From IMG/VR virus record IMGVR_UViG_3300050343_000261: a DNA stretch of 64,000 nucleotides; one strand, given 5' to 3'. Positions 1 to 64,000 of this stretch are shown piece after piece. This DNA comes from a virus. Below the pieces are notes generated by a model. It saw only the letters and a list, made by a program, of their open reading frames with translations, had not been told where the DNA came from and ran no database searches. Numbering within the stretch: position 1 is the stretch's first letter; every line of letters starts with the position of its first letter. A program made the translations under genes and the position numbers.

Positions 1-38
1 CGCCCCCCCTCGGTAACATCGAAGGACCACAAATAACT

Positions 39-218
39 GTCCCTAAGTGTCACTAACTGTGTGCCCACTATGTGTCACTGAGACCCTCAAAGTGTGCCCA
101 CTAAGTGTTGCTAACTGTTTCGGATGCTGGTGAACTTTCCTCGGTGCAATCGTGCCCCTTATGTGTCACTTAGCGATCTTCTGCAACTGTTAGATAGGCA
201 TTCCTTATGTGTTACTTA
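39..218. repeat. Five degenerate copies of a 14-mer C(C/A)(C/T)TA(A/T)GTGT(C/T)(A/G)CT in an ORF-free region (iteron-like)
   Basis: Copies at 41-54 ccctaagtgtcact, 66-79 cactatgtgtcact, 99-112 cactaagtgttgct, 157-170 ccttatgtgtcact, 203-216 ccttatgtgttact; no ORF of 60 aa or more in 1-567. Confidence 0.6.
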
Positions 219-567
219 GTGGGGTGCTAAATGTTAGATAGTGACTGTGATTGTACTGTTACAAAGTGTCTCCGAGGGGTTGCAATTTGGGGGCGATCTG
301 TGATAAACTGTGTGATCATGTTGTGCTCGCTAAGGTAACATCAACACCGCACATAAGAGAACGAAAGAGAAAACGTAGATACATTTATTTGAACCTTTCA
401 GTAATAACGAAAATAGATAAGATTCACTAATAAATGATGATAAACGAGTGCTTATTTAGGGGGGCAGGAATACACTTAGTTTAGTGCTATGTAACAGTGA
501 TTGCAATGGATTGACTAACACTAAGTAACAATTACTAAGTGAGTGCGCGTTATTACTTAGCATGACA

Positions 568-792
568 TTATATTGCCTTATATGGTAGATAAGTTAGATC
601 AACAAAACTTACATCAAAAGCAGCAGATTGTCTGATCTTAGTGATAACATCATCCTCTGATTCACCAAACCAAACTGTTGATAATGTAGCATCAATTATC
701 CCTGGTCTCAATGACATTGGACAATCGAAATCACCATCTCTCCAATTGAATTCAATAGACTCAACAATATAACGTTTCATCATTAGTTCCAC
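568..792 (-). CDS. Hypothetical early-region protein
   Basis: 74-aa ORF, same strand as and packed against neighbours; true start may be MKRYIV at 780. Confidence 0.65.
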   Translation of the reverse strand: MELMMKRYIVESIEFNWRDGDFDCPMSLRPGIIDATLSTVWFGESEDDVITKIRQSAAFDVSFVDLTYLPYKAI

Positions 793-1037
793 CCTGTAAG
801 TTCATTAGGAATATCATCACCAGCGATACAATCTAGATATGCTTCATTCCATTCTTTCCAGAATATATCAAAGCACTGTTTATTCTCTACAAATGACATT
901 TCTAGGTGTTCAGCAACATAATCATAGGTATCATTTAGATCACTATAATTATCATTTACATAAGAATATATGGTTGATATAATGTTATCCCACTTATCTT
1001 GAGTTTGTGGGGTCAGTGTGAAATAAGGAGTTGCCAT
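783..1037 (-). CDS. Hypothetical acidic early-region protein
   Basis: 84-aa ORF preceded by the shared cttatctaacatc leader. Confidence 0.75.
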   Translation of the reverse strand: MATPYFTLTPQTQDKWDNIISTIYSYVNDNYSDLNDTYDYVAEHLEMSFVENKQCFDIFWKEWNEAYLDCIAGDDIPNELTGWN

Positions 1038-1069
1038 GATGTTAGATAAGGGTGATTAGTTGTTGTTAC

Positions 1070-1393
1070 TTAGTTGAACACATAACCTGAAACAAAGGGA
1101 ATGATATTGTTGTTATCTTTGATATACCATTGAAAGTCCTTTTGAAATACTCCATCAGTCTTACCATCACAGAATTCGTTGATGATAACATTTAGGCGTG
1201 ATTTAGTCACATTTGTTTCATAACCTGCATTTGAGATTGTGACTGAATTGTCATCAATAACGGCGATCTTATGACCGTGGAGACGTACAATAGAACAATC
1301 AGATTCTTCATTGTAATGAACACTAGTGTTAGCATTCTGCCAATTCTGATTGTTATTGATGGCAGCGATCATTTGAGTTTCGATCTTACGCAT
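1070..1393 (-). CDS. Conserved cyanophage-type hypothetical protein (MRKIE...T.SRLN family)
   Basis: 107 aa; AAAGG upstream and TACAAT -10 at 1421-1426; sequence style recalls small T4-like cyanophage early proteins. Confidence 0.8.
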   Translation of the reverse strand: MRKIETQMIAAINNNQNWQNANTSVHYNEESDCSIVRLHGHKIAVIDDNSVTISNAGYETNVTKSRLNVIINEFCDGKTDGVFQKDFQWYIKDNNNIIPFVSGYVFN

Positions 1394-1436
1394 TTGAATG
1401 AACCTTTGTTTGTTTGTTTGATTGTATCCTAGTCGG

Positions 1437-1646
1437 TTAGTGTGACAATCTCCGGCGATTTAGGACAGTTCCAAAGGTGGATGCCTGGTCACTATAAAAT
1501 CCTTCGACCATGGGATCATGATGCCTCCAAAGTGATTCAACCTTACGACAATCCATGGCGGCATAGAGTAATTCAGCATCAGTCATTTCAGCGGCAAGTG
1601 TCTCCCAATTCTGAAAGTCTGCTGCTGTTGCGTTACGTCGAATCAT
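1437..1646 (-). CDS. Hypothetical early protein (69 aa, starts MIRRNA)
   Basis: The ORF-track extension MLEQVKQRT is translated promoter-cassette leader; the ATG at 1646 follows the leader. Confidence 0.7.
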   Translation of the reverse strand: MIRRNATAADFQNWETLAAEMTDAELLYAAMDCRKVESLWRHHDPMVEGFYSDQASTFGTVLNRRRLSH

Positions 1647-1669
1647 TGTTCTTTGTTTGACTTGTTCTA

Positions 1670-1727
1670 ACAATACAGGAAAACAAAGGTCAAAACAATA
1701 TCATGTGACACTTATCGTAGTGGCACA
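1670..1727 (-). promoter_or_regulatory. Early promoter cassette copy 1: TGTGACAC-N8-GTGGCACA palindrome plus TATTGT -10
   Basis: Palindrome 1704-1727, -10 at 1670-1675; 44 nt from -10 to the distal half-site. Confidence 0.8.
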
Positions 1728-1769
1728 ATATATCGTTTTTTAGATTGTTTCATGCTAGGTGTTATCACT

Positions 1770-1901
1770 CTACATTTTGTTTATCAATTGCTCCATTCTT
1801 TCATTCCGTTCGTTGATAGTCTCAACCATCTTACTATCTAACACTGATACCAATAGATTGGCACCCAAGATAGTGAATAATACTAGGAAGATTAGTCTCA
1901 T
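1770..1901 (-). CDS. Small membrane-anchored hypothetical protein (43 aa, MRLIFLVLFTILGANLLVSV...)
   Basis: Hand-translated below the track cutoff; hydrophobic N-terminus; starts 2 nt after the upstream stop. Confidence 0.6.
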   Translation of the reverse strand: MRLIFLVLFTILGANLLVSVLDSKMVETINERNERMEQLINKM

Positions 1902-1903
1902 GA

Positions 1904-2131
1904 TCAACATGCACAAATGGTGTGATTTACTGGTGTTGAATGATAATCAGTTACCGCATATCCTAAATCTAATCTTGCTCTAATACATTCTAACATCTCA
2001 CGGTGATTGATAACTCTACTCGTTTGTGTGTCACCTTTGAATGTTAGTTTCCATACGTACTTACTACCTGGATGATGTATATGGGGATAGATATCTATCA
2101 CCATTGATGCTTTTTTTGAAGTGAGTTGCAT
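1904..2131 (-). CDS. Hypothetical early protein
   Basis: 75-aa ORF with shared leader motif at 2141-2153. Confidence 0.7.
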   Translation of the reverse strand: MQLTSKKASMVIDIYPHIHHPGSKYVWKLTFKGDTQTSRVINHREMLECIRARLDLGYAVTDYHSTPVNHTICAC

Positions 2132-2166
2132 GATGAAAAAATGTTAGATAAGGTGGATAAGTTAGA

Positions 2167-2316
2167 TCAGCATTCTATAATTCTATAACAGTGATTCTTA
2201 CTGTATAATCTATTCTGTGTTGCCATAACATTCAGTGCTCTCATCAATGTCATAGGATGATATACAGTATTCTCCCATTCACCTTGCTTCTCAAATAAGA
2301 TCTGGAGTTGATACAT
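2167..2316 (-). CDS. Hypothetical early protein (49 aa, MYQLQILFEK...)
   Basis: Start reassigned downstream of promoter cassette copy 2; the track ORF reads through the cassette (LEQVKQR). Confidence 0.65.
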   Translation of the reverse strand: MYQLQILFEKQGEWENTVYHPMTLMRALNVMATQNRLYSKNHCYRIIEC

Positions 2317-2345
2317 TGAATTGAACCTTTGTTTGACTTGTTCTA

Positions 2346-2403
2346 ACAATACATCATTTGAACTGCTGTGCTCATTTATTGTGCCACTAATACTTGTGGC
2401 ACA
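2346..2403 (-). promoter_or_regulatory. Early promoter cassette copy 2: TGTGCCAC-N8-GTGGCACA plus TATTGT
   Basis: Perfect palindrome 2380-2403, -10 at 2346-2351; 44-nt spacing. Confidence 0.85.
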
Positions 2404-2414
2404 ACGATAACATT

Positions 2415-2585
2415 TTATGCAGTTACTTCCATCCACATCATATTGTTACGTGCTACAATCATAGTTTTGCCGTGTTCATCAGCACTCCACGAGTAAGCAA
2501 CATCAACAGCATGATCCTCACTCGTAAAATATTCTGCATCGAATTGTTGTCCCTTAGGATATACGGACCAAGATACAAATGACAT
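2415..2585 (-). CDS. Hypothetical early protein (56 aa, MSFVSWSVYPKG...)
   Basis: Hand-translated; fills the gap between cassettes; shared leader at 2589-2602. Confidence 0.65.
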   Translation of the reverse strand: MSFVSWSVYPKGQQFDAEYFTSEDHAVDVAYSWSADEHGKTMIVARNNMMWMEVTA

Positions 2586-2627
2586 GATGATGTTAGATAA
2601 GGATGGATGAGTTAGTGTTACTTTGGA

Positions 2628-2789
2628 TCAGAAAGGGTTAGACCATGATTCATACTTTTTCATCGTAATTTGTCCATCACGACATAAGAAATCAGTGTAG
2701 TTATTCCAATTCTCACGAGTTGCGATAATGTCACCTTTTACAACTTGATCACATTGGCGAAACTCTTTCAGTGCTTGAACTTTAGTCAT
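2628..2789 (-). CDS. Small early protein (53 aa, MTKVQALKEFR...DFLCRDGQIT..YESWSNPF)
   Basis: Hand-translated; directly downstream of cassette copy 3; C-terminus resembles that of 3179..3346. Confidence 0.75.
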   Translation of the reverse strand: MTKVQALKEFRQCDQVVKGDIIATRENWNNYTDFLCRDGQITMKKYESWSNPF

Positions 2790-2811
2790 CTTGTTTGTTT
2801 GAACTGATTGA

Positions 2812-2869
2812 ACAATACATCATTTGAACTGCTGTGCTCATTTAGTGTGCCACTAATACTATTGGCACA
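2812..2869 (-). promoter_or_regulatory. Early promoter cassette copy 3: TGTGCCAC-N8-TTGGCACA plus TATTGT
   Basis: Palindrome 2846-2869, -10 at 2812-2817; ~50 nt nearly identical to copy 2. Confidence 0.85.
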
Positions 2870-2877
2870 CATTCTTA

Positions 2878-3147
2878 TCACTTAGTCTCCTTGATATGCT
2901 CTGATGTTATCTCATCAAGGTGATCTTGTATCTTAGAATAAATGTAATCTGAATCACCAAGATCCTCCATGATATCACCAATTAGTTTGTAATCCTCTAA
3001 TTGGGTATCATAATCAATATCACCATTTTCATCCAATAAATGTATATCTTCCTTACTATAAATCCATGCTGCACAATGTGCATTATCACCATATTCTGCA
3101 ATCATTTTTGTTACTCTGTTCTGGAGTTGTTTGAGAGTGTAATTCAT
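2878..3147 (-). CDS. Conserved cyanophage-type hypothetical protein (MNYTLKQLQNRV..CAAWIYSKED)
   Basis: 89-aa acidic ORF in the early cluster. Confidence 0.75.
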   Translation of the reverse strand: MNYTLKQLQNRVTKMIAEYGDNAHCAAWIYSKEDIHLLDENGDIDYDTQLEDYKLIGDIMEDLGDSDYIYSKIQDHLDEITSEHIKETK

Positions 3148-3178
3148 GATTTAGACCTGAATTGGATGTTAGTTAGAG

Positions 3179-3346
3179 TTAGAATACGTTAGTCCATGAT
3201 TGATGCTGAGTAGCACTGATTCTCCCATCTTTGAGTAATCCATCACACACTCCACAAAATACTTCAAACTTTTGTAATCTTGTAAGTTTGTGATCAACAC
3301 TTAGTGCAGTTTCACCGACGACTTTGAGAACTTGACCTTTGAGCAT
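3179..3346 (-). CDS. Small early protein (55 aa, MLKGQVLK...DGLLKDGRIS..HQSWTNVF)
   Basis: Start moved to the ATG at 3346, downstream of cassette copy 4; paralog-like to 2628..2789. Confidence 0.7.
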   Translation of the reverse strand: MLKGQVLKVVGETALSVDHKLTRLQKFEVFCGVCDGLLKDGRISATQHQSWTNVF

Positions 3347-3373
3347 GATGTAAGATTGATTTGAACTATTAGA

Positions 3374-3431
3374 ACAATACATCAATCAGTTCACTGTGCT
3401 CATTTACTGTGACACTTGTATTAGTGGCACA
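3374..3431 (-). promoter_or_regulatory. Early promoter cassette copy 4: TGTGACAC-N8-GTGGCACA plus TATTGT
   Basis: Palindrome 3408-3431, -10 at 3374-3379; 44-nt spacing. Confidence 0.85.
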
Positions 3432-3439
3432 CATTATAT

Positions 3440-3640
3440 TCATCCATGACTATCCATGAAATCATCCAAACTATATCCATCTCCAGTACACGTCTCTTCA
3501 ATCAATTGTTCCACTGTATAACATTCCATCTTCAAACGATATTCTTCGAGAGTATCATCTTCAGGATTATAATCATCATGACAAAGATATTCCCACTCAT
3601 TCACGAGTGCATTCACTATTTGTTGTTTTGTGTACTTCAT
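3440..3640 (-). CDS. Conserved cyanophage-type hypothetical protein (EWEYLCHDD motif)
   Basis: 66 aa; 4-nt overlap with the upstream gene. Confidence 0.75.
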   Translation of the reverse strand: MKYTKQQIVNALVNEWEYLCHDDYNPEDDTLEEYRLKMECYTVEQLIEETCTGDGYSLDDFMDSHG

Positions 3641-3972
3641 TGGTCTCTCTCAACTACATCAAAGTTGTTCCATTCTCCCATTTCAATTTTCAATGAATCG
3701 GGCATAATACTTTGATCCTCTCTCACTTGCCAGAACTCTTTGCCGTGCACGATAACAGCGAAACCCTGAACTCCTGGCGTTGGCATCATAAACAATCCAT
3801 GCTTATGTGCCTCGTAAATATCAGCGAAACCTCGTGCAGTTATGCACCAACCTTTACCAAAATAGACACAAACAAAATCAGTCACATTATAAACTTGTTG
3901 TTGCAATTGTTCAATTTCACGTTGCATTTTGTTGATGTGAACTTGCATGATTCGAGATTTAGTGATAGTCAT
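3637..3972 (-). CDS. Hypothetical protein (starts MTITKS)
   Basis: ATGA overlap with the upstream stop supports a start at 3972. Confidence 0.65.
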   Translation of the reverse strand: MTITKSRIMQVHINKMQREIEQLQQQVYNVTDFVCVYFGKGWCITARGFADIYEAHKHGLFMMPTPGVQGFAVIVHGKEFWQVREDQSIMPDSLKIEMGEWNNFDVVERDQ

Positions 3973-4196
3973 GACTCTGCTAATTCCTCCGCTTTTACCC
4001 AATCAATTTGTTCCATTCTTATCAGTGCATCCTTTTTTGCCTCCAATACTTCACGATCATGGTTCAATCTGTCCAGTTGATCATCAACAATCTTTAGACG
4101 AATCATCACCGCTTCGAGTGACATACCGTCACAAATACTAGTCATAATGTGTTTACCATGGAGTGGATGTGAAATCGGTTGTGCATTTACTATCAT
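3969..4196 (-). CDS. Hypothetical coiled-coil-like protein
   Basis: TGATG overlap with the upstream gene; heptad-like C-terminus. Confidence 0.55.
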   Translation of the reverse strand: MIVNAQPISHPLHGKHIMTSICDGMSLEAVMIRLKIVDDQLDRLNHDREVLEAKKDALIRMEQIDWVKAEELAES

Positions 4197-4564
4197 CAGA
4201 TATAAAGATAACCACCAGACCAATCAGCACGAGCATAACATTCTTCCCTGCTGATAATCACGAGCAAGTTATAACGAACATGCTTTGCAGGTGACTTGAA
4301 TGATGCAGGTTTATACACTTCACCAGTCTTCTTATCAACGAAGGCATGAACACTGCGAGACTGAGATTCAGTCTCCATCACGATTTTGTGATACTTGCGT
4401 CCACCTTCTGCAATGTAGAATTTGTATGGATCAGAGTTAGGATGACTGTTCTTGAAATTCTCTTCAAGACGATCACACAACGTAAGAGTGTGCTCACGAA
4501 CTTTCAACTGAATGTCATTCCGTGCATCTTGAGTTGCAACGAAGTCAGCAAATGCAGCAGTCAT
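4196..4564 (-). CDS. Conserved T4-like cyanophage early protein (YHKI..SVHAFVDKKTGEVYKPAS..PAK.VRYNL family)
   Basis: 122 aa with a recognisable motif; downstream of cassette copy 5. Confidence 0.85.
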   Translation of the reverse strand: MTAAFADFVATQDARNDIQLKVREHTLTLCDRLEENFKNSHPNSDPYKFYIAEGGRKYHKIVMETESQSRSVHAFVDKKTGEVYKPASFKSPAKHVRYNLLVIISREECYARADWSGGYLYI

Positions 4565-4587
4565 GAACCTTTGTTTGAACTATTAGA

Positions 4588-4645
4588 ATAATACACTAAA
4601 AAACCGCCCACTCCCCCAAGAGTAGACGGTTCATAGAGTGGCACA
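4588..4645 (-). promoter_or_regulatory. Early promoter cassette copy 5 (variant): GACGGTT..GTGGCACA plus TATTAT
   Basis: Distal half-site GTGGCACA at 4638-4645 is exactly 44 nt from the -10 at 4588-4593; same caaacaaagg leader. Confidence 0.7.
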
Positions 4646-4780
4646 GTCAGTCAACACAATAAATGTTTCTTGCGGTACTGTACTTTGCCTCCATCAACTT
4701 GATAGCGTGATGAATACTAACCGCAGTGAAACTTTCTTCAATGCGGTAACCCTCAACGAGTGCACTGACGATGAATTGTC

Positions 4781-4969
4781 TCATTGGTCTGAATCCTCTA
4801 GTTGTTGGAGTTCCTCCATACTACACACTTCTGTCGTAATGTCAAACTCCAGGAAGTAATAAGTTTCACTGATGTTGTAACGTTTACACATTACTTTCAC
4901 TGATTCATACTCTTCCTCACTCATCACTATCTCAAAGAACTCGTTAGAAATACGCATCAAAGATTCCAA
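4781..4969 (-). CDS. Hypothetical acidic protein
   Basis: 62-aa ORF overlapping the nuclease 3' end. Confidence 0.55.
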   Translation of the reverse strand: MESLMRISNEFFEIVMSEEEYESVKVMCKRYNISETYYFLEFDITTEVCSMEELQQLEDSDQ

Positions 4970-5499
4970 TACAATGATCTCATGAATTTGAAATCCTCAG
5001 GAAAACCATCAAGGAAGAATGTACCTGAGTTGACAGACTTTCCTCCATGTTGATTACACTTCCAGAATCCATCACCATCAGGATGTGCAACATAGTCTCT
5101 TACTTCTTCTTTAGTAGAAGAGAACATGTCAACACGTTCAGGATACATTGCGAGGAAGATCATTAGATCATACTCTTGATGTGGACGGATTTGTTGCCAC
5201 CTAAATTGTGATCCATCACCCCACAATGTAGACCCTTTGATCTCACATCGTTGACCATTGATCAATCGATCGTATTCAGTTGTCTTGGCACGTTCAACAG
5301 TGAACCCAAGATGTTGACAATATTCAGCAACAAGTAACTCGAAGAATTTACCCTTCCTCTTGCTACTCATCTGTTTGTAAATACGAAACGGTGAGTCAAC
5401 ATATGGATCAACATCACGATTCTTCTTTGCATCATCGTGAGTGTTATAACTTTCAATGAATTCAGCGGGAATTGTGGTGTCGATCATAGTTGAGTTCAT
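4957..5499 (-). CDS. PD-(D/E)xK nuclease, type II restriction-endonuclease-like
   Basis: KGKFFE..L, then YDRLINGQRCEIKGS (D-x8-E-x-K), FRWQQIR..QEYDLMIFL. Confidence 0.6.
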   Translation of the reverse strand: MNSTMIDTTIPAEFIESYNTHDDAKKNRDVDPYVDSPFRIYKQMSSKRKGKFFELLVAEYCQHLGFTVERAKTTEYDRLINGQRCEIKGSTLWGDGSQFRWQQIRPHQEYDLMIFLAMYPERVDMFSSTKEEVRDYVAHPDGDGFWKCNQHGGKSVNSGTFFLDGFPEDFKFMRSLYWNL

Positions 5500-5831
5500 G
5501 ACAGATCAATCATACCAGTTTTTATGCTATTTTCAAATGTTCTTGACGATACGTGAGACGTACCTGCATTTGAAAATGACTCATATGTTGATTTCTTCAA
5601 AGGCACCACTGTATGCTTCCAAGCAAGGTTGGAACTGTTCTGCAATTTACGGTGCATGAACTCTGAAACTCCTGTAAGTGTCATTACACTGTTCAGAATC
5701 ACATCATCATCACATTCATGTGAAATCATTTCACCCAAGTCCTGAGACATTTGTTGGATGATCTTACATTGTTCAATGACTTCATCGAGATCGTTCATCA
5801 CTTCCCAAACTTTGGCGTAATCAAGTGACAT
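5496..5831 (-). CDS. Hypothetical helical protein (starts MSLDYAKVWE)
   Basis: Start moved downstream of the terminator at 5843-5869. Confidence 0.65.
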   Translation of the reverse strand: MSLDYAKVWEVMNDLDEVIEQCKIIQQMSQDLGEMISHECDDDVILNSVMTLTGVSEFMHRKLQNSSNLAWKHTVVPLKKSTYESFSNAGTSHVSSRTFENSIKTGMIDLS

Positions 5832-5842
5832 AGCGATATGGT

Positions 5843-5869
5843 AAAAAAATTGCCGGTGCAATACCGGCA
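5843..5869 (-). terminator. Intrinsic terminator
   Basis: TGCCGGT-gcaat-ACCGGCA hairpin; minus strand followed by a T run. Confidence 0.7.
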
Positions 5870-5926
5870 TGATCATTCTAGTTTGTGTGAGAAACTATTT
5901 GTGGACGAGGTAACAGATAGTTACAT

Positions 5927-6163
5927 TCAGGATGCCTGAACGACTACCTCTTTGAGTGAACCATCACGGCGACGAGCGGCGATGAGTTTGCCAACGCTTT
6001 CACCTTTGGTTACAGTGGTCTCGATTTCTTGCTTGAGTGCGGTGGCATCCAGAGCAACGAAATCGTATGCTGTGTCCTTACTGGTGAATTGCACGGAGAC
6101 TGCGTTATCAGAACCGAAGTTGATAGCAGCGATTGCAGATGAACCGGTAATTTGCATGATCAT
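5927..6163 (-). CDS. Small cyanophage protein, KTSC-like (SSAIAAINF..VSVQFTS..Y..ESVGKLI)
   Basis: 78 aa; motif resemblance only. Confidence 0.6.
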   Translation of the reverse strand: MIMQITGSSAIAAINFGSDNAVSVQFTSKDTAYDFVALDATALKQEIETTVTKGESVGKLIAARRRDGSLKEVVVQAS

Positions 6164-6303
6164 GAATAGAGAATGGAAACGATCTTTGGGGCGGCGTTAC
6201 TCCCATACCTGTAAGTATATCAGATAACGTGGATTGTGCAACTGTTGTGAATTGGGTGTCGGGTTGTGACGGACATAGGCCATCGTTGCCTCCCGACTTC
6301 CAT

Positions 6304-6362
6304 AGTATAGAGCTCAATCAATGCCATACCATGAAAAATGTGCCAGATCCTCATCTGGCACA
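6304..6362 (-). promoter_or_regulatory. Early promoter cassette copy 6: TGTGCCAG-N8-CTGGCACA plus TATACT
   Basis: Palindrome 6339-6362 inside the 3' end of ORF 6314..6490, -10 at 6304-6309; 45-nt spacing. Confidence 0.7.
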
Positions 6363-6490
6363 TCCTCTTCGATTCCTAGCATACTTTCGTAGTAGGTATC
6401 GTAATCAACTCCAACATACTTTGCATATGCTTCATAGTCTGAATGTGTTTTACATTCTTTGGCAAGATCGATAAGGTCAGTGACGTTCAT
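6314..6490 (-). CDS. Hypothetical acidic protein (58 aa, MNVTDLIDLAKECK...)
   Basis: Hand-translated below the track cutoff; TATAAT boxes just upstream. Confidence 0.6.
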   Translation of the reverse strand: MNVTDLIDLAKECKTHSDYEAYAKYVGVDYDTYYESMLGIEEDVPDEDLAHFSWYGID

Positions 6491-6508
6491 CTATCAGCAA
6501 AGTATTAT

Positions 6509-6531
6509 AGAGATTATAACATATAATCTCT
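6509..6531. promoter_or_regulatory. 10-bp perfect inverted repeat overlapping a TATAAT -10 box
   Basis: AGAGATTATA-aca-TATAATCTCT in the intergenic region downstream of cobS. Confidence 0.5.
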
Positions 6532-6544
6532 GATTGCGCTCTAT

Positions 6545-7639
6545 TTAGTCACCTTCTAAGACAATATTTGCATCTAGTTTAGTATACAACTGCATGAACG
6601 ACAGTTTAGTATCATCATCGAAGCGATTCAAGCACAATTCAATTGCTTTCATCTTATCACCAAAGATACTATATGCTCGCACAATATGCACCAGGCGGCG
6701 AGTTGAAATAATTTCATCGATGCCACCATCATTGAATGTTTTACGTACAATGTCTGCCCAATCTACAAGATGCTTGTAGAAATCAGTATGCTCACCAATA
6801 GCAGGGATGTTGAGACGTTCTGCAACATTCTCAAGAATCTTGGATTCTACTGATGGTGTGGGATAGCACTGCTCAAATGTGACAGGGAATCTCTCAAGAA
6901 ATGCCTCATTGAGAACATTTGTTCCCATGAATCGTCCATCTTCACTACCCTTGCCCTTAGTATTAGCAGTGGCAATAACATTGAATCCATTGCTTGGTGT
7001 TACATGCACACCAATCTTCTTCAAGAAAACACCACTACCCTCAAGAATAGATTGTAGACACAAGATCTTATTTGATGCCAGGTCAATCTCATCTAAGAGG
7101 AGAACTGCTCCACGTGACATAGCATCAATCACCGGACCATTGTGCCAAACTGTCTCACCATTCAACAAACGAAAACCACCAATAAGGTCATCTTCATCAG
7201 TCTCCACAGTGATATTGACGCGAATCAATTCACGTCCTAGTTGTGCACATGCTTGCTCAACACCAAATGTCTTACCATTGCCAGACATACCTGTAATGAA
7301 TACAGGATAGAATTGATGTGATTGAATTACTTTCTTCAGATCACGGAATCCACCAAAAGCAACAAATGTGTCATCTTTGGCAGGAACGAGTGTCTCCACT
7401 TCAGTGGTGGGTAGAACACGCTCAACAGTGACAGGACTCTGCTCCATGGTGGGAGTGTTATCATCACTGACATTCCAATTGCCACGACGGACCTTATACT
7501 GATTCAGATACTTAGTCATGGTCTGATAGGAGACATTTGCACTGTTGCAATATGCCTTGACCATGTCAGCATCGATCTCAGTGCCAAAGTTGTCAACTAG
7601 TGTGCTGATGTGGAATTTGGAATCAATAGTGCGAGGCAT
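6545..7639 (-). CDS. cobS: CobS-like MoxR-family AAA+ ATPase
   Basis: Walker A GMSGNGKT, Walker B LLLDEID, ATANTKG.G, NEAFLERF, STRRL; likely start MPRTID at 7639. Confidence 0.92.
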   Translation of the reverse strand: MPRTIDSKFHISTLVDNFGTEIDADMVKAYCNSANVSYQTMTKYLNQYKVRRGNWNVSDDNTPTMEQSPVTVERVLPTTEVETLVPAKDDTFVAFGGFRDLKKVIQSHQFYPVFITGMSGNGKTFGVEQACAQLGRELIRVNITVETDEDDLIGGFRLLNGETVWHNGPVIDAMSRGAVLLLDEIDLASNKILCLQSILEGSGVFLKKIGVHVTPSNGFNVIATANTKGKGSEDGRFMGTNVLNEAFLERFPVTFEQCYPTPSVESKILENVAERLNIPAIGEHTDFYKHLVDWADIVRKTFNDGGIDEIISTRRLVHIVRAYSIFGDKMKAIELCLNRFDDDTKLSFMQLYTKLDANIVLEGD

Positions 7640-7716
7640 TTGTCTGATGTGGAATTGAACTAATTGTAAAGAATGGATAGGCGAAACCACCCCAGTATGG
7701 GGCAGTTCCACAACTG

Positions 7717-9837
7717 TCATGCGATCTGTTCGATGAACGCTTTGGTGATGTACTTGTTTGATTTCTTGCCGCTGTGCATCTTACGGAATGCCCTGCTCAC
7801 ATCACTCTTCTTAGCACCATCATCAACCTCAAGATCCTCACTGTTCAACAGACTCTTGCAAGGAATGCCAAACCACCGATCAAATCCTGTTGTGCGGAAT
7901 GCTACACTACCGTGTTTCTTCAACTCCTGACGCATGTCATCATATGATTCATATGCTTCAGATCCATAGTTCCTATGGAGAGAAACTAAGTCATTTGGAG
8001 CAAATAATCTGAATGCCATGATATTACATCGTGGATTCTCCACTTTTATTGCTCTCAGAAGTGTGTTGGTGAGGAGACTACCCATCCCTTCCACATTGAA
8101 AGTATGGGATTTATGGCGAATGACAGTATTCCATCTAACTGCGGTGGCAGCGCGACGTTCAACATCATCATATCCCATTCTGGTTATATTCATTCCTGAC
8201 AAGTTACCCTCACCATCAGTCAAGAACACAACATTGCAGTTTTCAGTTTTAGTCTGACGCTGATACTGTTTAGCAATCTGACCCACACATACAATTGCTT
8301 CATTGATAGGAGTACCAGATAATCCATACCCAAATGGTACATGTATCCAGTAAGTGAATGATGATGCAGTCAACCACACATATTCTAGTTGTTTCTCAAA
8401 ATCATGTGTTTTCATGTTACTACTAATCAAGTTCACCATCCTGAACTCTTTACCAATATGAAGATCTTTCTCTCTCCACTCACAGTTTTGATGTTGTTCT
8501 GGGTTATCTTCACTCCTCCATGCTTCATTGGTAAAAGCATATACTTCAAAGGGAATACTTACCTTCTTACAGAACCACAACAGTTGGAACAACTGTTTTA
8601 TAGTGCTTAGCATCTGGTGTTGCATTGAACCTGACCAATCCAATACAAATATGAGAGAGTGATTCTTACCGTCAGTTGTTACTGATACCTTACGAAATAT
8701 ATCCTCACTATACTTGTAGGTGTGGAGTTTGCTAGTATCCAGCACACCAGTGCGAGCAGTTGATGTTCTTGCATATGCACTAGCACTCTTTTTCATTTCA
8801 AACTCTTTCACAAGAGAGTTGACACCCGCTCGTGCACTGGTTTTGAACTGTTTATAGAGTTCCTTACATTCTAATATACTATTTTTACAATTACGATTCT
8901 CATAAATGTCATCATCTGTGAAATTCATGCACCTTTCAAAGTGCTTCTCAAGGTCTTGTCTAACCTTACCAACAGGAATGATCACTTTATCCAAATATAC
9001 ATTGGGCAGTGTCATATATGTGGGTCTGGATGCATTGTCATTTGATAGATCTCTGAGTTTTTTATCATATGATTTCTGTGTTTTTGATTCTAATGGTTCA
9101 TCACTATCAACATCACCACCCTCATCATCAGAGTTATCATTCATATCATATGATGGTGTGTCTAAGTCTGACTGATCTTGACTCTGATCATTACTTTGAT
9201 CATCATCAGGATTACTATCCTTGTCACCATCCTCAGCACCACCACTCTGTTGACTACCATCAACTGGTGAAATTGATTCTGAATTGCTCTTCTTATCCAT
9301 CTGCCACACAATCAATGCTAGATCTAGCATCTGTTCATGGGTCTCACAATTAGTGATGTGAGTAACAACATCTGCCTCATCATCATTGAATTCAACATCC
9401 ATGAATGATCCAATCTTGAAATATATGTTGATACGATCAGCGAATGAATAGTAAGTGAGATCTTTATCTTTCACTTCAAAGAAGTCTATCTCGTGCATAC
9501 CATGGTAACCATGATAGAAATCACGTGAGACACCAGGATATCTCCTCTTCATCATTTTCTCAATGCGAATATCTTCGACAATATTCACATAAGAGGGTGG
9601 AATATCTCTATAACGTTCCTCTCTATTCCATCGACGCAATGGTGTGTAGAGTGCATGTCCTACTTCATGTGCCACCAGCATGGCATAGACTGACGTTGTC
9701 ACATTGTCCCACATGGGGAGGGTTAGAACTCTATCGTCAAGTCCGAATGATGCAGTCGCCACCTGACGATGCTCTACAGTCAGATTCTCAGTTGCAAGTA
9801 GACGGGCAAGCATGCCCTGAATCTCGTTGGTAGACAT
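7717..9837 (-). CDS. Zincin-like HExxH domain + acidic linker + VWA domain protein (CobT-like partner of CobS)
   Basis: AHEVGHALYT, NIVEDIRIE, D/Q/S-rich linker, MIDAS FVLDWSGSM, GTP, FLTDGEG. Confidence 0.88.
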   Translation of the reverse strand: MSTNEIQGMLARLLATENLTVEHRQVATASFGLDDRVLTLPMWDNVTTSVYAMLVAHEVGHALYTPLRRWNREERYRDIPPSYVNIVEDIRIEKMMKRRYPGVSRDFYHGYHGMHEIDFFEVKDKDLTYYSFADRINIYFKIGSFMDVEFNDDEADVVTHITNCETHEQMLDLALIVWQMDKKSNSESISPVDGSQQSGGAEDGDKDSNPDDDQSNDQSQDQSDLDTPSYDMNDNSDDEGGDVDSDEPLESKTQKSYDKKLRDLSNDNASRPTYMTLPNVYLDKVIIPVGKVRQDLEKHFERCMNFTDDDIYENRNCKNSILECKELYKQFKTSARAGVNSLVKEFEMKKSASAYARTSTARTGVLDTSKLHTYKYSEDIFRKVSVTTDGKNHSLIFVLDWSGSMQHQMLSTIKQLFQLLWFCKKVSIPFEVYAFTNEAWRSEDNPEQHQNCEWREKDLHIGKEFRMVNLISSNMKTHDFEKQLEYVWLTASSFTYWIHVPFGYGLSGTPINEAIVCVGQIAKQYQRQTKTENCNVVFLTDGEGNLSGMNITRMGYDDVERRAATAVRWNTVIRHKSHTFNVEGMGSLLTNTLLRAIKVENPRCNIMAFRLFAPNDLVSLHRNYGSEAYESYDDMRQELKKHGSVAFRTTGFDRWFGIPCKSLLNSEDLEVDDGAKKSDVSRAFRKMHSGKKSNKYITKAFIEQIA

Positions 9838-9858
9838 TGGTTGCTTTCAACTGAAGAT

Positions 9859-9917
9859 AGTATATGTTCAATCAACTCCCTTTCTTCCCATCTTGTACCG
9901 CTTCAGAGACTGGCACA
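9859..9917 (-). promoter_or_regulatory. Early promoter cassette copy 7 (variant): ..CAGAGA-CTGGCACA plus TATACT
   Basis: CTGGCACA at 9910-9917, -10 at 9859-9864; 45-nt spacing; directly upstream of the VWA gene. Confidence 0.6.
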
Positions 9918-10252
9918 CGTTTGGCAATTTGTTTGCTGATATTGGTATGAGGAACAGGACAGAAACTATAATTTACTTCCATGCCACGCAATGATGGATG
10001 CAGTTTAGACCCATCATGAGGAACAACAGGAGTTCCCTCAATCACTACCATATTTACATCACTCCTCGGTAGGCAGGTTGTGCCACTACCACGAGTGACA
10101 CACACAGTCATGCCGCCACGATAGAAGAAAGATACGATTCCATAGTGTTCGCCAAACTGCACCACATCACCAATAGACCACTCATTTTCCTCATATTGAG
10201 GGTGATCTTGATTGTTCCATTTTGGCATTGACAAGTTCTTCATTTTGACCAC
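9872..10252 (-). CDS. Hypothetical protein (SH3-like IGDVVQF..YGIV segment)
   Basis: 126-aa ORF; start uncertain. Confidence 0.6.
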   Translation of the reverse strand: MVKMKNLSMPKWNNQDHPQYEENEWSIGDVVQFGEHYGIVSFFYRGGMTVCVTRGSGTTCLPRSDVNMVVIEGTPVVPHDGSKLHPSLRGMEVNYSFCPVPHTNISKQIAKRVPVSEAVQDGKKGS

Positions 10253-10803
10253 CGATGCTTTCGATCATTTGCTCTCCACACTGCTGGATGCTTGGGTTTA
10301 TCAGACCATGAAAGATTCTGAGCATGTATTTCATCCTCGTAAGAATAATACTTGAATTCAATCCAATTATTCCACGGATCTTTGATAGTAGTTCGATGAC
10401 ACCTAACATTCTGACCATGCAAGTGTGCAACAGCAGAATCAATTCTCTTTGGGATGAGAAAATTGTATTTGCTATCTATTACATTGATTTCAGGGTGGTT
10501 CTTACAATGTTCAACCGCTTCAAAGTATTCATCACGATCCAAGAATACAGGACCATTGTGTCTAGGGAGTCTGCTATCTGGTTGATCAACAGATGTTGGT
10601 CCCTGAAGTACACTCACGTGATGCCCTGCAAAAGAGAATATAAATCCAGGATTGTGCGACCCATCTTCAACGTTGATCGCAAAACGCTGGCAGAATCTAC
10701 ATCCTAACACATCGCAATACCATCTGATCCCTTCTTCTATGTCAGGGATAGTGAATGCCATATGCCATATTGTTTTGGTGTGACTATCACCAAGAATGGA
10801 CAT
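10240..10803 (-). CDS. VOC / glyoxalase-bleomycin resistance-dioxygenase family protein
   Basis: HMAFTIPDIEEGIRWYCDVLGC, GHHVSV, DPWNNWIEFK. Confidence 0.8.
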   Translation of the reverse strand: MSILGDSHTKTIWHMAFTIPDIEEGIRWYCDVLGCRFCQRFAINVEDGSHNPGFIFSFAGHHVSVLQGPTSVDQPDSRLPRHNGPVFLDRDEYFEAVEHCKNHPEINVIDSKYNFLIPKRIDSAVAHLHGQNVRCHRTTIKDPWNNWIEFKYYSYEDEIHAQNLSWSDKPKHPAVWRANDRKHRWSK

Positions 10804-10847
10804 AGATAAAGAATCGATGCTACGATGTACTTAGTATATCAGATAAC

Positions 10848-11561
10848 ATGTATAACGGCAAGCGTGTGCTGTGTGTCATTCCAGCACGAATGTCATCAGG
10901 TAGATTCCCTGGTAAACCATTAGCACTCATCAATGGCACCCAGATGGTCCTGAGAGTGGCGGAAATAGCATCCAGGTCAGAATATATTGATCACGTTGTT
11001 ATCGCCACTGAAGACGAAGTGATCGTTGATCTAGCATATGAGCATGGATATGATGCAATGCTTACATCTAAACACTATACATGCACTCATCGTGTTGCAG
11101 AAATAGCAGTAACTCAACCACACGAATATGTCTTCAATCTACAGGGTGATGAACCACTCACTGATCCTAAATGGATAGACGAAATGATTGTATATGGTAT
11201 TGATAATGACTGTGATATGGTGCAGAGTTCACGAAGTCTTGAGGATGGTGAGTTACAAGACGAAGATGTTGTCAAGATGATAGAGAATAATGGTAAAGTT
11301 GTTCACATGCAACGCAAACCTGATGTGGTGTGTGACAATATCACTGTGCAACTGGGGTTATACTTTTATAGACGAAACGTTATTGTTGATTTCCCTAACT
11401 GTGATATGACATTTGTCAAGTATTGGAAAGGTCTGGACACAATTGGTTTTATTGGTAAATATAATGTCATACCATACGATCTAAAGTGTGGTAAGATACG
11501 AGCAGTTGACCGTGCATGGCACATTCAAGAGGTGGAATGGTTACTAACCCTACAGAACTGA
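10848..11561 (+). CDS. kdsB: KdsB-like CMP-Kdo synthetase / acylneuraminate cytidylyltransferase
   Basis: IPARMSSGRFPGKPL, VIATED, NLQGDEP, EDVVK, QLGLYFY, AVDR. Confidence 0.88.
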   Translation: MYNGKRVLCVIPARMSSGRFPGKPLALINGTQMVLRVAEIASRSEYIDHVVIATEDEVIVDLAYEHGYDAMLTSKHYTCTHRVAEIAVTQPHEYVFNLQGDEPLTDPKWIDEMIVYGIDNDCDMVQSSRSLEDGELQDEDVVKMIENNGKVVHMQRKPDVVCDNITVQLGLYFYRRNVIVDFPNCDMTFVKYWKGLDTIGFIGKYNVIPYDLKCGKIRAVDRAWHIQEVEWLLTLQN

Positions 11562-12412
11562 AACAAGCATCTGACATGCTTAGAGATGCCACTCGTGTGG
11601 CATTGATGGGGACAGGTGGTAACCTTGCCATCGCACAACATATGGCAAGTGACATTTACCGTCACATGGGTAAGTTTTGTTTTGCTCCTGATAGTGTCAA
11701 TCAGACTGCACTGGGTGGTGATGGTGACTGGAAGGCACCATGGGTAGATTATGCTATTGGAGCAGCAGATCTTATCATTCTTATTACTTGCAGGATAGAA
11801 TCACCTGCGGTATATGCTGTTGAAAAGTGGCGTGAGCATGCAAATGTGCTTATCATTGCACCAGAGAAGCATGAACATATTCCTACATTGGTGATTGATT
11901 CAACTTTATATCATGAATTTGAATGTAAATCACTGATGGCAATCTATAACATGATAGAAGAATGTGGTGTTGAGTTACCAGAACTGCCACGTCATGCACC
12001 TACAAAGGATGTTACTTCACGATGTGATGTATATTGCTTTGATATTGATGGCACACTAACTCAACCACATGATAGTGATCCATGGAATGCTGTGCCACGC
12101 ATGAATCGCATTGAAAAAGTCAATGAGTTATATGATGATGGTTGTACGATACATCTACAGACAGCACGTGGATACGTCTCAAGTGCAAAGAAATATCCTA
12201 ATGACCCACAAGCACAACAACGCAATGCAGACTATTTGTGTCGTGGTAGGACTGAGAAACAGTTAGAAGAATGGGGTGTCAAGTATCATTCATTATACTT
12301 TGGCAAACCACGTGCATCAACATATATTGATGATCGTGGATGGAATGATAGTGAGTTCTTTGCTCTCTTAGATCAACCTACAAAATATCCGCCATTCTGG
12401 CACCCTGTGTAG
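11537..12412 (+). CDS. SIS (GmhA-like phosphosugar isomerase) domain fused to HAD capsule-biosynthesis-type phosphatase
   Basis: MGTGGNLAIAQHMASD (GmhA-like); CFDIDGTL, TARG, FGKP, YIDDR (HAD motifs I-IV); GAGGTGG SD before the ATG at 11537. Confidence 0.8.
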   Translation: MVTNPTELKQASDMLRDATRVALMGTGGNLAIAQHMASDIYRHMGKFCFAPDSVNQTALGGDGDWKAPWVDYAIGAADLIILITCRIESPAVYAVEKWREHANVLIIAPEKHEHIPTLVIDSTLYHEFECKSLMAIYNMIEECGVELPELPRHAPTKDVTSRCDVYCFDIDGTLTQPHDSDPWNAVPRMNRIEKVNELYDDGCTIHLQTARGYVSSAKKYPNDPQAQQRNADYLCRGRTEKQLEEWGVKYHSLYFGKPRASTYIDDRGWNDSEFFALLDQPTKYPPFWHPV

Positions 12413-13389
12413 TGAGTTCTGCGTCAACTCGCTGCTTAGAACACCACTCATAACCCTTATGGTATGATTCATGATGCCTGTACTCTTGCAGGGGATGAAT
12501 CATACCATTTTTTATTAGGTCATCATATAATACTTTGGGTGACTTGAGTGCATCAAGTCCTAGCATATTATTGGTAAACCACACACGATCATGGAAGTCA
12601 ATATTATTCCAATCCTCACACCAATGGAAGAATTCTTTTTGTTTGTCTGTGAGATAATCATATCCCCACTTGAGATGCATCAATACTCTCTCAGGTGGAC
12701 GATCCATCTCATCCCTAGTCTTGGTTCTATATTTTGTGATGTCATCATATAAGTGGATTGACTTACCTAAGTAAGAAGCATAAAATAGATCAGTCCCAGG
12801 CCATGGGATATAAACATGATCATGTTTCTGAAATAATAATGATAACTTGATCTGTCGTGACTCACGATCAGTCAGTGACACAATCTGATGATCATCAGGT
12901 AATTTTAGTTTTGTCCAGTGCTTCCACTTATCACAGTCTCTAAATGGTACTAAGAATGTGACCGGTGTAGGTGCTGAATCAATAGCATCCTGCACTGTCT
13001 TATATTCATCCACACGAATAGTGACCTGATCATCACGTGGTAAGAAGAATAATGATCCTTTAGGTTCCACATATCTCTGCGTGTGGACTCTACCTAACTC
13101 CCATACAAATGGGCAAGTCCCATAATAACTATGGACAGTAGAAAACTTACTCTTTGTTATCTTTTCATGGTGAAATCTAGACCATGAATAGAATAGTCTA
13201 CTATCAAATACATCAGGTTTAGTATACAATAAGTCTGGACGCCCTAATGCCTCTCGACACACACCAGGAGAAATTCCAAACATAAAAAAGGCATCTTGGT
13301 GAAAACCAAGATACCTCATCATAGTATGATGCCATTTGTCGGATTGTTGTGCTATGACGCCAACCTCACGCCATGCCACCGCCCCATTG
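12378..13389 (-). CDS. Hypothetical protein, possibly glycosyltransferase/capsule-polysaccharide-like
   Basis: Long ORF convergent on the sugar genes; C-terminal VYIPWPGTDLFYASYLGKSIHLY loosely resembles a GT-B donor-binding segment; start approximate. Confidence 0.45.
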
Positions 13390-13764
13390 GCGGTTGACTC
13401 CATCATCAGTGCGGCGATAGTAACCGACGTGCTCGGTTTTCTCAAGTAGAATACTATCTACTTCATCATCACTCAGAAGACCTTTCTCCAACAACAGTTG
13501 AACTAGACCTTCAGTAGAGACTTCAATAGAGTCCTCATAATAAGGTGTCCACTTCTCGGTGGATTCTGCATCGGCAATGGTGCCAAACTCACCAGCCAAT
13601 GCACGCGAATAAAGAGTGCGGGAGTGTTCTACCACATCGGTAGGAGACGTGGTATATGGCAACCACGCCTCGTCGAATTCAACAAAATCGACTTCCATGT
13701 CGATCATGTTGTGCTCTTCATTTGCCCACTTAGGGTTTTTGACAGCGTTTACTGTGAATGACAT
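13366..13764 (-). CDS. Tail-fibre assembly chaperone-like protein
   Basis: VKNPKWAN..IDMEV.F...LPYT.SP.D...R.LY..ALAGEFG.IA pattern typical of Tfa-like proteins; directly downstream of a fibre-tip gene. Confidence 0.65.
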   Translation of the reverse strand: MSFTVNAVKNPKWANEEHNMIDMEVDFVEFDEAWLPYTTSPTDVVEHSRTLYSRALAGEFGTIADAESTEKWTPYYEDSIEVSTEGLVQLLLEKGLLSDDEVDSILLEKTEHVGYYRRTDDGVNRQWGGGMA

Positions 13765-13785
13765 TTTCTCTTATTCTTTGGTTGA

Positions 13786-14598
13786 TCAGGAATAACGCAA
13801 CCAAAGGGTTGCAGAATAAGCAACCGTGGTGTTCACGGTCACGGAGTTGACAGTAACGTTTACAGATGCTGTGCCGTTGATTGTCAAGTTGTCGGTTGGA
13901 ATGTTACCAGCAACACTCAGGTTCTCGGTAGAAACGTTACCAGAAATGGTAGTGTTATCTCCACCCACATCGACAGAACCACCAACAGCCAAGTTGTCGG
14001 TTGGAACACCGGAGTTCACGTTGAACGATCCGCCTTTACCGCCTTGAATGTTACCAGACACGTTGACGTTGGTGTTACCGTCAATGTTGCCACCACTCAA
14101 GTTACCACTCAAGTTGCCATCAAGGTTACCACCAGACAAGGAAGTGTTACCTTGAACGTTACCACCAGACAGTGCTAGGTTGCCATCAGCGTTAGCGGAA
14201 ACGTTACCGGATCCTGAACCTGAACCAGTACCTGAACCGGAGTTTACCAGTGCTGCACCTGAATCATATCCCATGCAGCGCCAGTTGCCTGACGGAGCAT
14301 CGTTACTTTTACGTCCCGTGGCATCAGAGTAGCGGAGGGTTGATCCCGCTACAGTTGAACCAGGGTTTGTTGCGCTGTTTTCTGTGCCAGATTGCTGCAG
14401 AAAAGCGTATGTACCTACATCACCGACAGATGCATTTGCGTTGACCGATGCGTCCAGAGTAATTGCAGCAGTGTTGATTGCACTGATACGCTTATCTGAA
14501 TCGACAGTAATAACTGGAATGGCACTAGCCGAACCATAATTACCGGCACTAACGTCTGTGGTTTGGTTTACGTTTGAACCAGTACCGTATAGAGCCAT
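13786..14598 (-). CDS. Tail fibre tip / adhesin-like protein with G/N/S-rich insertion
   Basis: VGTYAFL..GSTVAGSTLRY..GNWRCMG..ATLWLRYS fibre-tip signature; late promoter upstream. Confidence 0.7.
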   Translation of the reverse strand: MALYGTGSNVNQTTDVSAGNYGSASAIPVITVDSDKRISAINTAAITLDASVNANASVGDVGTYAFLQQSGTENSATNPGSTVAGSTLRYSDATGRKSNDAPSGNWRCMGYDSGAALVNSGSGTGSGSGSGNVSANADGNLALSGGNVQGNTSLSGGNLDGNLSGNLSGGNIDGNTNVNVSGNIQGGKGGSFNVNSGVPTDNLAVGGSVDVGGDNTTISGNVSTENLSVAGNIPTDNLTINGTASVNVTVNSVTVNTTVAYSATLWLRYS

Positions 14599-14622
14599 TG
14601 AATTTGTGTCTCCTTCGTAGTG

Positions 14623-14630
14623 TATTTATA
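14623..14630 (-). promoter_or_regulatory. T4-type late promoter TATAAATA
   Basis: Exact consensus 24 nt upstream of the 13786..14598 start. Confidence 0.75.
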
Positions 14631-14639
14631 GAATAGTGA

Positions 14640-16034
14640 TCAGACTTCTTCCATCATGAAGCGGTATTTCTTACCACTACGACGGTTGGTGATGTAAAGA
14701 TCATTTTCACCCTCTTCGATGAGGTATGAACCCCAGGTTGCATCAATTGAATTGACGCCCTTTGCCTCGTTGCTGAGGTCAAGGTCACTGGTGTATACGT
14801 TAGCAAAACGTGTTCCCGTTGCACCAATGTCAAGGGTACCGTTAGCATCAGGTAAAATGTTACCCGAAACAGTCAGAGAACTCAGTGTTCCAACTGATGT
14901 TAGGGAAGAAGCAACAACACCTGAACCAAGTGTGGTAGCATTCAGGACGCTGGTATCAGCGATTTGGAATGCTTTTCCAGACACAAGGTTGAAATGCTCA
15001 CTGGATTCCCAATGATCATTATCATTATACCACAAGAGAGTGTGGTCTGATGCACCTTTCAGAACAATACCACCAGCATCTGCTGTGGTGTCTGAAGGTG
15101 AAGCAACAGATCCCAGTTCAAATGTTTTGTCATCTACGGAAATTACCGTGCTGTTGATGGTAGTTGTGGTACCATTTACAGTGAGGTCGCCCGTGATGGT
15201 GAGACCAGCACCAACCACAACTCCACCACTCAGGGTGATGTCATCCATGGTCGCACGACCAGTGATGTCAGGGGTTGCAATAGTTGGTGAAGTACCAAAC
15301 ACAAGAGCACCACTGCCAGTCTCGTCAGTTACGGCGGCGGCAAAGTTGCTGCTTGAGGGTGTTGCTAAGAAGGTGGCAACGTTAGAAGCAAGACCAGAAA
15401 CTCCAGTAGAAATAGGAAGACTGGTTGCATCACTTAGGTCAAATGCTGGTGTAGCATCTGTGCCACCAAGATCCAAACTAATACCACCGAAAGAAACGCT
15501 ATCGTTGGCGAGTTTAGAATTTGCAATACTACCTGCTAACTGTGTGTTAGTGATAGTACCGGAGAGACTTGAAGTTGGATAGTTAGTCGCGTCAGCAAGG
15601 TCAAATGCTGGTGTAGAATCTGCAGCACCGAGTGCTACACTTACACCACCAAAAGAAACGCTGCTATTTTGTAGTTCGGTATTTGCAAGACCGCTACTAA
15701 GCGTAACTGTTCCGGAAATTGTTACATCATCTAAATTAGATGTTCCATCAACATATAGGTTGCGCCACTGTTGAGTCGCAGAACCGAGATCATAAGTATC
15801 ATCCGTATTAGGAATGATGTGAGAATTCACATCTGCTCCAAATACAACATTATCAGATGCAGCATCCCCGAGAGTCAGGGTGCCTCCATTGAATGTGGTT
15901 GTGCCAGTAACCGCTAAGTTACTGTACATAAACACGTCTGCTGCGAAAGTGGAGACGCCAACGTGGGAAGACAGACCAGCAACGACTTGCTGATTCAGTC
16001 CACCAACCTTAGCTAGTTCCCTGGCTCTTGACAT
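14640..16034 (-). CDS. Tail fibre protein
   Basis: MSRARELA N-terminus; internal repeat (SVSFGG.S..LG..D.TPAFDL.DAT x2); C-terminal DLG...RFANVYT.D..EGENDL..N..GKKY domain. Confidence 0.8.
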   Translation of the reverse strand: MSRARELAKVGGLNQQVVAGLSSHVGVSTFAADVFMYSNLAVTGTTTFNGGTLTLGDAASDNVVFGADVNSHIIPNTDDTYDLGSATQQWRNLYVDGTSNLDDVTISGTVTLSSGLANTELQNSSVSFGGVSVALGAADSTPAFDLADATNYPTSSLSGTITNTQLAGSIANSKLANDSVSFGGISLDLGGTDATPAFDLSDATSLPISTGVSGLASNVATFLATPSSSNFAAAVTDETGSGALVFGTSPTIATPDITGRATMDDITLSGGVVVGAGLTITGDLTVNGTTTTINSTVISVDDKTFELGSVASPSDTTADAGGIVLKGASDHTLLWYNDNDHWESSEHFNLVSGKAFQIADTSVLNATTLGSGVVASSLTSVGTLSSLTVSGNILPDANGTLDIGATGTRFANVYTSDLDLSNEAKGVNSIDATWGSYLIEEGENDLYITNRRSGKKYRFMMEEV

Positions 16035-16066
16035 GGCGTATTATTAGTACAGGTTAGGTGCTGGTA

Positions 16067-16885
16067 TTATTTAGTTACTCTGACCCTGAACGCGATACGT
16101 TGAGTCATTTCATCGGCATCAGAACTTGGAGGATTTACTTTATGAATATCATCGTGATGATAAACTATGACACGTCCCTGCCGATTACCTATTATATTAG
16201 TTGGCCATCCTATATCATATTTGCCTTTAGGGTGACGACCACCAGTATAATCGTCTCCATAAAATACAATTTCACCACCCCATGTGGGGTTCCACTTTCT
16301 ATTTACCACATATAAAACTGTATAGTAATCTCCATACCACCCAAAGTTAGTGTCTTTATGGATCTCTTTATACTGTTTCTTTACTTTTACTAACCCAATT
16401 GGTTCAGATGCTCTAGCACTAAAGTATGTGGTCCAACGATCTTTATCTCTCGGAACACCATACTTCTCATAGAAATCAGTTTGATCTTTGAAGAACTGGT
16501 TACCAACTCTCAACCCATCAACCTTATCTCCAATACCCTCCAAGTCTGCTTTACCTTGAAACAATTTGTCATTGATTGTACACCACAATGACCATATCAA
16601 TGGATTACGTTCTTCCAATGACTCAGTATTCCATCCCAGAGGGTGTCTGTATGATGAGAACTGCAAGAGTTGCATCAGTCCATGGAGTGCTGCCTCTTGA
16701 GATAATATGTGACGATGAACAGCGTTGCCATCCTGTGATGGAATATATTCATTCAACTTCCTAGTACAGCGGTCGGTCTCCATATCGAGACCATACCACT
16801 TATGATACCAGGAAATACTTTGACAATAAGTATAAATCTCGTCTGATACTTCACTATCAATTAGATCATCATAAAATTGAACCAT
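16067..16885 (-). CDS. 2OG-Fe(II) oxygenase (prolyl-4-hydroxylase-like)
   Basis: HKD, WGGEIVFY, IHKV, RIAF facial-triad/2OG motifs. Confidence 0.8.
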   Translation of the reverse strand: MVQFYDDLIDSEVSDEIYTYCQSISWYHKWYGLDMETDRCTRKLNEYIPSQDGNAVHRHILSQEAALHGLMQLLQFSSYRHPLGWNTESLEERNPLIWSLWCTINDKLFQGKADLEGIGDKVDGLRVGNQFFKDQTDFYEKYGVPRDKDRWTTYFSARASEPIGLVKVKKQYKEIHKDTNFGWYGDYYTVLYVVNRKWNPTWGGEIVFYGDDYTGGRHPKGKYDIGWPTNIIGNRQGRVIVYHHDDIHKVNPPSSDADEMTQRIAFRVRVTK

Positions 16886-16886
16886 A

Positions 16887-18752
16887 TCAATCCACTGGAG
16901 TTAGAGCAATCTTATATCGTTTGCCAGTTTTATTGTTGAGCATGAAGATGTCATTCTCACCCTCCTGAAGTGTCCAATTACCTTCAGTACCATCAACCTC
17001 GTTACCACCTGTGCCCACGTTGCTGAAGTGCATATCAGCAGTATAAACATTTGCCCAACGAGTACCACTAGCGCCTAGATCACGAGTAGCATCAGAATCA
17101 GCGATCATGTTGCCACTCAACGTAATGCCTGACACTGCAATTGCTGGAGTATCAGTCAAACCAGTCGCGTTACCAGCAAACTTGACCGCAGTCAGTGTGT
17201 TGGTTGCAGGGTTATAATTGAGGTCAATGTCAGTCCGGAACTCTTCAGTACCAGTCGCTTCTTCAGCAAAGATCAGATAATGACTGGAGTTGGTGGTGTT
17301 AGTGGCAGTGAGTGTGCTGTTACCAGCAACAATATTAGTAAGGTTTTGCCCGTTACCATGGAAGTTTGCTGCCGTAATAATACCAGTGGTATGGATGTTC
17401 TGACTGATAGCACCAGCAGTTTCACCAATAATAAAATCACCACTCTTTGTTCCAAGAGTAAGTGTTACGTTACCACTATAGTCATTATGGTCGGCAGATT
17501 GCACCCGAGTGTAGTGGACGTTAGAAACCTCACAATAATAATCAACACGTGCAGGGAGTCCATCATCAACCAAAATCTTCAGTTGGTTGGTGATAGTATT
17601 GATTCCGGTAACAGCATTGATGTTGCCATTTAGAGAACCTATAACGTTACCTATTACATTACCAGTAATAGGACCAACAAAACCACCAGTGCTAGTTGTA
17701 ACGCCACTTACGAGTACCTGACCAAATGAATTGCTTCCAGTGCTAGTAACCTCACCTGTCAAACTACCAGTTACATTACCAGTTACGTCGCCAGTTACAT
17801 TACCAGTTACGCTACCAGTAACAGCACCCGTCAGGGGTCCTATGAAACCTGTGGCAGTAACAATACCAGTAGATTCTATATTGATATTCTTTAGGAAGTT
17901 GATGGTAGAAACACCAACAGAGTTCAAGTTACCAACAATATTACCAGTTACATCACCATCATGAGTACCAGTGGTGATACCAATTAGGTTACCAGATACA
18001 TCACCAAGAAGATTGCCATCAAAAACACCACCATCAAATAGATTTGCGGTAAGTGCTGCACCAACTATGTTACCACTGAAGTATTGACCAGCAGTAATAA
18101 TACCACTAGCATTGATGTTATCAAAATCACCAGATACATCAAGGGTTGCAATACCAACAGATACTTGACTTGCTGTAAGACCTTTGCCCACACGGACATG
18201 ACTCACATTCTCTACAGCACTGCTACCATCACCATTCTGGATCGCAATGATTGCGCCCGTCGCAAAAATAGTGACGATGCCACTTTGTCCTGGAACTGAC
18301 TCAAACGAGAGACCTGTACCTACACGGAAGGTTGTAACACCAGTGACACGAGTAAATTTATGAGCGTCTTGGAAATCATTGGTAGATTTGTTGATACGTA
18401 CTGTAGCAACACCAACCTCAACACCACCATTATCTTGTTTGGTGGCAAATACATCTACACCATTACCAGTGAAGTTGACAATAGTGGTAGAACCACCGAA
18501 ACCAACTGGTGTTATGGCATCCTTTTGAACATCTATACCATCAACACTGCCTGATGGAGCACCAGATGGTGCTGCCCAATATCTACCACCTTCAGTGGTT
18601 CCATATAAAATATGGTTATTATTTCCGGGCAGACCGAGATTCGGTTCCACCTCTTCCAGTGCTAAAAAACTGGGGAATCCTTCAGTTTGTTTACGATCAG
18701 TGGATAGACCTGAGTAAGATGTTACACCTACACGCCCGGACAGCAGTCTCAT
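16887..18752 (-). CDS. Tail fibre / virion structural protein
   Basis: G.VTG.V(T) heptad-like repeats; same C-terminal domain as 14640..16034. Confidence 0.8.
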   Translation of the reverse strand: MRLLSGRVGVTSYSGLSTDRKQTEGFPSFLALEEVEPNLGLPGNNNHILYGTTEGGRYWAAPSGAPSGSVDGIDVQKDAITPVGFGGSTTIVNFTGNGVDVFATKQDNGGVEVGVATVRINKSTNDFQDAHKFTRVTGVTTFRVGTGLSFESVPGQSGIVTIFATGAIIAIQNGDGSSAVENVSHVRVGKGLTASQVSVGIATLDVSGDFDNINASGIITAGQYFSGNIVGAALTANLFDGGVFDGNLLGDVSGNLIGITTGTHDGDVTGNIVGNLNSVGVSTINFLKNINIESTGIVTATGFIGPLTGAVTGSVTGNVTGDVTGNVTGSLTGEVTSTGSNSFGQVLVSGVTTSTGGFVGPITGNVIGNVIGSLNGNINAVTGINTITNQLKILVDDGLPARVDYYCEVSNVHYTRVQSADHNDYSGNVTLTLGTKSGDFIIGETAGAISQNIHTTGIITAANFHGNGQNLTNIVAGNSTLTATNTTNSSHYLIFAEEATGTEEFRTDIDLNYNPATNTLTAVKFAGNATGLTDTPAIAVSGITLSGNMIADSDATRDLGASGTRWANVYTADMHFSNVGTGGNEVDGTEGNWTLQEGENDIFMLNNKTGKRYKIALTPVD

Positions 18753-18754
18753 TT

Positions 18755-19093
18755 TTACTTAGCGTTTTCGAGAACAGAAATAATGCACTTCATGGTATTA
18801 TTCGCATCACCTTTGATGGTAAGAATATCACCTGTCTCAAGTGCGAGACGACCATCAAGGAATGACATAGCATCCTGATGGGGGATACGTGCATCACGCA
18901 CGACTTCAGTATCTTCACCTCCACGCCTATGACATACACTGAACGATGTCACAGAGGATCCTTGACCTACATTTGATACATTGCCATAGATCAACAGTGA
19001 TGCCACTCCAGGAGGGCAGGTGTAGATACCAACGGCAACATCAGTTAGACTATGGGTGATTGTTCTGAATTTATTGAGTGGAATCGCAGCCAT
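18755..19093 (-). CDS. Small virion structural protein (cyanophage tail region)
   Basis: 112 aa, IYTCP.G...LETGDIL...ISVLENAK; coupled to neighbouring genes. Confidence 0.75.
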   Translation of the reverse strand: MAAIPLNKFRTITHSLTDVAVGIYTCPPGVASLLIYGNVSNVGQGSSVTSFSVCHRRGGEDTEVVRDARIPHQDAMSFLDGRLALETGDILTIKGDANNTMKCIISVLENAK

Positions 19094-21432
19094 TAGACAT
19101 TACCTCCGAGTGCAATAATTAGTGGTGTAAGGGTTGCTTGGATGCTCTTATTGAAAGCGTCACCTGTGATGGTGCCGGTTTGTTGGTTGATAGTAAAACC
19201 ATCACCGACTTTCAAATTACCTCTTTCATCCGTGGAGGTATAAACAACTCGACCACCGCCCTCAGATACAGTTTCATTCTCCGGGATAGTAACGCCACCC
19301 TTACGGGGTAATGCATTAGCAATCGTAAGACCAGCACCAACAAATTCAAATGTATATGAAGATGCAAGAATCAGAGATTGTCGCTGGATGGGGACCGCTG
19401 AACCAATACCGACACTTGCCGGTAATTTTTGATCAATAGTAACGGTCGAAACGCCTGCAGTAACCGGCGTAGCAGTATTTATAGTGAAATAAGTAGGTCC
19501 AACTTCAGCAGTTGCTTCTGCTGTGGTACCACTACCACTAGAAATAGTGATAGCAGGTGCAGTGCGATATTGTGTGCCAGTGGCAAACATGTCGATAGAG
19601 GTCACCTGACCGAATCCATTCACCGTTGCTGTTGCTTCAGCGTTAGCACCATTGGGACCAGTAGGAGCAGCAATAGATACAGTTGGGGGATTGGTACTTG
19701 TATAACCAGTACCAGCATTAGTTATATTGACCTTGATAACTTCATTGAATAGTTCTCCAAGGTAGAAAACCTGACCAGAGTAAGGGCGTGATGTAAGATT
19801 ACTAAGAACAACAGTATTGTCTTCTTCAACCGCAGCAACTGCCAATGTACCAGTATCTGTGACAGTACCAACACCGGATGCCACGATACCAAAGGTACCG
19901 AACGAGGCATTAGAGTTGTTCAGGTCACACTGACCACCTGATACACAGGAGATGGCGTACTCGTCACACACGGTGAAGATAGACACCAACTGTGCATAAC
20001 CATCGTTGGAGATTGTGACACCAATACCACCCTGATTGTATTGGGTATAAGAGTCAACCACCATGGACTTGGTACCACCAGTGTGGTTACCATTGATCCT
20101 CATACCAATACTGTTAGGAACAAAGTTTGTGCAGTTCCTTACATATGGTGACTGGGTGATGATGCCAGTGATTCTTGCTCCACTACCAGCATCTCCTGAG
20201 AGGAAGGTGATGGTGTCAGATGTGAATGATGTGATACCAGTGAAGATACCAGCAAGTGGATCACTTGCCCGTGGATATGAATGCAAAGTCGCATTATCAT
20301 CACTGTCACAGGTCATTGCAAAACCACCAGTGACAATACCAATACTGTCAGATAGTGTCAGACCATGACCTACAATTGTGGCAGTGGTAACACCACTGAT
20401 AGGATCGTAGTTGATGAGCGTGGGTGTGGTGGACACACCAGTGTGCCAATTGGGTCCAATCTTGAATGAATCAGCATTGGCACTTACAAAACTGTGACGA
20501 TTGACCACACCCTCAGGAGGGAACGTAATCATTGCACCAGTATTGGCAGCACCAACAAATGACATATTCTGAATCAAGGCACCATTGTGAACCTTGAATA
20601 GATCTTGTCCAACATTTGATGGAATAACTTGAGTATTTCTCAGGTCATCACCATCAATCGACACATTACGTGGCACAGTGATGGGGTTGTTCTCACTGTA
20701 AACACCACCAGCAACACGGATTACATCACCAGCACTAGCAATCTCAGTTGCTGCCTTGATTGATCTCTTAGCACTACTCAGTGTTCTGCCAGAATTTGTA
20801 TCATTACCATCTTCTGCAACGTAAATGATATTCAGTGTTGATGCACCAGCACCAACCCACTGAAGTTTACCAGCATTATCGGCAGCAAGAATAGATTTAG
20901 CAACACCAACTTGAGAGTTGGAGTCATAGAAGACACCATCAATCCGGACAGTGCCATCAACATCTAAGGTATAATCCGGTTGGGTACTACCAATACCCAC
21001 GCGGTCATTACCATCATCATATACAAATTGAGAAGCACCACCAAAGGTGCCATCATCTTTCTTATATTGTAATTGATCCGGACGACCATCTGCAAGGGCA
21101 GTAATATCAGCATTACTTGACCAAGAGATACCAGTGCCGACAGAGACCAGAACTTTGAAGTCTGATCCAGCACTGTCATTCATATCATATAACTTCTTAC
21201 GGACTGCGATGTCCGCATTGAAGTCACCATCCCTGGCAGGTTGCGTGCTACCGATACCTACTTGGGCAGCGGCAACAATACCATCAAAACGTGCTGTAGT
21301 TGCAACATCTAAACCATATTCTGGATTAGTTTTACCAATACCAGTACGATTATTATCGGCATCAACGACAAGAGCCTGGTCGCCAACTTCCAGACCCTTC
21401 TCGACAGCAAACTTTTTATTTACCGATGCCAT
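19093..21432 (-). CDS. Virion structural / tail fibre-like protein
   Basis: 779 aa; GIG.T.P repeats, IYVA.DGND..GR..IK.A beta-helix start, TNAGTGYT..PTVSI motif; late promoter upstream. Confidence 0.8.
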   Translation of the reverse strand: MASVNKKFAVEKGLEVGDQALVVDADNNRTGIGKTNPEYGLDVATTARFDGIVAAAQVGIGSTQPARDGDFNADIAVRKKLYDMNDSAGSDFKVLVSVGTGISWSSNADITALADGRPDQLQYKKDDGTFGGASQFVYDDGNDRVGIGSTQPDYTLDVDGTVRIDGVFYDSNSQVGVAKSILAADNAGKLQWVGAGASTLNIIYVAEDGNDTNSGRTLSSAKRSIKAATEIASAGDVIRVAGGVYSENNPITVPRNVSIDGDDLRNTQVIPSNVGQDLFKVHNGALIQNMSFVGAANTGAMITFPPEGVVNRHSFVSANADSFKIGPNWHTGVSTTPTLINYDPISGVTTATIVGHGLTLSDSIGIVTGGFAMTCDSDDNATLHSYPRASDPLAGIFTGITSFTSDTITFLSGDAGSGARITGIITQSPYVRNCTNFVPNSIGMRINGNHTGGTKSMVVDSYTQYNQGGIGVTISNDGYAQLVSIFTVCDEYAISCVSGGQCDLNNSNASFGTFGIVASGVGTVTDTGTLAVAAVEEDNTVVLSNLTSRPYSGQVFYLGELFNEVIKVNITNAGTGYTSTNPPTVSIAAPTGPNGANAEATATVNGFGQVTSIDMFATGTQYRTAPAITISSGSGTTAEATAEVGPTYFTINTATPVTAGVSTVTIDQKLPASVGIGSAVPIQRQSLILASSYTFEFVGAGLTIANALPRKGGVTIPENETVSEGGGRVVYTSTDERGNLKVGDGFTINQQTGTITGDAFNKSIQATLTPLIIALGGNV

Positions 21433-21458
21433 TTACCAAGATACCCCTTTTATGATTG

Positions 21459-21466
21459 TATTTATC
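21459..21466 (-). promoter_or_regulatory. Late promoter GATAAATA
   Basis: NATAAATA-type motif upstream of 19093..21432. Confidence 0.6.
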
Positions 21467-24400
21467 AGGTAGTCCGCATGATATATGCGAGTGCATAATA
21501 TTGAGGACGGTTATCAAGAGGATCGCCACTACCATTTGATCCAGTGTTCTGGTTTCCACCATCTGCAGTAGAACCACTGACACCTATATCAATACTGTGA
21601 TTGTGACCAGTGTTGTTGTCATTAGTAGTTCCACTTACACTGTGACTATGACTATCGTTATTAGTGTTTCCACTTACAGTGTGAGTGTGACCTCCAGCAC
21701 CATTGGTTGAGGATTGTCCTGCCAAATCTGCATCGTAAGCAATATCCGGTGCATTAGGGATGGAACTGTTATCATCAGTGTCACTATAAACATTGAAACC
21801 ATGAGTATGGTTACCTGGATTATTAGTGGTTCCACTGAAACTATGACTATGACTATCGTTATTAGTGCTTCCACTGTAGCTGTGAGTGTGGGTGTTGCTA
21901 GTGTTACCACTAGTTCCACTTGCACTCAAACTTCCGGCACCGTGACTGTGTGACGGTTGACTGTGGAAGTGATCCGGCATCTGACCCACAGTCAGAGATG
22001 GGGTGTCATTACCGCCAGTGTTACCGGTGTTGTAAGCATCACCAGAACCAACAATAAAGCGGTTTCTAAGGTCAGGTGTGCTGTTACTTCCATTACAAAG
22101 TGACCATCCAGTAGGAACTGTGCTACCAGACCACATGATGATGCCACCCAGAGGAATGGTACCAGGTCCAATAAACTCGCCAGCAGTGATAGTGTTGGAT
22201 GCTACCTGAGTGTGTGAATATAGTGTAGAACCAGAGAAGTAAAGAACTCCATTGTCCATCAGTTCACCATCAGTGCCTGCAAACACAACCCGTGTATCAG
22301 TTAGATCACTGACCGCCAGACTTGCAATTGTGGATGCAGCACCTACACTTAGACCACCACTAATATATGCCTCACCAGTTGCTTCAAACACACGGTGAGC
22401 AGTAGTTCCATTGTTGTTGCCCAGAGCAAGTTTGTCGAAGGCATAATGATCAGTGGCGTCAACCGTAATCGGACCCCACTTCTTCCACGGAGAAGTGTCA
22501 CCAGTTCTCACATATCCAATGTAACCACCCTTATCGTATGACAGATTGAGAAGAATCTGGTCAATTGAACTGGTGGGAACTGCATTGGAGGAACTACCAT
22601 TGACTCCCACCAACACACTTGCACCAACAGCACCAGAACGGTTACCCTTGAGTTGTAAGTCAATCAGTTCAGTGTTACCCAAACTGTACAGGTTGTTCTT
22701 GACAGTCAGGTCATCAAAGTCTGCTGTTACAGGAACTTTGAGAACTGGCGTTGAGTCAAACTTAGTGATGGTGCTGATTTCTTCACCAGTCAGAGCATCA
22801 ATCTTCTTACGACCGATGAAGAACTCACCCCGGTCATTCATACCGGAGTATACAACAGTACCGCCACGGGTGTTTACAGACTGTGCCAGTAGTTGCTGGC
22901 TGTCATCTAAGACACGGGTTTGTGTCTGAGGCATGCCTGTGCTGTAGTTACCAGGTCCATAACCCACATATTCAAATGTGTGACCCGAGGCACGGATGGT
23001 AGAGTGACGACGTTGCTCAACAGGTAGAACCTTGATACGCTGTGCAGCAACGTACTGAAGGTGTGATGCAGCATTGGTTCCTAAAACACCACGTGCAATC
23101 TGATTCTTCTGTGCGTTGGTGATGCGAACAATCTCATCCTCAATCTGCAAGAAGTCACCACGGTTGAATCCAAGAGGATTTTTTAGTGTGATGCTAGTTG
23201 AGGTTGTACTCAATCCTGCACTAATCTCACTAAATGCACCATCATAGATGGGAATAGTTTGACCATTAGCACGGAAGTTTATACCACTTCCATGTGCATA
23301 TGCACCAGCACCAGAGAAAGTAGGATCAGTTTCAGAATCAATCAGGACACTTAGAGATGATCCATAACCAATACGGTCTTGAATAGACCATGTACCATTA
23401 TATTCTGTATTGGCACCATTGATAACAATTTGATCACCCCGCCTCAGACCGATGTCCGTGTTCATTGTCACGGTTGCGATCTTCGTCGTCTTATTATGAA
23501 CAATGTTAGTGATTGTAGTAGTAACACCTACATGGTAGATAAAACCACCTGTAGATCCTACGGAAACTCCACCAGACGTATAAAGAAGGTTCTTAGGATC
23601 AGTAACCTGAGTGATACGATGCAGACCGTTGAATCCGGTACTACCCACACCCACAACTTGAACAATGTCACCCACAACATTGTCAATCTCACTCACCTGT
23701 ACAGTAGAGTTGTCACCACCTGGATCAAACTTAGGAATACCAGCAAGAGTCAGGGTGTCTCCAACAACATATCCTGATCCACGATCAACCAAGGTAACAT
23801 CAGAAATGTTACCAGCAGCGTTGACAACAATGTCAGCAGTAGCACCTTGACCACTGCCACCAGTGAAGTGTGCACCAAAGTAATATTCTCCGGTACCACT
23901 ATTGACACCGAAACCAACACCACCACTCAAAGAACCAATCTGGAGAATGCCATTCAAGTCATGGTCAACTTCAGTATTGAGAGTTACTGTGGTACCTGAG
24001 ACCGTTGCATCAGTAATCTTCCTACCGATGCCCATGTCATCGATTAGTTTATATGTTGACTCCTTAGTGATGCTATGCTCAGGATTGCTACTCTCAACAT
24101 GTCCGATGTCATCACGGACAGCATAAGATGTAGCATCTAAAGGATCATCTGTAACAGAATCAACATCAACAAACGGTTTCAGATAGTTGATGTTCTGAGG
24201 GAACCTATTCTTACCAATGTTGAATGGTGCTAGATCAGGAGTAGAATGATAACCTAGAATGGTAAGGTCAAACACGCCATCTTGAACGCCTGCTTTATGC
24301 TCCTGGCGAACCTCATGGTTGAAGATCTGGTAAGCATTACCATATTCTTTCCTTACAAAGTAAGGAGAGAACGTCCGACCAGAACCAACAACAGTAGTGT

Positions 24401-27143
24401 CGTGAGAAGTATAAGGAACACCCGTGGAGATGGTAGTAATACCACCAGGATCCGTGTTGATACCGATGCGGAAAGACTTCTTATCAATAATCTGCGAAAC
24501 ATAATGCAGACCGTTATAACCTGCGTTTGATTCGCCATGGACGTTATTCTCAGACCGCAGACGGTTGATTTGAATCAACTGACCATGATGTAAGTGGTGA
24601 GAATGACGGCAGGTGATAAAACCAATATTACCAGTCCATGAAGCATTGGTTATATAAGTCTCATTACGGAGATCTAGATCACTGCCGAGAGTGTTATTCT
24701 CATTCTGGAAGTTAGTATCATCAATAACTGATCCACTATCCTGAATAGTGTATCCATTCTGTGGTGGTGCTGCAATGGCAGACCCATCAGGCAAAACATA
24801 TCGTAAGCGATAGATTGTCTCGATGTCTTGGCGATCATCAATCTTACGAGAGATGAATGTTGCAGGAGTTTCAGGGGTAATAGATAACTGGTTGACCTGG
24901 ATCTTATTGTGAAGTGTGTTTCCAGTCTTGACATTGACATACCAACCGGTAGCATCGTACTGGATGGGGTGACCAGGTTCACCTGGTTCTTTATCAACAA
25001 CTGAAGAAACAACTCTCAGTTGACCACCAACATTGTTGATGCCACTGATAGCAACATTAGCAAGAGCATTATCCTTACTAGTTGCAATCTTGATCTTATC
25101 TTTCTCTGTTGCAACCGGGTTAGCAATTACATAATACTTGCGGTTATAATCAATACCATCAGGAAGTGCACCATTGTCAGCATAGAAGCGGACAGACTCC
25201 CCAGTAAACAGGTTATGAGTCTGATTGGCGCATTGTAATGTAACAATGTCACTAGAAATACTACTAATGCCAGAGGCACGACCGACAAGGAAATCCTTTT
25301 TACCACTGGATTCAGACGTGGCAGCAGGCACCGTCATCATGATCTCAGCGGTACTGACCTGACCGTTGATATTCAGTTGAAGTAAGTCACCAACTTTGTT
25401 ACCAACAAAGTATTTTGATGCTGTAACGATAGGCACATCGTCACGTTGCTTGAAGTCACGGAGATATAGTTTAGTGTCTGGAGCAGCAGCGGTATCATCT
25501 ACATCCAGTTTCAACCAGTTGAATGTAGTCTCTTTACCAAAGTTCTTTTGTGTGGGGAGGATGGCAGTGATGAAACCTTGATCATCTTTCTGGAATGCAT
25601 CATCTTTGAAACCATCACACAACAGTGCACATGCACCGAAGTTGGAGTTAGAGTTAGTGACCGAAGAGTCAGACCCAGACTCACAAATGAAGTGATGTCC
25701 ACAACCCACAGCAAACACAGACACCAACTGAAGTTGTGCGTTGTTGGATGCTTTGATGTGGAAGTTCTGCCATTCTGGTTTATGGCGTGCCATGCCATCG
25801 GTGTGCAGGATCGTGCTCGTTCCTAGAGCTGCCTGATCCTCATATACACCACTAGACAAATTATATTTTACAAATGCATTGTCATCTTTGTTCAGGGACA
25901 CACCAGTGAACTGTGCCAGCACCATGGATTTGAATCCAGTTGCCTTGCTACCATCAGCATGCAGACCGTTGATGCCAAATACAGAACGGAGAGAACAGTT
26001 GAAAATGTAGGGTGATGCACTTGTAACAGTGTCACTCTCAACCGTAACAGTCGGAGAAAGACCACTAAGGTTTGGAGTAGCAGTAGTTGCAGGTGCAGTA
26101 GTTACAGAATAAGTGAACAGTGTGTCGCTCAGTACCTGAGAAACTACATGCACACCATCATATTCTGTGCCATTGACATTGCTATTGCCAGCAACACCCT
26201 TGATGTTGATAGGTGTAGCTACAGTAAGACCATGTGTCTCACTAGTGCGGACAGTTACAATAGTGGTAGCAGTGGGGTCAGTGGAGTTGACACCAGAGTA
26301 AATGTCCTGGATTTGGATGGCACCAACGTTGGAGATAGCACCAACAATCCGAGATTCATCAACAACTTGCTCAAAGTCGTCGTTAGTTGGATAAGAAGGA
26401 ATGGCACGACCAGATGCATTACCATATGCCAAACTCAACTTGGCATAATACATGTCAAGGTCGGTCAGACCTTTGCCTGCCATCTTATTCGCACCATCTG
26501 CATACTCGAAGCAGGTGAGTTTATGGTGAGAATAGTTGGGAGAGTAGACGTTTGTAGTATAATCTTTATAGATCTTATCTGCAGGATCACCATCAAATAG
26601 GGTGAACTCACGGAAGTAGCAACCACCAGTTACTCGGAACAGTGCGGTGGAAGGAATACTATCGTTTAGTGGATCTGGTACATATTTTGGTCGGATCTTA
26701 GTCTTACGAAGATCTGAACCACAAATAGATGTACCACGTGGCATGATAACGCCACCATTCGCACTGTTGAAGTGATACAGTACGTTGTTGGCATCCTGGA
26801 TGTTGAAATTAGCGCCAACACCAAACTCTGAAATACTTTCTGCTGCACCAGTCACGTCAGTGACAGTGCCTGAGGTGTTTATCTGATAACCAGGACGGTT
26901 ATCAATATAATGAACACCAGGGGAGACTACAATCGAAGTCTTGTCAAACTTATCGTTATCTTTTCCAAGTTGATATGAAAATCTAGCGGACTCAAGAAGA
27001 GCACGCTGGATAGTCTTGAACGGTCGGGTTCTTGAGTTACCCGTGTTACTAATGTCATCTGTGGCATCCAGTTCTTCTGGATTTACATAGATTACATTGC
27101 CCTGAATGTTCTTCAGGAAGTTTTCAAGTCTACTAAGAGGCAT
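21465..27143 (-). CDS. Large tail fibre / virion structural protein with C-terminal tail-collar domain and HxH needle repeats
   Basis: 1892 aa; MPLSRLENFLKN start typical of cyanomyovirus fibres; IPLGGIIMWSG..GWSLCNG..TPDLRNRFIVG collar; 8 HxH motifs; NRPQYYALAYIMRT end. Confidence 0.88.
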   Translation of the reverse strand: MPLSRLENFLKNIQGNVIYVNPEELDATDDISNTGNSRTRPFKTIQRALLESARFSYQLGKDNDKFDKTSIVVSPGVHYIDNRPGYQINTSGTVTDVTGAAESISEFGVGANFNIQDANNVLYHFNSANGGVIMPRGTSICGSDLRKTKIRPKYVPDPLNDSIPSTALFRVTGGCYFREFTLFDGDPADKIYKDYTTNVYSPNYSHHKLTCFEYADGANKMAGKGLTDLDMYYAKLSLAYGNASGRAIPSYPTNDDFEQVVDESRIVGAISNVGAIQIQDIYSGVNSTDPTATTIVTVRTSETHGLTVATPINIKGVAGNSNVNGTEYDGVHVVSQVLSDTLFTYSVTTAPATTATPNLSGLSPTVTVESDTVTSASPYIFNCSLRSVFGINGLHADGSKATGFKSMVLAQFTGVSLNKDDNAFVKYNLSSGVYEDQAALGTSTILHTDGMARHKPEWQNFHIKASNNAQLQLVSVFAVGCGHHFICESGSDSSVTNSNSNFGACALLCDGFKDDAFQKDDQGFITAILPTQKNFGKETTFNWLKLDVDDTAAAPDTKLYLRDFKQRDDVPIVTASKYFVGNKVGDLLQLNINGQVSTAEIMMTVPAATSESSGKKDFLVGRASGISSISSDIVTLQCANQTHNLFTGESVRFYADNGALPDGIDYNRKYYVIANPVATEKDKIKIATSKDNALANVAISGINNVGGQLRVVSSVVDKEPGEPGHPIQYDATGWYVNVKTGNTLHNKIQVNQLSITPETPATFISRKIDDRQDIETIYRLRYVLPDGSAIAAPPQNGYTIQDSGSVIDDTNFQNENNTLGSDLDLRNETYITNASWTGNIGFITCRHSHHLHHGQLIQINRLRSENNVHGESNAGYNGLHYVSQIIDKKSFRIGINTDPGGITTISTGVPYTSHDTTVVGSGRTFSPYFVRKEYGNAYQIFNHEVRQEHKAGVQDGVFDLTILGYHSTPDLAPFNIGKNRFPQNINYLKPFVDVDSVTDDPLDATSYAVRDDIGHVESSNPEHSITKESTYKLIDDMGIGRKITDATVSGTTVTLNTEVDHDLNGILQIGSLSGGVGFGVNSGTGEYYFGAHFTGGSGQGATADIVVNAAGNISDVTLVDRGSGYVVGDTLTLAGIPKFDPGGDNSTVQVSEIDNVVGDIVQVVGVGSTGFNGLHRITQVTDPKNLLYTSGGVSVGSTGGFIYHVGVTTTITNIVHNKTTKIATVTMNTDIGLRRGDQIVINGANTEYNGTWSIQDRIGYGSSLSVLIDSETDPTFSGAGAYAHGSGINFRANGQTIPIYDGAFSEISAGLSTTSTSITLKNPLGFNRGDFLQIEDEIVRITNAQKNQIARGVLGTNAASHLQYVAAQRIKVLPVEQRRHSTIRASGHTFEYVGYGPGNYSTGMPQTQTRVLDDSQQLLAQSVNTRGGTVVYSGMNDRGEFFIGRKKIDALTGEEISTITKFDSTPVLKVPVTADFDDLTVKNNLYSLGNTELIDLQLKGNRSGAVGASVLVGVNGSSSNAVPTSSIDQILLNLSYDKGGYIGYVRTGDTSPWKKWGPITVDATDHYAFDKLALGNNNGTTAHRVFEATGEAYISGGLSVGAASTIASLAVSDLTDTRVVFAGTDGELMDNGVLYFSGSTLYSHTQVASNTITAGEFIGPGTIPLGGIIMWSGSTVPTGWSLCNGSNSTPDLRNRFIVGSGDAYNTGNTGGNDTPSLTVGQMPDHFHSQPSHSHGAGSLSASGTSGNTSNTHTHSYSGSTNNDSHSHSFSGTTNNPGNHTHGFNVYSDTDDNSSIPNAPDIAYDADLAGQSSTNGAGGHTHTVSGNTNNDSHSHSVSGTTNDNNTGHNHSIDIGVSGSTADGGNQNTGSNGSGDPLDNRPQYYALAYIMRTT

Positions 27144-27175
27144 TACCTATGAGCTCAGACACCATTCCTTCAGAT

Positions 27176-27182
27176 TATTTAG
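27176..27182 (-). promoter_or_regulatory. Late promoter (C)TAAATA
   Basis: Upstream of the 1892-aa fibre gene. Confidence 0.55.
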
Positions 27183-27204
27183 GAACGGTGCCTGGACTAC
27201 TAAG

Positions 27205-27402
27205 TCACATGCAACTAACTAACTCAAGCTCCTCATCAATTTCAGTCGCTAACTGAACAACTTCCCACACATTCATGAATTGTTCTGTCTCCGGGCATTC
27301 CAAATGACGAGTTGCACCATCTGAACCATGAATAATAAATTTTCGAGCAGGAATGTTTACTTCAATTTTTGTCACATGCTCGTCTTCAAACTGTGCCAGC
27401 AT
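27205..27402 (-). CDS. Small hypothetical protein
   Basis: 65 aa, directly downstream of a perfect sigma70 promoter. Confidence 0.7.
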   Translation of the reverse strand: MLAQFEDEHVTKIEVNIPARKFIIHGSDGATRHLECPETEQFMNVWEVVQLATEIDEELELVSCM

Positions 27403-27430
27403 AGACTTAGTTTCATGGTAGGACTGTCTT

Positions 27431-27459
27431 ATTATACTTCTTCAGTCTTCTGTTGTCAA
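27431..27459 (-). promoter_or_regulatory. Perfect sigma70-type promoter TTGACA-N17-TATAAT
   Basis: -35 at 27454-27459, -10 at 27431-27436. Confidence 0.8.
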
Positions 27460-27681
27460 CACTGCTGTAACAGTAAAAAATGCATCAATTTTTCCGCCTC
27501 CTTGATTACGAACCTTTACAGTTCTGCCATAAGGGATTGACTCAACGAAAAGTTCTTGGAAGCATGTGTTAGAAGTCAGTTGCACATGAATAGAGTTCAC
27601 ATCAACTTTTCCATACCATTCTTCAGGTAGATCAATGATCCCGTCAACAGTTACTTTTCCTCGGAATTCAATTGTTGTCAT
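27442..27681 (-). CDS. Small protein paralogous to the C-terminal domain of 27937..28740
   Basis: RGK..IDLPEEW..SI.VQLT..Q.L.V vs RGRL..ILLPEYW..SITVSIT..QDIIV. Confidence 0.7.
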   Translation of the reverse strand: MTTIEFRGKVTVDGIIDLPEEWYGKVDVNSIHVQLTSNTCFQELFVESIPYGRTVKVRNQGGGKIDAFFTVTAVLTTED

Positions 27682-27940
27682 CTTGGAGTTTATCTAAAGT
27701 GTACTGTTTCTTAGATTTTACCACATCATCATGCAAATGTGCAATATCTAACAAACCATTTACATCAAACCAGGGAGCAGTTGCCCAGTCAAATCCTTGA
27801 CCGAAAGTGCTATCGGGACTAACGATATACCAGTGACAACTGCTGTCAGGCAGATCCACAGCACAATGTGACCAATCATCTAACCACTGTGGGACTTGAA
27901 CCCACATAGTCATAACAAGAAAAATACTAAAAAAAGTCAC
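27668..27940 (-). CDS. Membrane-anchored hypothetical protein
   Basis: Hydrophobic N-terminus; W/C-rich; overlaps both neighbours. Confidence 0.7.
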   Translation of the reverse strand: MTFFSIFLVMTMWVQVPQWLDDWSHCAVDLPDSSCHWYIVSPDSTFGQGFDWATAPWFDVNGLLDIAHLHDDVVKSKKQYTLDKLQDDNN

Positions 27941-28740
27941 TTTGTAATTGTGTTTTGGGGTCCACGGTAACGTTCATCTAAAATATTACGTTCTTCATCA
28001 TCTGGTGCCATAAACACGTTGGGATCAGGATAGTCTTCCCACGTCTTGCCTGCATAGTCAATGATGAGAGGGTTGATGTCCTTCCTCTCACCATATACAT
28101 GGTAGAAACAATCAATGTCTACACTAGACTCCAATACAATTTTAGTATTGTCGAAGTCCTTGACAATGATGTCCTGTTGTGCTCCAATAGGCGTGATGGA
28201 GACAGTTATGCTGTTCTCATGAACCAAGTTGACCCAGTATTCCGGCAGTAGGATCTCAGTCTCACCAGTGAGTCTGCCACGATGATACACAGCAACCTCA
28301 GGACCCTCGACACATGCATAGCGCAGTCGATGACCTTCCTTTGTAGGGTGCTGGATGTCAAATGACTTACCCAGAGCATCTGCTGTAGAAAACCTGGATG
28401 CCAGTCTGCCCTTGTTTAGACAGTCAACTTTGCCAGTGACATATACATCACCATCAATGTAGACAGCATTTTCTGCTTCTTCGCCAATGACCTCAACGTC
28501 ACCATCAACCTGGAGTGCCCGCCCTGAAACACCAGACTTGAATTTATCAAGGTCTGTGCCAATATTTACAGTTGCTTTTGCATAACCTGAGTGCTTTCCA
28601 GCAATTACTGGTCCAGTGACAACAAGAGTGCCATTGAATGGCGAATCACCATCTAAGGTGTCAGCAGCAGTGTCAAGTTTTTTGGGATCTTCTCTACCAA
28701 TGTAGACTTTACCCGTCTCAATGTCTCTAATGCCTGCCAT
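27937..28740 (-). CDS. Baseplate-region structural protein (K.FDI.HP..RLRYAC.EGPE..VY.RG family)
   Basis: 267 aa, coupled downstream of the gp5 region. Confidence 0.8.
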   Translation of the reverse strand: MAGIRDIETGKVYIGREDPKKLDTAADTLDGDSPFNGTLVVTGPVIAGKHSGYAKATVNIGTDLDKFKSGVSGRALQVDGDVEVIGEEAENAVYIDGDVYVTGKVDCLNKGRLASRFSTADALGKSFDIQHPTKEGHRLRYACVEGPEVAVYHRGRLTGETEILLPEYWVNLVHENSITVSITPIGAQQDIIVKDFDNTKIVLESSVDIDCFYHVYGERKDINPLIIDYAGKTWEDYPDPNVFMAPDDEERNILDERYRGPQNTITK

Positions 28741-29270
28741 TATTCTACCAGTGAGTTGATATAATCCCCAAGAGGACCGGGAATGAGTTTGGATTGTGGT
28801 TCATGGATGCGAACCATGTCTCCAATAATAATATTGAAACCTTTTGAGTTTGTAATCAATTTATCATTGGCAGTGACAGTGGTGTTGTGCCCAATCAATT
28901 TAGCAAAGTTCTTTCCCTGAAGATGAATATCATGCTCAGCATGCAAGAATATGTCACCAATCTTTGCATCAGTCGCTTTCATGATGATGTCCTTTGCCAT
29001 CACCGAGAAAGTTCCCTTACAGTCAAAGTTTATGTCACCATCAGACTTGATATTGATGGGACCAGCACCAGTCTGAATGATATTAGAACCCTGCTCATTT
29101 TCAGTAGCACGGAGTTCCCATCCACCATCCTCAAAAATTCTCAAAGATGCAGCAGATCCAGCAGCAGCACAAATTTGTGCCTTTCTTACTGCCTTTCCAT
29201 CTTCCTCTTTACCGATACGGAAAGAACCATCTTCAGGATGATTGACAATATATGGTGGAGATTTTGCCAT
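28740..29270 (-). CDS. Baseplate spike-associated protein (gp5 C-terminal-like beta repeats)
   Basis: INIKSDGDINF..IFLHAEHDIHLQG repeats; 1-nt overlap with gp5. Confidence 0.6.
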   Translation of the reverse strand: MAKSPPYIVNHPEDGSFRIGKEEDGKAVRKAQICAAAGSAASLRIFEDGGWELRATENEQGSNIIQTGAGPINIKSDGDINFDCKGTFSVMAKDIIMKATDAKIGDIFLHAEHDIHLQGKNFAKLIGHNTTVTANDKLITNSKGFNIIIGDMVRIHEPQSKLIPGPLGDYINSLVE

Positions 29271-31441
29271 TAGTATCCTTTAGGGCAGTCAATGACTGTG
29301 ATAACCTGAGCAGACGGAAGAACAGGTTTGTCATATTTTTTGACATTGGTGAATGTCGTTATGGGTCTAATAAACGCACCAAATCCTGTCTTAGACTTGA
29401 TTTTTAGTGCGGGAATTTTGTCTAACCCAACGTCTACAACACCAGTTGCACCTAGAATTCTACCATTTTCTATGATAGGAGTCAATACCCCACCATTTTC
29501 AGTAACAATAGTGTCTCCTTCCTCATAATCATTACCAGTTATGACAACTTGGATACCATCAACTTGACCAATAACTTGCTTGCCATCAGCAGTTCCACTG
29601 TTAGATCGTTGTTCAACAGTTTGCAGAACTTCTTGAATTACATTACCATCACCATCTATACCAGTGGGTGTGAGAGTGTCTACAGTAACACTTCCACCAC
29701 CAAGATACCCAGATCCAGGGTTAGTAATAATGATGTTAGTAACTTTCCCATCTTTGACAACGGCAGTGCCAGTGGCACCCTTACCATTATTACAACGATC
29801 TACGATAGAAACAAACGGCACATCAGCAAAACCTAATCCCAAATCTTCCATATTTGCACCAACAACTTCACCAACAGAGTTGACCACTGCTTTAGCAACA
29901 GCACCAATTCCACCACCACCGAAGAGTTCAATACTTGGTGGTCCACATTCAAATGCACTGGTATTACAACCACCTGCTAGGTTAGCAGTTACACCACCCA
30001 GAATTTTTCCAGCGGATCCAACTGTTTCTAATGTTCCTTTGAGGGTATCAATAGTGCCTGCTGCTTCCTTTGCCTGAGCCATGAATGGGAAAGTGTCTTC
30101 AAGGAAACCTTCCACACCTTTATCAATACCATCAATCAAACCACCCACATCCAACATACGCTTCAAGTCCAAAACCTTCTTCGGATCAGGTCCAACGTTT
30201 GTTGCCCAATCAAAAGGTTGAGGATCACATGAAGAACCTTCACATTCCATCAACTTCAAACCTGCCTGCAAAGCACCAGTTGCTTTGTTCATGATAGAAC
30301 TGAAGTTACCCAGAGCAATGCCTGCCATCTTACCGATAGCACCTAAAATTGGTCCGAGAAGACCCTGAATCGTGTCAGTAATTTTGGAGATCAAACCACC
30401 CAGAAACTGTTCCGCCGCGCAGAGTGGGAAGTTGATGATCTTTCCAAGCATTCCTTTCAGGAATTCCCCAATCATGTCACGGAGACCGTTGATTACGTTC
30501 TCCATCAAACAATAAGCAATATCCTTTTGTTTCTTCAGTTCTAATTTTTTGATTAGATTATCAGGAGACAAGAATGTAAGAACATCCCCAACTTTCTCAT
30601 CAATATCTTCAAATAGATCCTTACGTGCTTGTCGGATCACATTACTCATATTGCCAGAAATTCTGTCAGATACCTCACCGATAACCTTATCAATGTTGAC
30701 TACCCTATTCAAAATAGGATCAACAAATCCTTCTTTATTTTGTTCTAGTCCTTTGATAACCTCAATGAAAGACTGCATAGTCTTTGCAACATCACCCATA
30801 GCAGACTTAGGAATGTCACATTTGACTGCTTTCCTAATCTCAACAGGTTTGTCTAAAATATGACGGGTGGCAGTTTGAACTGGTTTACCGTCTTTATCAT
30901 CAATTTCTTGATCATTATTAGGAATACTGCCAACTGTTGCAGGTTTCGCCTTACGTGTGGGGCGTACAGTGGCACCCAGTGATGTCTCAGATCCACCAGT
31001 TTCTAACACAGAATCAACTGTGATAGCAGAAAATCCAGATGTTCCTTTTTCTAGAACATCATCCCATTTTGTTGCATCTTTGATCAAAGAGTGCTGATAT
31101 AAAGCACCTAGAATAATTGGTTGCTGAGCATCCTCTCCATCAGCATAGAAACCGATAACAGTTTCTCCGCCCTGGATAAAGTTACTAACACCAGCATAGT
31201 TTACACCTGCACCCTGACTAGCAGGAACAAGAATATGTGCCCATGGCAACTCCTCATCCTTTACATCATCAGTAGAAGGATGTTTACCTAGAACTCTTAC
31301 CTTGGCACGATAACCATACTTACGTGATTGTTTGTCGCCAGGAAATTCTCTCCATGCAGGATCAATGGGCACTTGTCCAATGAACCAGTGAAACCCATCG
31401 CGTCCTGCAAATTTAGATTCAATACCCCTGTCGTCAAACAT
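29270..31441 (-). CDS. gp5: gp5-like baseplate hub subunit (OB-fold N-terminus)
   Basis: FHWFIGQV, RAKVRVLG.H, ELPWA, VIGFYADG..QQPIILG; position in the baseplate module. Confidence 0.85.
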   Translation of the reverse strand: MFDDRGIESKFAGRDGFHWFIGQVPIDPAWREFPGDKQSRKYGYRAKVRVLGKHPSTDDVKDEELPWAHILVPASQGAGVNYAGVSNFIQGGETVIGFYADGEDAQQPIILGALYQHSLIKDATKWDDVLEKGTSGFSAITVDSVLETGGSETSLGATVRPTRKAKPATVGSIPNNDQEIDDKDGKPVQTATRHILDKPVEIRKAVKCDIPKSAMGDVAKTMQSFIEVIKGLEQNKEGFVDPILNRVVNIDKVIGEVSDRISGNMSNVIRQARKDLFEDIDEKVGDVLTFLSPDNLIKKLELKKQKDIAYCLMENVINGLRDMIGEFLKGMLGKIINFPLCAAEQFLGGLISKITDTIQGLLGPILGAIGKMAGIALGNFSSIMNKATGALQAGLKLMECEGSSCDPQPFDWATNVGPDPKKVLDLKRMLDVGGLIDGIDKGVEGFLEDTFPFMAQAKEAAGTIDTLKGTLETVGSAGKILGGVTANLAGGCNTSAFECGPPSIELFGGGGIGAVAKAVVNSVGEVVGANMEDLGLGFADVPFVSIVDRCNNGKGATGTAVVKDGKVTNIIITNPGSGYLGGGSVTVDTLTPTGIDGDGNVIQEVLQTVEQRSNSGTADGKQVIGQVDGIQVVITGNDYEEGDTIVTENGGVLTPIIENGRILGATGVVDVGLDKIPALKIKSKTGFGAFIRPITTFTNVKKYDKPVLPSAQVITVIDCPKGY

Positions 31442-31446
31442 AATTC

Positions 31447-31695
31447 TCAGTCATCAAATACTTTACACATAGGTGAACCAGGGTGATTGTCACAGAAATC
31501 ATCTAGAACTTTATCTTGGTGACGATTCCTTGGATCAGCAATCTTACCCTCTGTGGTGGGATCCCACTCATCATCTGAGTGTGTCTCATTACAGTGTAGA
31601 TCTACTTTATACTCATTCCACTTATCATTTGCATCATAAAGTGGATCGGATGGATCTTTCTGTCGTGGTTGTGACATTAGGGTTCTCCTTGTCAA
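31447..31695 (-). CDS. Small acidic protein with CP12-like C-terminal Cys pair
   Basis: Ends DDFCDNHPGSPMCKVFDD (C-x8-C-x-V-F/Y-D-D). Confidence 0.65.
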   Translation of the reverse strand: MTRRTLMSQPRQKDPSDPLYDANDKWNEYKVDLHCNETHSDDEWDPTTEGKIADPRNRHQDKVLDDFCDNHPGSPMCKVFDD

Positions 31696-31707
31696 TAAAA
31701 ATGTTAG

Positions 31708-32961
31708 TTATTTGGAATAGAATGCAAAAGAATCTCTAACTAATGAAATTCCAGTAACATCACCTCGGGGATCTCCGAATACATGGGCAAGTTTAGAGAC
31801 CATGTAATTACCAGAGGAAGGGTTCATTCCCGGTGACTCTGTATTTAGTAGGGGAAATGACATTTTCAAAATCATTCCAACTTCTAAACTCAAGTTCATA
31901 GGAACAGTCAACTCCAGGGACTGAGAAAAAAGAGATTGAAATCTACCAGTCGCATGTGCCTGTCGCCAAGCAATAGTTTCTGCAGTGCTTTTCAGTTCTG
32001 CCTTTTTCTCTGCCATCGCACCAACATCAAGAACATTTAGAAAGATTCTTGAATATTTCTCATCAATGTCGTTAGGGATATACTGATCTTCATTTGCAGA
32101 ATCCAGTTTACTATCCTTGTAACTATATTCTACGAAGTGTGGGGTGCGATCAATAATATTATAATACCAGTTAGCTGATTTGTATTGTCCAACCATCAGT
32201 TTTTTTACGATATCATGACTTTCAACAAATCTTGGTGTATCTACAGCAGCAAAATTATTGATCTTTGTAGAATCAAAAAACGCTAATTGCTCATATCCAT
32301 ATGTGGCATCTTCCTGCAATGCTTTGTCAATAGAAAAGAAACTGTATCCTTTCCGTTCTCCCTCACATAAAACATATCCTGCACTTCCACTTTCAGCAGA
32401 AGATTTACCTTTCATTTCACCAACACACTTGGATGCTAGTCTACTAACCTGTTTCAATGGTGGGTTGTAATTACCAGTAAATGAGTATTCATTCATGGCA
32501 GGATGTGGAATGTCAATTCTACTTGAATCAACCTCCAACACGTCTTTTAGGACTTTCTCAACACTATCAGTAATCTTACCTTTATATCTCTTGATTGTTC
32601 TGGTTGTCAAGTTAGACATGGTTGTCTTCGTGACACACTCCAAGATATAAGTGTGTCTTTTTGAGTTTCCACTTTCAGCAGCAATATTTGCAATCAACAA
32701 CTCATTCTTCTTTTTAGCAGAGAACTCAAATGGTTCTTTAGCACTAGGATGAGTAAACAGCAACTCAACTTTATTTCCAGGTCTGATTGGCAATGCTTGT
32801 GCCAACCCAAAAGTATCCGTAATCATGATAGTAACCTTCAAGGTCCTACCAACTCCCTCCTCATACCGAAGACCTTGAAACTGACCGATCAAGGATTGAG
32901 GTTCTTTACCTTCTGGAAATATGTTTAGTGTCTTAGCTTGATAGGCATTCAACCACTTCAT
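31708..32961 (-). CDS. Probable gp27-like baseplate hub protein
   Basis: 417 aa between the tape-measure-like genes and gp5; YEE..K.TI.ITDT..LPIR.G.KVEL, LELTVP.N.SL.VG..I, GNYMV..L.H. Confidence 0.65.
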   Translation of the reverse strand: MKWLNAYQAKTLNIFPEGKEPQSLIGQFQGLRYEEGVGRTLKVTIMITDTFGLAQALPIRPGNKVELLFTHPSAKEPFEFSAKKKNELLIANIAAESGNSKRHTYILECVTKTTMSNLTTRTIKRYKGKITDSVEKVLKDVLEVDSSRIDIPHPAMNEYSFTGNYNPPLKQVSRLASKCVGEMKGKSSAESGSAGYVLCEGERKGYSFFSIDKALQEDATYGYEQLAFFDSTKINNFAAVDTPRFVESHDIVKKLMVGQYKSANWYYNIIDRTPHFVEYSYKDSKLDSANEDQYIPNDIDEKYSRIFLNVLDVGAMAEKKAELKSTAETIAWRQAHATGRFQSLFSQSLELTVPMNLSLEVGMILKMSFPLLNTESPGMNPSSGNYMVSKLAHVFGDPRGDVTGISLVRDSFAFYSK

Positions 32962-34748
32962 TTCCAGACCTTCATATAAGATTCATACTCAAGGTATTTA
33001 GAATAAGGTAAGGGACTTTCTGGCATACTAATACTCCCAGAAGGAGAACTAAGTGGTGCAAATGGCATACTCTGCTCTTCAGTGTTACCCTCTCCACCTA
33101 AGAGCATTCCAGCACCAAGCAAAGGAAGAATCATTGCACCAAAACTGCTATTACTTGGATTGTTGGTGAAGAAAGGTTCATAAGATGACATATCTTTAGC
33201 ATTTGTGGGACCTTTCGATATTACACTTTTAGGAGGTGTAATTTCAGGTGCACTTTGATTAGCATCTCTCGCAAATATTCTTTCTAATACAGACTTTTCA
33301 GTTCTTGTTTTAGGACTGTCTGTTTTAGGTGCATATCTTTTGGTTATTTTACGAACAGAGCGAGGAGGTGGGGGAACCGCAGTAGTTTTGGGTTTTACAG
33401 CAGGTTTTACAGTACGACTTGCAGCACCTCTAGAACCTCTAGCAAGTCCAGCCATAGTCAATGCTGTAGAAAACAAACCAAACCCTTGAATAGGTGCAGA
33501 CTGGATAGTCTGTTGTGTCCTAAATCTTTTATCTTCCTGACGATCCCTGTTTAGAAAAACAAATCCTGCTGGAGCAAACGCTGTTGCTGGTTTACGAATC
33601 AGTTTCCCGTAAGGAGTATCAATTGTTTGCTCCTCATTATTTTCAATGTCAAACTTTTCTACATGTGGTCTGACTAGAACGGGTAATTGCTCAGTTGGTA
33701 CAACCTTATTGCTAGGTGTACTTGGGATCTCACTATAATCAACTCCAGTAGGAACATAATCAGGAGAATACCTAAACTGTTTACTCTCACCAGAGTGCTT
33801 TTCAGCTTTACCGTCAAGATCTGCTTCAAATGGACTGGTACTAGGTTTTAGATCATCTGGTGTTGGTTGTGGTCCTTGTGGTCTAGGTCCCCCAAATGGA
33901 TTTAGAGGATCGAAAAAATCATCATCATCCTTATTGAGATTGATAATATAATCATCATCAATAAAAAATATCTTTTTCCTTGCAAGTAAATCAAACCGAT
34001 CTAAAGCATTATCAAACTCTTGAATAGCACCACCAAATTTAGTCTTTACTTGACTAATTCTTTGAGTTTTTTCCTCTACCTTTCGTCGCTGATCGGCACC
34101 AGTTATTTTATCGGAAATACCAGCACCTAAAGTTGCACCACCAAAACTTCCTGCAATACCACCTAAGAAACCACCGATAGCAGCACCAGGGATAGCACCA
34201 GCACCACCAAAGAAGGCACCAATCGTTCCACCAAGTAAAGCACCACCTTTAGCACCAGCAGCAAAACCTGCCAAACCACCTGCTGTAGTGCTAAGTGCAC
34301 CACTAACTGCCTGTGTTTGTGTCTGACCCTCTGACAGTCTCAGTCCATAATCAACTCCTGTCAACGCAGTTGTTGCCACTGCATTGAATTTGCCCATCCG
34401 CAAACCACCCCTCAAGGATGGTTTACCACCACCCCTAAGACCCTTAGTAGGAACAATTCTATTAGCAGGTTTACCCCCCTTAGGTAATTTTGGTTTTGTA
34501 AACCTAGATCTAAGAGACCTTAGGAGACCTCCACCAGCAGCAGCACCACCTAAACCTAATAAACCATTGAGTGCTCCTCCTCCTCCTTCTTTTTCTTTAG
34601 CACGAGACAGTTCACCTTTCAACCTGCCAAACGCTTCGCCACGCTTTTTGACAAGTTCTTTCTTTAGTTTTAGACTTACTTGTTCAAGTCTAGAAACGTC
34701 TCGATTTCTCTGCTTTAGAATATTAGATAATGGTTTTATATTCTTCAT
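32958..34748 (-). CDS. Tape-measure-like protein with glycine-zipper segment
   Basis: 596 aa; GAAAGGG and GGA..GG..GA..GG repeats; coupled to neighbours. Confidence 0.6.
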   Translation of the reverse strand: MKNIKPLSNILKQRNRDVSRLEQVSLKLKKELVKKRGEAFGRLKGELSRAKEKEGGGGALNGLLGLGGAAAGGGLLRSLRSRFTKPKLPKGGKPANRIVPTKGLRGGGKPSLRGGLRMGKFNAVATTALTGVDYGLRLSEGQTQTQAVSGALSTTAGGLAGFAAGAKGGALLGGTIGAFFGGAGAIPGAAIGGFLGGIAGSFGGATLGAGISDKITGADQRRKVEEKTQRISQVKTKFGGAIQEFDNALDRFDLLARKKIFFIDDDYIINLNKDDDDFFDPLNPFGGPRPQGPQPTPDDLKPSTSPFEADLDGKAEKHSGESKQFRYSPDYVPTGVDYSEIPSTPSNKVVPTEQLPVLVRPHVEKFDIENNEEQTIDTPYGKLIRKPATAFAPAGFVFLNRDRQEDKRFRTQQTIQSAPIQGFGLFSTALTMAGLARGSRGAASRTVKPAVKPKTTAVPPPPRSVRKITKRYAPKTDSPKTRTEKSVLERIFARDANQSAPEITPPKSVISKGPTNAKDMSSYEPFFTNNPSNSSFGAMILPLLGAGMLLGGEGNTEEQSMPFAPLSSPSGSISMPESPLPYSKYLEYESYMKVWK

Positions 34749-36325
34749 GAGAACATTGCTGGAATGTTATACTGACTCAACAATGCTGAAGATGCAATCT
34801 CACTACCAGTTGTACCCATAGAATTAGGGTCAATTGAAATTTGTGACGGAGATTGTGGTGCTGGTGCAATAGCAGCAACTTTAGGTGCAGGAGTCTTAGA
34901 AGTAAACGGAAGATCAATATTTGGCATCAATGATGATTGATCGCCCAGAGGATCAGGTTTACTCCTACGTTGCCTAACATCATCTAGAATTGTATTATAT
35001 CGTTCAATGGACTCAGCAGGAGTAATATTTTTCTGCCCATGATATGAAGTCAAACTTGCCCATTCCATACCTAGACGTTCCATCTCAGGATTAGAAATTC
35101 CATCGGCAAGATTTACTTTACGTTCTTGTTCCGCCAGGAACATAATCATCTCATCCTGAATTTCAGGAGTCATTTTGGTAGTTTCAGGATCCAATTTCAT
35201 GGCCTTCATTACCTGTTCAGGTTTCATGAATTGACCTGCACCTACAGCGGCACTTGTCTGCACTTTTCCACTAGAGTCAGTAAAGGTGGGAGTCTCCCCA
35301 GCAGCAAGGCGACGATTTTGCTCCTGCATCACTTCATTACCAGTCATATTAGTGATGTCAATACTGGTATCACCACCAAACCACTTGTTATATCCTTGGG
35401 CATCAGCAGTGCCCTCACTTTCTCTTACGAGTTGAATAAATGCTTCTCTCTTAGGATCATTTAGAGCAACCCTATTTGCACCAGGTAACGCTGCGTTGAG
35501 TGGTGTGACCTTTGGAGGTTGCTCGTCATCATCAGGTGCTGTAGTAGTGCCATTCTTCTTCCCATCTTCTGTAATGTTGATAGTAGGATCTTTTACGTCT
35601 CTACCTAAGAGTGAAGAAACAATCCGACTGAATTTAGAAACTGTGGCACTAAAAAGATTCACATCTTGAGGAGTAATCATCCTACTCTCAAGAGCTTGCT
35701 GCTGAGTTATTTCTGCTCTTTTTTCATCTGCACCAGCTCCACGCCCCATCAACATCGACCCACCAATCATTGCTAGTGGTATCAAAGATAAAAGACCAAG
35801 TGCTCCACGACCTCCCATTCTTCCACGGGGGGCAGCAGACCTAGGACCCGCTTGTGGTCCGCGCCTGCCTCCTTTCAATCCTAATGCCAAACCTACTGCT
35901 CCTAATACTGCTGTCGTAATTTCAGGAAGCATCGCTGTTACTGCGAGTGCGCTATCCTGCACCCCTCCCATTATATCACCTTGTGAAAACTCTCTAAAGG
36001 CAGATGCTGACGCTACTGCAGCAAGAACACTTCTAAATCCCAAGAACATATTACCAAGCTGCTCTGTCTGCTTGATATCTTTCTTTAGAAGTTTCTGCTC
36101 TGCCCTAAAATATCGTCGTCTTGCTCCCAAATCTTTCCGAATATCAGCACGCATGACCTTCATGCTAGCATCCATTCTTTCCATGTCAAGGACAATACGT
36201 CCCAAACGCCGAATATTTCTCTTCGTCTTATCAGTATTTTCTTCTAAGGCAGCAGCTTGTTGCTCCACCTTGTCCCTCAATGGGGCAATAATGGGAGTAA
36301 CAGACTGTACGTTAGAATCCGGCAT
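34745..36325 (-). CDS. Tape-measure-like protein with lambda-type/GH104-like lysozyme domain
   Basis: Coiled-coil N-terminus; AFIQLVRESEGT..GYNKWFGG, SAAVGAGQF, QDEM, EWASL. Confidence 0.72.
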   Translation of the reverse strand: MPDSNVQSVTPIIAPLRDKVEQQAAALEENTDKTKRNIRRLGRIVLDMERMDASMKVMRADIRKDLGARRRYFRAEQKLLKKDIKQTEQLGNMFLGFRSVLAAVASASAFREFSQGDIMGGVQDSALAVTAMLPEITTAVLGAVGLALGLKGGRRGPQAGPRSAAPRGRMGGRGALGLLSLIPLAMIGGSMLMGRGAGADEKRAEITQQQALESRMITPQDVNLFSATVSKFSRIVSSLLGRDVKDPTINITEDGKKNGTTTAPDDDEQPPKVTPLNAALPGANRVALNDPKREAFIQLVRESEGTADAQGYNKWFGGDTSIDITNMTGNEVMQEQNRRLAAGETPTFTDSSGKVQTSAAVGAGQFMKPEQVMKAMKLDPETTKMTPEIQDEMIMFLAEQERKVNLADGISNPEMERLGMEWASLTSYHGQKNITPAESIERYNTILDDVRQRRSKPDPLGDQSSLMPNIDLPFTSKTPAPKVAAIAPAPQSPSQISIDPNSMGTTGSEIASSALLSQYNIPAMFS

Positions 36326-36503
36326 TTGCTTCCTGTGCTGCCTCTAGCCTTTCTTTTTCAAGATAATTTGTTAGATACTTTATGTATACTTCTTTTTCCC
36401 AGGGTATTAGACTTTCTATATCACTCAATGACCAATTGTGGTGTTGCATGAGGGAAAAATTTACCTCCATACACACATCAATAGTCGTGTGATATAGCAT
36501 CAC
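36312..36503 (-). CDS. gp51: gp51-like baseplate hub assembly catalyst
   Basis: NFSLMQHHNWSLSDIESLIPWEKEVYI. Confidence 0.88.
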   Translation of the reverse strand: MMLYHTTIDVCMEVNFSLMQHHNWSLSDIESLIPWEKEVYIKYLTNYLEKERLEAAQEANAGF

Positions 36504-37225
36504 CCGAAAAAATTTGCCATGCCCTCAACAACTACATCAGTCTCAACTTCAGTATTTGGATTAGTTACCTTACCTTCGTATTTCAACTTAGGCATGGTGT
36601 TGAAGAATCTTTCAATTTGCTGGAACTGAGATGAACTTAGTTGCTCAATAAATTTGACCAGTTCTGTTTGAGTACAGTCACTAGCAGACCATGCTTCCTC
36701 TTCCGTATAGATGGTGTCAATGCACTTTGCAACTGCTTTGAATGCCTCCTCTACGAGATCTTTATTAGTTTCCTCAACAACACTAAAGTTGTTTTTCAAA
36801 AACTCATCCATAGATGGATACTTCATTTTGATAGAGATACCTCCATCAAGTTGAATCGTATCATTGTGATCATCAGGAACATCAAGTCCAATCTCTGACA
36901 TTTCAATAGTCAAAGGAACTTTTACTGTCTCATCATCAGCACAAGTAACTAGCAGTTCTACAGTCTCACCGACTGATTTGCCTCGAATATTCAAAAATAG
37001 ATATTCAAGATCAAATGAGGGAAGAGTATCAATCTTGACTCGGGAGACAACACATGCTTTTAGAACATCCTTTACTGTAGAAATAATGTTCTTATCGCTT
37101 CCACTCTCAAGAGCAATTAGAAGTGCTTTTTCTTCTTTGACAAGGAATGGGCGGTATCTAACAGGTTTCCCAGTAGATAGAAGGTTTACCTCAAAAACAG
37201 GTGTTACAACCTTAGGAAGTGGCAT
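36500..37225 (-). CDS. gp26: gp26 baseplate hub subunit
   Basis: MPLPK..P..RYRPFLVKEEK, FDLEYLFLNIRGKSVGE, FFNTMPKL. Confidence 0.92.
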   Translation of the reverse strand: MPLPKVVTPVFEVNLLSTGKPVRYRPFLVKEEKALLIALESGSDKNIISTVKDVLKACVVSRVKIDTLPSFDLEYLFLNIRGKSVGETVELLVTCADDETVKVPLTIEMSEIGLDVPDDHNDTIQLDGGISIKMKYPSMDEFLKNNFSVVEETNKDLVEEAFKAVAKCIDTIYTEEEAWSASDCTQTELVKFIEQLSSSQFQQIERFFNTMPKLKYEGKVTNPNTEVETDVVVEGMANFFG

Positions 37226-37246
37226 AATAAGTCAACTCAGTAAAGA

Positions 37247-37253
37247 TATTTAG
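37247..37253 (-). promoter_or_regulatory. Late promoter (C)TAAATA
   Basis: Upstream of gp26. Confidence 0.55.
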
Positions 37254-38152
37254 GGGGTGGTAAAGAAAAAATCGTCAGGCATAGGACCTAAGGGAGAGAC
37301 ATATCCATCAAGGTTCTGACTTTCTGGTAGTTTAGCAGGTGTTGCAGGTTTTGTAGGTTTCGTGCCAGGAGGAAGTGGACTTGGATCTGAAGGATCTGCT
37401 GCTGGTCCCCTAGGAGAAGGAGCAGATACACTACCATCGGTGTTTTTAGTGGCACCAGCATCAGCACCCTGGCGATCAATATAATAAGTCTCGTATGCAA
37501 AAGATACCGTAGTTTTGATCAGTTCTGCTTTCCCATATGCCAAAGGTGCGGCAATGATATTAGTCGGGAATGCTTTTCTAATAAAATATGTAATGTAACT
37601 AGGGTTTGCTAGAGCACGATTGAATGATGTAATTTCAAGATTACATTTATAACTATCAGGATATCTCATCCTTCTACCAGGATTATCCTGCTTCAATTTA
37701 GTCTCTAAATTTCCCTCTGGACCACCAAAATCAGGAGGACTAATAAACTCCATCCAGGCATTGAACACATCATTAGTGAAGTAATCTCTTTGAGAATACC
37801 AAGTCAAATTGATATCAGGATATCTACGATATAAGGCATATGATTGTGATAATCCTTGACGGAGTCCATCAACTTTAGAAGTTTGAAGTTGACTCCCAGG
37901 AAGAAGTGCCTCTGAACAAAATAATGAAAGATAACTTCCGGGAGGTTGATCATTCTCAAATATAGCTGTGCTGGTGATATGCTTTTCTAAATCACGCCCA
38001 CTTTGAGTTGATGAAAAATCTATAGTTACATCATATATGTTATTGAACGCAGGAACAATTCCTCCGGCTCTACTGTTACCAAGGTAAAGGTCTTCAGTTT
38101 TTAGGCGTCTCCCACCATCCTCTTTTGCTATTACTAAGGCTTTTTTTGCCAT
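37250..38152 (-). CDS. gp54-like baseplate tail-tube initiator
   Basis: LFCSEALLPGS, YPDSYK, AFPTNI..PLAYG..KTTVSFAYE; Pro-rich C-terminal tail; divergent from gp4. Confidence 0.72.
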   Translation of the reverse strand: MAKKALVIAKEDGGRRLKTEDLYLGNSRAGGIVPAFNNIYDVTIDFSSTQSGRDLEKHITSTAIFENDQPPGSYLSLFCSEALLPGSQLQTSKVDGLRQGLSQSYALYRRYPDINLTWYSQRDYFTNDVFNAWMEFISPPDFGGPEGNLETKLKQDNPGRRMRYPDSYKCNLEITSFNRALANPSYITYFIRKAFPTNIIAAPLAYGKAELIKTTVSFAYETYYIDRQGADAGATKNTDGSVSAPSPRGPAADPSDPSPLPPGTKPTKPATPAKLPESQNLDGYVSPLGPMPDDFFFTTP

Positions 38153-38156
38153 TCCT

Positions 38157-38163
38157 CTAAATA
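38157..38163 (+). promoter_or_regulatory. Late promoter CTAAATA for the gp4-gp2-gp48-gp53 operon
   Basis: Located in the divergent intergenic region. Confidence 0.6.
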
Positions 38164-38186
38164 TAGAGTGGTCTGTTATACTATGT

Positions 38187-38618
38187 ATGTCCTATCAGGG
38201 TCGGTATAGACCGTCGAATCCGAAGAAGTACAAAGGGGATTCGAGAAACATAATCTATCGTTCTTTATGGGAACGTAAGTTTATGGTCTATTGCGACAAG
38301 AATCAAAATATTATAAATTGGGCATCTGAAGAATTCCATATCCCTTACTATGATCCTACAACCAAACGTGTTCGTAGATACTTTCCTGACTTTTACATCA
38401 GATACAGGAATGTGAACGGCAACATTCTTGAAAAGATCATCGAGATCAAACCTGCTAAGCAGTGCGTTCCTCCAACAACAAAACGGAAGACAAAAAAACA
38501 TCTCTATGAAACCCTTGAATATGCCAAAAACCAGGCAAAATGGAAAGCAGCAGAAGACTTCTGTGCTGACCGCAAATGGGAATTTCAAGTCATGACGGAG
38601 AAAGAACTTGGAATATAG
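38187..38618 (+). CDS. gp4: gp4 head completion protein
   Basis: Y.GRYRPSNPKKYKGD..IIYRSLWERKFM.YCD, RYFPDF, IEIKP. Confidence 0.93.
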   Translation: MSYQGRYRPSNPKKYKGDSRNIIYRSLWERKFMVYCDKNQNIINWASEEFHIPYYDPTTKRVRRYFPDFYIRYRNVNGNILEKIIEIKPAKQCVPPTTKRKTKKHLYETLEYAKNQAKWKAAEDFCADRKWEFQVMTEKELGI

Positions 38619-39033
38619 AGATGAATTTCCAAAATCTACTTTAGAAGGAAAACCAATTCCAGGCAAAATTACACTGTTTCAGTATACAGCGAAAACAGCA
38701 GAGCAAATGCCATTCTATGATCGTAATCCTCTGTGCTACATAATTGCAATAGAAAGACAAACCATATTCTGGGGAGTAAATCTACATTATCACAGTCCAG
38801 AGAATAGATTAGCAATAATGAGATACATTGATTCTGGCAATGATTTAGCAAAATTGCGAGGGTTTCATAAATACCTAAAATCTTATGTCGGCAGTCCTTT
38901 TCTCACAATTGCAACAGAAGAGTGGGAAAAGGCAGTAAACCTTGATTCTGAGCAATTTGTTAGGGACTTTGGTTCCATTGAAATTGATATCGATCCTAAG
39001 ACTGTTTATCGTAAAGGCACCCTCAAAAAATGA
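38608..39033 (+). CDS. gp2: gp2 DNA end protector protein
   Basis: LFQY.AK..MPFYDRNPL, GVNLHY..P..R; follows gp4. Confidence 0.8.
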   Translation: MEYRDEFPKSTLEGKPIPGKITLFQYTAKTAEQMPFYDRNPLCYIIAIERQTIFWGVNLHYHSPENRLAIMRYIDSGNDLAKLRGFHKYLKSYVGSPFLTIATEEWEKAVNLDSEQFVRDFGSIEIDIDPKTVYRKGTLKK

Positions 39034-40535
39034 GCAAAGAATGTATTGGCGGTAAATGTCTTCTGAACCAAGCAGTTACCCTTGGCTCAGGTATCCATAG
39101 ATTATTGGTTGGTACTCAACTAGATGATCAGTTTGGAACAATAAAAGGTCTTATTGATCCTTCAGGGAAAAACCTGAATTTGAATGTATCCAGCAATAAA
39201 AACCTTTTGAAAGAAGAACCAGTTGGTAATGGACTGGTGCGTGCATTAGATATTGCTCGCGATCTAGCAACTAAAGAAAATAAACTTGACGCACTCGTCG
39301 AAGCTTCTAACTTGTCAGGTGCATCTTTTGCATATGACGGGAACTCAGCAAAACGATTATTAGATAACTCAGGACTTTCAGAGTATTCTGCCCTTACACA
39401 AATTCCATCTGTTCTCGCCAGCAACTTTATCCACCCTGATGCAGGAGTCAATGGTGATGTAATACCCCTGCCTGTTATCCCTGCTCCTGAGGATGGGGAC
39501 ACACCTGCAGCATCACTTCCAGAAGGAGACAATAATAAATTACCTCCGGTCTTACAATATCCACATGATGCACTTTATGATAAAGGTGCTCAAGATTACA
39601 TGAAAATTGAGAGATTCAAGTATTCTCCACCAAATGCAAATGCAATAACAGATCTATCAACAATTTTTACTCAGGGTCTAACAAGAAGCAGTCAGGCACA
39701 AAAATACGTAGGTTCTGTTTATCTACCAATTCCAAATGACCTTCAGTCTAGTCAAGGAATGAATTGGGGAGAGGGAACTGCCAATATGTTGGAAGCAGGT
39801 GCTTTCATAGCAGCACAAGAACAAATTTCTAGCACGATGAAGGGCGATCAAAACTTGGTTGGTTTTTTGGGGAAAACTCTCCAAGACATTGCTGGAGTGG
39901 GGGCAAATTTTGCGAAGGCGGCAGGGGAAGATAGTGGAACTAACCAAGCAATTGCTGGTCAAGTTGCCAAACTGCTTCTATCAAAGGTTGGTATCAATGT
40001 TGATCCTGCACAATTCATTGCCAGAAAAAATGGTGAAGTCTTGAATCCAAATATGGAGTTGCTGTTCTCAGGTCCTAAATTGAGGAATTTTGTTTTCAAG
40101 TATGACTTTGCTCCAAATAGCGAAGATGATGCCATGAAAGTAAATAAAATATCTAGATTTTTCAAGCAAGGTATGACACCTTCACGAGTTGGTCCTGGTG
40201 CTGGTGTCTTTATCGCTTCTCCAGATATATTCCGCGTTTCATATTTCAATGGAGATGCTCGCATTAGATCCCTCCCAATCCATAAAATGTGTGCTCTGAC
40301 TAATATTGGATTCAATTATACTGATGGAGGTGTCTATCAGTCATATGCGGATGCAAATTCAATATCTCAACCAGTTAGAACGGTTATGATGCTGAATTTT
40401 ACTGAACTTACTCCAATCTTCGGTGATGACTACGATCTGAGTGAATCAAGAACAAAGGCAACTGACGACTTGATACAACAGACAGGTCCTCTCAACGGTC
40501 CAAACAAAATCAATGAGTACGACATCGGATTCTAA
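39030..40535 (+). CDS. gp48: gp48 baseplate tail-tube cap
   Basis: LQYP, SVYLPIP, NPNMELLFSGPKLR.F.F.YDF.P, FTELTPIF. Confidence 0.88.
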   Translation: MSKECIGGKCLLNQAVTLGSGIHRLLVGTQLDDQFGTIKGLIDPSGKNLNLNVSSNKNLLKEEPVGNGLVRALDIARDLATKENKLDALVEASNLSGASFAYDGNSAKRLLDNSGLSEYSALTQIPSVLASNFIHPDAGVNGDVIPLPVIPAPEDGDTPAASLPEGDNNKLPPVLQYPHDALYDKGAQDYMKIERFKYSPPNANAITDLSTIFTQGLTRSSQAQKYVGSVYLPIPNDLQSSQGMNWGEGTANMLEAGAFIAAQEQISSTMKGDQNLVGFLGKTLQDIAGVGANFAKAAGEDSGTNQAIAGQVAKLLLSKVGINVDPAQFIARKNGEVLNPNMELLFSGPKLRNFVFKYDFAPNSEDDAMKVNKISRFFKQGMTPSRVGPGAGVFIASPDIFRVSYFNGDARIRSLPIHKMCALTNIGFNYTDGGVYQSYADANSISQPVRTVMMLNFTELTPIFGDDYDLSESRTKATDDLIQQTGPLNGPNKINEYDIGF

Positions 40536-41191
40536 TGGCTTACTTCGACAACTTCCCCAAAGTATCTTTACTTTCTTTTTCTGATAATCGGTCTTCTAGT
40601 TCTGATTACGTTGAAAGTACCAACATCTTCAAAAGAGGTAAAATTAGAGACGACTTTTTTCAAGTAGCTGCTACTTTTGATAAGTTTTCAATCCGTGGAG
40701 ATGACCGACCAGATAATGTTGCACAAATCTTATATGGGGACTCTGATCTAGATTGGATTATTTTACTATCCAATAACATTTTGAACGTTCGTGATGAATG
40801 GCCTATGAATGGGATGGATTTCCAACGCTACATTGATAATAACTACAGTCCTGAGCAACTTGCAGAAGTTCATCATTATGAAACTGTTGAACGACGTGAT
40901 CCTGAAGGAAAACTTCTACAGCAAGGTGGTCTTGTAGTTGACGGTAATGATACATTTACATATTCATATAGGGGAATCAACTATACCGAGACAGGAACAA
41001 CATCGGTAAGTTACCTAGAGTATGAAACTCAGAAGAATGATGCAAAAAGGAATATCTTTACTCTCAAATCCATGTATATTGATACTATTCTGGAAGATAT
41101 GAGAGATATCCTCACCTATGAAGATTCTAGTCAATATATCAACCGTAAAATGAAGAAAGGAGATAATCTTCGACTTTTAGCACTTCGCTAA
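40535..41191 (+). CDS. gp53: gp53 baseplate wedge subunit
   Basis: YF.NFP, RPDNVA..LYGD..LDWIILLSN, EWP, HHYET, YE...N..KR.I. Confidence 0.9.
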   Translation: MAYFDNFPKVSLLSFSDNRSSSSDYVESTNIFKRGKIRDDFFQVAATFDKFSIRGDDRPDNVAQILYGDSDLDWIILLSNNILNVRDEWPMNGMDFQRYIDNNYSPEQLAEVHHYETVERRDPEGKLLQQGGLVVDGNDTFTYSYRGINYTETGTTSVSYLEYETQKNDAKRNIFTLKSMYIDTILEDMRDILTYEDSSQYINRKMKKGDNLRLLALR

Positions 41192-41725
41192 ATGTGGGTT
41201 GTTGGGACTGTGAGGAACATCCCAAACCAATGAATACCTATCAACATTCCCCACGTTCAGTGCTTCGTGGGGTAATTTATTATGAAACCAGAAAAACGTT
41301 CCTGGTTGCACAATCATAGATTCATCACCAACTCGGTACAAATAAGTACCCTGCAGAGATAGGTGATATCGGTCCTTTTTCTTATAATACTCTCCACGGT
41401 CAATATGCTCCAAAACACGTTTTCCTGGTTGTAATCGGAAAAATGCTGCTCTGCCTGTTTTAGTGATATTGTGCTTTTTCCAAAATTCTTGCACTTTTGG
41501 ATATAGATCATAAAGTGCAGTTTTTTCTTGTCCCATCGCATCATGGGGATCTTCACCTTTTTGAACTTTTGCCCAAACTAAAGGTAAGAACCCATATGGA
41601 TTTTTGTCTCCTCCTAAGTTATTTCTAGTTTGCTGTGAGACCCAATCCCAATGATCTGGGTTCAATTCTTCCAAAAACGGAGTTACATCAATATTTTGTT
41701 CTATGATGGTAATATTTTTGTACAT
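41177..41725 (-). CDS. Aspartyl/asparaginyl beta-hydroxylase-like 2OG-Fe(II) oxygenase
   Basis: FFRLQPG..EHID.G.YY..RYHLSLQG, HEA.N, R. Confidence 0.85.
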   Translation of the reverse strand: MYKNITIIEQNIDVTPFLEELNPDHWDWVSQQTRNNLGGDKNPYGFLPLVWAKVQKGEDPHDAMGQEKTALYDLYPKVQEFWKKHNITKTGRAAFFRLQPGKRVLEHIDRGEYYKKKDRYHLSLQGTYLYRVGDESMIVQPGTFFWFHNKLPHEALNVGNVDRYSLVWDVPHSPNNPHLAKC

Positions 41726-41739
41726 AAAATCTATAGGGG

Positions 41740-41766
41740 CAATTTTTACCCCGAGGTTTTTTTCCC
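41740..41766. repeat. Dispersed T-tract/CCCGAG/T-tract motif, copy 1
   Basis: caatttttaccccgaggtttttttccc; similar copies at 50370 and 57269. Confidence 0.6.
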
Positions 41767-41767
41767 G

Positions 41768-42334
41768 TTATGGGTGAATAAGAACGTGAAATGCCACTGA
41801 CACCCTGTCATGCTTTGATCGGTTCTGATCTACGTAATGAACCAGATTACTATTGAAAAACACTCCCGTGTTTGCTTTGGGTTCAATAATCATTGCATTA
41901 CGGTCAATCTTAGATACACATGAGGTATTCAAGTATTGATTATGAAATGGACTCATGATGACAAGGTTACCACTATTACGTGGTGCTTTCAACCAATACA
42001 CCCCACTGAGTTGACCGTAAGTATGATGGTGCATACAGTTTGATGCACCAGGTCCATTGATGTTTGCAAAGGCATGGACAACCTCCACATGACGAGGTGG
42101 TTTTACATCATGATGAGCAATGTACTCTCGTGATTTGCTAGCAATCAGATTCATCAATGGAGTAAATCTTCCATCGGTCTGCATACCGGTGCGTTGCCAT
42201 CCTTCTATGTTTGAATTACCTTCTGACTCAGGGAATTCTTCTTTCCATTCATAAATTTTCCTAAAAGAAAAGTCCAGGATGGGGAGTTCCCCATCCCAGA
42301 CTCCAATCAGCTCGTTGAAGCTGTAAAACTTCAT
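41768..42334 (-). CDS. 2OG-Fe(II) oxygenase (TIGR02466-like)
   Basis: ANIN.PG.SN..HHH..LSGVYW, GNL, FFNS.LVHYV..N.S..DRVSVAF. Confidence 0.85.
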   Translation of the reverse strand: MKFYSFNELIGVWDGELPILDFSFRKIYEWKEEFPESEGNSNIEGWQRTGMQTDGRFTPLMNLIASKSREYIAHHDVKPPRHVEVVHAFANINGPGASNCMHHHTYGQLSGVYWLKAPRNSGNLVIMSPFHNQYLNTSCVSKIDRNAMIIEPKANTGVFFNSNLVHYVDQNRSKHDRVSVAFHVLIHP

Positions 42335-42337
42335 CCC

Positions 42338-43276
42338 TCAGCTCTCGGCAAGTCTCTGAAAGTAGGACAGGGCATCGTCATCTGAGTCATCAGCATTTGT
42401 TGATCCGGTCGCGACAACAGGCTCAACAACGGCAGGACTTTTTTTGACGATACGGTCTTCCTCATCCATTTGCTGCCGTGATTTTGTGACCGCTGCTTCC
42501 TCCTCATCGAAGGTTTCTGGGTCAACCGCTTTCCGAGAGTTGTTCAACACGGAATTCAAACGCTTCTCTAGATCCCCATATGCCTTGAATTGATCAGGGC
42601 GAGTAAATTCTTCCAGAGAATGTTGCTTCTTCCACAATGCCTCAAGGGCATCGTCGTCGTCCAACACTGGAGATGCGGCAGCAAATTCGCTGCTGTCATA
42701 GTTGCGGTAACCCGCAACGTTCTTAGCTTTCAGTTTGAAATTGGCACCTTGCCAAAAATCGAATGGATCGATTGCTTCTTCGTCTTCAAACTCAGGCTGC
42801 ATGGCAGCAGAAACTTTGTCAAAGATCTTCTTACCGAACTTGTAAAGGAAAACTTGTCCTTCGTTATGGGGGTTAGTTGGATCTTTGACGACATAGATGT
42901 TCGCAATGTAAGAAAGCTTTCGCTTCTGCTTACGTGCCAGATCCTTGTCACTATCAGTACCACTGTTCCAAAGGAGACGGTTGTACTCAGAGACAGGATC
43001 TTTCTGTCCTAGGGTGGTCAGGCTATTTTCGATATACCAACCTCCGGGTCCTTGGAAGGCGTGAGACCACACCTTCGCCCAAGGGAGCTCTTCTCCATCG
43101 GGAGCGGGCAAGAATCGGATGACGGCATAACCATTGCCTGCCTTATCGACTTCGAGTTTCCACAGACGTTCGTCTGTGTTACCAGATCCGCTGGTATTCA
43201 TCTTCTCAATCTCTTTGGTCAACTTTGAAGTCAGAGAACCAAGTCGAGATTGCTTTTTGAGGTCTGCAAAAGACAT
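42338..43276 (-). CDS. gp32: gp32 single-stranded DNA-binding protein
   Basis: MSFADLKKQS, DKAGNGYAVIRFLP, HAFQGPGGWYIENSLTT, acidic tail. Confidence 0.97.
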   Translation of the reverse strand: MSFADLKKQSRLGSLTSKLTKEIEKMNTSGSGNTDERLWKLEVDKAGNGYAVIRFLPAPDGEELPWAKVWSHAFQGPGGWYIENSLTTLGQKDPVSEYNRLLWNSGTDSDKDLARKQKRKLSYIANIYVVKDPTNPHNEGQVFLYKFGKKIFDKVSAAMQPEFEDEEAIDPFDFWQGANFKLKAKNVAGYRNYDSSEFAAASPVLDDDDALEALWKKQHSLEEFTRPDQFKAYGDLEKRLNSVLNNSRKAVDPETFDEEEAAVTKSRQQMDEEDRIVKKSPAVVEPVVATGSTNADDSDDDALSYFQRLAES

Positions 43277-43320
43277 ATTGGATTGGATTCGGTGGATTGT
43301 AAGATTGTCACCGCTTACAT

Positions 43321-43349
43321 AATATAGCGGTTTATTTATCCACTGTCAA
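43321..43349 (-). promoter_or_regulatory. Composite gp32 promoter: TTGACA-N17-TATATT with late GATAAATA inside the spacer
   Basis: -35 43344-43349, -10 43321-43326, late motif 43333-43340. Confidence 0.75.
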
Positions 43350-43360
43350 GGAATCCAATA

Positions 43361-43591
43361 CTACATGTCCAACATGTCAAAGTTGTATTGCATAATAATG
43401 CCTGCCAGACGGGTTTTTAGAACGTGAAGATACTCTTGCTCTTCCGCAGGTCTGGCAGGAGAACCTGGCCACATCTTGATTGAATAATTTACATGATCAT
43501 ATAACATTCTACACTCTACTATACCCAAATTCATGCTTGCATACCAATCACCATCAAAAACTGAGTATTGATTTGCATCTTCGTCAATCAT
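43361..43591 (-). CDS. Conserved cyanophage-type hypothetical protein (WPGSPARP motif)
   Basis: ATGA overlap supports the start MIDED at 43591. Confidence 0.7.
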   Translation of the reverse strand: MIDEDANQYSVFDGDWYASMNLGIVECRMLYDHVNYSIKMWPGSPARPAEEQEYLHVLKTRLAGIIMQYNFDMLDM

Positions 43592-43860
43592 TGATTTGAG
43601 GTAAAATGCTTTGCTCGGTACCAATAGTACCATTTTTGCACTCTTTTCTTTGCTTTCATATGCGTTGGGTCACGTGCCCACTCTCGCACATCATCCTCAG
43701 TTTTCCACTGACTGATGGTAATTTCAATGTCATCAACCATTTCACTTTGCATGTCAATAAACCCTGGAATCTTTCGTGCACTATCCATTAGAGTTTCATT
43801 ATATGCTTCGTACTCTTCAGTAAATTCCTTTACTTTCCCAACGAATAAAACAGAAATCAT
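43588..43860 (-). CDS. Antibiotic-biosynthesis-monooxygenase (ABM)-domain protein
   Basis: A..IPGF......ITISQW..ED...W..DP.H..AK..G/Q..WY pattern. Confidence 0.75.
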   Translation of the reverse strand: MISVLFVGKVKEFTEEYEAYNETLMDSARKIPGFIDMQSEMVDDIEITISQWKTEDDVREWARDPTHMKAKKRVQKWYYWYRAKHFTSNQ

Positions 43861-43876
43861 ATCAATCAATAAAAAA

Positions 43877-44900
43877 CTATTTATTGATGTGCTCAAAAAT
43901 AATATCTGCCCAGTATTCATGACCCTCTGGACTTAGATGCGTACCATATGATGCCATAGGGATACCCTCTTTATTCCTAACCTCAAAATATTCTCCTGGA
44001 GAGCAGAAACCAGGAAAGTTTGTCAAATACTTATACTTATCTGGATTTGTCACAAGTGATTCAAACTCAAATCTATCATCTAAAATAAGATCTGGAGGGA
44101 GACTACGTCCATAATTAGTGTCCTCAAAATTATCACGGACCATAAAAATTTTATATGGAATATTATGGGACTGGAAAATTCCAGACATTGCCCATAGTGC
44201 TTGCCACGTTCCCACATTATGATATTCATCTTACATTTAGATATATTCCTATAAAAATCCTTTATCAGTTTTCCCTCTCTTTTTATTTCATCATTTAGTG
44301 TATACTTATTTTCCGACAGATCTCCCAGGGTAGCAGTTGTTCTTAGTCTCTCATAAGTGTAAGCGGCATTTAGATATCCACCCCCCTCAAAATAATGATC
44401 TGATAGTTCTCCACTGGATGAATACATTGAATTCATCACATCAATAGGATAACGGAGGTCATATAAATGTTTACCCCTAGAGGGCACAAAACCTCTATCA
44501 GAGAATGTAAGTTGAACTACCACATATTCTACTTCTTCTCTTTTTTTACGATTTGAAAAATATCTTCCCATGTCAGTTGACATTGAATGATTAGAGTTGC
44601 CAGGTCTTGATACACAAACCTCTTCAAGTCCCATCTTCTCAGCAAGAAGTGCTCCCCATCTATGAGATCTTCGATATTCATTACACTCTATATCATGAAA
44701 GGAATCTAAAAAACTTTATCACACACATCATTCTCTCCCTCAATAATATAACTTTCAGGTGTACCGGCGTGCCTCCTTACCGATGAATCTCTATGAATAG
44801 GGACAATCATAGACTCTAGATCAAACTTTCTAAATGAATAGATTTGAGCTAATTCTAACCCAAAGGTAAGGGAACACCCCACACTTAGAAGTTTTCCCAT
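43877..44900 (-). pseudogene. SGNH/GDSL-hydrolase-like gene split by two -1 frameshifts
   Basis: Block I LLSVGCSLTFG (44706..44900), WGALLAEKMG..SRPGNSN (middle frame) and THLSPEGH..WA (43877..44215) lie in three successive frames; shifts at ~44708 (T6 run) and ~44232. Confidence 0.7.
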
Positions 44901-45229
44901 TATCTTTTGAGTTGTGTTTGCATTAGATTCAGTGTGTTCTTCATGTTGCCGAAAATAGTATTCATATCCGCAACACCAAACCCAATTTGTTTGGCAGACT
45001 CTTGAATCTTTTTCTTCATGTCAATTGCTTCAGGGTCCTCTGAGTAGGAGACTCTAGTCCACATAATCTGCTGTTTCTCCAGCAGTTCCTTCAAAGTTTC
45101 AATGTGCTCCCATTTAGCATCATCAGACATAGAAGGGAACTGCATGATGACATTGTATAAATCCTTCTGAATCTCATAGATGTCCTCCATCTCACGGCGG
45201 ACATTATCGTTCTCAAAAAAATTACTCAT
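44900..45229 (-). CDS. DUF1825-like conserved cyanophage protein
   Basis: FF....VR.E..DI.E.Q..LLEKQQIMWTR...SEDPEA. Confidence 0.8.
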   Translation of the reverse strand: MSNFFENDNVRREMEDIYEIQKDLYNVIMQFPSMSDDAKWEHIETLKELLEKQQIMWTRVSYSEDPEAIDMKKKIQESAKQIGFGVADMNTIFGNMKNTLNLMQTQLKR

Positions 45230-45825
45230 TAGAATTGATCGTTTACTTCGGTGATTACTTGTTTACGATACTTATCATTGTCAATATTTAGAAATGGCAA
45301 ATATTTCTTGATCTTCATCCCAATTTGATGCCACACAGGGTCATCTAGTTTCTTGTCATAGTCTTTGCAGTACCCAAACAGTTTCTCATAGATCACTACC
45401 TCCTCAATACTAAGGTTACCTCCCAAGTATTCTTTGAGTAGTGGAGGATGTCCATCTTTAGGTTCCAGAAATGTCTGCAACCCATACTGCTCCAACATGG
45501 TCTTGTTTGTGCTCTTGAAGTTATAGAACAAACTCTGCTGACGACGCTGCCATGCAACGTAAATGCTCTCACCCCCACGAATAATGTTTCCAATCCACAG
45601 ACCTTGTGGGTTATCAGTGCTTACAAAATTAGCAAGGAAAAAGTTCCTGATATCCTCGTCCTTGTACTTCCTTGAGGTCTTCTCAAAAAAGTACCTATCT
45701 TTCCTCTTGTAAAATGATTCAAGACTTGCTCTAGACTTACCACCATACACAAAGTAATCATACTTCTCCTTAGAGAAATGATTCTTGTACGCAAGATACT
45801 CTTTGTAAGTATCAAACGGTGTCAT
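45229..45825 (-). CDS. gp59: gp59 loader of gp41 helicase
   Basis: MTPFDTYK.YLA.KNHF..YDYF.YGGKSRAS..SFYKRKDRYFFEK. Confidence 0.9.
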   Translation of the reverse strand: MTPFDTYKEYLAYKNHFSKEKYDYFVYGGKSRASLESFYKRKDRYFFEKTSRKYKDEDIRNFFLANFVSTDNPQGLWIGNIIRGGESIYVAWQRRQQSLFYNFKSTNKTMLEQYGLQTFLEPKDGHPPLLKEYLGGNLSIEEVVIYEKLFGYCKDYDKKLDDPVWHQIGMKIKKYLPFLNIDNDKYRKQVITEVNDQF

Positions 45826-46888
45826 AGGTTGCTTCATCATGCATTGCGACATTTTTTTTCAATTTCGCATCCAGTTGTGCAGTTGCAGTGAACCACACAG
45901 GGTTGCGGGGACACATAGAACAGATCTCATGAGGTTTTTTTACCTCATCAAATGATGCTCGTATGTCATCTGGGGAAGCAGAGATGTCAGTTGGTTTGTA
46001 CGCCAGGTACTTCTGCCATTCAGGATCATTGAGTTGATCTGTAGCATCCAACGATTCTCTGAGGTAGGAGATCATGGGACACTTCCACAGGTGTCCATTA
46101 TACAACTGACTATTGGGACACGTGCAGTGTGTAAAGCTTTCTTCAGGATTCCCTTCCTCAAAGGGGTAATATTTGATCTGGTCTTCCTTGATCTCATACC
46201 GCACAATATCAAACCACTGCCGAGGTTTACCATCAAGCAGACGGAATGCCTCACTAAATTCAAGAAGGTTATCCGTGTCCACATCGCGGGACTGGAGATA
46301 CCTAATAAACTTGGCAGCATTTTCCCAGTTGGCGGATCCCAACTCAGTAAACCAGGGTTTATGAAATGTCAGTCTGAAGTTGACACCTTTCAACATTTCA
46401 TCAGCAATCCACTCCTGCTCTTGTATGAGGCGTGAACCGTTGCTAAACAGTTTTATGTTACAGGTCTGCCCCGTTGCTTCTGCGACCTCTCTAGTGACCT
46501 TCACGACCTCTCTGGTGCGTGGTTCTAGTAAAGGTTCGCCACCGATGATGCTAATATGACTCCACACATATACTTTGGGCAAGAATTCTTTGATGTCTTC
46601 CATCAAAGCATCAATGTCTACACCACTCTTGACACCAAGAAGACTGCTGTTGTGATTACATGCACGACAGGCAAGATTGCACCCATTGATAACATGTATA
46701 CTCAGTAATCTTGTGGTAGGTCTCTCTGCCTCAAGAGATGCAATCTCTTCAGGTGTAACCTGTTTGAAGTTAGTTGTCCAGAATCCTTTTTGAGATCTAA
46801 CAAAGTCCACACTTTCAGATACTCTATGAAGTTTATCTACAGGTAGATTACTTTTGATCTGAGATAGTTTGAACTCTCTTTTATCCAT
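45812..46888 (-). CDS. Radical SAM protein (paralog A)
   Basis: CNLACRAC, IIGGEPLL, FSNG; auxiliary C..C.QLY.G.LWKCP...C..C. Confidence 0.92.
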   Translation of the reverse strand: MDKREFKLSQIKSNLPVDKLHRVSESVDFVRSQKGFWTTNFKQVTPEEIASLEAERPTTRLLSIHVINGCNLACRACNHNSSLLGVKSGVDIDALMEDIKEFLPKVYVWSHISIIGGEPLLEPRTREVVKVTREVAEATGQTCNIKLFSNGSRLIQEQEWIADEMLKGVNFRLTFHKPWFTELGSANWENAAKFIRYLQSRDVDTDNLLEFSEAFRLLDGKPRQWFDIVRYEIKEDQIKYYPFEEGNPEESFTHCTCPNSQLYNGHLWKCPMISYLRESLDATDQLNDPEWQKYLAYKPTDISASPDDIRASFDEVKKPHEICSMCPRNPVWFTATAQLDAKLKKNVAMHDEATYDTV

Positions 46889-47136
46889 TAGATACTAAAA
46901 AACTTTGCTCTGGATGTCCTCTTCAAATAATTTAGGGTCATAGCATTGCCCTTGAGTTTTTCTTTCAAGGGTTTTGTGATGAGATTAGAAACAGATTCAA
47001 TCTCAATGTTGTTTGACTCGCAGTAAAAACAAATTGCCTCAATGTAATTCATTTCAGCATTGTCTTTGACTAAGTTTTCAATGTCATTAGTAAACTTGTC
47101 TTGACACAAGAATTTACTCTTCAAAATGGATTTCAT
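46888..47136 (-). CDS. gp33: gp33 late-promoter transcription accessory protein
   Basis: KF..DIE.LV..MNYIEAI..YCE.N.IEIESV..LI.KPLKEKLK..A..LNYLK. Confidence 0.88.
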   Translation of the reverse strand: MKSILKSKFLCQDKFTNDIENLVKDNAEMNYIEAICFYCESNNIEIESVSNLITKPLKEKLKGNAMTLNYLKRTSRAKFFSI

Positions 47137-47137
47137 T

Positions 47138-47806
47138 TCAGACTTGGAGTGCTGTGATTTTTTCTTCAACGAATTTCTCGATGTATTGAACAAGAAGTTT
47201 CATATATTTCATTTTATCATACTCTTCGTAAACTTGCACCTCTCCGTTCTCACATGTCATAATAATGACAAGTTTTTTTACGGGGATACCAGTACGTTCA
47301 AAGAACATACAAGCATATCCTGCTGCTTGTACGAAGTAACCTTCAATCCACTCCCTAGGTTTAGGTTTTGCTGATGTCTTGAAGTCAATGATTGCAAGTT
47401 CTCCATCGTACTCAGCGATGCAATCTACTGTACCTGCGACCCCAAGTTCCTCGCTATAGAGACTTTTTTCTAATGCGTATATGTTATTTATATTTTGTAA
47501 TGTTTTCTTTGCCTGGAGGAATAGCATTTTCGGTCCAGGATTCTTATATTCCACCTCTTTATTCAGCATGAATGTCTCGATCAACTCGTGACATTCTGTA
47601 CCACGACTGGTAGCACGTTTGGTGATACGGTTTGCTTCCTTATCACCGACACGTTTTCTCCACTCGACAAATTTCTTTGCACTCCAATGAGAAGTGACCG
47701 AGGTGATGGACACCATCGGTCGGTCATTGACTGTGTAAAAACGAACTCCTTCAATATTCTTCCGCTGAAGTCGCGGAAGATCACATTCTACATGGTCAAA
47801 CATCAC
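47138..47806 (-). CDS. PD-(D/E)xK exonuclease (T4-like cyanophage exonuclease)
   Basis: SITSVT, RGT..H, AGTVDCIAEYDG.LAIIDFKTS.KPK, YFVQ..Y. Confidence 0.88.
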   Translation of the reverse strand: MMFDHVECDLPRLQRKNIEGVRFYTVNDRPMVSITSVTSHWSAKKFVEWRKRVGDKEANRITKRATSRGTECHELIETFMLNKEVEYKNPGPKMLFLQAKKTLQNINNIYALEKSLYSEELGVAGTVDCIAEYDGELAIIDFKTSAKPKPREWIEGYFVQAAGYACMFFERTGIPVKKLVIIMTCENGEVQVYEEYDKMKYMKLLVQYIEKFVEEKITALQV

Positions 47807-48558
47807 ATACCAAGTTCGATTTTGCTGGTTATGTAGGACTTGACAAGTCCTGAGCGAACGATATCCTCGATACCAAATTCGATTGAATCAAATTCTGGCA
47901 TGCGTTGGATGATCTTCATGAAATCTAGGATTCCATTTTTCTCATTGGTCTTGACAAGATCAGTCTGTGCCACATCACCACAGAACATGATCTTAGAACC
48001 TTCACCCACGCGGGTGATGATGCTGTCAAGTTCGTGGAAATTGAGGTTTTGAGACTCATCTACAATAATGATAGCATCATCCAGCGTAGTACCACGGATA
48101 AAGCTAGTAGACCAGAACGTCACTGACTCCTGTGCTTTCAGGTTACCCCAAAGCATTTCAAAGTCATTGTCCGTAGGCATCTCAAACATATACTTCACCA
48201 TATTCTTATAAGGAATTTGGTAAAGAGCAGACTTATCCTCGTGGTCTCCAGGAAGAAATCCGATCTCACGTGTTGACACCAGTGACCGAACAAGAACTAC
48301 CTTGTTATATTGCGTCAAAGGATCAAGCACATCCCTCAATGCCAGATAGAGAGTGATGAACGTTTTACCAGTGCCAGCACACCCGAAAAGAAATAGATTC
48401 TGATCGTCTGTGTACTTTTGGAATACCGTCTCCTGATTATCTGTGATTGGTAGAATTTCTACCATCGAATCAGAATTGATTGGTTTCTTACGTCGCATTT
48501 GCTTGGCAGTCATGCCAGCACCAACAGATGAAGAAATCTTCTTACGACGTGCTGTCAT
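47803..48558 (-). CDS. phoH: PhoH-like protein
   Basis: GCAGTGKT, RSLV, GFLPG, SFIRGTT, DESQN, TRVG..GD..Q, VRSGLV. Confidence 0.95.
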   Translation of the reverse strand: MTARRKKISSSVGAGMTAKQMRRKKPINSDSMVEILPITDNQETVFQKYTDDQNLFLFGCAGTGKTFITLYLALRDVLDPLTQYNKVVLVRSLVSTREIGFLPGDHEDKSALYQIPYKNMVKYMFEMPTDNDFEMLWGNLKAQESVTFWSTSFIRGTTLDDAIIIVDESQNLNFHELDSIITRVGEGSKIMFCGDVAQTDLVKTNEKNGILDFMKIIQRMPEFDSIEFGIEDIVRSGLVKSYITSKIELGM

Positions 48559-48806
48559 GAGTGTGTAGTTTTCTGGGGTTTGACTCGTGAACCAGGAACT
48601 TGTGCAACCTTTGATAGAACTTCATTCCATCCACCATCAGTCCTACTGTAAACGTCACCTGTACCACTAACGGCAGAGGCAGTTCCTTTAGACCAATCTT
48701 TGTCCCAATCAGGATTGTCTTTACGCCACTGATCATAGTCAGCAACTTTCATTGACAATTCCTTTGTCTCGCCAGTTGTCAGATGTTTTACAGGATATGT
48801 TGGCAT
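48555..48806 (-). CDS. Conserved T4-like cyanophage protein (MPTYP..GE...Y..W..DNPDW family, FmdB-like)
   Basis: 83 aa upstream of phoH; recognisable family. Confidence 0.8.
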   Translation of the reverse strand: MPTYPVKHLTTGETKELSMKVADYDQWRKDNPDWDKDWSKGTASAVSGTGDVYSRTDGGWNEVLSKVAQVPGSRVKPQKTTHS

Positions 48807-48826
48807 GTGAGGGTAGTTTTGGTTAT

Positions 48827-49618
48827 TTATTTTGAAGGAATAACCTTTCGTTTACTCCGTTCTTGCAGTGCAGCACTGAACTTTATTGGTTTGGCAGTAC
48901 ACATGTTACATACACTTTCAGTAAGTCTACTATTATTACAGAAATTTGTCAATGCATCATCACTACAATCAACAGGAACACCATCGACAAGATACTCCTG
49001 CCACTCAGGATCATCCTGTTGATCAGTCACATATAATAGTTCCCTCAGAAATGCTGTGTTGGGACACTTCCACAGTTTCCCATCATACAACTGTGCATTA
49101 GGACAAGAACAAACCTTGAAACTCTTTGCTGGATTCTTATGCTCGTAAGGATAGACCTTACCATCTCTCTTCTTGATAGAGTTGAACCACCTATCTTTAC
49201 CAGTATGGTGCTCAGTAACAAGAACCTTAGGGTGGTTGAACTCTTTGATGATCTGTTCTACTTCTGGTAGATGAATGCTAATCCTAAGAAATATCTGTGG
49301 ATTCTCTAGACTCTTTTTGATCCATGCTTCATTCTGTAGGAGCAATAGACCATTACTGTAGAGATAGACAGGAGAATCAGTGTGTGTTGTACATGCATTT
49401 ACAATCTCCTCACAACGGGGATTCAGTAGTGGTTCGCCACCAATGACGGACACTCTACCTATATTTACCCTAGGCAATAGAGTTGCTATGTCATCAAGCA
49501 AACTATCAGTGTCTACCTTACTACCAGGAGCAAAATAGTTACTGAAATGATTACAACCCTTACATTGAAGGTTGCAACCAATAGATGCACTGATATCTAA
49601 GATGTCAATTGATGCCAT
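48827..49618 (-). CDS. Radical SAM protein (paralog B)
   Basis: CNLQCKGC, VIGGEPLL, YSNG, CSCPNAQLYDGKLWKCP; start MASID at 49618. Confidence 0.92.
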   Translation of the reverse strand: MASIDILDISASIGCNLQCKGCNHFSNYFAPGSKVDTDSLLDDIATLLPRVNIGRVSVIGGEPLLNPRCEEIVNACTTHTDSPVYLYSNGLLLLQNEAWIKKSLENPQIFLRISIHLPEVEQIIKEFNHPKVLVTEHHTGKDRWFNSIKKRDGKVYPYEHKNPAKSFKVCSCPNAQLYDGKLWKCPNTAFLRELLYVTDQQDDPEWQEYLVDGVPVDCSDDALTNFCNNSRLTESVCNMCTAKPIKFSAALQERSKRKVIPSK

Positions 49619-50420
49619 GATATGCCAAGTACGCAGCACCCATGGCAGTGCCTCCATCGTTTGCTAGTGGTTCTGCATAGAACCTGTGATCAGGGAATCT
49701 TCCCAATGCTTTGTAGTTTGCTACACAATTCAAGAAACATCCCCCTGCAAAGACAATATTTGTTGTAGGTGCCATACGGATCAGTTCTAACACCCTCTCT
49801 TCCCACTCTGCCTGCAAAGACTTGGCAGGTTCAGAATCATAAACACTCTTCCCCATAACCTTACCTGCATCCATGTAGTGCCATCCATATTGAACGCATG
49901 CCTCTTCAAATCTCCTACCAAAACCAATATTATCAGGAGAGAACATGGTCTTATGAATTACACCCCAAGTGGGAGCAAAGAAAATAGATTCTATCTCTAG
50001 ACCTTCAGGTGTCTTTGATCCATTAGAATCAACAACAATACAAGTGGCAGTCTCAAATCCTGAGTTGTAGAAACCACATGCAGCGTGTGTCATATGGTGC
50101 TTCTTTCTGTAGTCATACAGTGCGGCACCAGGAAACTTTCTCTTGACAGCAGACAACATCTTGATGTTATCAACCTGCTTGTTACCACGTTTCCAAAAGG
50201 AATCTGCCAAAGCAATGTGCTCTATTCCCTCAGGCAACATATCAAGTAGAGACCTGATGTCATAGTCATACTTTACATAGGAAACACGCTCTGCCTCCAG
50301 GTACCAAACAGGTTTACCATCCTCAAGTAGACAAGCAGATCCATTATTAGACAGGTTCAACCCTAGGAGCAAATTTTTTGCCCGAGTTTTTTTCCCACTT
50401 TTCTGTAAATGAAAAGTCAT
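49605..50420 (-). CDS. Carbamoyltransferase N-terminal (Kae1-like) module 2
   Basis: LGLN.S.NGSACL..EAER.S..K, HH.THA..GFYNS, GKVMG, GGCFLNCVAN, NDGGTAMGAA. Confidence 0.88.
   Translation of the reverse strand: MTFHLQKSGKKTRAKNLLLGLNLSNNGSACLLEDGKPVWYLEAERVSYVKYDYDIRSLLDMLPEGIEHIALADSFWKRGNKQVDNIKMLSAVKRKFPGAALYDYRKKHHMTHAACGFYNSGFETATCIVVDSNGSKTPEGLEIESIFFAPTWGVIHKTMFSPDNIGFGRRFEEACVQYGWHYMDAGKVMGKSVYDSEPAKSLQAEWEERVLELIRMAPTTNIVFAGGCFLNCVANYKALGRFPDHRFYAEPLANDGGTAMGAAYLAYHGIN
50370..50396. repeat. Dispersed T-tract/CCCGAG/T-tract motif, copy 2
   Basis: caaattttttgcccgagtttttttccc, inside the 5' end of a CDS. Confidence 0.6.
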
Positions 50421-51013
50421 TTTCGCACCAGCTTTCCAACCTCTGGAAAGTATAGGTATGGTATATCAGACTCATAGAATGTTTTGAATGCATCCTGCGG
50501 AGACTCTACTAATGGTTCACCTGCCAGGTTGAATGAGGTGTTGAACAGCATTGGGATGCCTGTCTTGTCCCAGAATGCACTGATTAGTTTGTAGTAGTGC
50601 TCGTTCTGCTGCTCAGTAACAGTTTGAATACGACAAGTCTTGTCGATGTGCAGGACACCTGGAATCAAATGCCAACCAGGTGGACGTGCATCCATGGCAT
50701 ACATCATGAACGGAGACTCGTCAAGTCCACGCATGTAAAACCAATCGTTTGCATATTCAAGCATGACACTGGCAGCAAATGGTCTCCAGTGCTCACGCTT
50801 TTTGATTAGATTGACGGTCTTCTGTGCTTCATGATCACGAGGATCATACAACAAAGATCTATTTCCAAGAGCACGAGGACCTGCCTCTGATCTGCCTTGG
50901 AACAATGCAACCACTTCTTTACCTGCGATGATGTCTGCTACATCTTTGTAAGTTACATCGTCACCGTCAACAAAGGAGAGATCGTATTCAGGACCGAGGT
51001 ACAGTGTTCTCAT
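50417..51013 (-). CDS. Carbamoyltransferase C-terminal (YrdC-like) module
   Basis: QGRSEAGPRALGNRS, KREHWRPFA, H.DKTCRIQTV, NTSFNLAGEPLVESP. Confidence 0.93.
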   Translation of the reverse strand: MRTLYLGPEYDLSFVDGDDVTYKDVADIIAGKEVVALFQGRSEAGPRALGNRSLLYDPRDHEAQKTVNLIKKREHWRPFAASVMLEYANDWFYMRGLDESPFMMYAMDARPPGWHLIPGVLHIDKTCRIQTVTEQQNEHYYKLISAFWDKTGIPMLFNTSFNLAGEPLVESPQDAFKTFYESDIPYLYFPEVGKLVRK

Positions 51014-51980
51014 AATGTTCCAATAGAGCAGAACCGATGGCAAGACCGCCATCATAAGCAAGGGGATCTACATACAAATTTATACCAGTTTTTAGGAGAT
51101 GATGGTTAGCAATACAGTTGAGGAAAAATCCTCCTGTAAGAACCACGTTCTCCTTACCGGTCAATTCATATGCTTTCTCAAGCATGAACATAGCATGTTC
51201 CTCAGCAGACTTTTGTAGTCGATATGCTAAGTCTTCAGGGTGCCACTCATGCCCAGTATACCTGGTGGTATTACCTTCTGGACTGAGTTCAGTAGAGCAC
51301 ACGCTATGCCCATTGTCAATCTCAAATAGATCTATAGGTGCTGCACCGTAGGTGGACAGACCCATGGTCTTACCAGCATCAGTTTCATCAAACCCACAGT
51401 ATCGTGACACTCTACGATACGCCTGACCAACGCTGGTCCTATTGCTGTAAAAGTTTTTACCGTCCCAGAAAGAAGAATCTAACTTTTTAGACTCATCTTC
51501 GCTCCAGAACGTAGAGTAATGTTTGAAGACTGACTCAAACTTTCCGTCGTTTACGTCAAAAATACTTTCAGTCTCACAGAACTTCAGATCTTTATGATGG
51601 TGTAGAGAACCTTTACCATCCATGACGATGACAGCAGCATCTTTGAACTCAGAGTTGTAATATGCATTCGCTGCATGGCATTCATGATGCCTGTCACGAT
51701 AATCTTTTAGTGGAAGTCCTTTTTCCTTGACTAGATCAATGATTTTGTTTGCCTGCTTGGTTCTAAACAGGTATTTTTTCAAATTATATGTGGTATAGCA
51801 GTCACATATAGTGACCACACCAATAGAATCATCTAAAAATTGAGTCGCAGCAGTCAGAGCAGATCGATCTCTCTTGACACGACTCAATCTTTCTTCTTCA
51901 ATGTAGAATTGAACCTCACCATCCTCAAGGATGGCAAGAGACCCATTATGCGACAGATTTATTCCGCAGATTCTACCCAT
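50988..51980 (-). CDS. Carbamoyltransferase N-terminal (Kae1-like) module 1
   Basis: GINLSHNGS..EEERLSR.K, HHECHA..YYNS, VMDGKG, GKTMGLS.YG, GGFFLNC.AN, DGG.AIG. Confidence 0.92.
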   Translation of the reverse strand: MGRICGINLSHNGSLAILEDGEVQFYIEEERLSRVKRDRSALTAATQFLDDSIGVVTICDCYTTYNLKKYLFRTKQANKIIDLVKEKGLPLKDYRDRHHECHAANAYYNSEFKDAAVIVMDGKGSLHHHKDLKFCETESIFDVNDGKFESVFKHYSTFWSEDESKKLDSSFWDGKNFYSNRTSVGQAYRRVSRYCGFDETDAGKTMGLSTYGAAPIDLFEIDNGHSVCSTELSPEGNTTRYTGHEWHPEDLAYRLQKSAEEHAMFMLEKAYELTGKENVVLTGGFFLNCIANHHLLKTGINLYVDPLAYDGGLAIGSALLEHYENTVPRS

Positions 51981-52606
51981 TCCAATGCCTCACTCACAGA
52001 AGGATACTGTTCAATGAAAATCTTCTTACATGCATGGGCGATGTCCATGTGCTCCTTCTGAGTGCCATTTTCAGACCTCAGATTGATGTAATGGATCCAT
52101 GACCTACATGAGCCTGTCATGTAAATTTTGGTGGGTGTACAGAGTGGAAGCACCATTCTTGCACATTCTTTTGCTACCCCCTCCTCTAGCATCTGATTGT
52201 AAAGCGATTGTGCAGAGGAGAATAGAGTTTGCATCTGTAACTCTAATTTCTGAACAGTATATGGATCCAAATCATCAATACTATTTTGCCTGTTCTTAGT
52301 ATCCTGACGACGCATTGCAGGAAGAGGAATGTTATCCTTCAGCAATTTAGTGTCAGCATATCTTTGGGAGAACTCTTGGAATGTGAATGAACGGTGCCTC
52401 AAAATTTGAGCTGCGATTGCTCTAGTTGTAAAGATCTCCAAAGTCATTGTTGATTGCTCAAACACACTCCAATGGTTGTGCTTGATACAATACTTCAGTA
52501 GACCAGAATACTTTTCATTCTCTTGATTAGCAGGATTGCTCACACGAGCAATGTACGCCATCATCTGCTCAGAATCAGGAGTAACGCTGATAAGTTCTAC
52601 TGTCAT
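51959..52606 (-). CDS. thyX: Flavin-dependent thymidylate synthase ThyX
   Basis: HWSVFE, QILRHRSFTFQEFSQRY, KECARMVLP, RSWIHY, QKEH. Confidence 0.97.
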   Translation of the reverse strand: MTVELISVTPDSEQMMAYIARVSNPANQENEKYSGLLKYCIKHNHWSVFEQSTMTLEIFTTRAIAAQILRHRSFTFQEFSQRYADTKLLKDNIPLPAMRRQDTKNRQNSIDDLDPYTVQKLELQMQTLFSSAQSLYNQMLEEGVAKECARMVLPLCTPTKIYMTGSCRSWIHYINLRSENGTQKEHMDIAHACKKIFIEQYPSVSEALEWVESAE

Positions 52607-52755
52607 GGACCTTCGTAAATTTCGTCGTAGTTTTGCTCAACAGGGTCACACTCGTCGAAACGATAAGACTCCACGTCAGAGTAGACCTCTGCTTTGAGAG
52701 CACTGAGAAGCATTTCCAAATCGGAAACAATGATCTTGAGTTTGTCTCGTTCCAT
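52603..52755 (-). CDS. Small acidic hypothetical protein (50 aa, MERDKLKIIVSDLEMLL..KAEVYSD)
   Basis: Hand-translated; ATGA overlap with thyX; perfect promoter upstream. Confidence 0.75.
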   Translation of the reverse strand: MERDKLKIIVSDLEMLLSALKAEVYSDVESYRFDECDPVEQNYDEIYEGP

Positions 52756-52761
52756 GGTTTT

Positions 52762-52790
52762 ATTATAAAACAAAAAAGGGAAGGTGTCAA
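52762..52790 (-). promoter_or_regulatory. Perfect sigma70 promoter TTGACA-N17-TATAAT
   Basis: -35 at 52785-52790 (in the terminator loop), -10 at 52762-52767. Confidence 0.8.
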
Positions 52791-52800
52791 ACCTTCCCTT
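52772..52800 (-). terminator. Intrinsic terminator after the riboswitch/peptide operon
   Basis: AAGGGAAGGT-5nt-ACCTTCCCTT stem followed by T run on the minus strand. Confidence 0.8.
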
Positions 52801-52834
52801 AGTTATACAAGATCATTTGTCTAACAAATGTATC

Positions 52835-53002
52835 TCACCTTTTGTAAGTGCTTCCACGATAGCAGAAAGTCCCATGAGACTCTTTGCTTTCTACACAACG
52901 TGTGTCATACTCCACTCCACGGTATGTGGTGTGATGAATTTGTGCGTTGTGAAGAGCAGATGCTTTGACGATCTGCTTCTGGATCATTTTTAGTGTGTTC
53001 AC
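52835..53002 (-). CDS. DUF4278-like YRG-repeat peptide (55 aa)
   Basis: GGAG SD + GTG start; MNTLKMIQKQIVKASALHNAQIHHTTYRGVEYDTRCVESKESHGTFCYRGSTYKR has two YRG.xY motifs. Confidence 0.8.
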   Translation of the reverse strand: MNTLKMIQKQIVKASALHNAQIHHTTYRGVEYDTRCVESKESHGTFCYRGSTYKR

Positions 53003-53036
53003 TGTAGGTACTCCTAAAGTAGTTGGATTTTTAGGT

Positions 53037-53218
53037 CCGTTCCTTTAGTCGTTTGCGTCCCAATAACACTCAGGAGTTGCCTCCTTCATGGTCTCTACAA
53101 GTTCAACTTTCAACGAAAGAGGAAGATCCTCATTCGCTTTCATCCGTAGCATAATGCTATCGGCTTGCTGACATGTGAGCGAGGTATACAGTAGTATATC
53201 AAGCATTGGGATGAACGG
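53037..53218 (-). promoter_or_regulatory. Glutamine-II (Downstream-peptide)-like riboswitch copy 2 with an ORF in its P2 loop
   Basis: 5' arm CCGUUCAUCCCA (53218-53207); 3' arm UGGGACGCAAACGACUAAAGGAACGG (53062-53037); P1 CCGUUC/GAACGG and P2 UCCCA/UGGGA. Confidence 0.65.
53045..53206 (-). CDS. Small peptide (53 aa, MLDILLYTSLTCQQAD...TPECYWDAND) nested in the riboswitch
   Basis: Hand-translated open frame; the last five codons and stop are the riboswitch 3' arm. Confidence 0.75.
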   Translation of the reverse strand: MLDILLYTSLTCQQADSIMLRMKANEDLPLSLKVELVETMKEATPECYWDAND

Positions 53219-53220
53219 CT

Positions 53221-53261
53221 CCGTTCCGCGACTTACTTGCGTCCCCGAAGGGATGAACGAT
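53221..53261 (-). promoter_or_regulatory. Glutamine-II (Downstream-peptide)-like riboswitch copy 1
   Basis: AUCGUUCAUCCC-UUCG-GGGACGCAAGUAAGUCGCGGAACGG: P1 CGUUC/GAACG, P2 with UUCG tetraloop, GACGCAAG core; TATAAT at 53277-53282 upstream. Confidence 0.7.
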
Positions 53262-53299
53262 TCGCATGATGTTATATTATATAGAAAAGAACATCAGCA

Positions 53300-54412
53300 T
53301 CAATTGCTAAGTCTCTTCTTTCCGCAGTAGTCCGCACAGATGTGTGGTCTACTACTCCAAGAGTCTACCAGAGTATGCTGAAAAAAGGGAGTCTGTAAAA
53401 CATCTTGTAAGGATTGATGCTCTAGGGAGATGGTTTTGATACCACCCTGCTCCTCTATCAAAGGGATCACGTTGTCCCAAAAGACCTGCTGCATATACTC
53501 TGCACCCACTCCCTTGTTTGGGTTTTTGATGTCACGGAAGACAGCAGGTGCATCAGGGTCATTATCAATATAATATCCAGGATAGAAAAACCTGAGACGT
53601 GACTGATGGAAGCAGCAAGCATGCACCACACCCCTACTATCGATCCTCAGTTGACCAGGACTACCTTTGCTATGCTTATAGCGGCACACCACCTCTGAGT
53701 CCTCTGCTACGGGTTCTGGGTGGTACACATGGTCAGGATCGTCTGCTACCTGTAGGGTATGCACCTTATCTCGGTATGAATACGTAAATTTACCGTCACC
53801 ACGACCACTAGCGTCATACATATCATTGACCCGAGTATGCTGAAAGTCTTTGAACTTCCATAGTTTACTCAGCGTCTTACATCTTTTTATCTGATGTTGG
53901 TTGTGTTTGAAGACTAGCATCCTCCAAACAGCAGGACCACCTGCCGCAATGAATGCTTTAGCACTCCTCATTACTTTCTTATAGTCCACACCTACACGGT
54001 AATGCTGCAGTGTATCTTCTAGACCATCAATAGAAAAGATGAGGAAACTATCTTTATGTGATGCTCCCATGAGAGCACCAAGTCTTCCCCAAAATGCATC
54101 GTCACGAGTGCCTCCATTGGTACTCATCTGGAAAACAATATTGGGATTTGACTTTAGAGTATAGGCATATATTTCAAGCAGATCATCACACAATGTAGGC
54201 TCACCAAAAGACCCTTGGAAGTAGATCAACTCTGTCTTCTCAAGGGTTTTTTGAGGGAACCATGTCTTCCACTGATCAAGAGAGATCTTTGACAAGTTCA
54301 TTGATGGGTCAGGTGCAAGCACCGCAACTTCATCATTGTATGATGTCTTATGCCTAGCACACAGAGGACACTTGGAGTTACAATGATCTGTTAGATCAAT
54401 GAGAAACTTCAC
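53300..54412 (-). CDS. Radical SAM protein with SPASM/twitch-like C-terminus
   Basis: CNSKCPLC, GSFGEPT, STNG, FSIDGL..Y.YR.G, C..VHACC..C...C. Confidence 0.9.
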   Translation of the reverse strand: MKFLIDLTDHCNSKCPLCARHKTSYNDEVAVLAPDPSMNLSKISLDQWKTWFPQKTLEKTELIYFQGSFGEPTLCDDLLEIYAYTLKSNPNIVFQMSTNGGTRDDAFWGRLGALMGASHKDSFLIFSIDGLEDTLQHYRVGVDYKKVMRSAKAFIAAGGPAVWRMLVFKHNQHQIKRCKTLSKLWKFKDFQHTRVNDMYDASGRGDGKFTYSYRDKVHTLQVADDPDHVYHPEPVAEDSEVVCRYKHSKGSPGQLRIDSRGVVHACCFHQSRLRFFYPGYYIDNDPDAPAVFRDIKNPNKGVGAEYMQQVFWDNVIPLIEEQGGIKTISLEHQSLQDVLQTPFFQHTLVDSWSSRPHICADYCGKKRLSN

Positions 54413-54864
54413 TTGTCACGCCAGTGAATCTCAGGGTATGCTTTTTCTACAACGCTACGAGTAATGCGATACTTACTCTGCAGTTCACTGTCTTTGGTCA
54501 GAGTAACAATCTCTGCTTCGTCAGCATGGAGTGACTCTAGGAGTTGAATCAACAAGGTTTCCCGACGCATCTGAGATAGTTTGTCGTTACCACCACGGAT
54601 AAAGTTATACAGTGACCTCCACTCATGTACTAGACGAGTGTGACCATCAGTACCAGCAGGAGACTCGTTCCTCTTATAGGGAACATCTCCTTCGGGGATA
54701 GCAGACTTGATTCCCTTGTCAAAGTTCCAGATAAGGATTGCCTTTACATCATCCCGTTTGTGTTGTTCAAGTAGTTCAACCTTTTTATCCACAGTCTTGG
54801 CACCATGCACTGCTTTGAACAGTTCAGAGACCAGAGGATTGCTAGGAAGTTTGGACGTTGCCAT
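54409..54864 (-). CDS. Conserved T4-like cyanophage hypothetical protein
   Basis: L.SELF..V..K...K.ELL..LIWNFD..IPEG.VPY..RRETL.IQLLE.LH..EAE. Confidence 0.85.
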   Translation of the reverse strand: MATSKLPSNPLVSELFKAVHGAKTVDKKVELLEQHKRDDVKAILIWNFDKGIKSAIPEGDVPYKRNESPAGTDGHTRLVHEWRSLYNFIRGGNDKLSQMRRETLLIQLLESLHADEAEIVTLTKDSELQSKYRITRSVVEKAYPEIHWRDK

Positions 54865-54866
54865 AA

Positions 54867-55097
54867 TTAGTCTTCAAATTCATCGAGGTAGGGGGTCTCA
54901 CCTTCAAATCGGAAAGAGATTAGAGTGTCGGCAACAGGATTACCATGCTCATCAAACATCTCAGGGTGAGAATACTGGGGAGTTACATCGTGGATGTAAG
55001 TACGGACTAGGTACCCAATTACTAAACCAATTGCAATTGTTTGTAGCATGATCACCACAAACATTGCGAAAAAGACAGTAGTTGAATCGAGCGCCAT
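54867..55097 (-). CDS. Membrane-anchored hypothetical protein (HPEMFDE.GN motif)
   Basis: Single TM helix followed by an acidic tail. Confidence 0.78.
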   Translation of the reverse strand: MALDSTTVFFAMFVVIMLQTIAIGLVIGYLVRTYIHDVTPQYSHPEMFDEHGNPVADTLISFRFEGETPYLDEFED

Positions 55098-55098
55098 G

Positions 55099-55191
55099 CT
55101 AATTCTCCCTTTCTATATGTAGCGAAAATCTCTTGCCAAATATTTTGAAAAGAGGTACTAGTTTGTAGGGGTGTTTCCTTCTATTATACAT
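55099..55191 (-). CDS. Possible basic micro-protein (MYNRRKHPYKLVPLFKIFGKRFSLHIEREN)
   Basis: Hand-translated; fills the gap exactly; start uncertain. Confidence 0.4.
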   Translation of the reverse strand: MYNRRKHPYKLVPLFKIFGKRFSLHIEREN

Positions 55192-55211
55192 GAGAAGGGT
55201 GCCCTTGTTTA

Positions 55212-55448
55212 TCAAATCATCTCCAGAGTTTGAAGATGATGGAGTGTCTCTTTGCATCCACCAATTGCTTTGTTGTTGATAGAGACTTGTGGGAAGGTAG
55301 CACCTTCCTCAAACTCATTGTAGAATTGATCTTTTGTGAAATCTTTGTCAAGTTTATACTCAAGGTATTCAATGTCAACTGACACTAGTAGTTGACGAAC
55401 CCTATCACACCACTGACAGTCGTCCTTCGAGTAAATTACTGCTTGCAT
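55212..55448 (-). CDS. Glutaredoxin (NrdC/NrdH-like)
   Basis: IYSK..CQWC, TFPQV, IGGC. Confidence 0.92.
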   Translation of the reverse strand: MQAVIYSKDDCQWCDRVRQLLVSVDIEYLEYKLDKDFTKDQFYNEFEEGATFPQVSINNKAIGGCKETLHHLQTLEMI

Positions 55449-56024
55449 TTACCAACGATTTTGGTTGAGTTTTACTATGTTACCGACGACAACAAAGCGG
55501 TCGATCCCTTCAGTCATCTTTTCCACACCGTGCATAGCATAGGATGGATACAGCATAATGTCACCACTTTTTTGGCATTCAGGATAGATTTTTTTATCTC
55601 CAACCTGAAAGTAAAACAGTTTGGTGTCAGGAACATCAACAAAGTGAACCCACGAAATCAATTGACGTGGATCCTCGTAGTGATTGTGAACATCAATGAC
55701 CGCTTCAAGGTCACGTTTATATAGTTGTCCCCAGATACTACTGTAACTATAAATGGTCTTGCCCATAGGCAATCCAATGTCACCAAGGATTTTCTTTAGT
55801 TTAGGGACATAAAGTTGTAGAAGATCTTTGTCAACAAAGTTACCTTCAACAGTTGGTGCTTTATTGTTTGGGTTCTTATGAAACCCAGTGTAATGTTGTC
55901 CCCAGTTTTTTCTATTCTCAATCGAGTCCTCTCCTCCCTTTAGGAAGAAAGAGTCATCGTATCGTTCCTTGAGAGTTTTTATAGTATCTTCCGGAAGTTT
56001 CCACTTCTCAGAATAAAGAATCAT
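55449..56024 (-). CDS. 2OG-Fe(II) oxygenase
   Basis: WGQLY..VHNH..ISWVHF, GDIMLYPSY.MHGV, RFVVVGNI. Confidence 0.78.
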   Translation of the reverse strand: MILYSEKWKLPEDTIKTLKERYDDSFFLKGGEDSIENRKNWGQHYTGFHKNPNNKAPTVEGNFVDKDLLQLYVPKLKKILGDIGLPMGKTIYSYSSIWGQLYKRDLEAVIDVHNHYEDPRQLISWVHFVDVPDTKLFYFQVGDKKIYPECQKSGDIMLYPSYAMHGVEKMTEGIDRFVVVGNIVKLNQNRW

Positions 56025-56190
56025 TATTAGGGATAATCAAAGTTACATCTACACCAGAAACTACCGACCCAATGGCTTTTGCCATTGCCCGGTAGCCTGT
56101 ACCAACATAAATTTGACCTGACACTACTGAGACTGTTGCAATACCCCAGAACCAGTAGTACCAGCGAGATTTTACTTGATACTTTTTCAT
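56008..56190 (-). CDS. Small membrane protein (cyanophage-type WYY.FWGIAT..VV.GQ.YVG)
   Basis: 60 aa, downstream of a perfect promoter. Confidence 0.7.
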   Translation of the reverse strand: MKKYQVKSRWYYWFWGIATVSVVSGQIYVGTGYRAMAKAIGSVVSGVDVTLIIPNNDSLF

Positions 56191-56202
56191 GAAAGACAGA
56201 TC

Positions 56203-56240
56203 AACTTAGATATTATAGGGTATCTAAGTTACCTTGTCAA
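56203..56240 (-). promoter_or_regulatory. Perfect sigma70 promoter with a 10-bp inverted repeat straddling the -10 box
   Basis: TTGACA 56235-56240, TATAAT 56212-56217; AACTTAGATA-N8-TATCTAAGTT at 56203-56230. Confidence 0.8.
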
Positions 56241-56243
56241 TCT

Positions 56244-56543
56244 TTACTCAGGACGCTCTGGAAAAGCACCGGTCCTTGCCTTCTCGCGATTCATAAACTC
56301 AAGATCCGCTTTGACTTCTTTCTTAGCAAGTTCTTGCTTACGATAGAAGTCCATTCCAACGTCATGCTGTTCGCGATCAATGCGTTTCCAAATACGCTCA
56401 CGAAAACGCCATGCTGGCGATTTAGCGGAGCGATCAATCGCCTCACCAGTGCCATCCAAGACCATGTTTCCATTAGAATCCATGGTCAACTCACTCCGAA
56501 CTTCAGAGGAGGAAAGCGAAGAACAGGCTTTAGAAACCGACAT
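56244..56543 (-). CDS. Hypothetical protein
   Basis: 99-aa ORF; TAAATA late motif at 56573-56579 upstream. Confidence 0.6.
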   Translation of the reverse strand: MSVSKACSSLSSSEVRSELTMDSNGNMVLDGTGEAIDRSAKSPAWRFRERIWKRIDREQHDVGMDFYRKQELAKKEVKADLEFMNREKARTGAFPERPE

Positions 56544-56575
56544 GTCTACGTTTTACGACTGTTATACATTGATAT

Positions 56576-56872
56576 TTAGTAAAGGTTCTCCTCTTGCTCA
56601 GTAAGAATAGTAACGTCAGAAGTTGGGTAGGAGACACAGGTCATCAAGAAACCTGCTTCTAGTTGATCATCGTCTAAGAATGACTGATCACTTTGATCTA
56701 CAGTACCCGATTCAATTTTTCCTGCACAAGTGGAGCAGGCACCTGCACGGCAGGAGTAAGGAAGATCAATACCTGCCTCGTCAGCAGCATCAAGGATGTA
56801 TTGATCATGAGCACACTCGATAGTGTGTACTTCTTCAGGAGTCTTGAGAGTAACAGTGAACATAGGATTCAT
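56576..56872 (-). CDS. petF: Plant-type [2Fe-2S] ferredoxin
   Basis: [36 protein letters not shown]. Confidence 0.97.
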
Positions 56873-57198
56873 TGAACGTGAACGGTGCCAGTCATACCTG
56901 CACTTTGGTGAGGTCCACAGAAGAAGTTATAGTCTCCTGCATCAGCAAATACAACGTCTTGTGATTCTCCAGGAGCAAACAATAGTGATTCTCTAGAAAG
57001 ATCAGGACGTGCCTCTACAATAATATTATGTGGAGGTAGTGATTCATTGATAAAATGAACCGTATCACCTACAGAGATTGTAATCTCATTCGGTTCAAAT
57101 ACTAGGTTTCCATTAGCACCCATCGTTACATCCACTGCCCATGCAGGTAAAGCAAGGAACAGTGAAGCGATTAGCACAAATAAAGGCTTCATTTGCAA
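56869..57198 (-). CDS. petE: Plastocyanin precursor
   Basis: Signal peptide [18 protein letters not shown] copper ligands. Confidence 0.96.
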
Positions 57199-57268
57199 TT
57201 CGCAGACACGTTATGTATCTGAGTATAAACTCTCACATATAATTGTATCACATAAAAAACCTGGGTGT

Positions 57269-57294
57269 CAAATTTTTGCCCGAGTTTTTTTTCC
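57269..57294. repeat. Dispersed T-tract/CCCGAG/T-tract motif, copy 3
   Basis: caaatttttgcccgagttttttttcc, upstream of petE. Confidence 0.6.
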
Positions 57295-57307
57295 TGTTTC
57301 TAGGAAA

Positions 57308-58753
57308 CTAATTATCGATTTTGGTTTCCTGATCTTTTCTGAAGTTAGGACGTTGCTTATCGTAATTACTCCACTTGTTATACAACTCTGACCTCTTGTC
57401 TTCACGTGGATCATGGATGATATAACTTTCATCACCACGCTCTGGGAAGAAGTCTTGCATCTCTCCCTCACGATCCAGGTCGAGGGTGATGCAGTGTAGT
57501 CCACCGTCCCAGAAGTAACGATGCCTAAAGTTCACCACGTGACCTGTAATTCCATGCCTATCAAAGGCATCAAAGACAGTCTTGTTATATCCATTACAGA
57601 TAACATTCTTCTCGTCAACCACAAGCATGTTGACATCAAAGACACTCTCTTCAACATAGATTACCCAGTCATTCAACCAAGTGTCTATGAATTCAGTCAA
57701 AGAATCATTGTCTTCTTCTCCAGGAACCCACCAGCGTCCCTTATTTTTCTTCTTCATCTTCAGGAAACCATCCACCTGTTTCCATCCAGCACCTTGAAGA
57801 CGCACAACCTCCCAATCAGGGAAAGTTTCACCAAAGAATTCAGGTTTACTAATAGAAATCAACAGTCCTGGTTTGACTGGGGTCAAAGCACCATCACCAT
57901 GTCCAGGAACATACAGAGGGTGTCGTCTAAACTCAGGGAACAGACGCTCCCATTTCTCCATGAACTTATCTTGGTTCGCAAGGTTCATGATGTTATTCAA
58001 AGAGAAGTATAGATCTCTGCCACAACTAATTACTGCAGCACTATTGACGTACTGATTATATACAACTTCCCCACCCTGTTCTTTGAACCACTTCTCTGCA
58101 TCCTGATACTCATTATATTCTTTGTTGACCCTGTGAGGGTCACCAATTGTATTAGTAACAGCACTCAAGCACAGTCTCTCCATGTCCTCCAGGTCTAATC
58201 CAGCTAGTAGTCCACCCAAACTATAAGTATTCCCATCCCGACGCTGTGAACCATAATTCAAATAGTAATCACGCAACTCCTCAATAGGATTAGTATTCTC
58301 AACACCTCTAGCAGGTTTCATCATATCAAGGATGAACTCTGCAACCAACTCAGCACCCGGTTGCAACCACTCATGCTTACATTTTGGATTATGAAGACCA
58401 TTGATCATCTCGCGAAGATCAATGTTCTTCAAGTAATCACTGTTAGGCATGTATAATTTATTACCAATCACCGCAAGGTGATCCCGTGGAATCATTGCCG
58501 AAGGATACTTAGCTTCGTATCCACAGTTATGATCCTTCTCCCAGTCGTCAGAAATATTAGTTCTAATTACATTGACACCCAACTCCGTCAGTTTGTCACA
58601 GAGTTTTTGATAATCTTCCTCAGTTTCTTGAGCAATCTTCTCCATCCCAGCACGTGCTTTGGGATCTTTGATATAAGAATAAAACTCTGGAGGATATGAC
58701 CGACCTACCAAGCACGTTTTTAGTTTATCCCACGGTTGATATACTGATGGCAT
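57308..58753 (-). CDS. Amidinotransferase (glycine/inosamine-phosphate amidinotransferase, pentein fold), copy 2
   Basis: WDKLKTCLVG, PRD, GHGDG, ESVFDVNML, RHRYFWDGGLHCITLD (catalytic His and Cys). Confidence 0.9.
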   Translation of the reverse strand: MPSVYQPWDKLKTCLVGRSYPPEFYSYIKDPKARAGMEKIAQETEEDYQKLCDKLTELGVNVIRTNISDDWEKDHNCGYEAKYPSAMIPRDHLAVIGNKLYMPNSDYLKNIDLREMINGLHNPKCKHEWLQPGAELVAEFILDMMKPARGVENTNPIEELRDYYLNYGSQRRDGNTYSLGGLLAGLDLEDMERLCLSAVTNTIGDPHRVNKEYNEYQDAEKWFKEQGGEVVYNQYVNSAAVISCGRDLYFSLNNIMNLANQDKFMEKWERLFPEFRRHPLYVPGHGDGALTPVKPGLLISISKPEFFGETFPDWEVVRLQGAGWKQVDGFLKMKKKNKGRWWVPGEEDNDSLTEFIDTWLNDWVIYVEESVFDVNMLVVDEKNVICNGYNKTVFDAFDRHGITGHVVNFRHRYFWDGGLHCITLDLDREGEMQDFFPERGDESYIIHDPREDKRSELYNKWSNYDKQRPNFRKDQETKIDN

Positions 58754-58771
58754 AACAATATTAGACCTGCA

Positions 58772-60097
58772 TTATTTAGAACGCTCTGGGAAAAAGTCCT
58801 GCCTTTCTCCTTCGCGATCCAGGTCAGTAGTAATACAGTGTAGTCCACCGTCCCAGAAGTAACGGTGCCTAAAGTTGACCACGTGCCCAGTCACACCATG
58901 CTTCTCAAAGAAATCAAAAACATCTTTATTATAGTTGTTGACGATGACATTCTGCTCATCAACAACAAGCATGTTGACATCAAATACAGTCTCCTCAACG
59001 TAAATGACCCAGTCATTCAACCAAGTGTCTATAAATTCAGTCAAAGAATGATTGTCTTCTTCTCCAGCAACCCACCAGCGTCCATTATTTGGTAATGAAT
59101 TTTTCATGTTGGAGAACTCTTCTACTTGAGACCAACCTTGCCCACCGATATTACAAACATCCCAACCAGGGAAAGTTATATCAGTGTGCTTTGGATCGCC
59201 AATACTAATCAAGCACCCAGGTTTGATTGGTGCCAATGCTCCGTCAGAATGTCCAGGGAAATGTAGTGGATGGATTCTATAATCAGGGAACATCTTCTGC
59301 CATTTCTCAAGAGCATAGTCCTCATTGATATAAGTAAGAATATTATTGATGGCAAAGTAAAGATCCTTTCCACACTTGATTGTCGAAGCACCATTCACAT
59401 ACGAATTATAAACAACCTCTCCTCCCTGTTCTTTGAACCAATTCTCTGCATCTTGAAACTCATTGTATTTTTTATTGACTCGACGTGGATTGCCAATTGT
59501 ATTTGTCGCAGCACTCTCACATAATCTAGTGACATCATCAATGTGCAATACCTGCATCAACCATCCAATAGGAAAGTCTTTTCCATCTGTCAAAAACTTA
59601 TGTGCTTCCTCAACAACCTCTTTAGATGCGGCAGCCTGACCTTTAGAACCACGACCAGGTTTGACAAGATCTAAAAGATACTCACTGAGGACTTGTGCTT
59701 CTGGTTGATTTTTTGCGTACTCAGCATTGTCCCGGATAGCATAGATCATATGTTCGACATTTATATCCTCCAAATAATCATGATTCGGCATGTATAACTT
59801 GTTTCCCAGAACCATAGTATGATCACGAGGGATCATGGCAGAAGGATAGTTAGCTGTGTACCCCCAGTTATGATCCCTCTTCCAGTCGTCAGAAACATTA
59901 GTTCTAATTACATCAACGCCTAACTCAATAAGTTTATTGGACAGTCTTACAAAATCCTCTTCAGTTTCTTGTGCAATCCTTTCCATCCCAGCACGTGCCC
60001 TAGGATCCTTGATGTAACTATAAAATTCAGGAGGGTATGATCTTCCAACCAAACATGTTTTCAGTTTATCCCATGGTTGATTTACTGAAGGTGACAT
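58772..60097 (-). CDS. Amidinotransferase, copy 1
   Basis: Same motifs: PRD, GHSDG, ETVFDVNML, RHRYFWDGGLHCITTD. Confidence 0.9.
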   Translation of the reverse strand: MSPSVNQPWDKLKTCLVGRSYPPEFYSYIKDPRARAGMERIAQETEEDFVRLSNKLIELGVDVIRTNVSDDWKRDHNWGYTANYPSAMIPRDHTMVLGNKLYMPNHDYLEDINVEHMIYAIRDNAEYAKNQPEAQVLSEYLLDLVKPGRGSKGQAAASKEVVEEAHKFLTDGKDFPIGWLMQVLHIDDVTRLCESAATNTIGNPRRVNKKYNEFQDAENWFKEQGGEVVYNSYVNGASTIKCGKDLYFAINNILTYINEDYALEKWQKMFPDYRIHPLHFPGHSDGALAPIKPGCLISIGDPKHTDITFPGWDVCNIGGQGWSQVEEFSNMKNSLPNNGRWWVAGEEDNHSLTEFIDTWLNDWVIYVEETVFDVNMLVVDEQNVIVNNYNKDVFDFFEKHGVTGHVVNFRHRYFWDGGLHCITTDLDREGERQDFFPERSK

Positions 60098-60115
60098 AGC
60101 ATAAAAATACCTGCT

Positions 60116-60334
60116 CTATTTAGAGAACAGGTAGATGAGACCAGGGATGATGATGAAAAACTGTGGAAGGAAATTCATGACGATTGCACGTTCCTTCCAC
60201 TTGAATCCCACGTATGTCCAACCACTAGCACCTACAAGTTGGAGGATACTATTCCAGGGAGTCCACCCCATCACATGAAAAACCATAGCGATGAGGATGA
60301 TGGTTGCAGAAAACCATTTGATTTGTTGAACCAT
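60116..60334 (-). CDS. Small three-TM membrane protein
   Basis: IKWFSA..IL..N..LQLVGA.GW..VG..W.ERAI..NF. Confidence 0.75.
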   Translation of the reverse strand: MVQQIKWFSATIILIAMVFHVMGWTPWNSILQLVGASGWTYVGFKWKERAIVMNFLPQFFIIIPGLIYLFSK

Positions 60335-61005
60335 CAGTCAATAAAACCATTCTCCTCTAAGTATTGACGTGTGAGTGGAGTAGGTTCATATTCCTTCCAC
60401 ATTTGACCAGCAGCACAGGCATTCAATGCATTCATGGTCATGTGTTCAGTCTTACCTGCCCACATTGCTTCCTTCTCCCATGGAATTGCTCCTGGTTGAA
60501 ATGCATAGGTCCTACGTGCCATCTCTTGCCACATCTCAGGGACAGCATCTTCGGGCAAGATAATAGCAATCAAACTATTATCAATCGTTCCTGCCATACA
60601 ATCTTGTGCTGCATGCCATCCTTCATGTCTCATCACACTCATCAGAATGTGTGGACGACCCATGAATGTTTTGTTTAGATAGAAGTTATTACTTACAGTA
60701 TGATAGACACCACGGTGTCCTACTGGGAAATACTTTTCGTCAGCAAGATATACCTTCACACCAACATGACTTAGTGAAGACATCATGTGGTTGAACTCTG
60801 TTGCCACTGAAGTAAATGCTTCAGGGTTGTCATAATTTGTGGAGACATCCAACAAACTATGCACTTCCTTCACATCATCGGTGCATTCTTGAAGGAGCAT
60901 ACACCCCATAGAATGATTGCTATAGTAGTCATCCTCTTCAATAGGATCTGCCATTGCAGGGAGAGCACCGCCTAACAGGAGCCCTGCCAGAAGAAATTTG
61001 AACAT
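60334..61005 (-). CDS. Secreted HExxH zincin-like protein conserved in cyanophages
   Basis: Signal peptide; RGVYH..MRHEGWHAAQDCMAG..PWEKEA. Confidence 0.8.
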   Translation of the reverse strand: MFKFLLAGLLLGGALPAMADPIEEDDYYSNHSMGCMLLQECTDDVKEVHSLLDVSTNYDNPEAFTSVATEFNHMMSSLSHVGVKVYLADEKYFPVGHRGVYHTVSNNFYLNKTFMGRPHILMSVMRHEGWHAAQDCMAGTIDNSLIAIILPEDAVPEMWQEMARRTYAFQPGAIPWEKEAMWAGKTEHMTMNALNACAAGQMWKEYEPTPLTRQYLEENGFID

Positions 61006-61031
61006 AAAAAAGGGGGGTCGTTAGACCTCCC
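61006..61031 (-). terminator. Intrinsic terminator
   Basis: GGGAGGTC-TAAC-GACCCCCC plus T6 on the minus strand. Confidence 0.7.
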
Positions 61032-61065
61032 TAATATAGCACAGTCATCTAGATTTTGCCAGAGA

Positions 61066-61272
61066 CTATAGCGGCGACGATATATTATTATTTAGATAAT
61101 CTTTCTCAGTTTGATAGGGATGTGTATCACCTGTGTATAGTTTGTACCCTTCAATTAGATCAGGTACTAACCATTCATGAACTGGAGCACATGCTTTCCA
61201 ATTGATGGGTTGGATGCAGTTCATGACAGCAACATTCCAAAACGCTACCAAATGTATTACCAATGTAGTCAT
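61066..61272 (-). CDS. Hypothetical protein
   Basis: 68 aa, ATGA-coupled to the upstream gene. Confidence 0.7.
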   Translation of the reverse strand: MTTLVIHLVAFWNVAVMNCIQPINWKACAPVHEWLVPDLIEGYKLYTGDTHPYQTEKDYLNNNISSPL

Positions 61273-61484
61273 TCGTCCTTCTTGTAAAGGTCTTCTAGTT
61301 TTTCTCTAGTTAGATCAACATACATTACTTCTTCTCCTGCTTGTGGTGCTTCAGGATGACGTGGTTTAGGGGGTTTATTCATCTCTATAGAAATAGATTG
61401 AATATTAGTCCACATCATAGCAAAAGCAGTGCCCGAAAGCACTGCAAAGCAGACAAAATAAAGGGCAAGTTCAAAGGTATTCAT
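61269..61484 (-). CDS. Membrane-anchored small protein (DUF2973-like, RHPEAP..GE..YV)
   Basis: N-terminal TM helix plus conserved-looking HPE motif. Confidence 0.72.
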   Translation of the reverse strand: MNTFELALYFVCFAVLSGTAFAMMWTNIQSISIEMNKPPKPRHPEAPQAGEEVMYVDLTREKLEDLYKKDE

Positions 61485-61872
61485 GAAGTCTTCGTTTTAT
61501 AAGATGGTCTATTGAGAAGTTACCTGGACCACTGAGGACGATACATGCTGCACCTCCCCAGTAAAGAACTAAAAGTTCTAACAAGTAGATGTTGAATCCA
61601 GATGTAACTAGAGCATGATAAATTGCGAATGATATTGTACCTAAGATTGCTAAGGCACCCAGACGAGTGCCAAGTCCACAGATAACCATCCAACTCCCCA
61701 CAACCTCAGCAAATGCTGCGAAGTATGAGGAGACGATTGGGAATGGAAGATGCAATGGTCGTACAAATGCATCCGCAAAGTTTTCAATGTTCTCTAGTTT
61801 CTCATAACCATGATGGATAAGCATAGTGCCTAACGCTATGCGAAGTAATAAGAATCCTAGAGACTGAATCAC
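61471..61872 (-). CDS. DoxX family membrane protein
   Basis: LLLR..G..HG..KL..AE..G..GL.TRLGA pattern; GTGA overlap with the psbD stop. Confidence 0.85.
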
Positions 61873-62924
61873 AATGCGTTACCTCTTGGTAGAACTTCTT
61901 CTGGGAATACAAAGTTCTCGTGGGGTTGGTCAACTGGTGCCAACCATGCACGTAGTCCTTCGTTGAGCAAGATATTTTTCGTATAAAAAGTCTCGAACTC
62001 AGGATCCTCAGCGGCACGAATCTCTTGACTTACGAAATCATAAGCACGAAGATTGAGAGCCAGACCAATAATCCCAATGCTAGATGTCCAGAGACCCATG
62101 ACAGGAACAAAAAGCATAAAGAAATGAAGCCAACGCTTGTTACTAAAGGCAACACCGAAAATCTGAGACCAGAAACGGTTTGCCGTAACCATTGAGTAAG
62201 TTTCCTCTTCCTGCGTAGGTTCAAAAGCTTTGAAGGTGTTTGCCTGTTCACCATCTTCAAACAGTGTGTTCTCCACTGTAGCACCATGAATTGCACAGAG
62301 CAAAGCACCGCCAAGGATACCTGCAACACCCATCATGTGGAAGGGGTTTAGCGTCCAGTTGTGAAATCCTTGGAGGAATAAGAGGAATCTAAAAATTGCC
62401 GCAACGCCAAACGACGGTGCGAAGAACCAACTCGATTGACCCAGAGGATAGATAAGGAAGACAGAAACAAAGACAGCAATAGGACCAGAGAAAGCAATTG
62501 CATTGTAAGGACGAATGCCGACGAGACGTGCGATTTCAAATTGTCGGAGCATGAATCCGATGAGTGCGAATGCACCATGCAGGGCAACGAATGCCCAGAG
62601 ACCACCGAGTTGTACCCAGCGGACAAAGTCACCCTGTGCTTCTGGACCCCATAGAAGGAGAAGACTGTGACCCATTGCATCAGCAGGTGTACTGACTGCA
62701 GCGGTAAGAAAATTGCAACCTTCTAGGTAAGACGACGCGATGCCGTGGGTGTACCAGGAGGTAGCGAAGGTGGTGCCAGTTAGCCAACCACCAATTGCCA
62801 TGTAGGCAGTGGGAAGTAGAAGTAGTCCAGACCAGCCGATGAAGACAAACCTGTCCCGTTTCAACCAGTCATCAAGGATGTCAAACCATCCTCGTTGGTT
62901 TTGCTGAAGCGTTGAAGCGACCAT
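61869..62924 (-). CDS. psbD: Photosystem II D2 protein
   Basis: [23 protein letters not shown]...[10 protein letters not shown]. Confidence 0.99.
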
Positions 62925-62926
62925 TG

Positions 62927-63214
62927 TTATTTACTGTAAGTGTCGTAGTTTAGGAGATCATCTTGTTCTTTTGTTACTTGATCATCAAACTGATCAATAA
63001 CTCGAAGACGTTGCTCTGCAATTACAAGTCTATCCAGACAGAGATTGATTTCGTGGAGAGTATTCATATCAACTGCGTTGGGTGATACAGCAGCAGTATG
63101 AGCAGGAAGACGTTGATCCAAATGCTTTTGAATCGTTGATTTTGCATCTTTGATCTTTTCTCTGCACTGTTCTCGTAAGTGTTGCAGAGTATTGCGACGA
63201 GTATTCATGTCCAA
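62927..63214 (-). CDS. Hypothetical helical protein between psbA and psbD
   Basis: 95 aa; TATACT upstream; ends 2 nt before the psbD start. Confidence 0.7.
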
Positions 63215-63237
63215 AAAAATAGGGGACCGAAGTCCCC
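63213..63237 (-). terminator. psbA terminator
   Basis: GGGGAC-TTCG-GTCCCC followed by ATTTTTTT. Confidence 0.85.
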
Positions 63238-63259
63238 CGTAGTATAACAGGAAATGTTA

Positions 63260-64000
63260 TCAACCGATAGCAGGTGCGGTGAGTGCAACAGGAGTTGACT
63301 CAGCAGCAGCAAGATCGAGTGGGAAGTTGTGTGCGTTACGCTCATGCATAACTTCCATACCCAAACCTGCACGGTTCAGAACGTCTGCCCAGGTGTTCAA
63401 CACACGACCCTGACCATCAAGGATGGACTGGTTGAAGTTGAAACCGTTGAGGTTGAACGCCATCGTGGACACGCCAAGGGCGGTGAACCAGATGCCAACA
63501 ACAGGCCATGCAGCAAGGAAGAAGTGCAAGGAACGTGAGTTGTTGAATGAAGCGTATTGGAAGATCAAACGACCGAAGTACCCGTGGGCAGCTACGATGT
63601 TGTAGGTCTCTTCTTCTTGACCGAACTTGTAACCATAGTTCTGTGACTCTTGCTCAGTCGTCTCACGAACCAGCGAGGACGTAACAAGCGAACCGTGCAT
63701 AGCACTGAACAGTGAACCACCGAAGACTCCAGCAACACCCAACATGTGGAAGGGGTGCATGAGAATGTTATGTTCGGCTTGGAAAACCAACATGTAGTTG
63801 AAGGTTCCCGAAATGCCCAAAGGCATAGCATCGGAGAACGAACCTTGACCAAATGGGTACACCAGGAATACTGCGGACGCAGCCGCAACAGGAGCAGAGT
63901 ATGCGACACAGATCCAGGGGCGCATGCCCAGACGGTAAGAAAGTTCCCACTCACGTCCCATATAGGCATAGATGCCGATAAGGAAGTGGAAGACTACCAG
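63260..64000 (-). CDS. psbA: Photosystem II D1 protein (5'-truncated by the window edge)
   Basis: Open from the window edge: ..[27 protein letters not shown]...[13 protein letters not shown]. Confidence 0.99.

Follow-up and report, generated by a model that had tools for sequence, protein, structure and literature searches.

We found a marine cyanophage locus that is, with fair probability, an early mini-operon in whose leader a glutamine riboswitch with two cores folds around a protein-coding gene. In the window (the whole stretch of DNA analyzed, 64,000 nucleotides), all features of this locus lie on the minus strand, in the order promoter, compact first unit, second 5' arm, nested open reading frame (ORF), partner arm, DUF4278 gene, and terminator. 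As the first-pass annotation of this DNA had reported, a TATAAT (53281-53276) stands upstream of the compact aptamer-like unit; together with a TTGATG 16 nt upstream, it forms a sigma-70-type promoter (53276..53303) with 10 of 12 consensus matches, and the transcript probably starts about 7 nt downstream of it, about 10 nt before the aptamer. No NtcA box (GTA-N8-TAC) was found near this promoter. At the other end, an intrinsic terminator (52766..52800), a 10-bp stem followed by a T tract, closes a transcription unit of about 500 nt. The leader was more stable than 200 of 200 shuffles (z -2.89), and the 8-bp stem enclosing the ORF is already seen in its unconstrained minimum-energy (MFE) fold.

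The first-pass annotation had read this leader as tandem glutamine-II-like riboswitches, and the sequence blocks on which it built are all present. The compact unit, CGUUCA-hairpin-GACGCAAGUAAGUCGCGGAACGG, occupies 53259-53221 and reads CGUUCA-UCCC-UUCG-GGGA-CGCAAGUA-AGUCG-C-GGAACGG. Two nucleotides (AG) later the 5' arm is repeated as CCGUUCAUCCCA at 53218-53207, and directly after this second arm (CGUUCAUCCCA) a 53-codon ORF opens with AUG. The matching 3' arm, UGGGACGCAAACGACUAAAGGAACGG, appears 143 nt downstream at 53062-53037 and codes for W-D-A-N-D-UAA, and AGUCG (53233-53229) is complementary to CGACU (53051-53047).

An Rfam scan of the native sequence returned the two expected families at sub-threshold scores. 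The first unit matched Glutamine (RF01739) at 28.9 bits (E 5e-4) and Glutamine-II (RF01704) at 24.0 bits, both below the respective gathering scores of 35 and 33 bits, and there were zero matches across the whole window at gathering thresholds. The full element is out of the covariance model's reach because of its 143-nt insert and its inner core, and natural relatives without the ORF (compact relatives) served as a test of the family without the loop insert. Seven of these scored 38.4-42.9 bits against RF01739, above threshold, in an alignment spanning both repeats; the window's arms were identical to those of one such relative at 50 of 55 and 31 of 32 positions. Scores against RF01704 in relatives ranged from 20.8 to 34.0 bits and were in every case under the spanning RF01739 score. 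The recognition of glutamine-riboswitch sequences in the first-pass annotation was thus borne out by Rfam, while its choice of Glutamine-II was not, the element being closer to Glutamine-I given the spanning glnA matches of 38-43 bits in ORF-less relatives. Membership in Glutamine-II was rejected on the sub-threshold window score and on the position of GGAACG, which closes P1 and is not placed in a hairpin loop. We conclude that the element consists of glutamine-I (glnA-type) riboswitch sequences, for which glutamine binding is predicted.

The E-loop of this class can also be recognized, with its AGUA and GAA/AAA halves belonging to different repeats: AAGUA stands 5' of AGUCG, and AAAG stands 3' of CGACU (GAAG in 72/107 relatives). 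This layout agrees with GAAGUAA/UGAAGC of the crystal construct (PMC5393176), the window having A for G. In solved structures, glutamine is contacted by the first two P1 pairs and the junction G (PMC6698751), and by sequence these nucleotides (C:G and G:C pairs, junction G) are present in both the outer and the inner core. For the long-range capping pair, 302 loci have C...G and a single one has G...C. Could the arms instead be kept for reasons other than a ligand, for example to bind a protein, to direct RNA processing, or to act as a recombination signal, in a phage element that no longer binds glutamine? Such a loss would fit the sub-gathering Rfam matches of the window and the departures from the glnA consensus (CGC for CGG in the phage cores, AAAG for GAAG in the window), but we hold it to be very unlikely given that both cores have kept the contact nucleotides, that compact relatives exceed the curated threshold, and that validated glutamine riboswitches have the same gene association (DUF4278) and the same RBS-release platform (PMC6212724).

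We then considered how the two repeats fold. Two independent tandem glutamine aptamers, each closing its own P1, with the ORF in the loop of the second and AGUCG/CGACU as a kissing pseudoknot between them, had been proposed in the first-pass annotation. Each repeat is aptamer-like when taken singly (24-34 bits to RF01739/RF01704), tandem glnA RNAs have been reported (PMC2864571), the four P1 strands in the window itself allow either pairing, and the nearest-neighbour energies are nearly equal (nested -77.0 vs. tandem -76.5 kcal/mol). Relatives nevertheless make this arrangement quite improbable: both local P1 closing pairs are mismatched in 108/297 of them, and the cross pairs (strand 1 with 4, strand 2 with 3) are complementary there. 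Throughout the relatives the cross-repeat closing pairs are always complementary, whether C-G/G-C (179 loci), C-G with an inner C-G swap (97), or outer U-A (11). Furthermore, a single repeat contains only half an E-loop, the 2-4 nt linker between repeats behaves like a hairpin loop, and the spanning RF01739 alignment is about 10 bits above either repeat singly. Because the repeats cross-pair rather than close their own P1, AGUCG/CGACU is best read as the ordinary P3 helix of an outer three-way junction and not as an inter-aptamer pseudoknot.

Comparative evidence thus places the second core inside P3 of the outer core. This nested fold draws on covariation, on the Rfam glnA match of ORF-less relatives, and on RNAalifold, which predicted it de novo from 12 compact loci; the P1-P2-P3 three-way junction is supported by covariation in P2a, P2b, and the outer P1 closing pair. 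As P1 and P3 are near-invariant, the evidence on topology consists of one closing pair per helix. Phylogenetic contrasts were concordant with nested pairing in 4/4 supported and 12/12 total cases (p 0.125 from the 4 well-supported pairs), and the two inner bases that covary, being separated by only some 9 nt, could be transferred jointly by recombination. Variation in P3 is wobble-compatible only, with 23 of 24 variant loci still pairing through G-U.

In the predicted structure (all coordinates on the minus strand), the outer core is a glutamine-I three-way junction built from the first 5' strand and the last 3' strand. Its P1 pairs CGUUC (53255..53259) with GAACG (53042-53038), as seen both in the Rfam glnA alignment of compact relatives and with RNAalifold, and the closing pair shows a compensatory C-G to U-A change in 11 relatives, between partners about 220 nt apart. 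P2a is the hairpin UCCC-UUCG-GGGA (53242..53253), with compensatory changes at 4/5 pairs in relatives. Within the junction CGCAAGUA (53234..53241) are the G that contacts the ligand (CGC) and AGUA, the E-loop's 5' half, and the junction fits the Rfam glnA consensus CGGAAGUA as well as GGAAGUA of the crystal construct (PMC5393176). The P3 5' strand AGUCG (53229..53233), aligned to P3 of RF01739 in compact relatives and paired by RNAalifold, meets CGACU (53047..53051), at whose final base the ORF's stop codon UAA (53047-53045) starts. The segment 53037..53046 contributes the E-loop 3' half AAAG, the outer P1 3' strand, and G53037, likely the long-range "linchpin" partner of C53239. The inner core is circularly permuted. 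Its P1' (GAACG/CGUUC) is capped by a 4-nt linker in the hairpin GAACG-GAGC-CGUUC (53213..53226), which is present in the unconstrained MFE fold and shows a G-C to C-G swap in 107 relatives, and its P2 stem, P2b, encloses the 53-codon gene. The 5' strand of P2b (UCCCAAUG, 53204..53211) contains the nested AUG, the 3' strand (UAUUGGGA, 53058..53065) holds codons Y-W-D, and CGCAAA (53052..53057) is the inner junction, equivalent to J2/3 of this core. Positions 1-4 of P2b are paired in 100% of 104 insert-bearing loci, with compensatory changes from C-G to U-A, U-G, and A-U.

The nested gene (53045..53206; AUG 53206-53204) fills the whole P2b loop. With P2b paired around the ORF both in relatives and in the MFE fold, the observation that a whole ORF replaces the tetraloop of the second P2-type hairpin, beginning with an AUG in the 5' stem strand and ending with its final codons and stop in the 3' arm, is upheld. 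Its conservation identifies this ORF as a genuine gene: it was intact in all 104 of 104 insert-bearing relatives, which encode 95 distinct proteins, and codon analysis gave a coding substitution pattern (codon-position entropy 1.05/0.51/1.41, pN/pS 0.47). In the last five codons, which overlap the aptamer core, synonymous sites were invariant in 37 distinct relatives. An SD-like GGAG for the ORF lies at 53222-53219, within the inner P1' hairpin. The encoded protein matches PHROG 504 (E 1e-27), a family of unknown function, has two conserved Cys, and is predicted to form a two-helix hairpin in an AF2 model with a pLDDT of 81.6, whose alignment left out the proteins of annotated-record loci. Searches with the protein gave no Pfam match, and the model had no match in the PDB at E<=0.001; homologs fell into only 17 clusters, all unnamed, and the ESM Atlas likewise returned unnamed clusters only.

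Downstream, the output gene (52835..53002) encodes a 55-aa peptide, probably an IF17-like DUF4278 protein, with a GUG start and two YRG motifs, in line with the earlier description of a YRG peptide. Pfam PF14105 matched the window protein at 23.3 bits (E 8.5e-5), slightly short of the 25.3-bit cut-off, and 45/60 of its phage relatives at E<=1e-3, and the protein belongs to PHROG 545 (E 3.6e-33); related DUF4278 loci were sought with a single DUF4278 protein as query. The SD of this gene, AGGAG (53015-53011), is overlapped by an anti-aptamer strand, CUUUAG (53019-53014; together 53011..53019), which pairs with CUAAAG (53048-53043) in the MFE fold. This anti-SD helix covaries (G-C 49, G-U 22, A-U 35, and A-C never) and is fully paired in 103 of 107 loci, as compared with a mean of 88 and a maximum of 97 in shuffles, and the ON and OFF folds are within 5 kcal/mol of each other (<=5 kcal/mol apart). 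Such a helix fits a glutamine ON switch for DUF4278, for which there is precedent in a glutamine ON switch freeing the RBS upstream of DUF4278/IF17 (PMC6212724; PMC6698751).

The block is widespread in related phages, far more so than chance would explain: blastn found it conserved in 422 cyanophage records, with E values as low as 1e-90. Four layouts were found, with no ORF (12), an ORF in loop 2 (73), an ORF in loop 1 (1), or ORFs in both loops (23); P2a, which forms loop 1, also holds an ORF in about 25 other phages. Nested proteins are conserved across relatives at 49-76 aa, and the gene families of the two loops are homologs of each other (hhalign 95.6%). In an exact 18-mer scan of cellular genomes, by which exact copies only were detectable, the element was found on phage-like or misbinned contigs only. 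The occurrence of all four layouts, the homology of the two gene families, the identical flanking arms that would favor recombination, and the outward-pointing tips of P3 and P2 in the solved structure (PMC6698751) would each suit a passenger gene, that is, a mobile or shuffled cassette inserted into a tolerant hairpin loop, for instance via recombination between the repeated arms, with the riboswitch controlling DUF4278 only and the overlap serving no regulatory purpose. We judge this unlikely in view of the uniform geometry: in both loops and every subfamily, the AUG follows CGUUCA by 9-11 nt within the stem strand, the stop falls in the junction or the facing strand, and a UTR is altogether lacking. 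The GGAG linker moreover co-occurs with the ORF (101/104 ORF-bearing loci vs. 0/15 compact loci), the ORF's stop codon is part of the covarying anti-SD helix, and, whatever the origin of the gene, its translation would have to physically melt the sensor.

From the anatomy of a sensor folded around a gene, we infer how the two might interact. Glutamine would stabilize the outer P1, E-loop, and P3, and the stabilized core would withdraw CUAAAG from the anti-SD helix and turn DUF4278 translation on, as in the Synechocystis gifB riboswitch. Because the same folded state would bury the nested GGAG and AUG, the nested gene would be translated mainly when the sensor is unfolded. A ribosome on the nested gene would in turn need to melt P2b, P3, and P1, and because it would terminate on the anti-SD strand, it would block sensing and could transiently open the DUF4278 SD. 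The aptamer stem closes around the gene, so glutamine sensing and nested translation would compete on one RNA, whose two outputs, opposite or coupled, would depend on glutamine and ribosome traffic. The first-pass suggestion that translation unwinds the aptamer and folding buries the AUG would thus follow from the layout, as would the proposed repression of the nested gene in the folded state. P2b is closed in the ligand-free MFE fold as well, and the nested AUG may therefore be occluded in both states. Tentatively, and with somewhat less than even confidence, we suggest a two-site, two-output riboswitch in which both cores bind glutamine, the bound fold has DUF4278 on and the inner gene off, and ribosomes on the inner gene veto sensing and couple their termination to DUF4278 initiation.

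Riboswitch aptamers are generally regarded as compact, untranslated sensors, and their use by phages is said to be rare. Our literature search turned up neither an ORF enclosed in the stem of a glutamine aptamer nor a nested double core, and the impression that the ORF-in-loop layout is undescribed agrees with this, no paper on the layout having been found. The layout is common to hundreds of cyanomyovirus genomes and metagenomic contigs, and standard riboswitch (covariance-model) scans miss the element; a 2017 survey listed only two glutamine aptamers in cyanophage genomes (PMC5473149). If the mechanism is true, this would be a natural example in which ligand sensing and translation vie for shared helices, possibly a single RNA with reciprocal outputs, and it would offer a handle on how cyanophages read host nitrogen status via glutamine and a glutamine-synthetase-inhibitor-like peptide; gene-sized loop insertions should then be permitted when structured RNAs are searched for. 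If the two-site reading is true as well, a protein-coding gene would serve as the structural loop of an aptamer in a reciprocal, translation-gated nitrogen response during infection.

Among known systems, the element shares with Glutamine-I (RF01739; the Synechocystis gifB (IF17) leader and the crystallized Synechococcus aptamer) a three-way junction with P1 CGUUC/GAACG, a P2 hairpin, an AGUA/GAA-type E-loop beside P3, and junction CG(N), as well as a position upstream of a DUF4278/IF17-type gene, an RBS-masking helix that competes with the aptamer 3' side (ON switch), and ORF-less phage relatives that pass the Rfam threshold. It differs in that the phage P3 is closed by a second, permuted sensor-like core rather than a hairpin, that one phage P2 stem spans 143 nt encoding a gene, and that the linchpin pair is C-G instead of G-C, the window copy escaping the covariance model. 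With Glutamine-II (Downstream-peptide, RF01704; Prochlorococcus Yfr6) it has in common the CGUUCA...GGG(A)CGCA...GGAACGG blocks and CGC junction; Glutamine-II likewise occurs in marine picocyanobacteria, the hosts of these phages, and controls short DUF4278 peptides, and the Yfr6 "RNA" also proved to hold an ORF. Glutamine-II, however, lacks P3 and the E-loop and folds into a pseudoknot that involves a 3' hairpin loop, whereas the phage element has a closing P1 helix, P3, and E-loop and scores 24 bits (window) or at most 34 bits (relatives) against that model; the Yfr6 ORF lies downstream of the aptamer, and the phage ORF lies inside the aptamer stem.

Tandem riboswitches, such as tandem glnA RNAs and the glycine riboswitch, similarly place two like sensor units in one leader, possibly with two ligand sites and a sharper response, but the phage units are not side by side: one sits inside the other's P3, with strand-swapped P1 helices and a shared P3. 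A translated upstream ORF in the leader of the Mycobacterium tuberculosis B12/RpfB switch reportedly interacts with RNA folding, and there, as in classical leader peptides, translation of a short ORF and RNA folding together set downstream expression. Those ORFs are located in the expression platform 3' of the aptamer, whereas the aptamer stem encloses the phage gene, whose start and stop codons are part of the stem strands. In T4-like phages, group I introns carry homing-endonuclease ORFs in peripheral loops, so that there, too, a functional structured RNA houses a protein ORF at its periphery. In contrast to these introns, the phage RNA described here is a predicted ligand-sensing riboswitch in an mRNA leader and not self-splicing, its ORF is not an endonuclease, and RNA fold and translation would act on the same mature mRNA.

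The element is a self-contained unit of about 500 nt on the minus strand of a T4-like cyanomyovirus genome, flanked by a radical-SAM gene and a thyX-containing block. Its promoter (TTGATG-16-TATAAT, 53303-53276) has no NtcA-type GTA-N8-TAC within 53290-53340. Repeat 1 comprises a 5' P1 strand CGUUC (53259-53255) followed by A, the hairpin UCCC-UUCG-GGGA (53253-53242), the junction CGCAAGUA (53241-53234), AGUCG (53233-53229) followed by C, and GGAACG-G (53227-53221) followed by AG. Repeat 2 starts with C-CGUUC (53217-53213), then A and the 5' stem strand UCCCAAUG (53211-53204), which contains the AUG of a nested 53-codon ORF (53206-53045). The last codons of this ORF, UAU UGG GAC GCA AAC GAC UAA, are the other half of repeat 2, which runs through the 3' stem strand UAUUGGGA (53065-53058) and CGCAAA, CGACU (53051-53047) and AAAG, and GAACG (53042-53038) and G. 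CUUUAG-GAG, with the Shine-Dalgarno (SD) sequence AGGAG (53015-53011), lies 18 nt past the end of repeat 2, and a DUF4278 gene (55 aa, two YRG motifs) starts with GUG at 53002 and is followed by a strong intrinsic terminator (52800-52776). The output protein scores 23.3 bits against DUF4278, just short of the Pfam cut-off of 25.3; among 60 relatives, 45 reach E ≤ 1e-3. The letters and positions assigned to the element by the first-pass annotation are all correct on the minus-strand reading.

Two features lie further downstream on the same strand. A perfect sigma-70 promoter (TTGACA-17-TATAAT, 12/12; 52762-52790) overlaps the terminator loop and tail and faces a small ORF (52773-52603, PHROG 878) and thyX (52606-51959). 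Within 50417-51980, two ORFs overlap in different frames (51980-50988, 330 aa; 51061-50417, 214 aa); they presumably resemble one carbamoyltransferase-type enzyme in two pieces, N-terminal and C-terminal; the gene may be split or frameshifted, or the sequence may contain an error.

To Rfam models, repeat 1 of the window gave only sub-threshold scores: 28.9 bits for Glutamine/glnA (threshold 35) and 24.0 bits for Glutamine-II (threshold 33). Relatives without the ORF provide a natural loop deletion, and 7 of 10 matched glnA at 38.4-42.9 bits in one alignment spanning both repeats; single repeats scored 21-34 bits. In that alignment, P1 is CGUUC of repeat 1 with GAACG of repeat 2, P2 is hairpin 1, and P3 is AGU(CG)/(CG)ACU around 39-48 nt. 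The window's arms are identical to those of one such relative (L031, 41.4 bits) at 50/55 and 31/32 positions. As far as covariance models can tell, the natural deletion is decisive for the glnA family; the initial call of a glutamine riboswitch is supported, and its Glutamine-II subtype gives way to glnA, which passes threshold in those seven ORF-less relatives. The crystallised glutamine-I aptamer reads ...GGAAGUA-AGGCCC...GGGCCU-GAAG-CAACG, with the E-loop GAAGUAA/UGAAGC (PMC5393176), and its phage counterpart is ...GCAAGUA-AGUCG...CGACU-(G/A)AAG-GAACG. Because the two align in this way, the E-loop is split, with its AGUA half in repeat 1 and its GAA half in repeat 2.

The element had initially been read as tandem aptamers, each with its own P1. 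All four P1 strands are usually identical, and therefore only variants can distinguish topologies; we took these from loci found without any constraint on the closing bases, 297 of which were parsed. Listed as 5' strand 1, 3' strand 1, 5' strand 2 and 3' strand 2, the closing bases were C,G,C,G in 179 loci, C,C,G,G in 97, U,C,G,A in 10 and U,G,C,A in one. The other 10 had A or G first (7 mis-parsed 5' arms and 3 real outer A·G mismatches). The closing pair between strands 2 and 3 was kept in 297/297 loci and that between strands 1 and 4 in all four main classes, whereas the pairs expected of two independent tandem aptamers (1-2 and 3-4) were broken in 108 loci, and we rejected that arrangement. 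About 220 nt separate the two bases of the outer U-A pair. On a tree of the flanking coding DNA, independent contrasts of the closing pairs were concordant in 4/4 well-supported cases (formal p only 0.125) and 12/12 in total; the inner covarying bases may spread together by recombination because they are about 9 nt apart. In one related locus (L090), the presumed capping pair C...G becomes G...C, again between repeats. The nested fold was also predicted de novo by RNAalifold from 12 compact loci, in which no ORF occupies the hairpin loop, and in 23 of 24 variant loci P3 differed by nothing but wobble-compatible transitions. We therefore propose, with high confidence in the structure, that P3 of an outer glutamine-I junction ends in a second junction, an inner one that is circularly permuted. 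The inner junction is formed by P3, the P1' hairpin (closed by a 2-4 nt linker) and P2b, the stem around the nested ORF. The pairing of AGUCG with CGACU was correctly anticipated and is P3 in the glnA alignment of relatives; it is not an inter-aptamer pseudoknot. Judged by its sequence, the inner core keeps the glutamine-contact nucleotides (C:G and G:C at the P1 end, junction G) known from solved structures (PMC6698751), without the E-loop.

The long-range stem around the ORF was borne out by compensatory changes. Every one of the 104 ORF-bearing loci keeps pairs 1-4 of UCCC.../...GGGA, and 84% keep the fifth; positions 3 and 4 change from C-G to U-A (3 and 16 loci), U-G or A-U. An unconstrained ViennaRNA fold of the window leader (MFE -81.8 kcal/mol, z -2.89) closes the 8-bp UCCCAAUG/UAUUGGGA helix across the ORF and contains the GAACG-GAGC-CGUUC hairpin and a CUAAAG/CUUUAG helix. 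Covariation and folding together argue that the enclosing stem is real.

Across 119 parsed repeat junctions, the spacing from CGUUCA(2) to GGAACG(2) was 160-215 nt in 104 and a plain 32-47 nt hairpin in 15. All 104 inserts carry an intact ORF, which starts 9-16 nt past the C of CGUUCA (92 at +10) and stops at UGA/UAA inside CGAC-UGA in 99 loci and at UAG in the 3' stem strand in the other 5. GGAG lies about 10 nt 5' of the AUG in 101/104 of these loci vs 0/15 compact loci. The 95 distinct proteins (49-66 aa) have an invariant C12 and a nearly invariant C47. Among 37 distinct 53-codon alleles, entropy at codon positions 1/2/3 was 1.05/0.51/1.41 bits (codons 2-48) and pN/pS was 0.47; in the five final codons, where the ORF overlaps the aptamer core, third positions were fully invariant, indicating an RNA constraint on top of the coding constraint. 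The intact inserts and coding substitution pattern support the earlier view that this ORF is a real gene. Its product belongs to PHROG 504, a family without an assigned function, and AlphaFold predicts a two-helix hairpin (pLDDT 81.6), for which searches of PDB and Atlas gave no informative neighbour. Annotation of the gene varies: Syn33_196 (L002:478-717) starts at an upstream GTG, so that the CDS runs through repeat 1; SRSM4_012 of S-RSM4 (L004:597-752) starts at a GTG that lies 39 nt beyond the conserved stem AUG; and in ACG-2014j the gene is not annotated.

In about 25 loci (for example L014, L019, L022, L026 at 3951-4148, L035, L036, L058 and L063), the loop of hairpin 1 (P2a) also contains an ORF, of 65-76 aa. 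Its geometry is like that of hairpin 2: the 5' stem strand carries the AUG, and the UGA, UAA or UAG stop falls in the 3' strand or AAGUAA. Layouts of hairpin 1/hairpin 2 were compact/compact in 12 loci, compact/ORF in 73, ORF/ORF in 23 and ORF/compact in one. By hhalign, the hairpin-1 family (PHROG 6471) and the hairpin-2 family are homologous (95.6%, E 1.3e-8, Cys to Cys), which points to an aptamer-arm-plus-gene unit having been duplicated or exchanged. The nested genes could possibly have originated as passenger cassettes, though such an origin leaves the physical coupling of gene and sensor in place.

The block 52780-53330 matched 422 cyanophage records at 70-95% identity (blastn), an exact-pattern scan found at least 120 matches in IMG/VR, and a scan anchored on the DUF4278 peptide yielded 530 viral loci. 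When 185,579 prokaryote genomes were scanned for exact words, the element occurred on phage-sized or misbinned contigs only. Some contigs that carry it are listed under the names of cellular organisms (L354, L359, L361 and L365: a Nonlabens isolate contig of 188 kb, a 'Synechococcus' MAG contig of 194 kb, and contigs of Euryarchaeota TMED129); these probably consist of phage DNA that ended up in cellular bins or assemblies. One locus (L132:500-670) has a single-core form in which the promoter leads directly into CGUUCAUCCCAUG-ORF-UGGGACGCAAACGACUAAAGGAACGG; the first repeat is missing, leaving CGACU without a P3 partner, probably through deletion between the two CGUUCA repeats.

The motif CU(G/A)AAG takes in the last two P3 bases, the 3' half of the E-loop and P1's first G. 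Its complement, (C/U)UU(C/U)AG, overlaps the DUF4278 SD. Over 107 loci, the middle pair of this anti-SD helix was G-C in 49, G-U in 22, A-U in 35 and a G-A mismatch in 1; A-C was observed 0 times vs about 16 expected if the sites were independent. The helix was fully paired in 103/107 loci vs a shuffle mean of 88 (maximum 97). The constrained nested ON fold (-77.0) lies about 5 kcal/mol above the OFF fold (-81.8), a predicted gap that ligand binding could plausibly bridge. The lineage with the outer U-A pair (L207, L215, L245 and others) has an extra conserved hairpin, GGAUCCUG-loop-CAGAG, downstream of GAAACGG and before the DUF4278 start, which suggests a different or additional expression platform.

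The GGAG of the nested gene comprises the last G of P1', the presumed capping G and the linker, and its AUG lies in P2b; the site where its translation begins is therefore expected to be hidden in the folded sensor. P2b is closed in the ligand-free MFE fold too. The stop of the nested gene is the U(G/A)A within the anti-SD strand. A ribosome on this gene would have to unwind P2b, P3 and the outer P1; it would terminate atop the strand masking the DUF4278 SD. We favour a reciprocal or coupled two-output switch as a plausible reading of this layout, and the regulatory logic of the nested riboswitch is likewise plausible.

Earlier work has described glutamine riboswitches, including tandem ones, and has found them in T4-like cyanophages (PMC2864571, PMC9964418, PMC9602691); a 2017 census listed only two in cyanophage genomes and regarded riboswitches as rarely used by phages (PMC5473149). 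In our full-text literature search, no paper described a glutamine aptamer stem that encloses a gene, or a nested double core in a glutamine riboswitch. The original observation stands, its interpretation only in part: the element is a glutamine-I riboswitch with new features, namely nested cores and a gene inside a stem. In the validated gifB switch, glutamine is proposed to free a masked RBS and turn on expression upstream of IF17/DUF4278 (PMC6212724; PMC6698751); the phage element has a putative RBS-release platform of the same kind and an output gene of the DUF4278/IF17 type.
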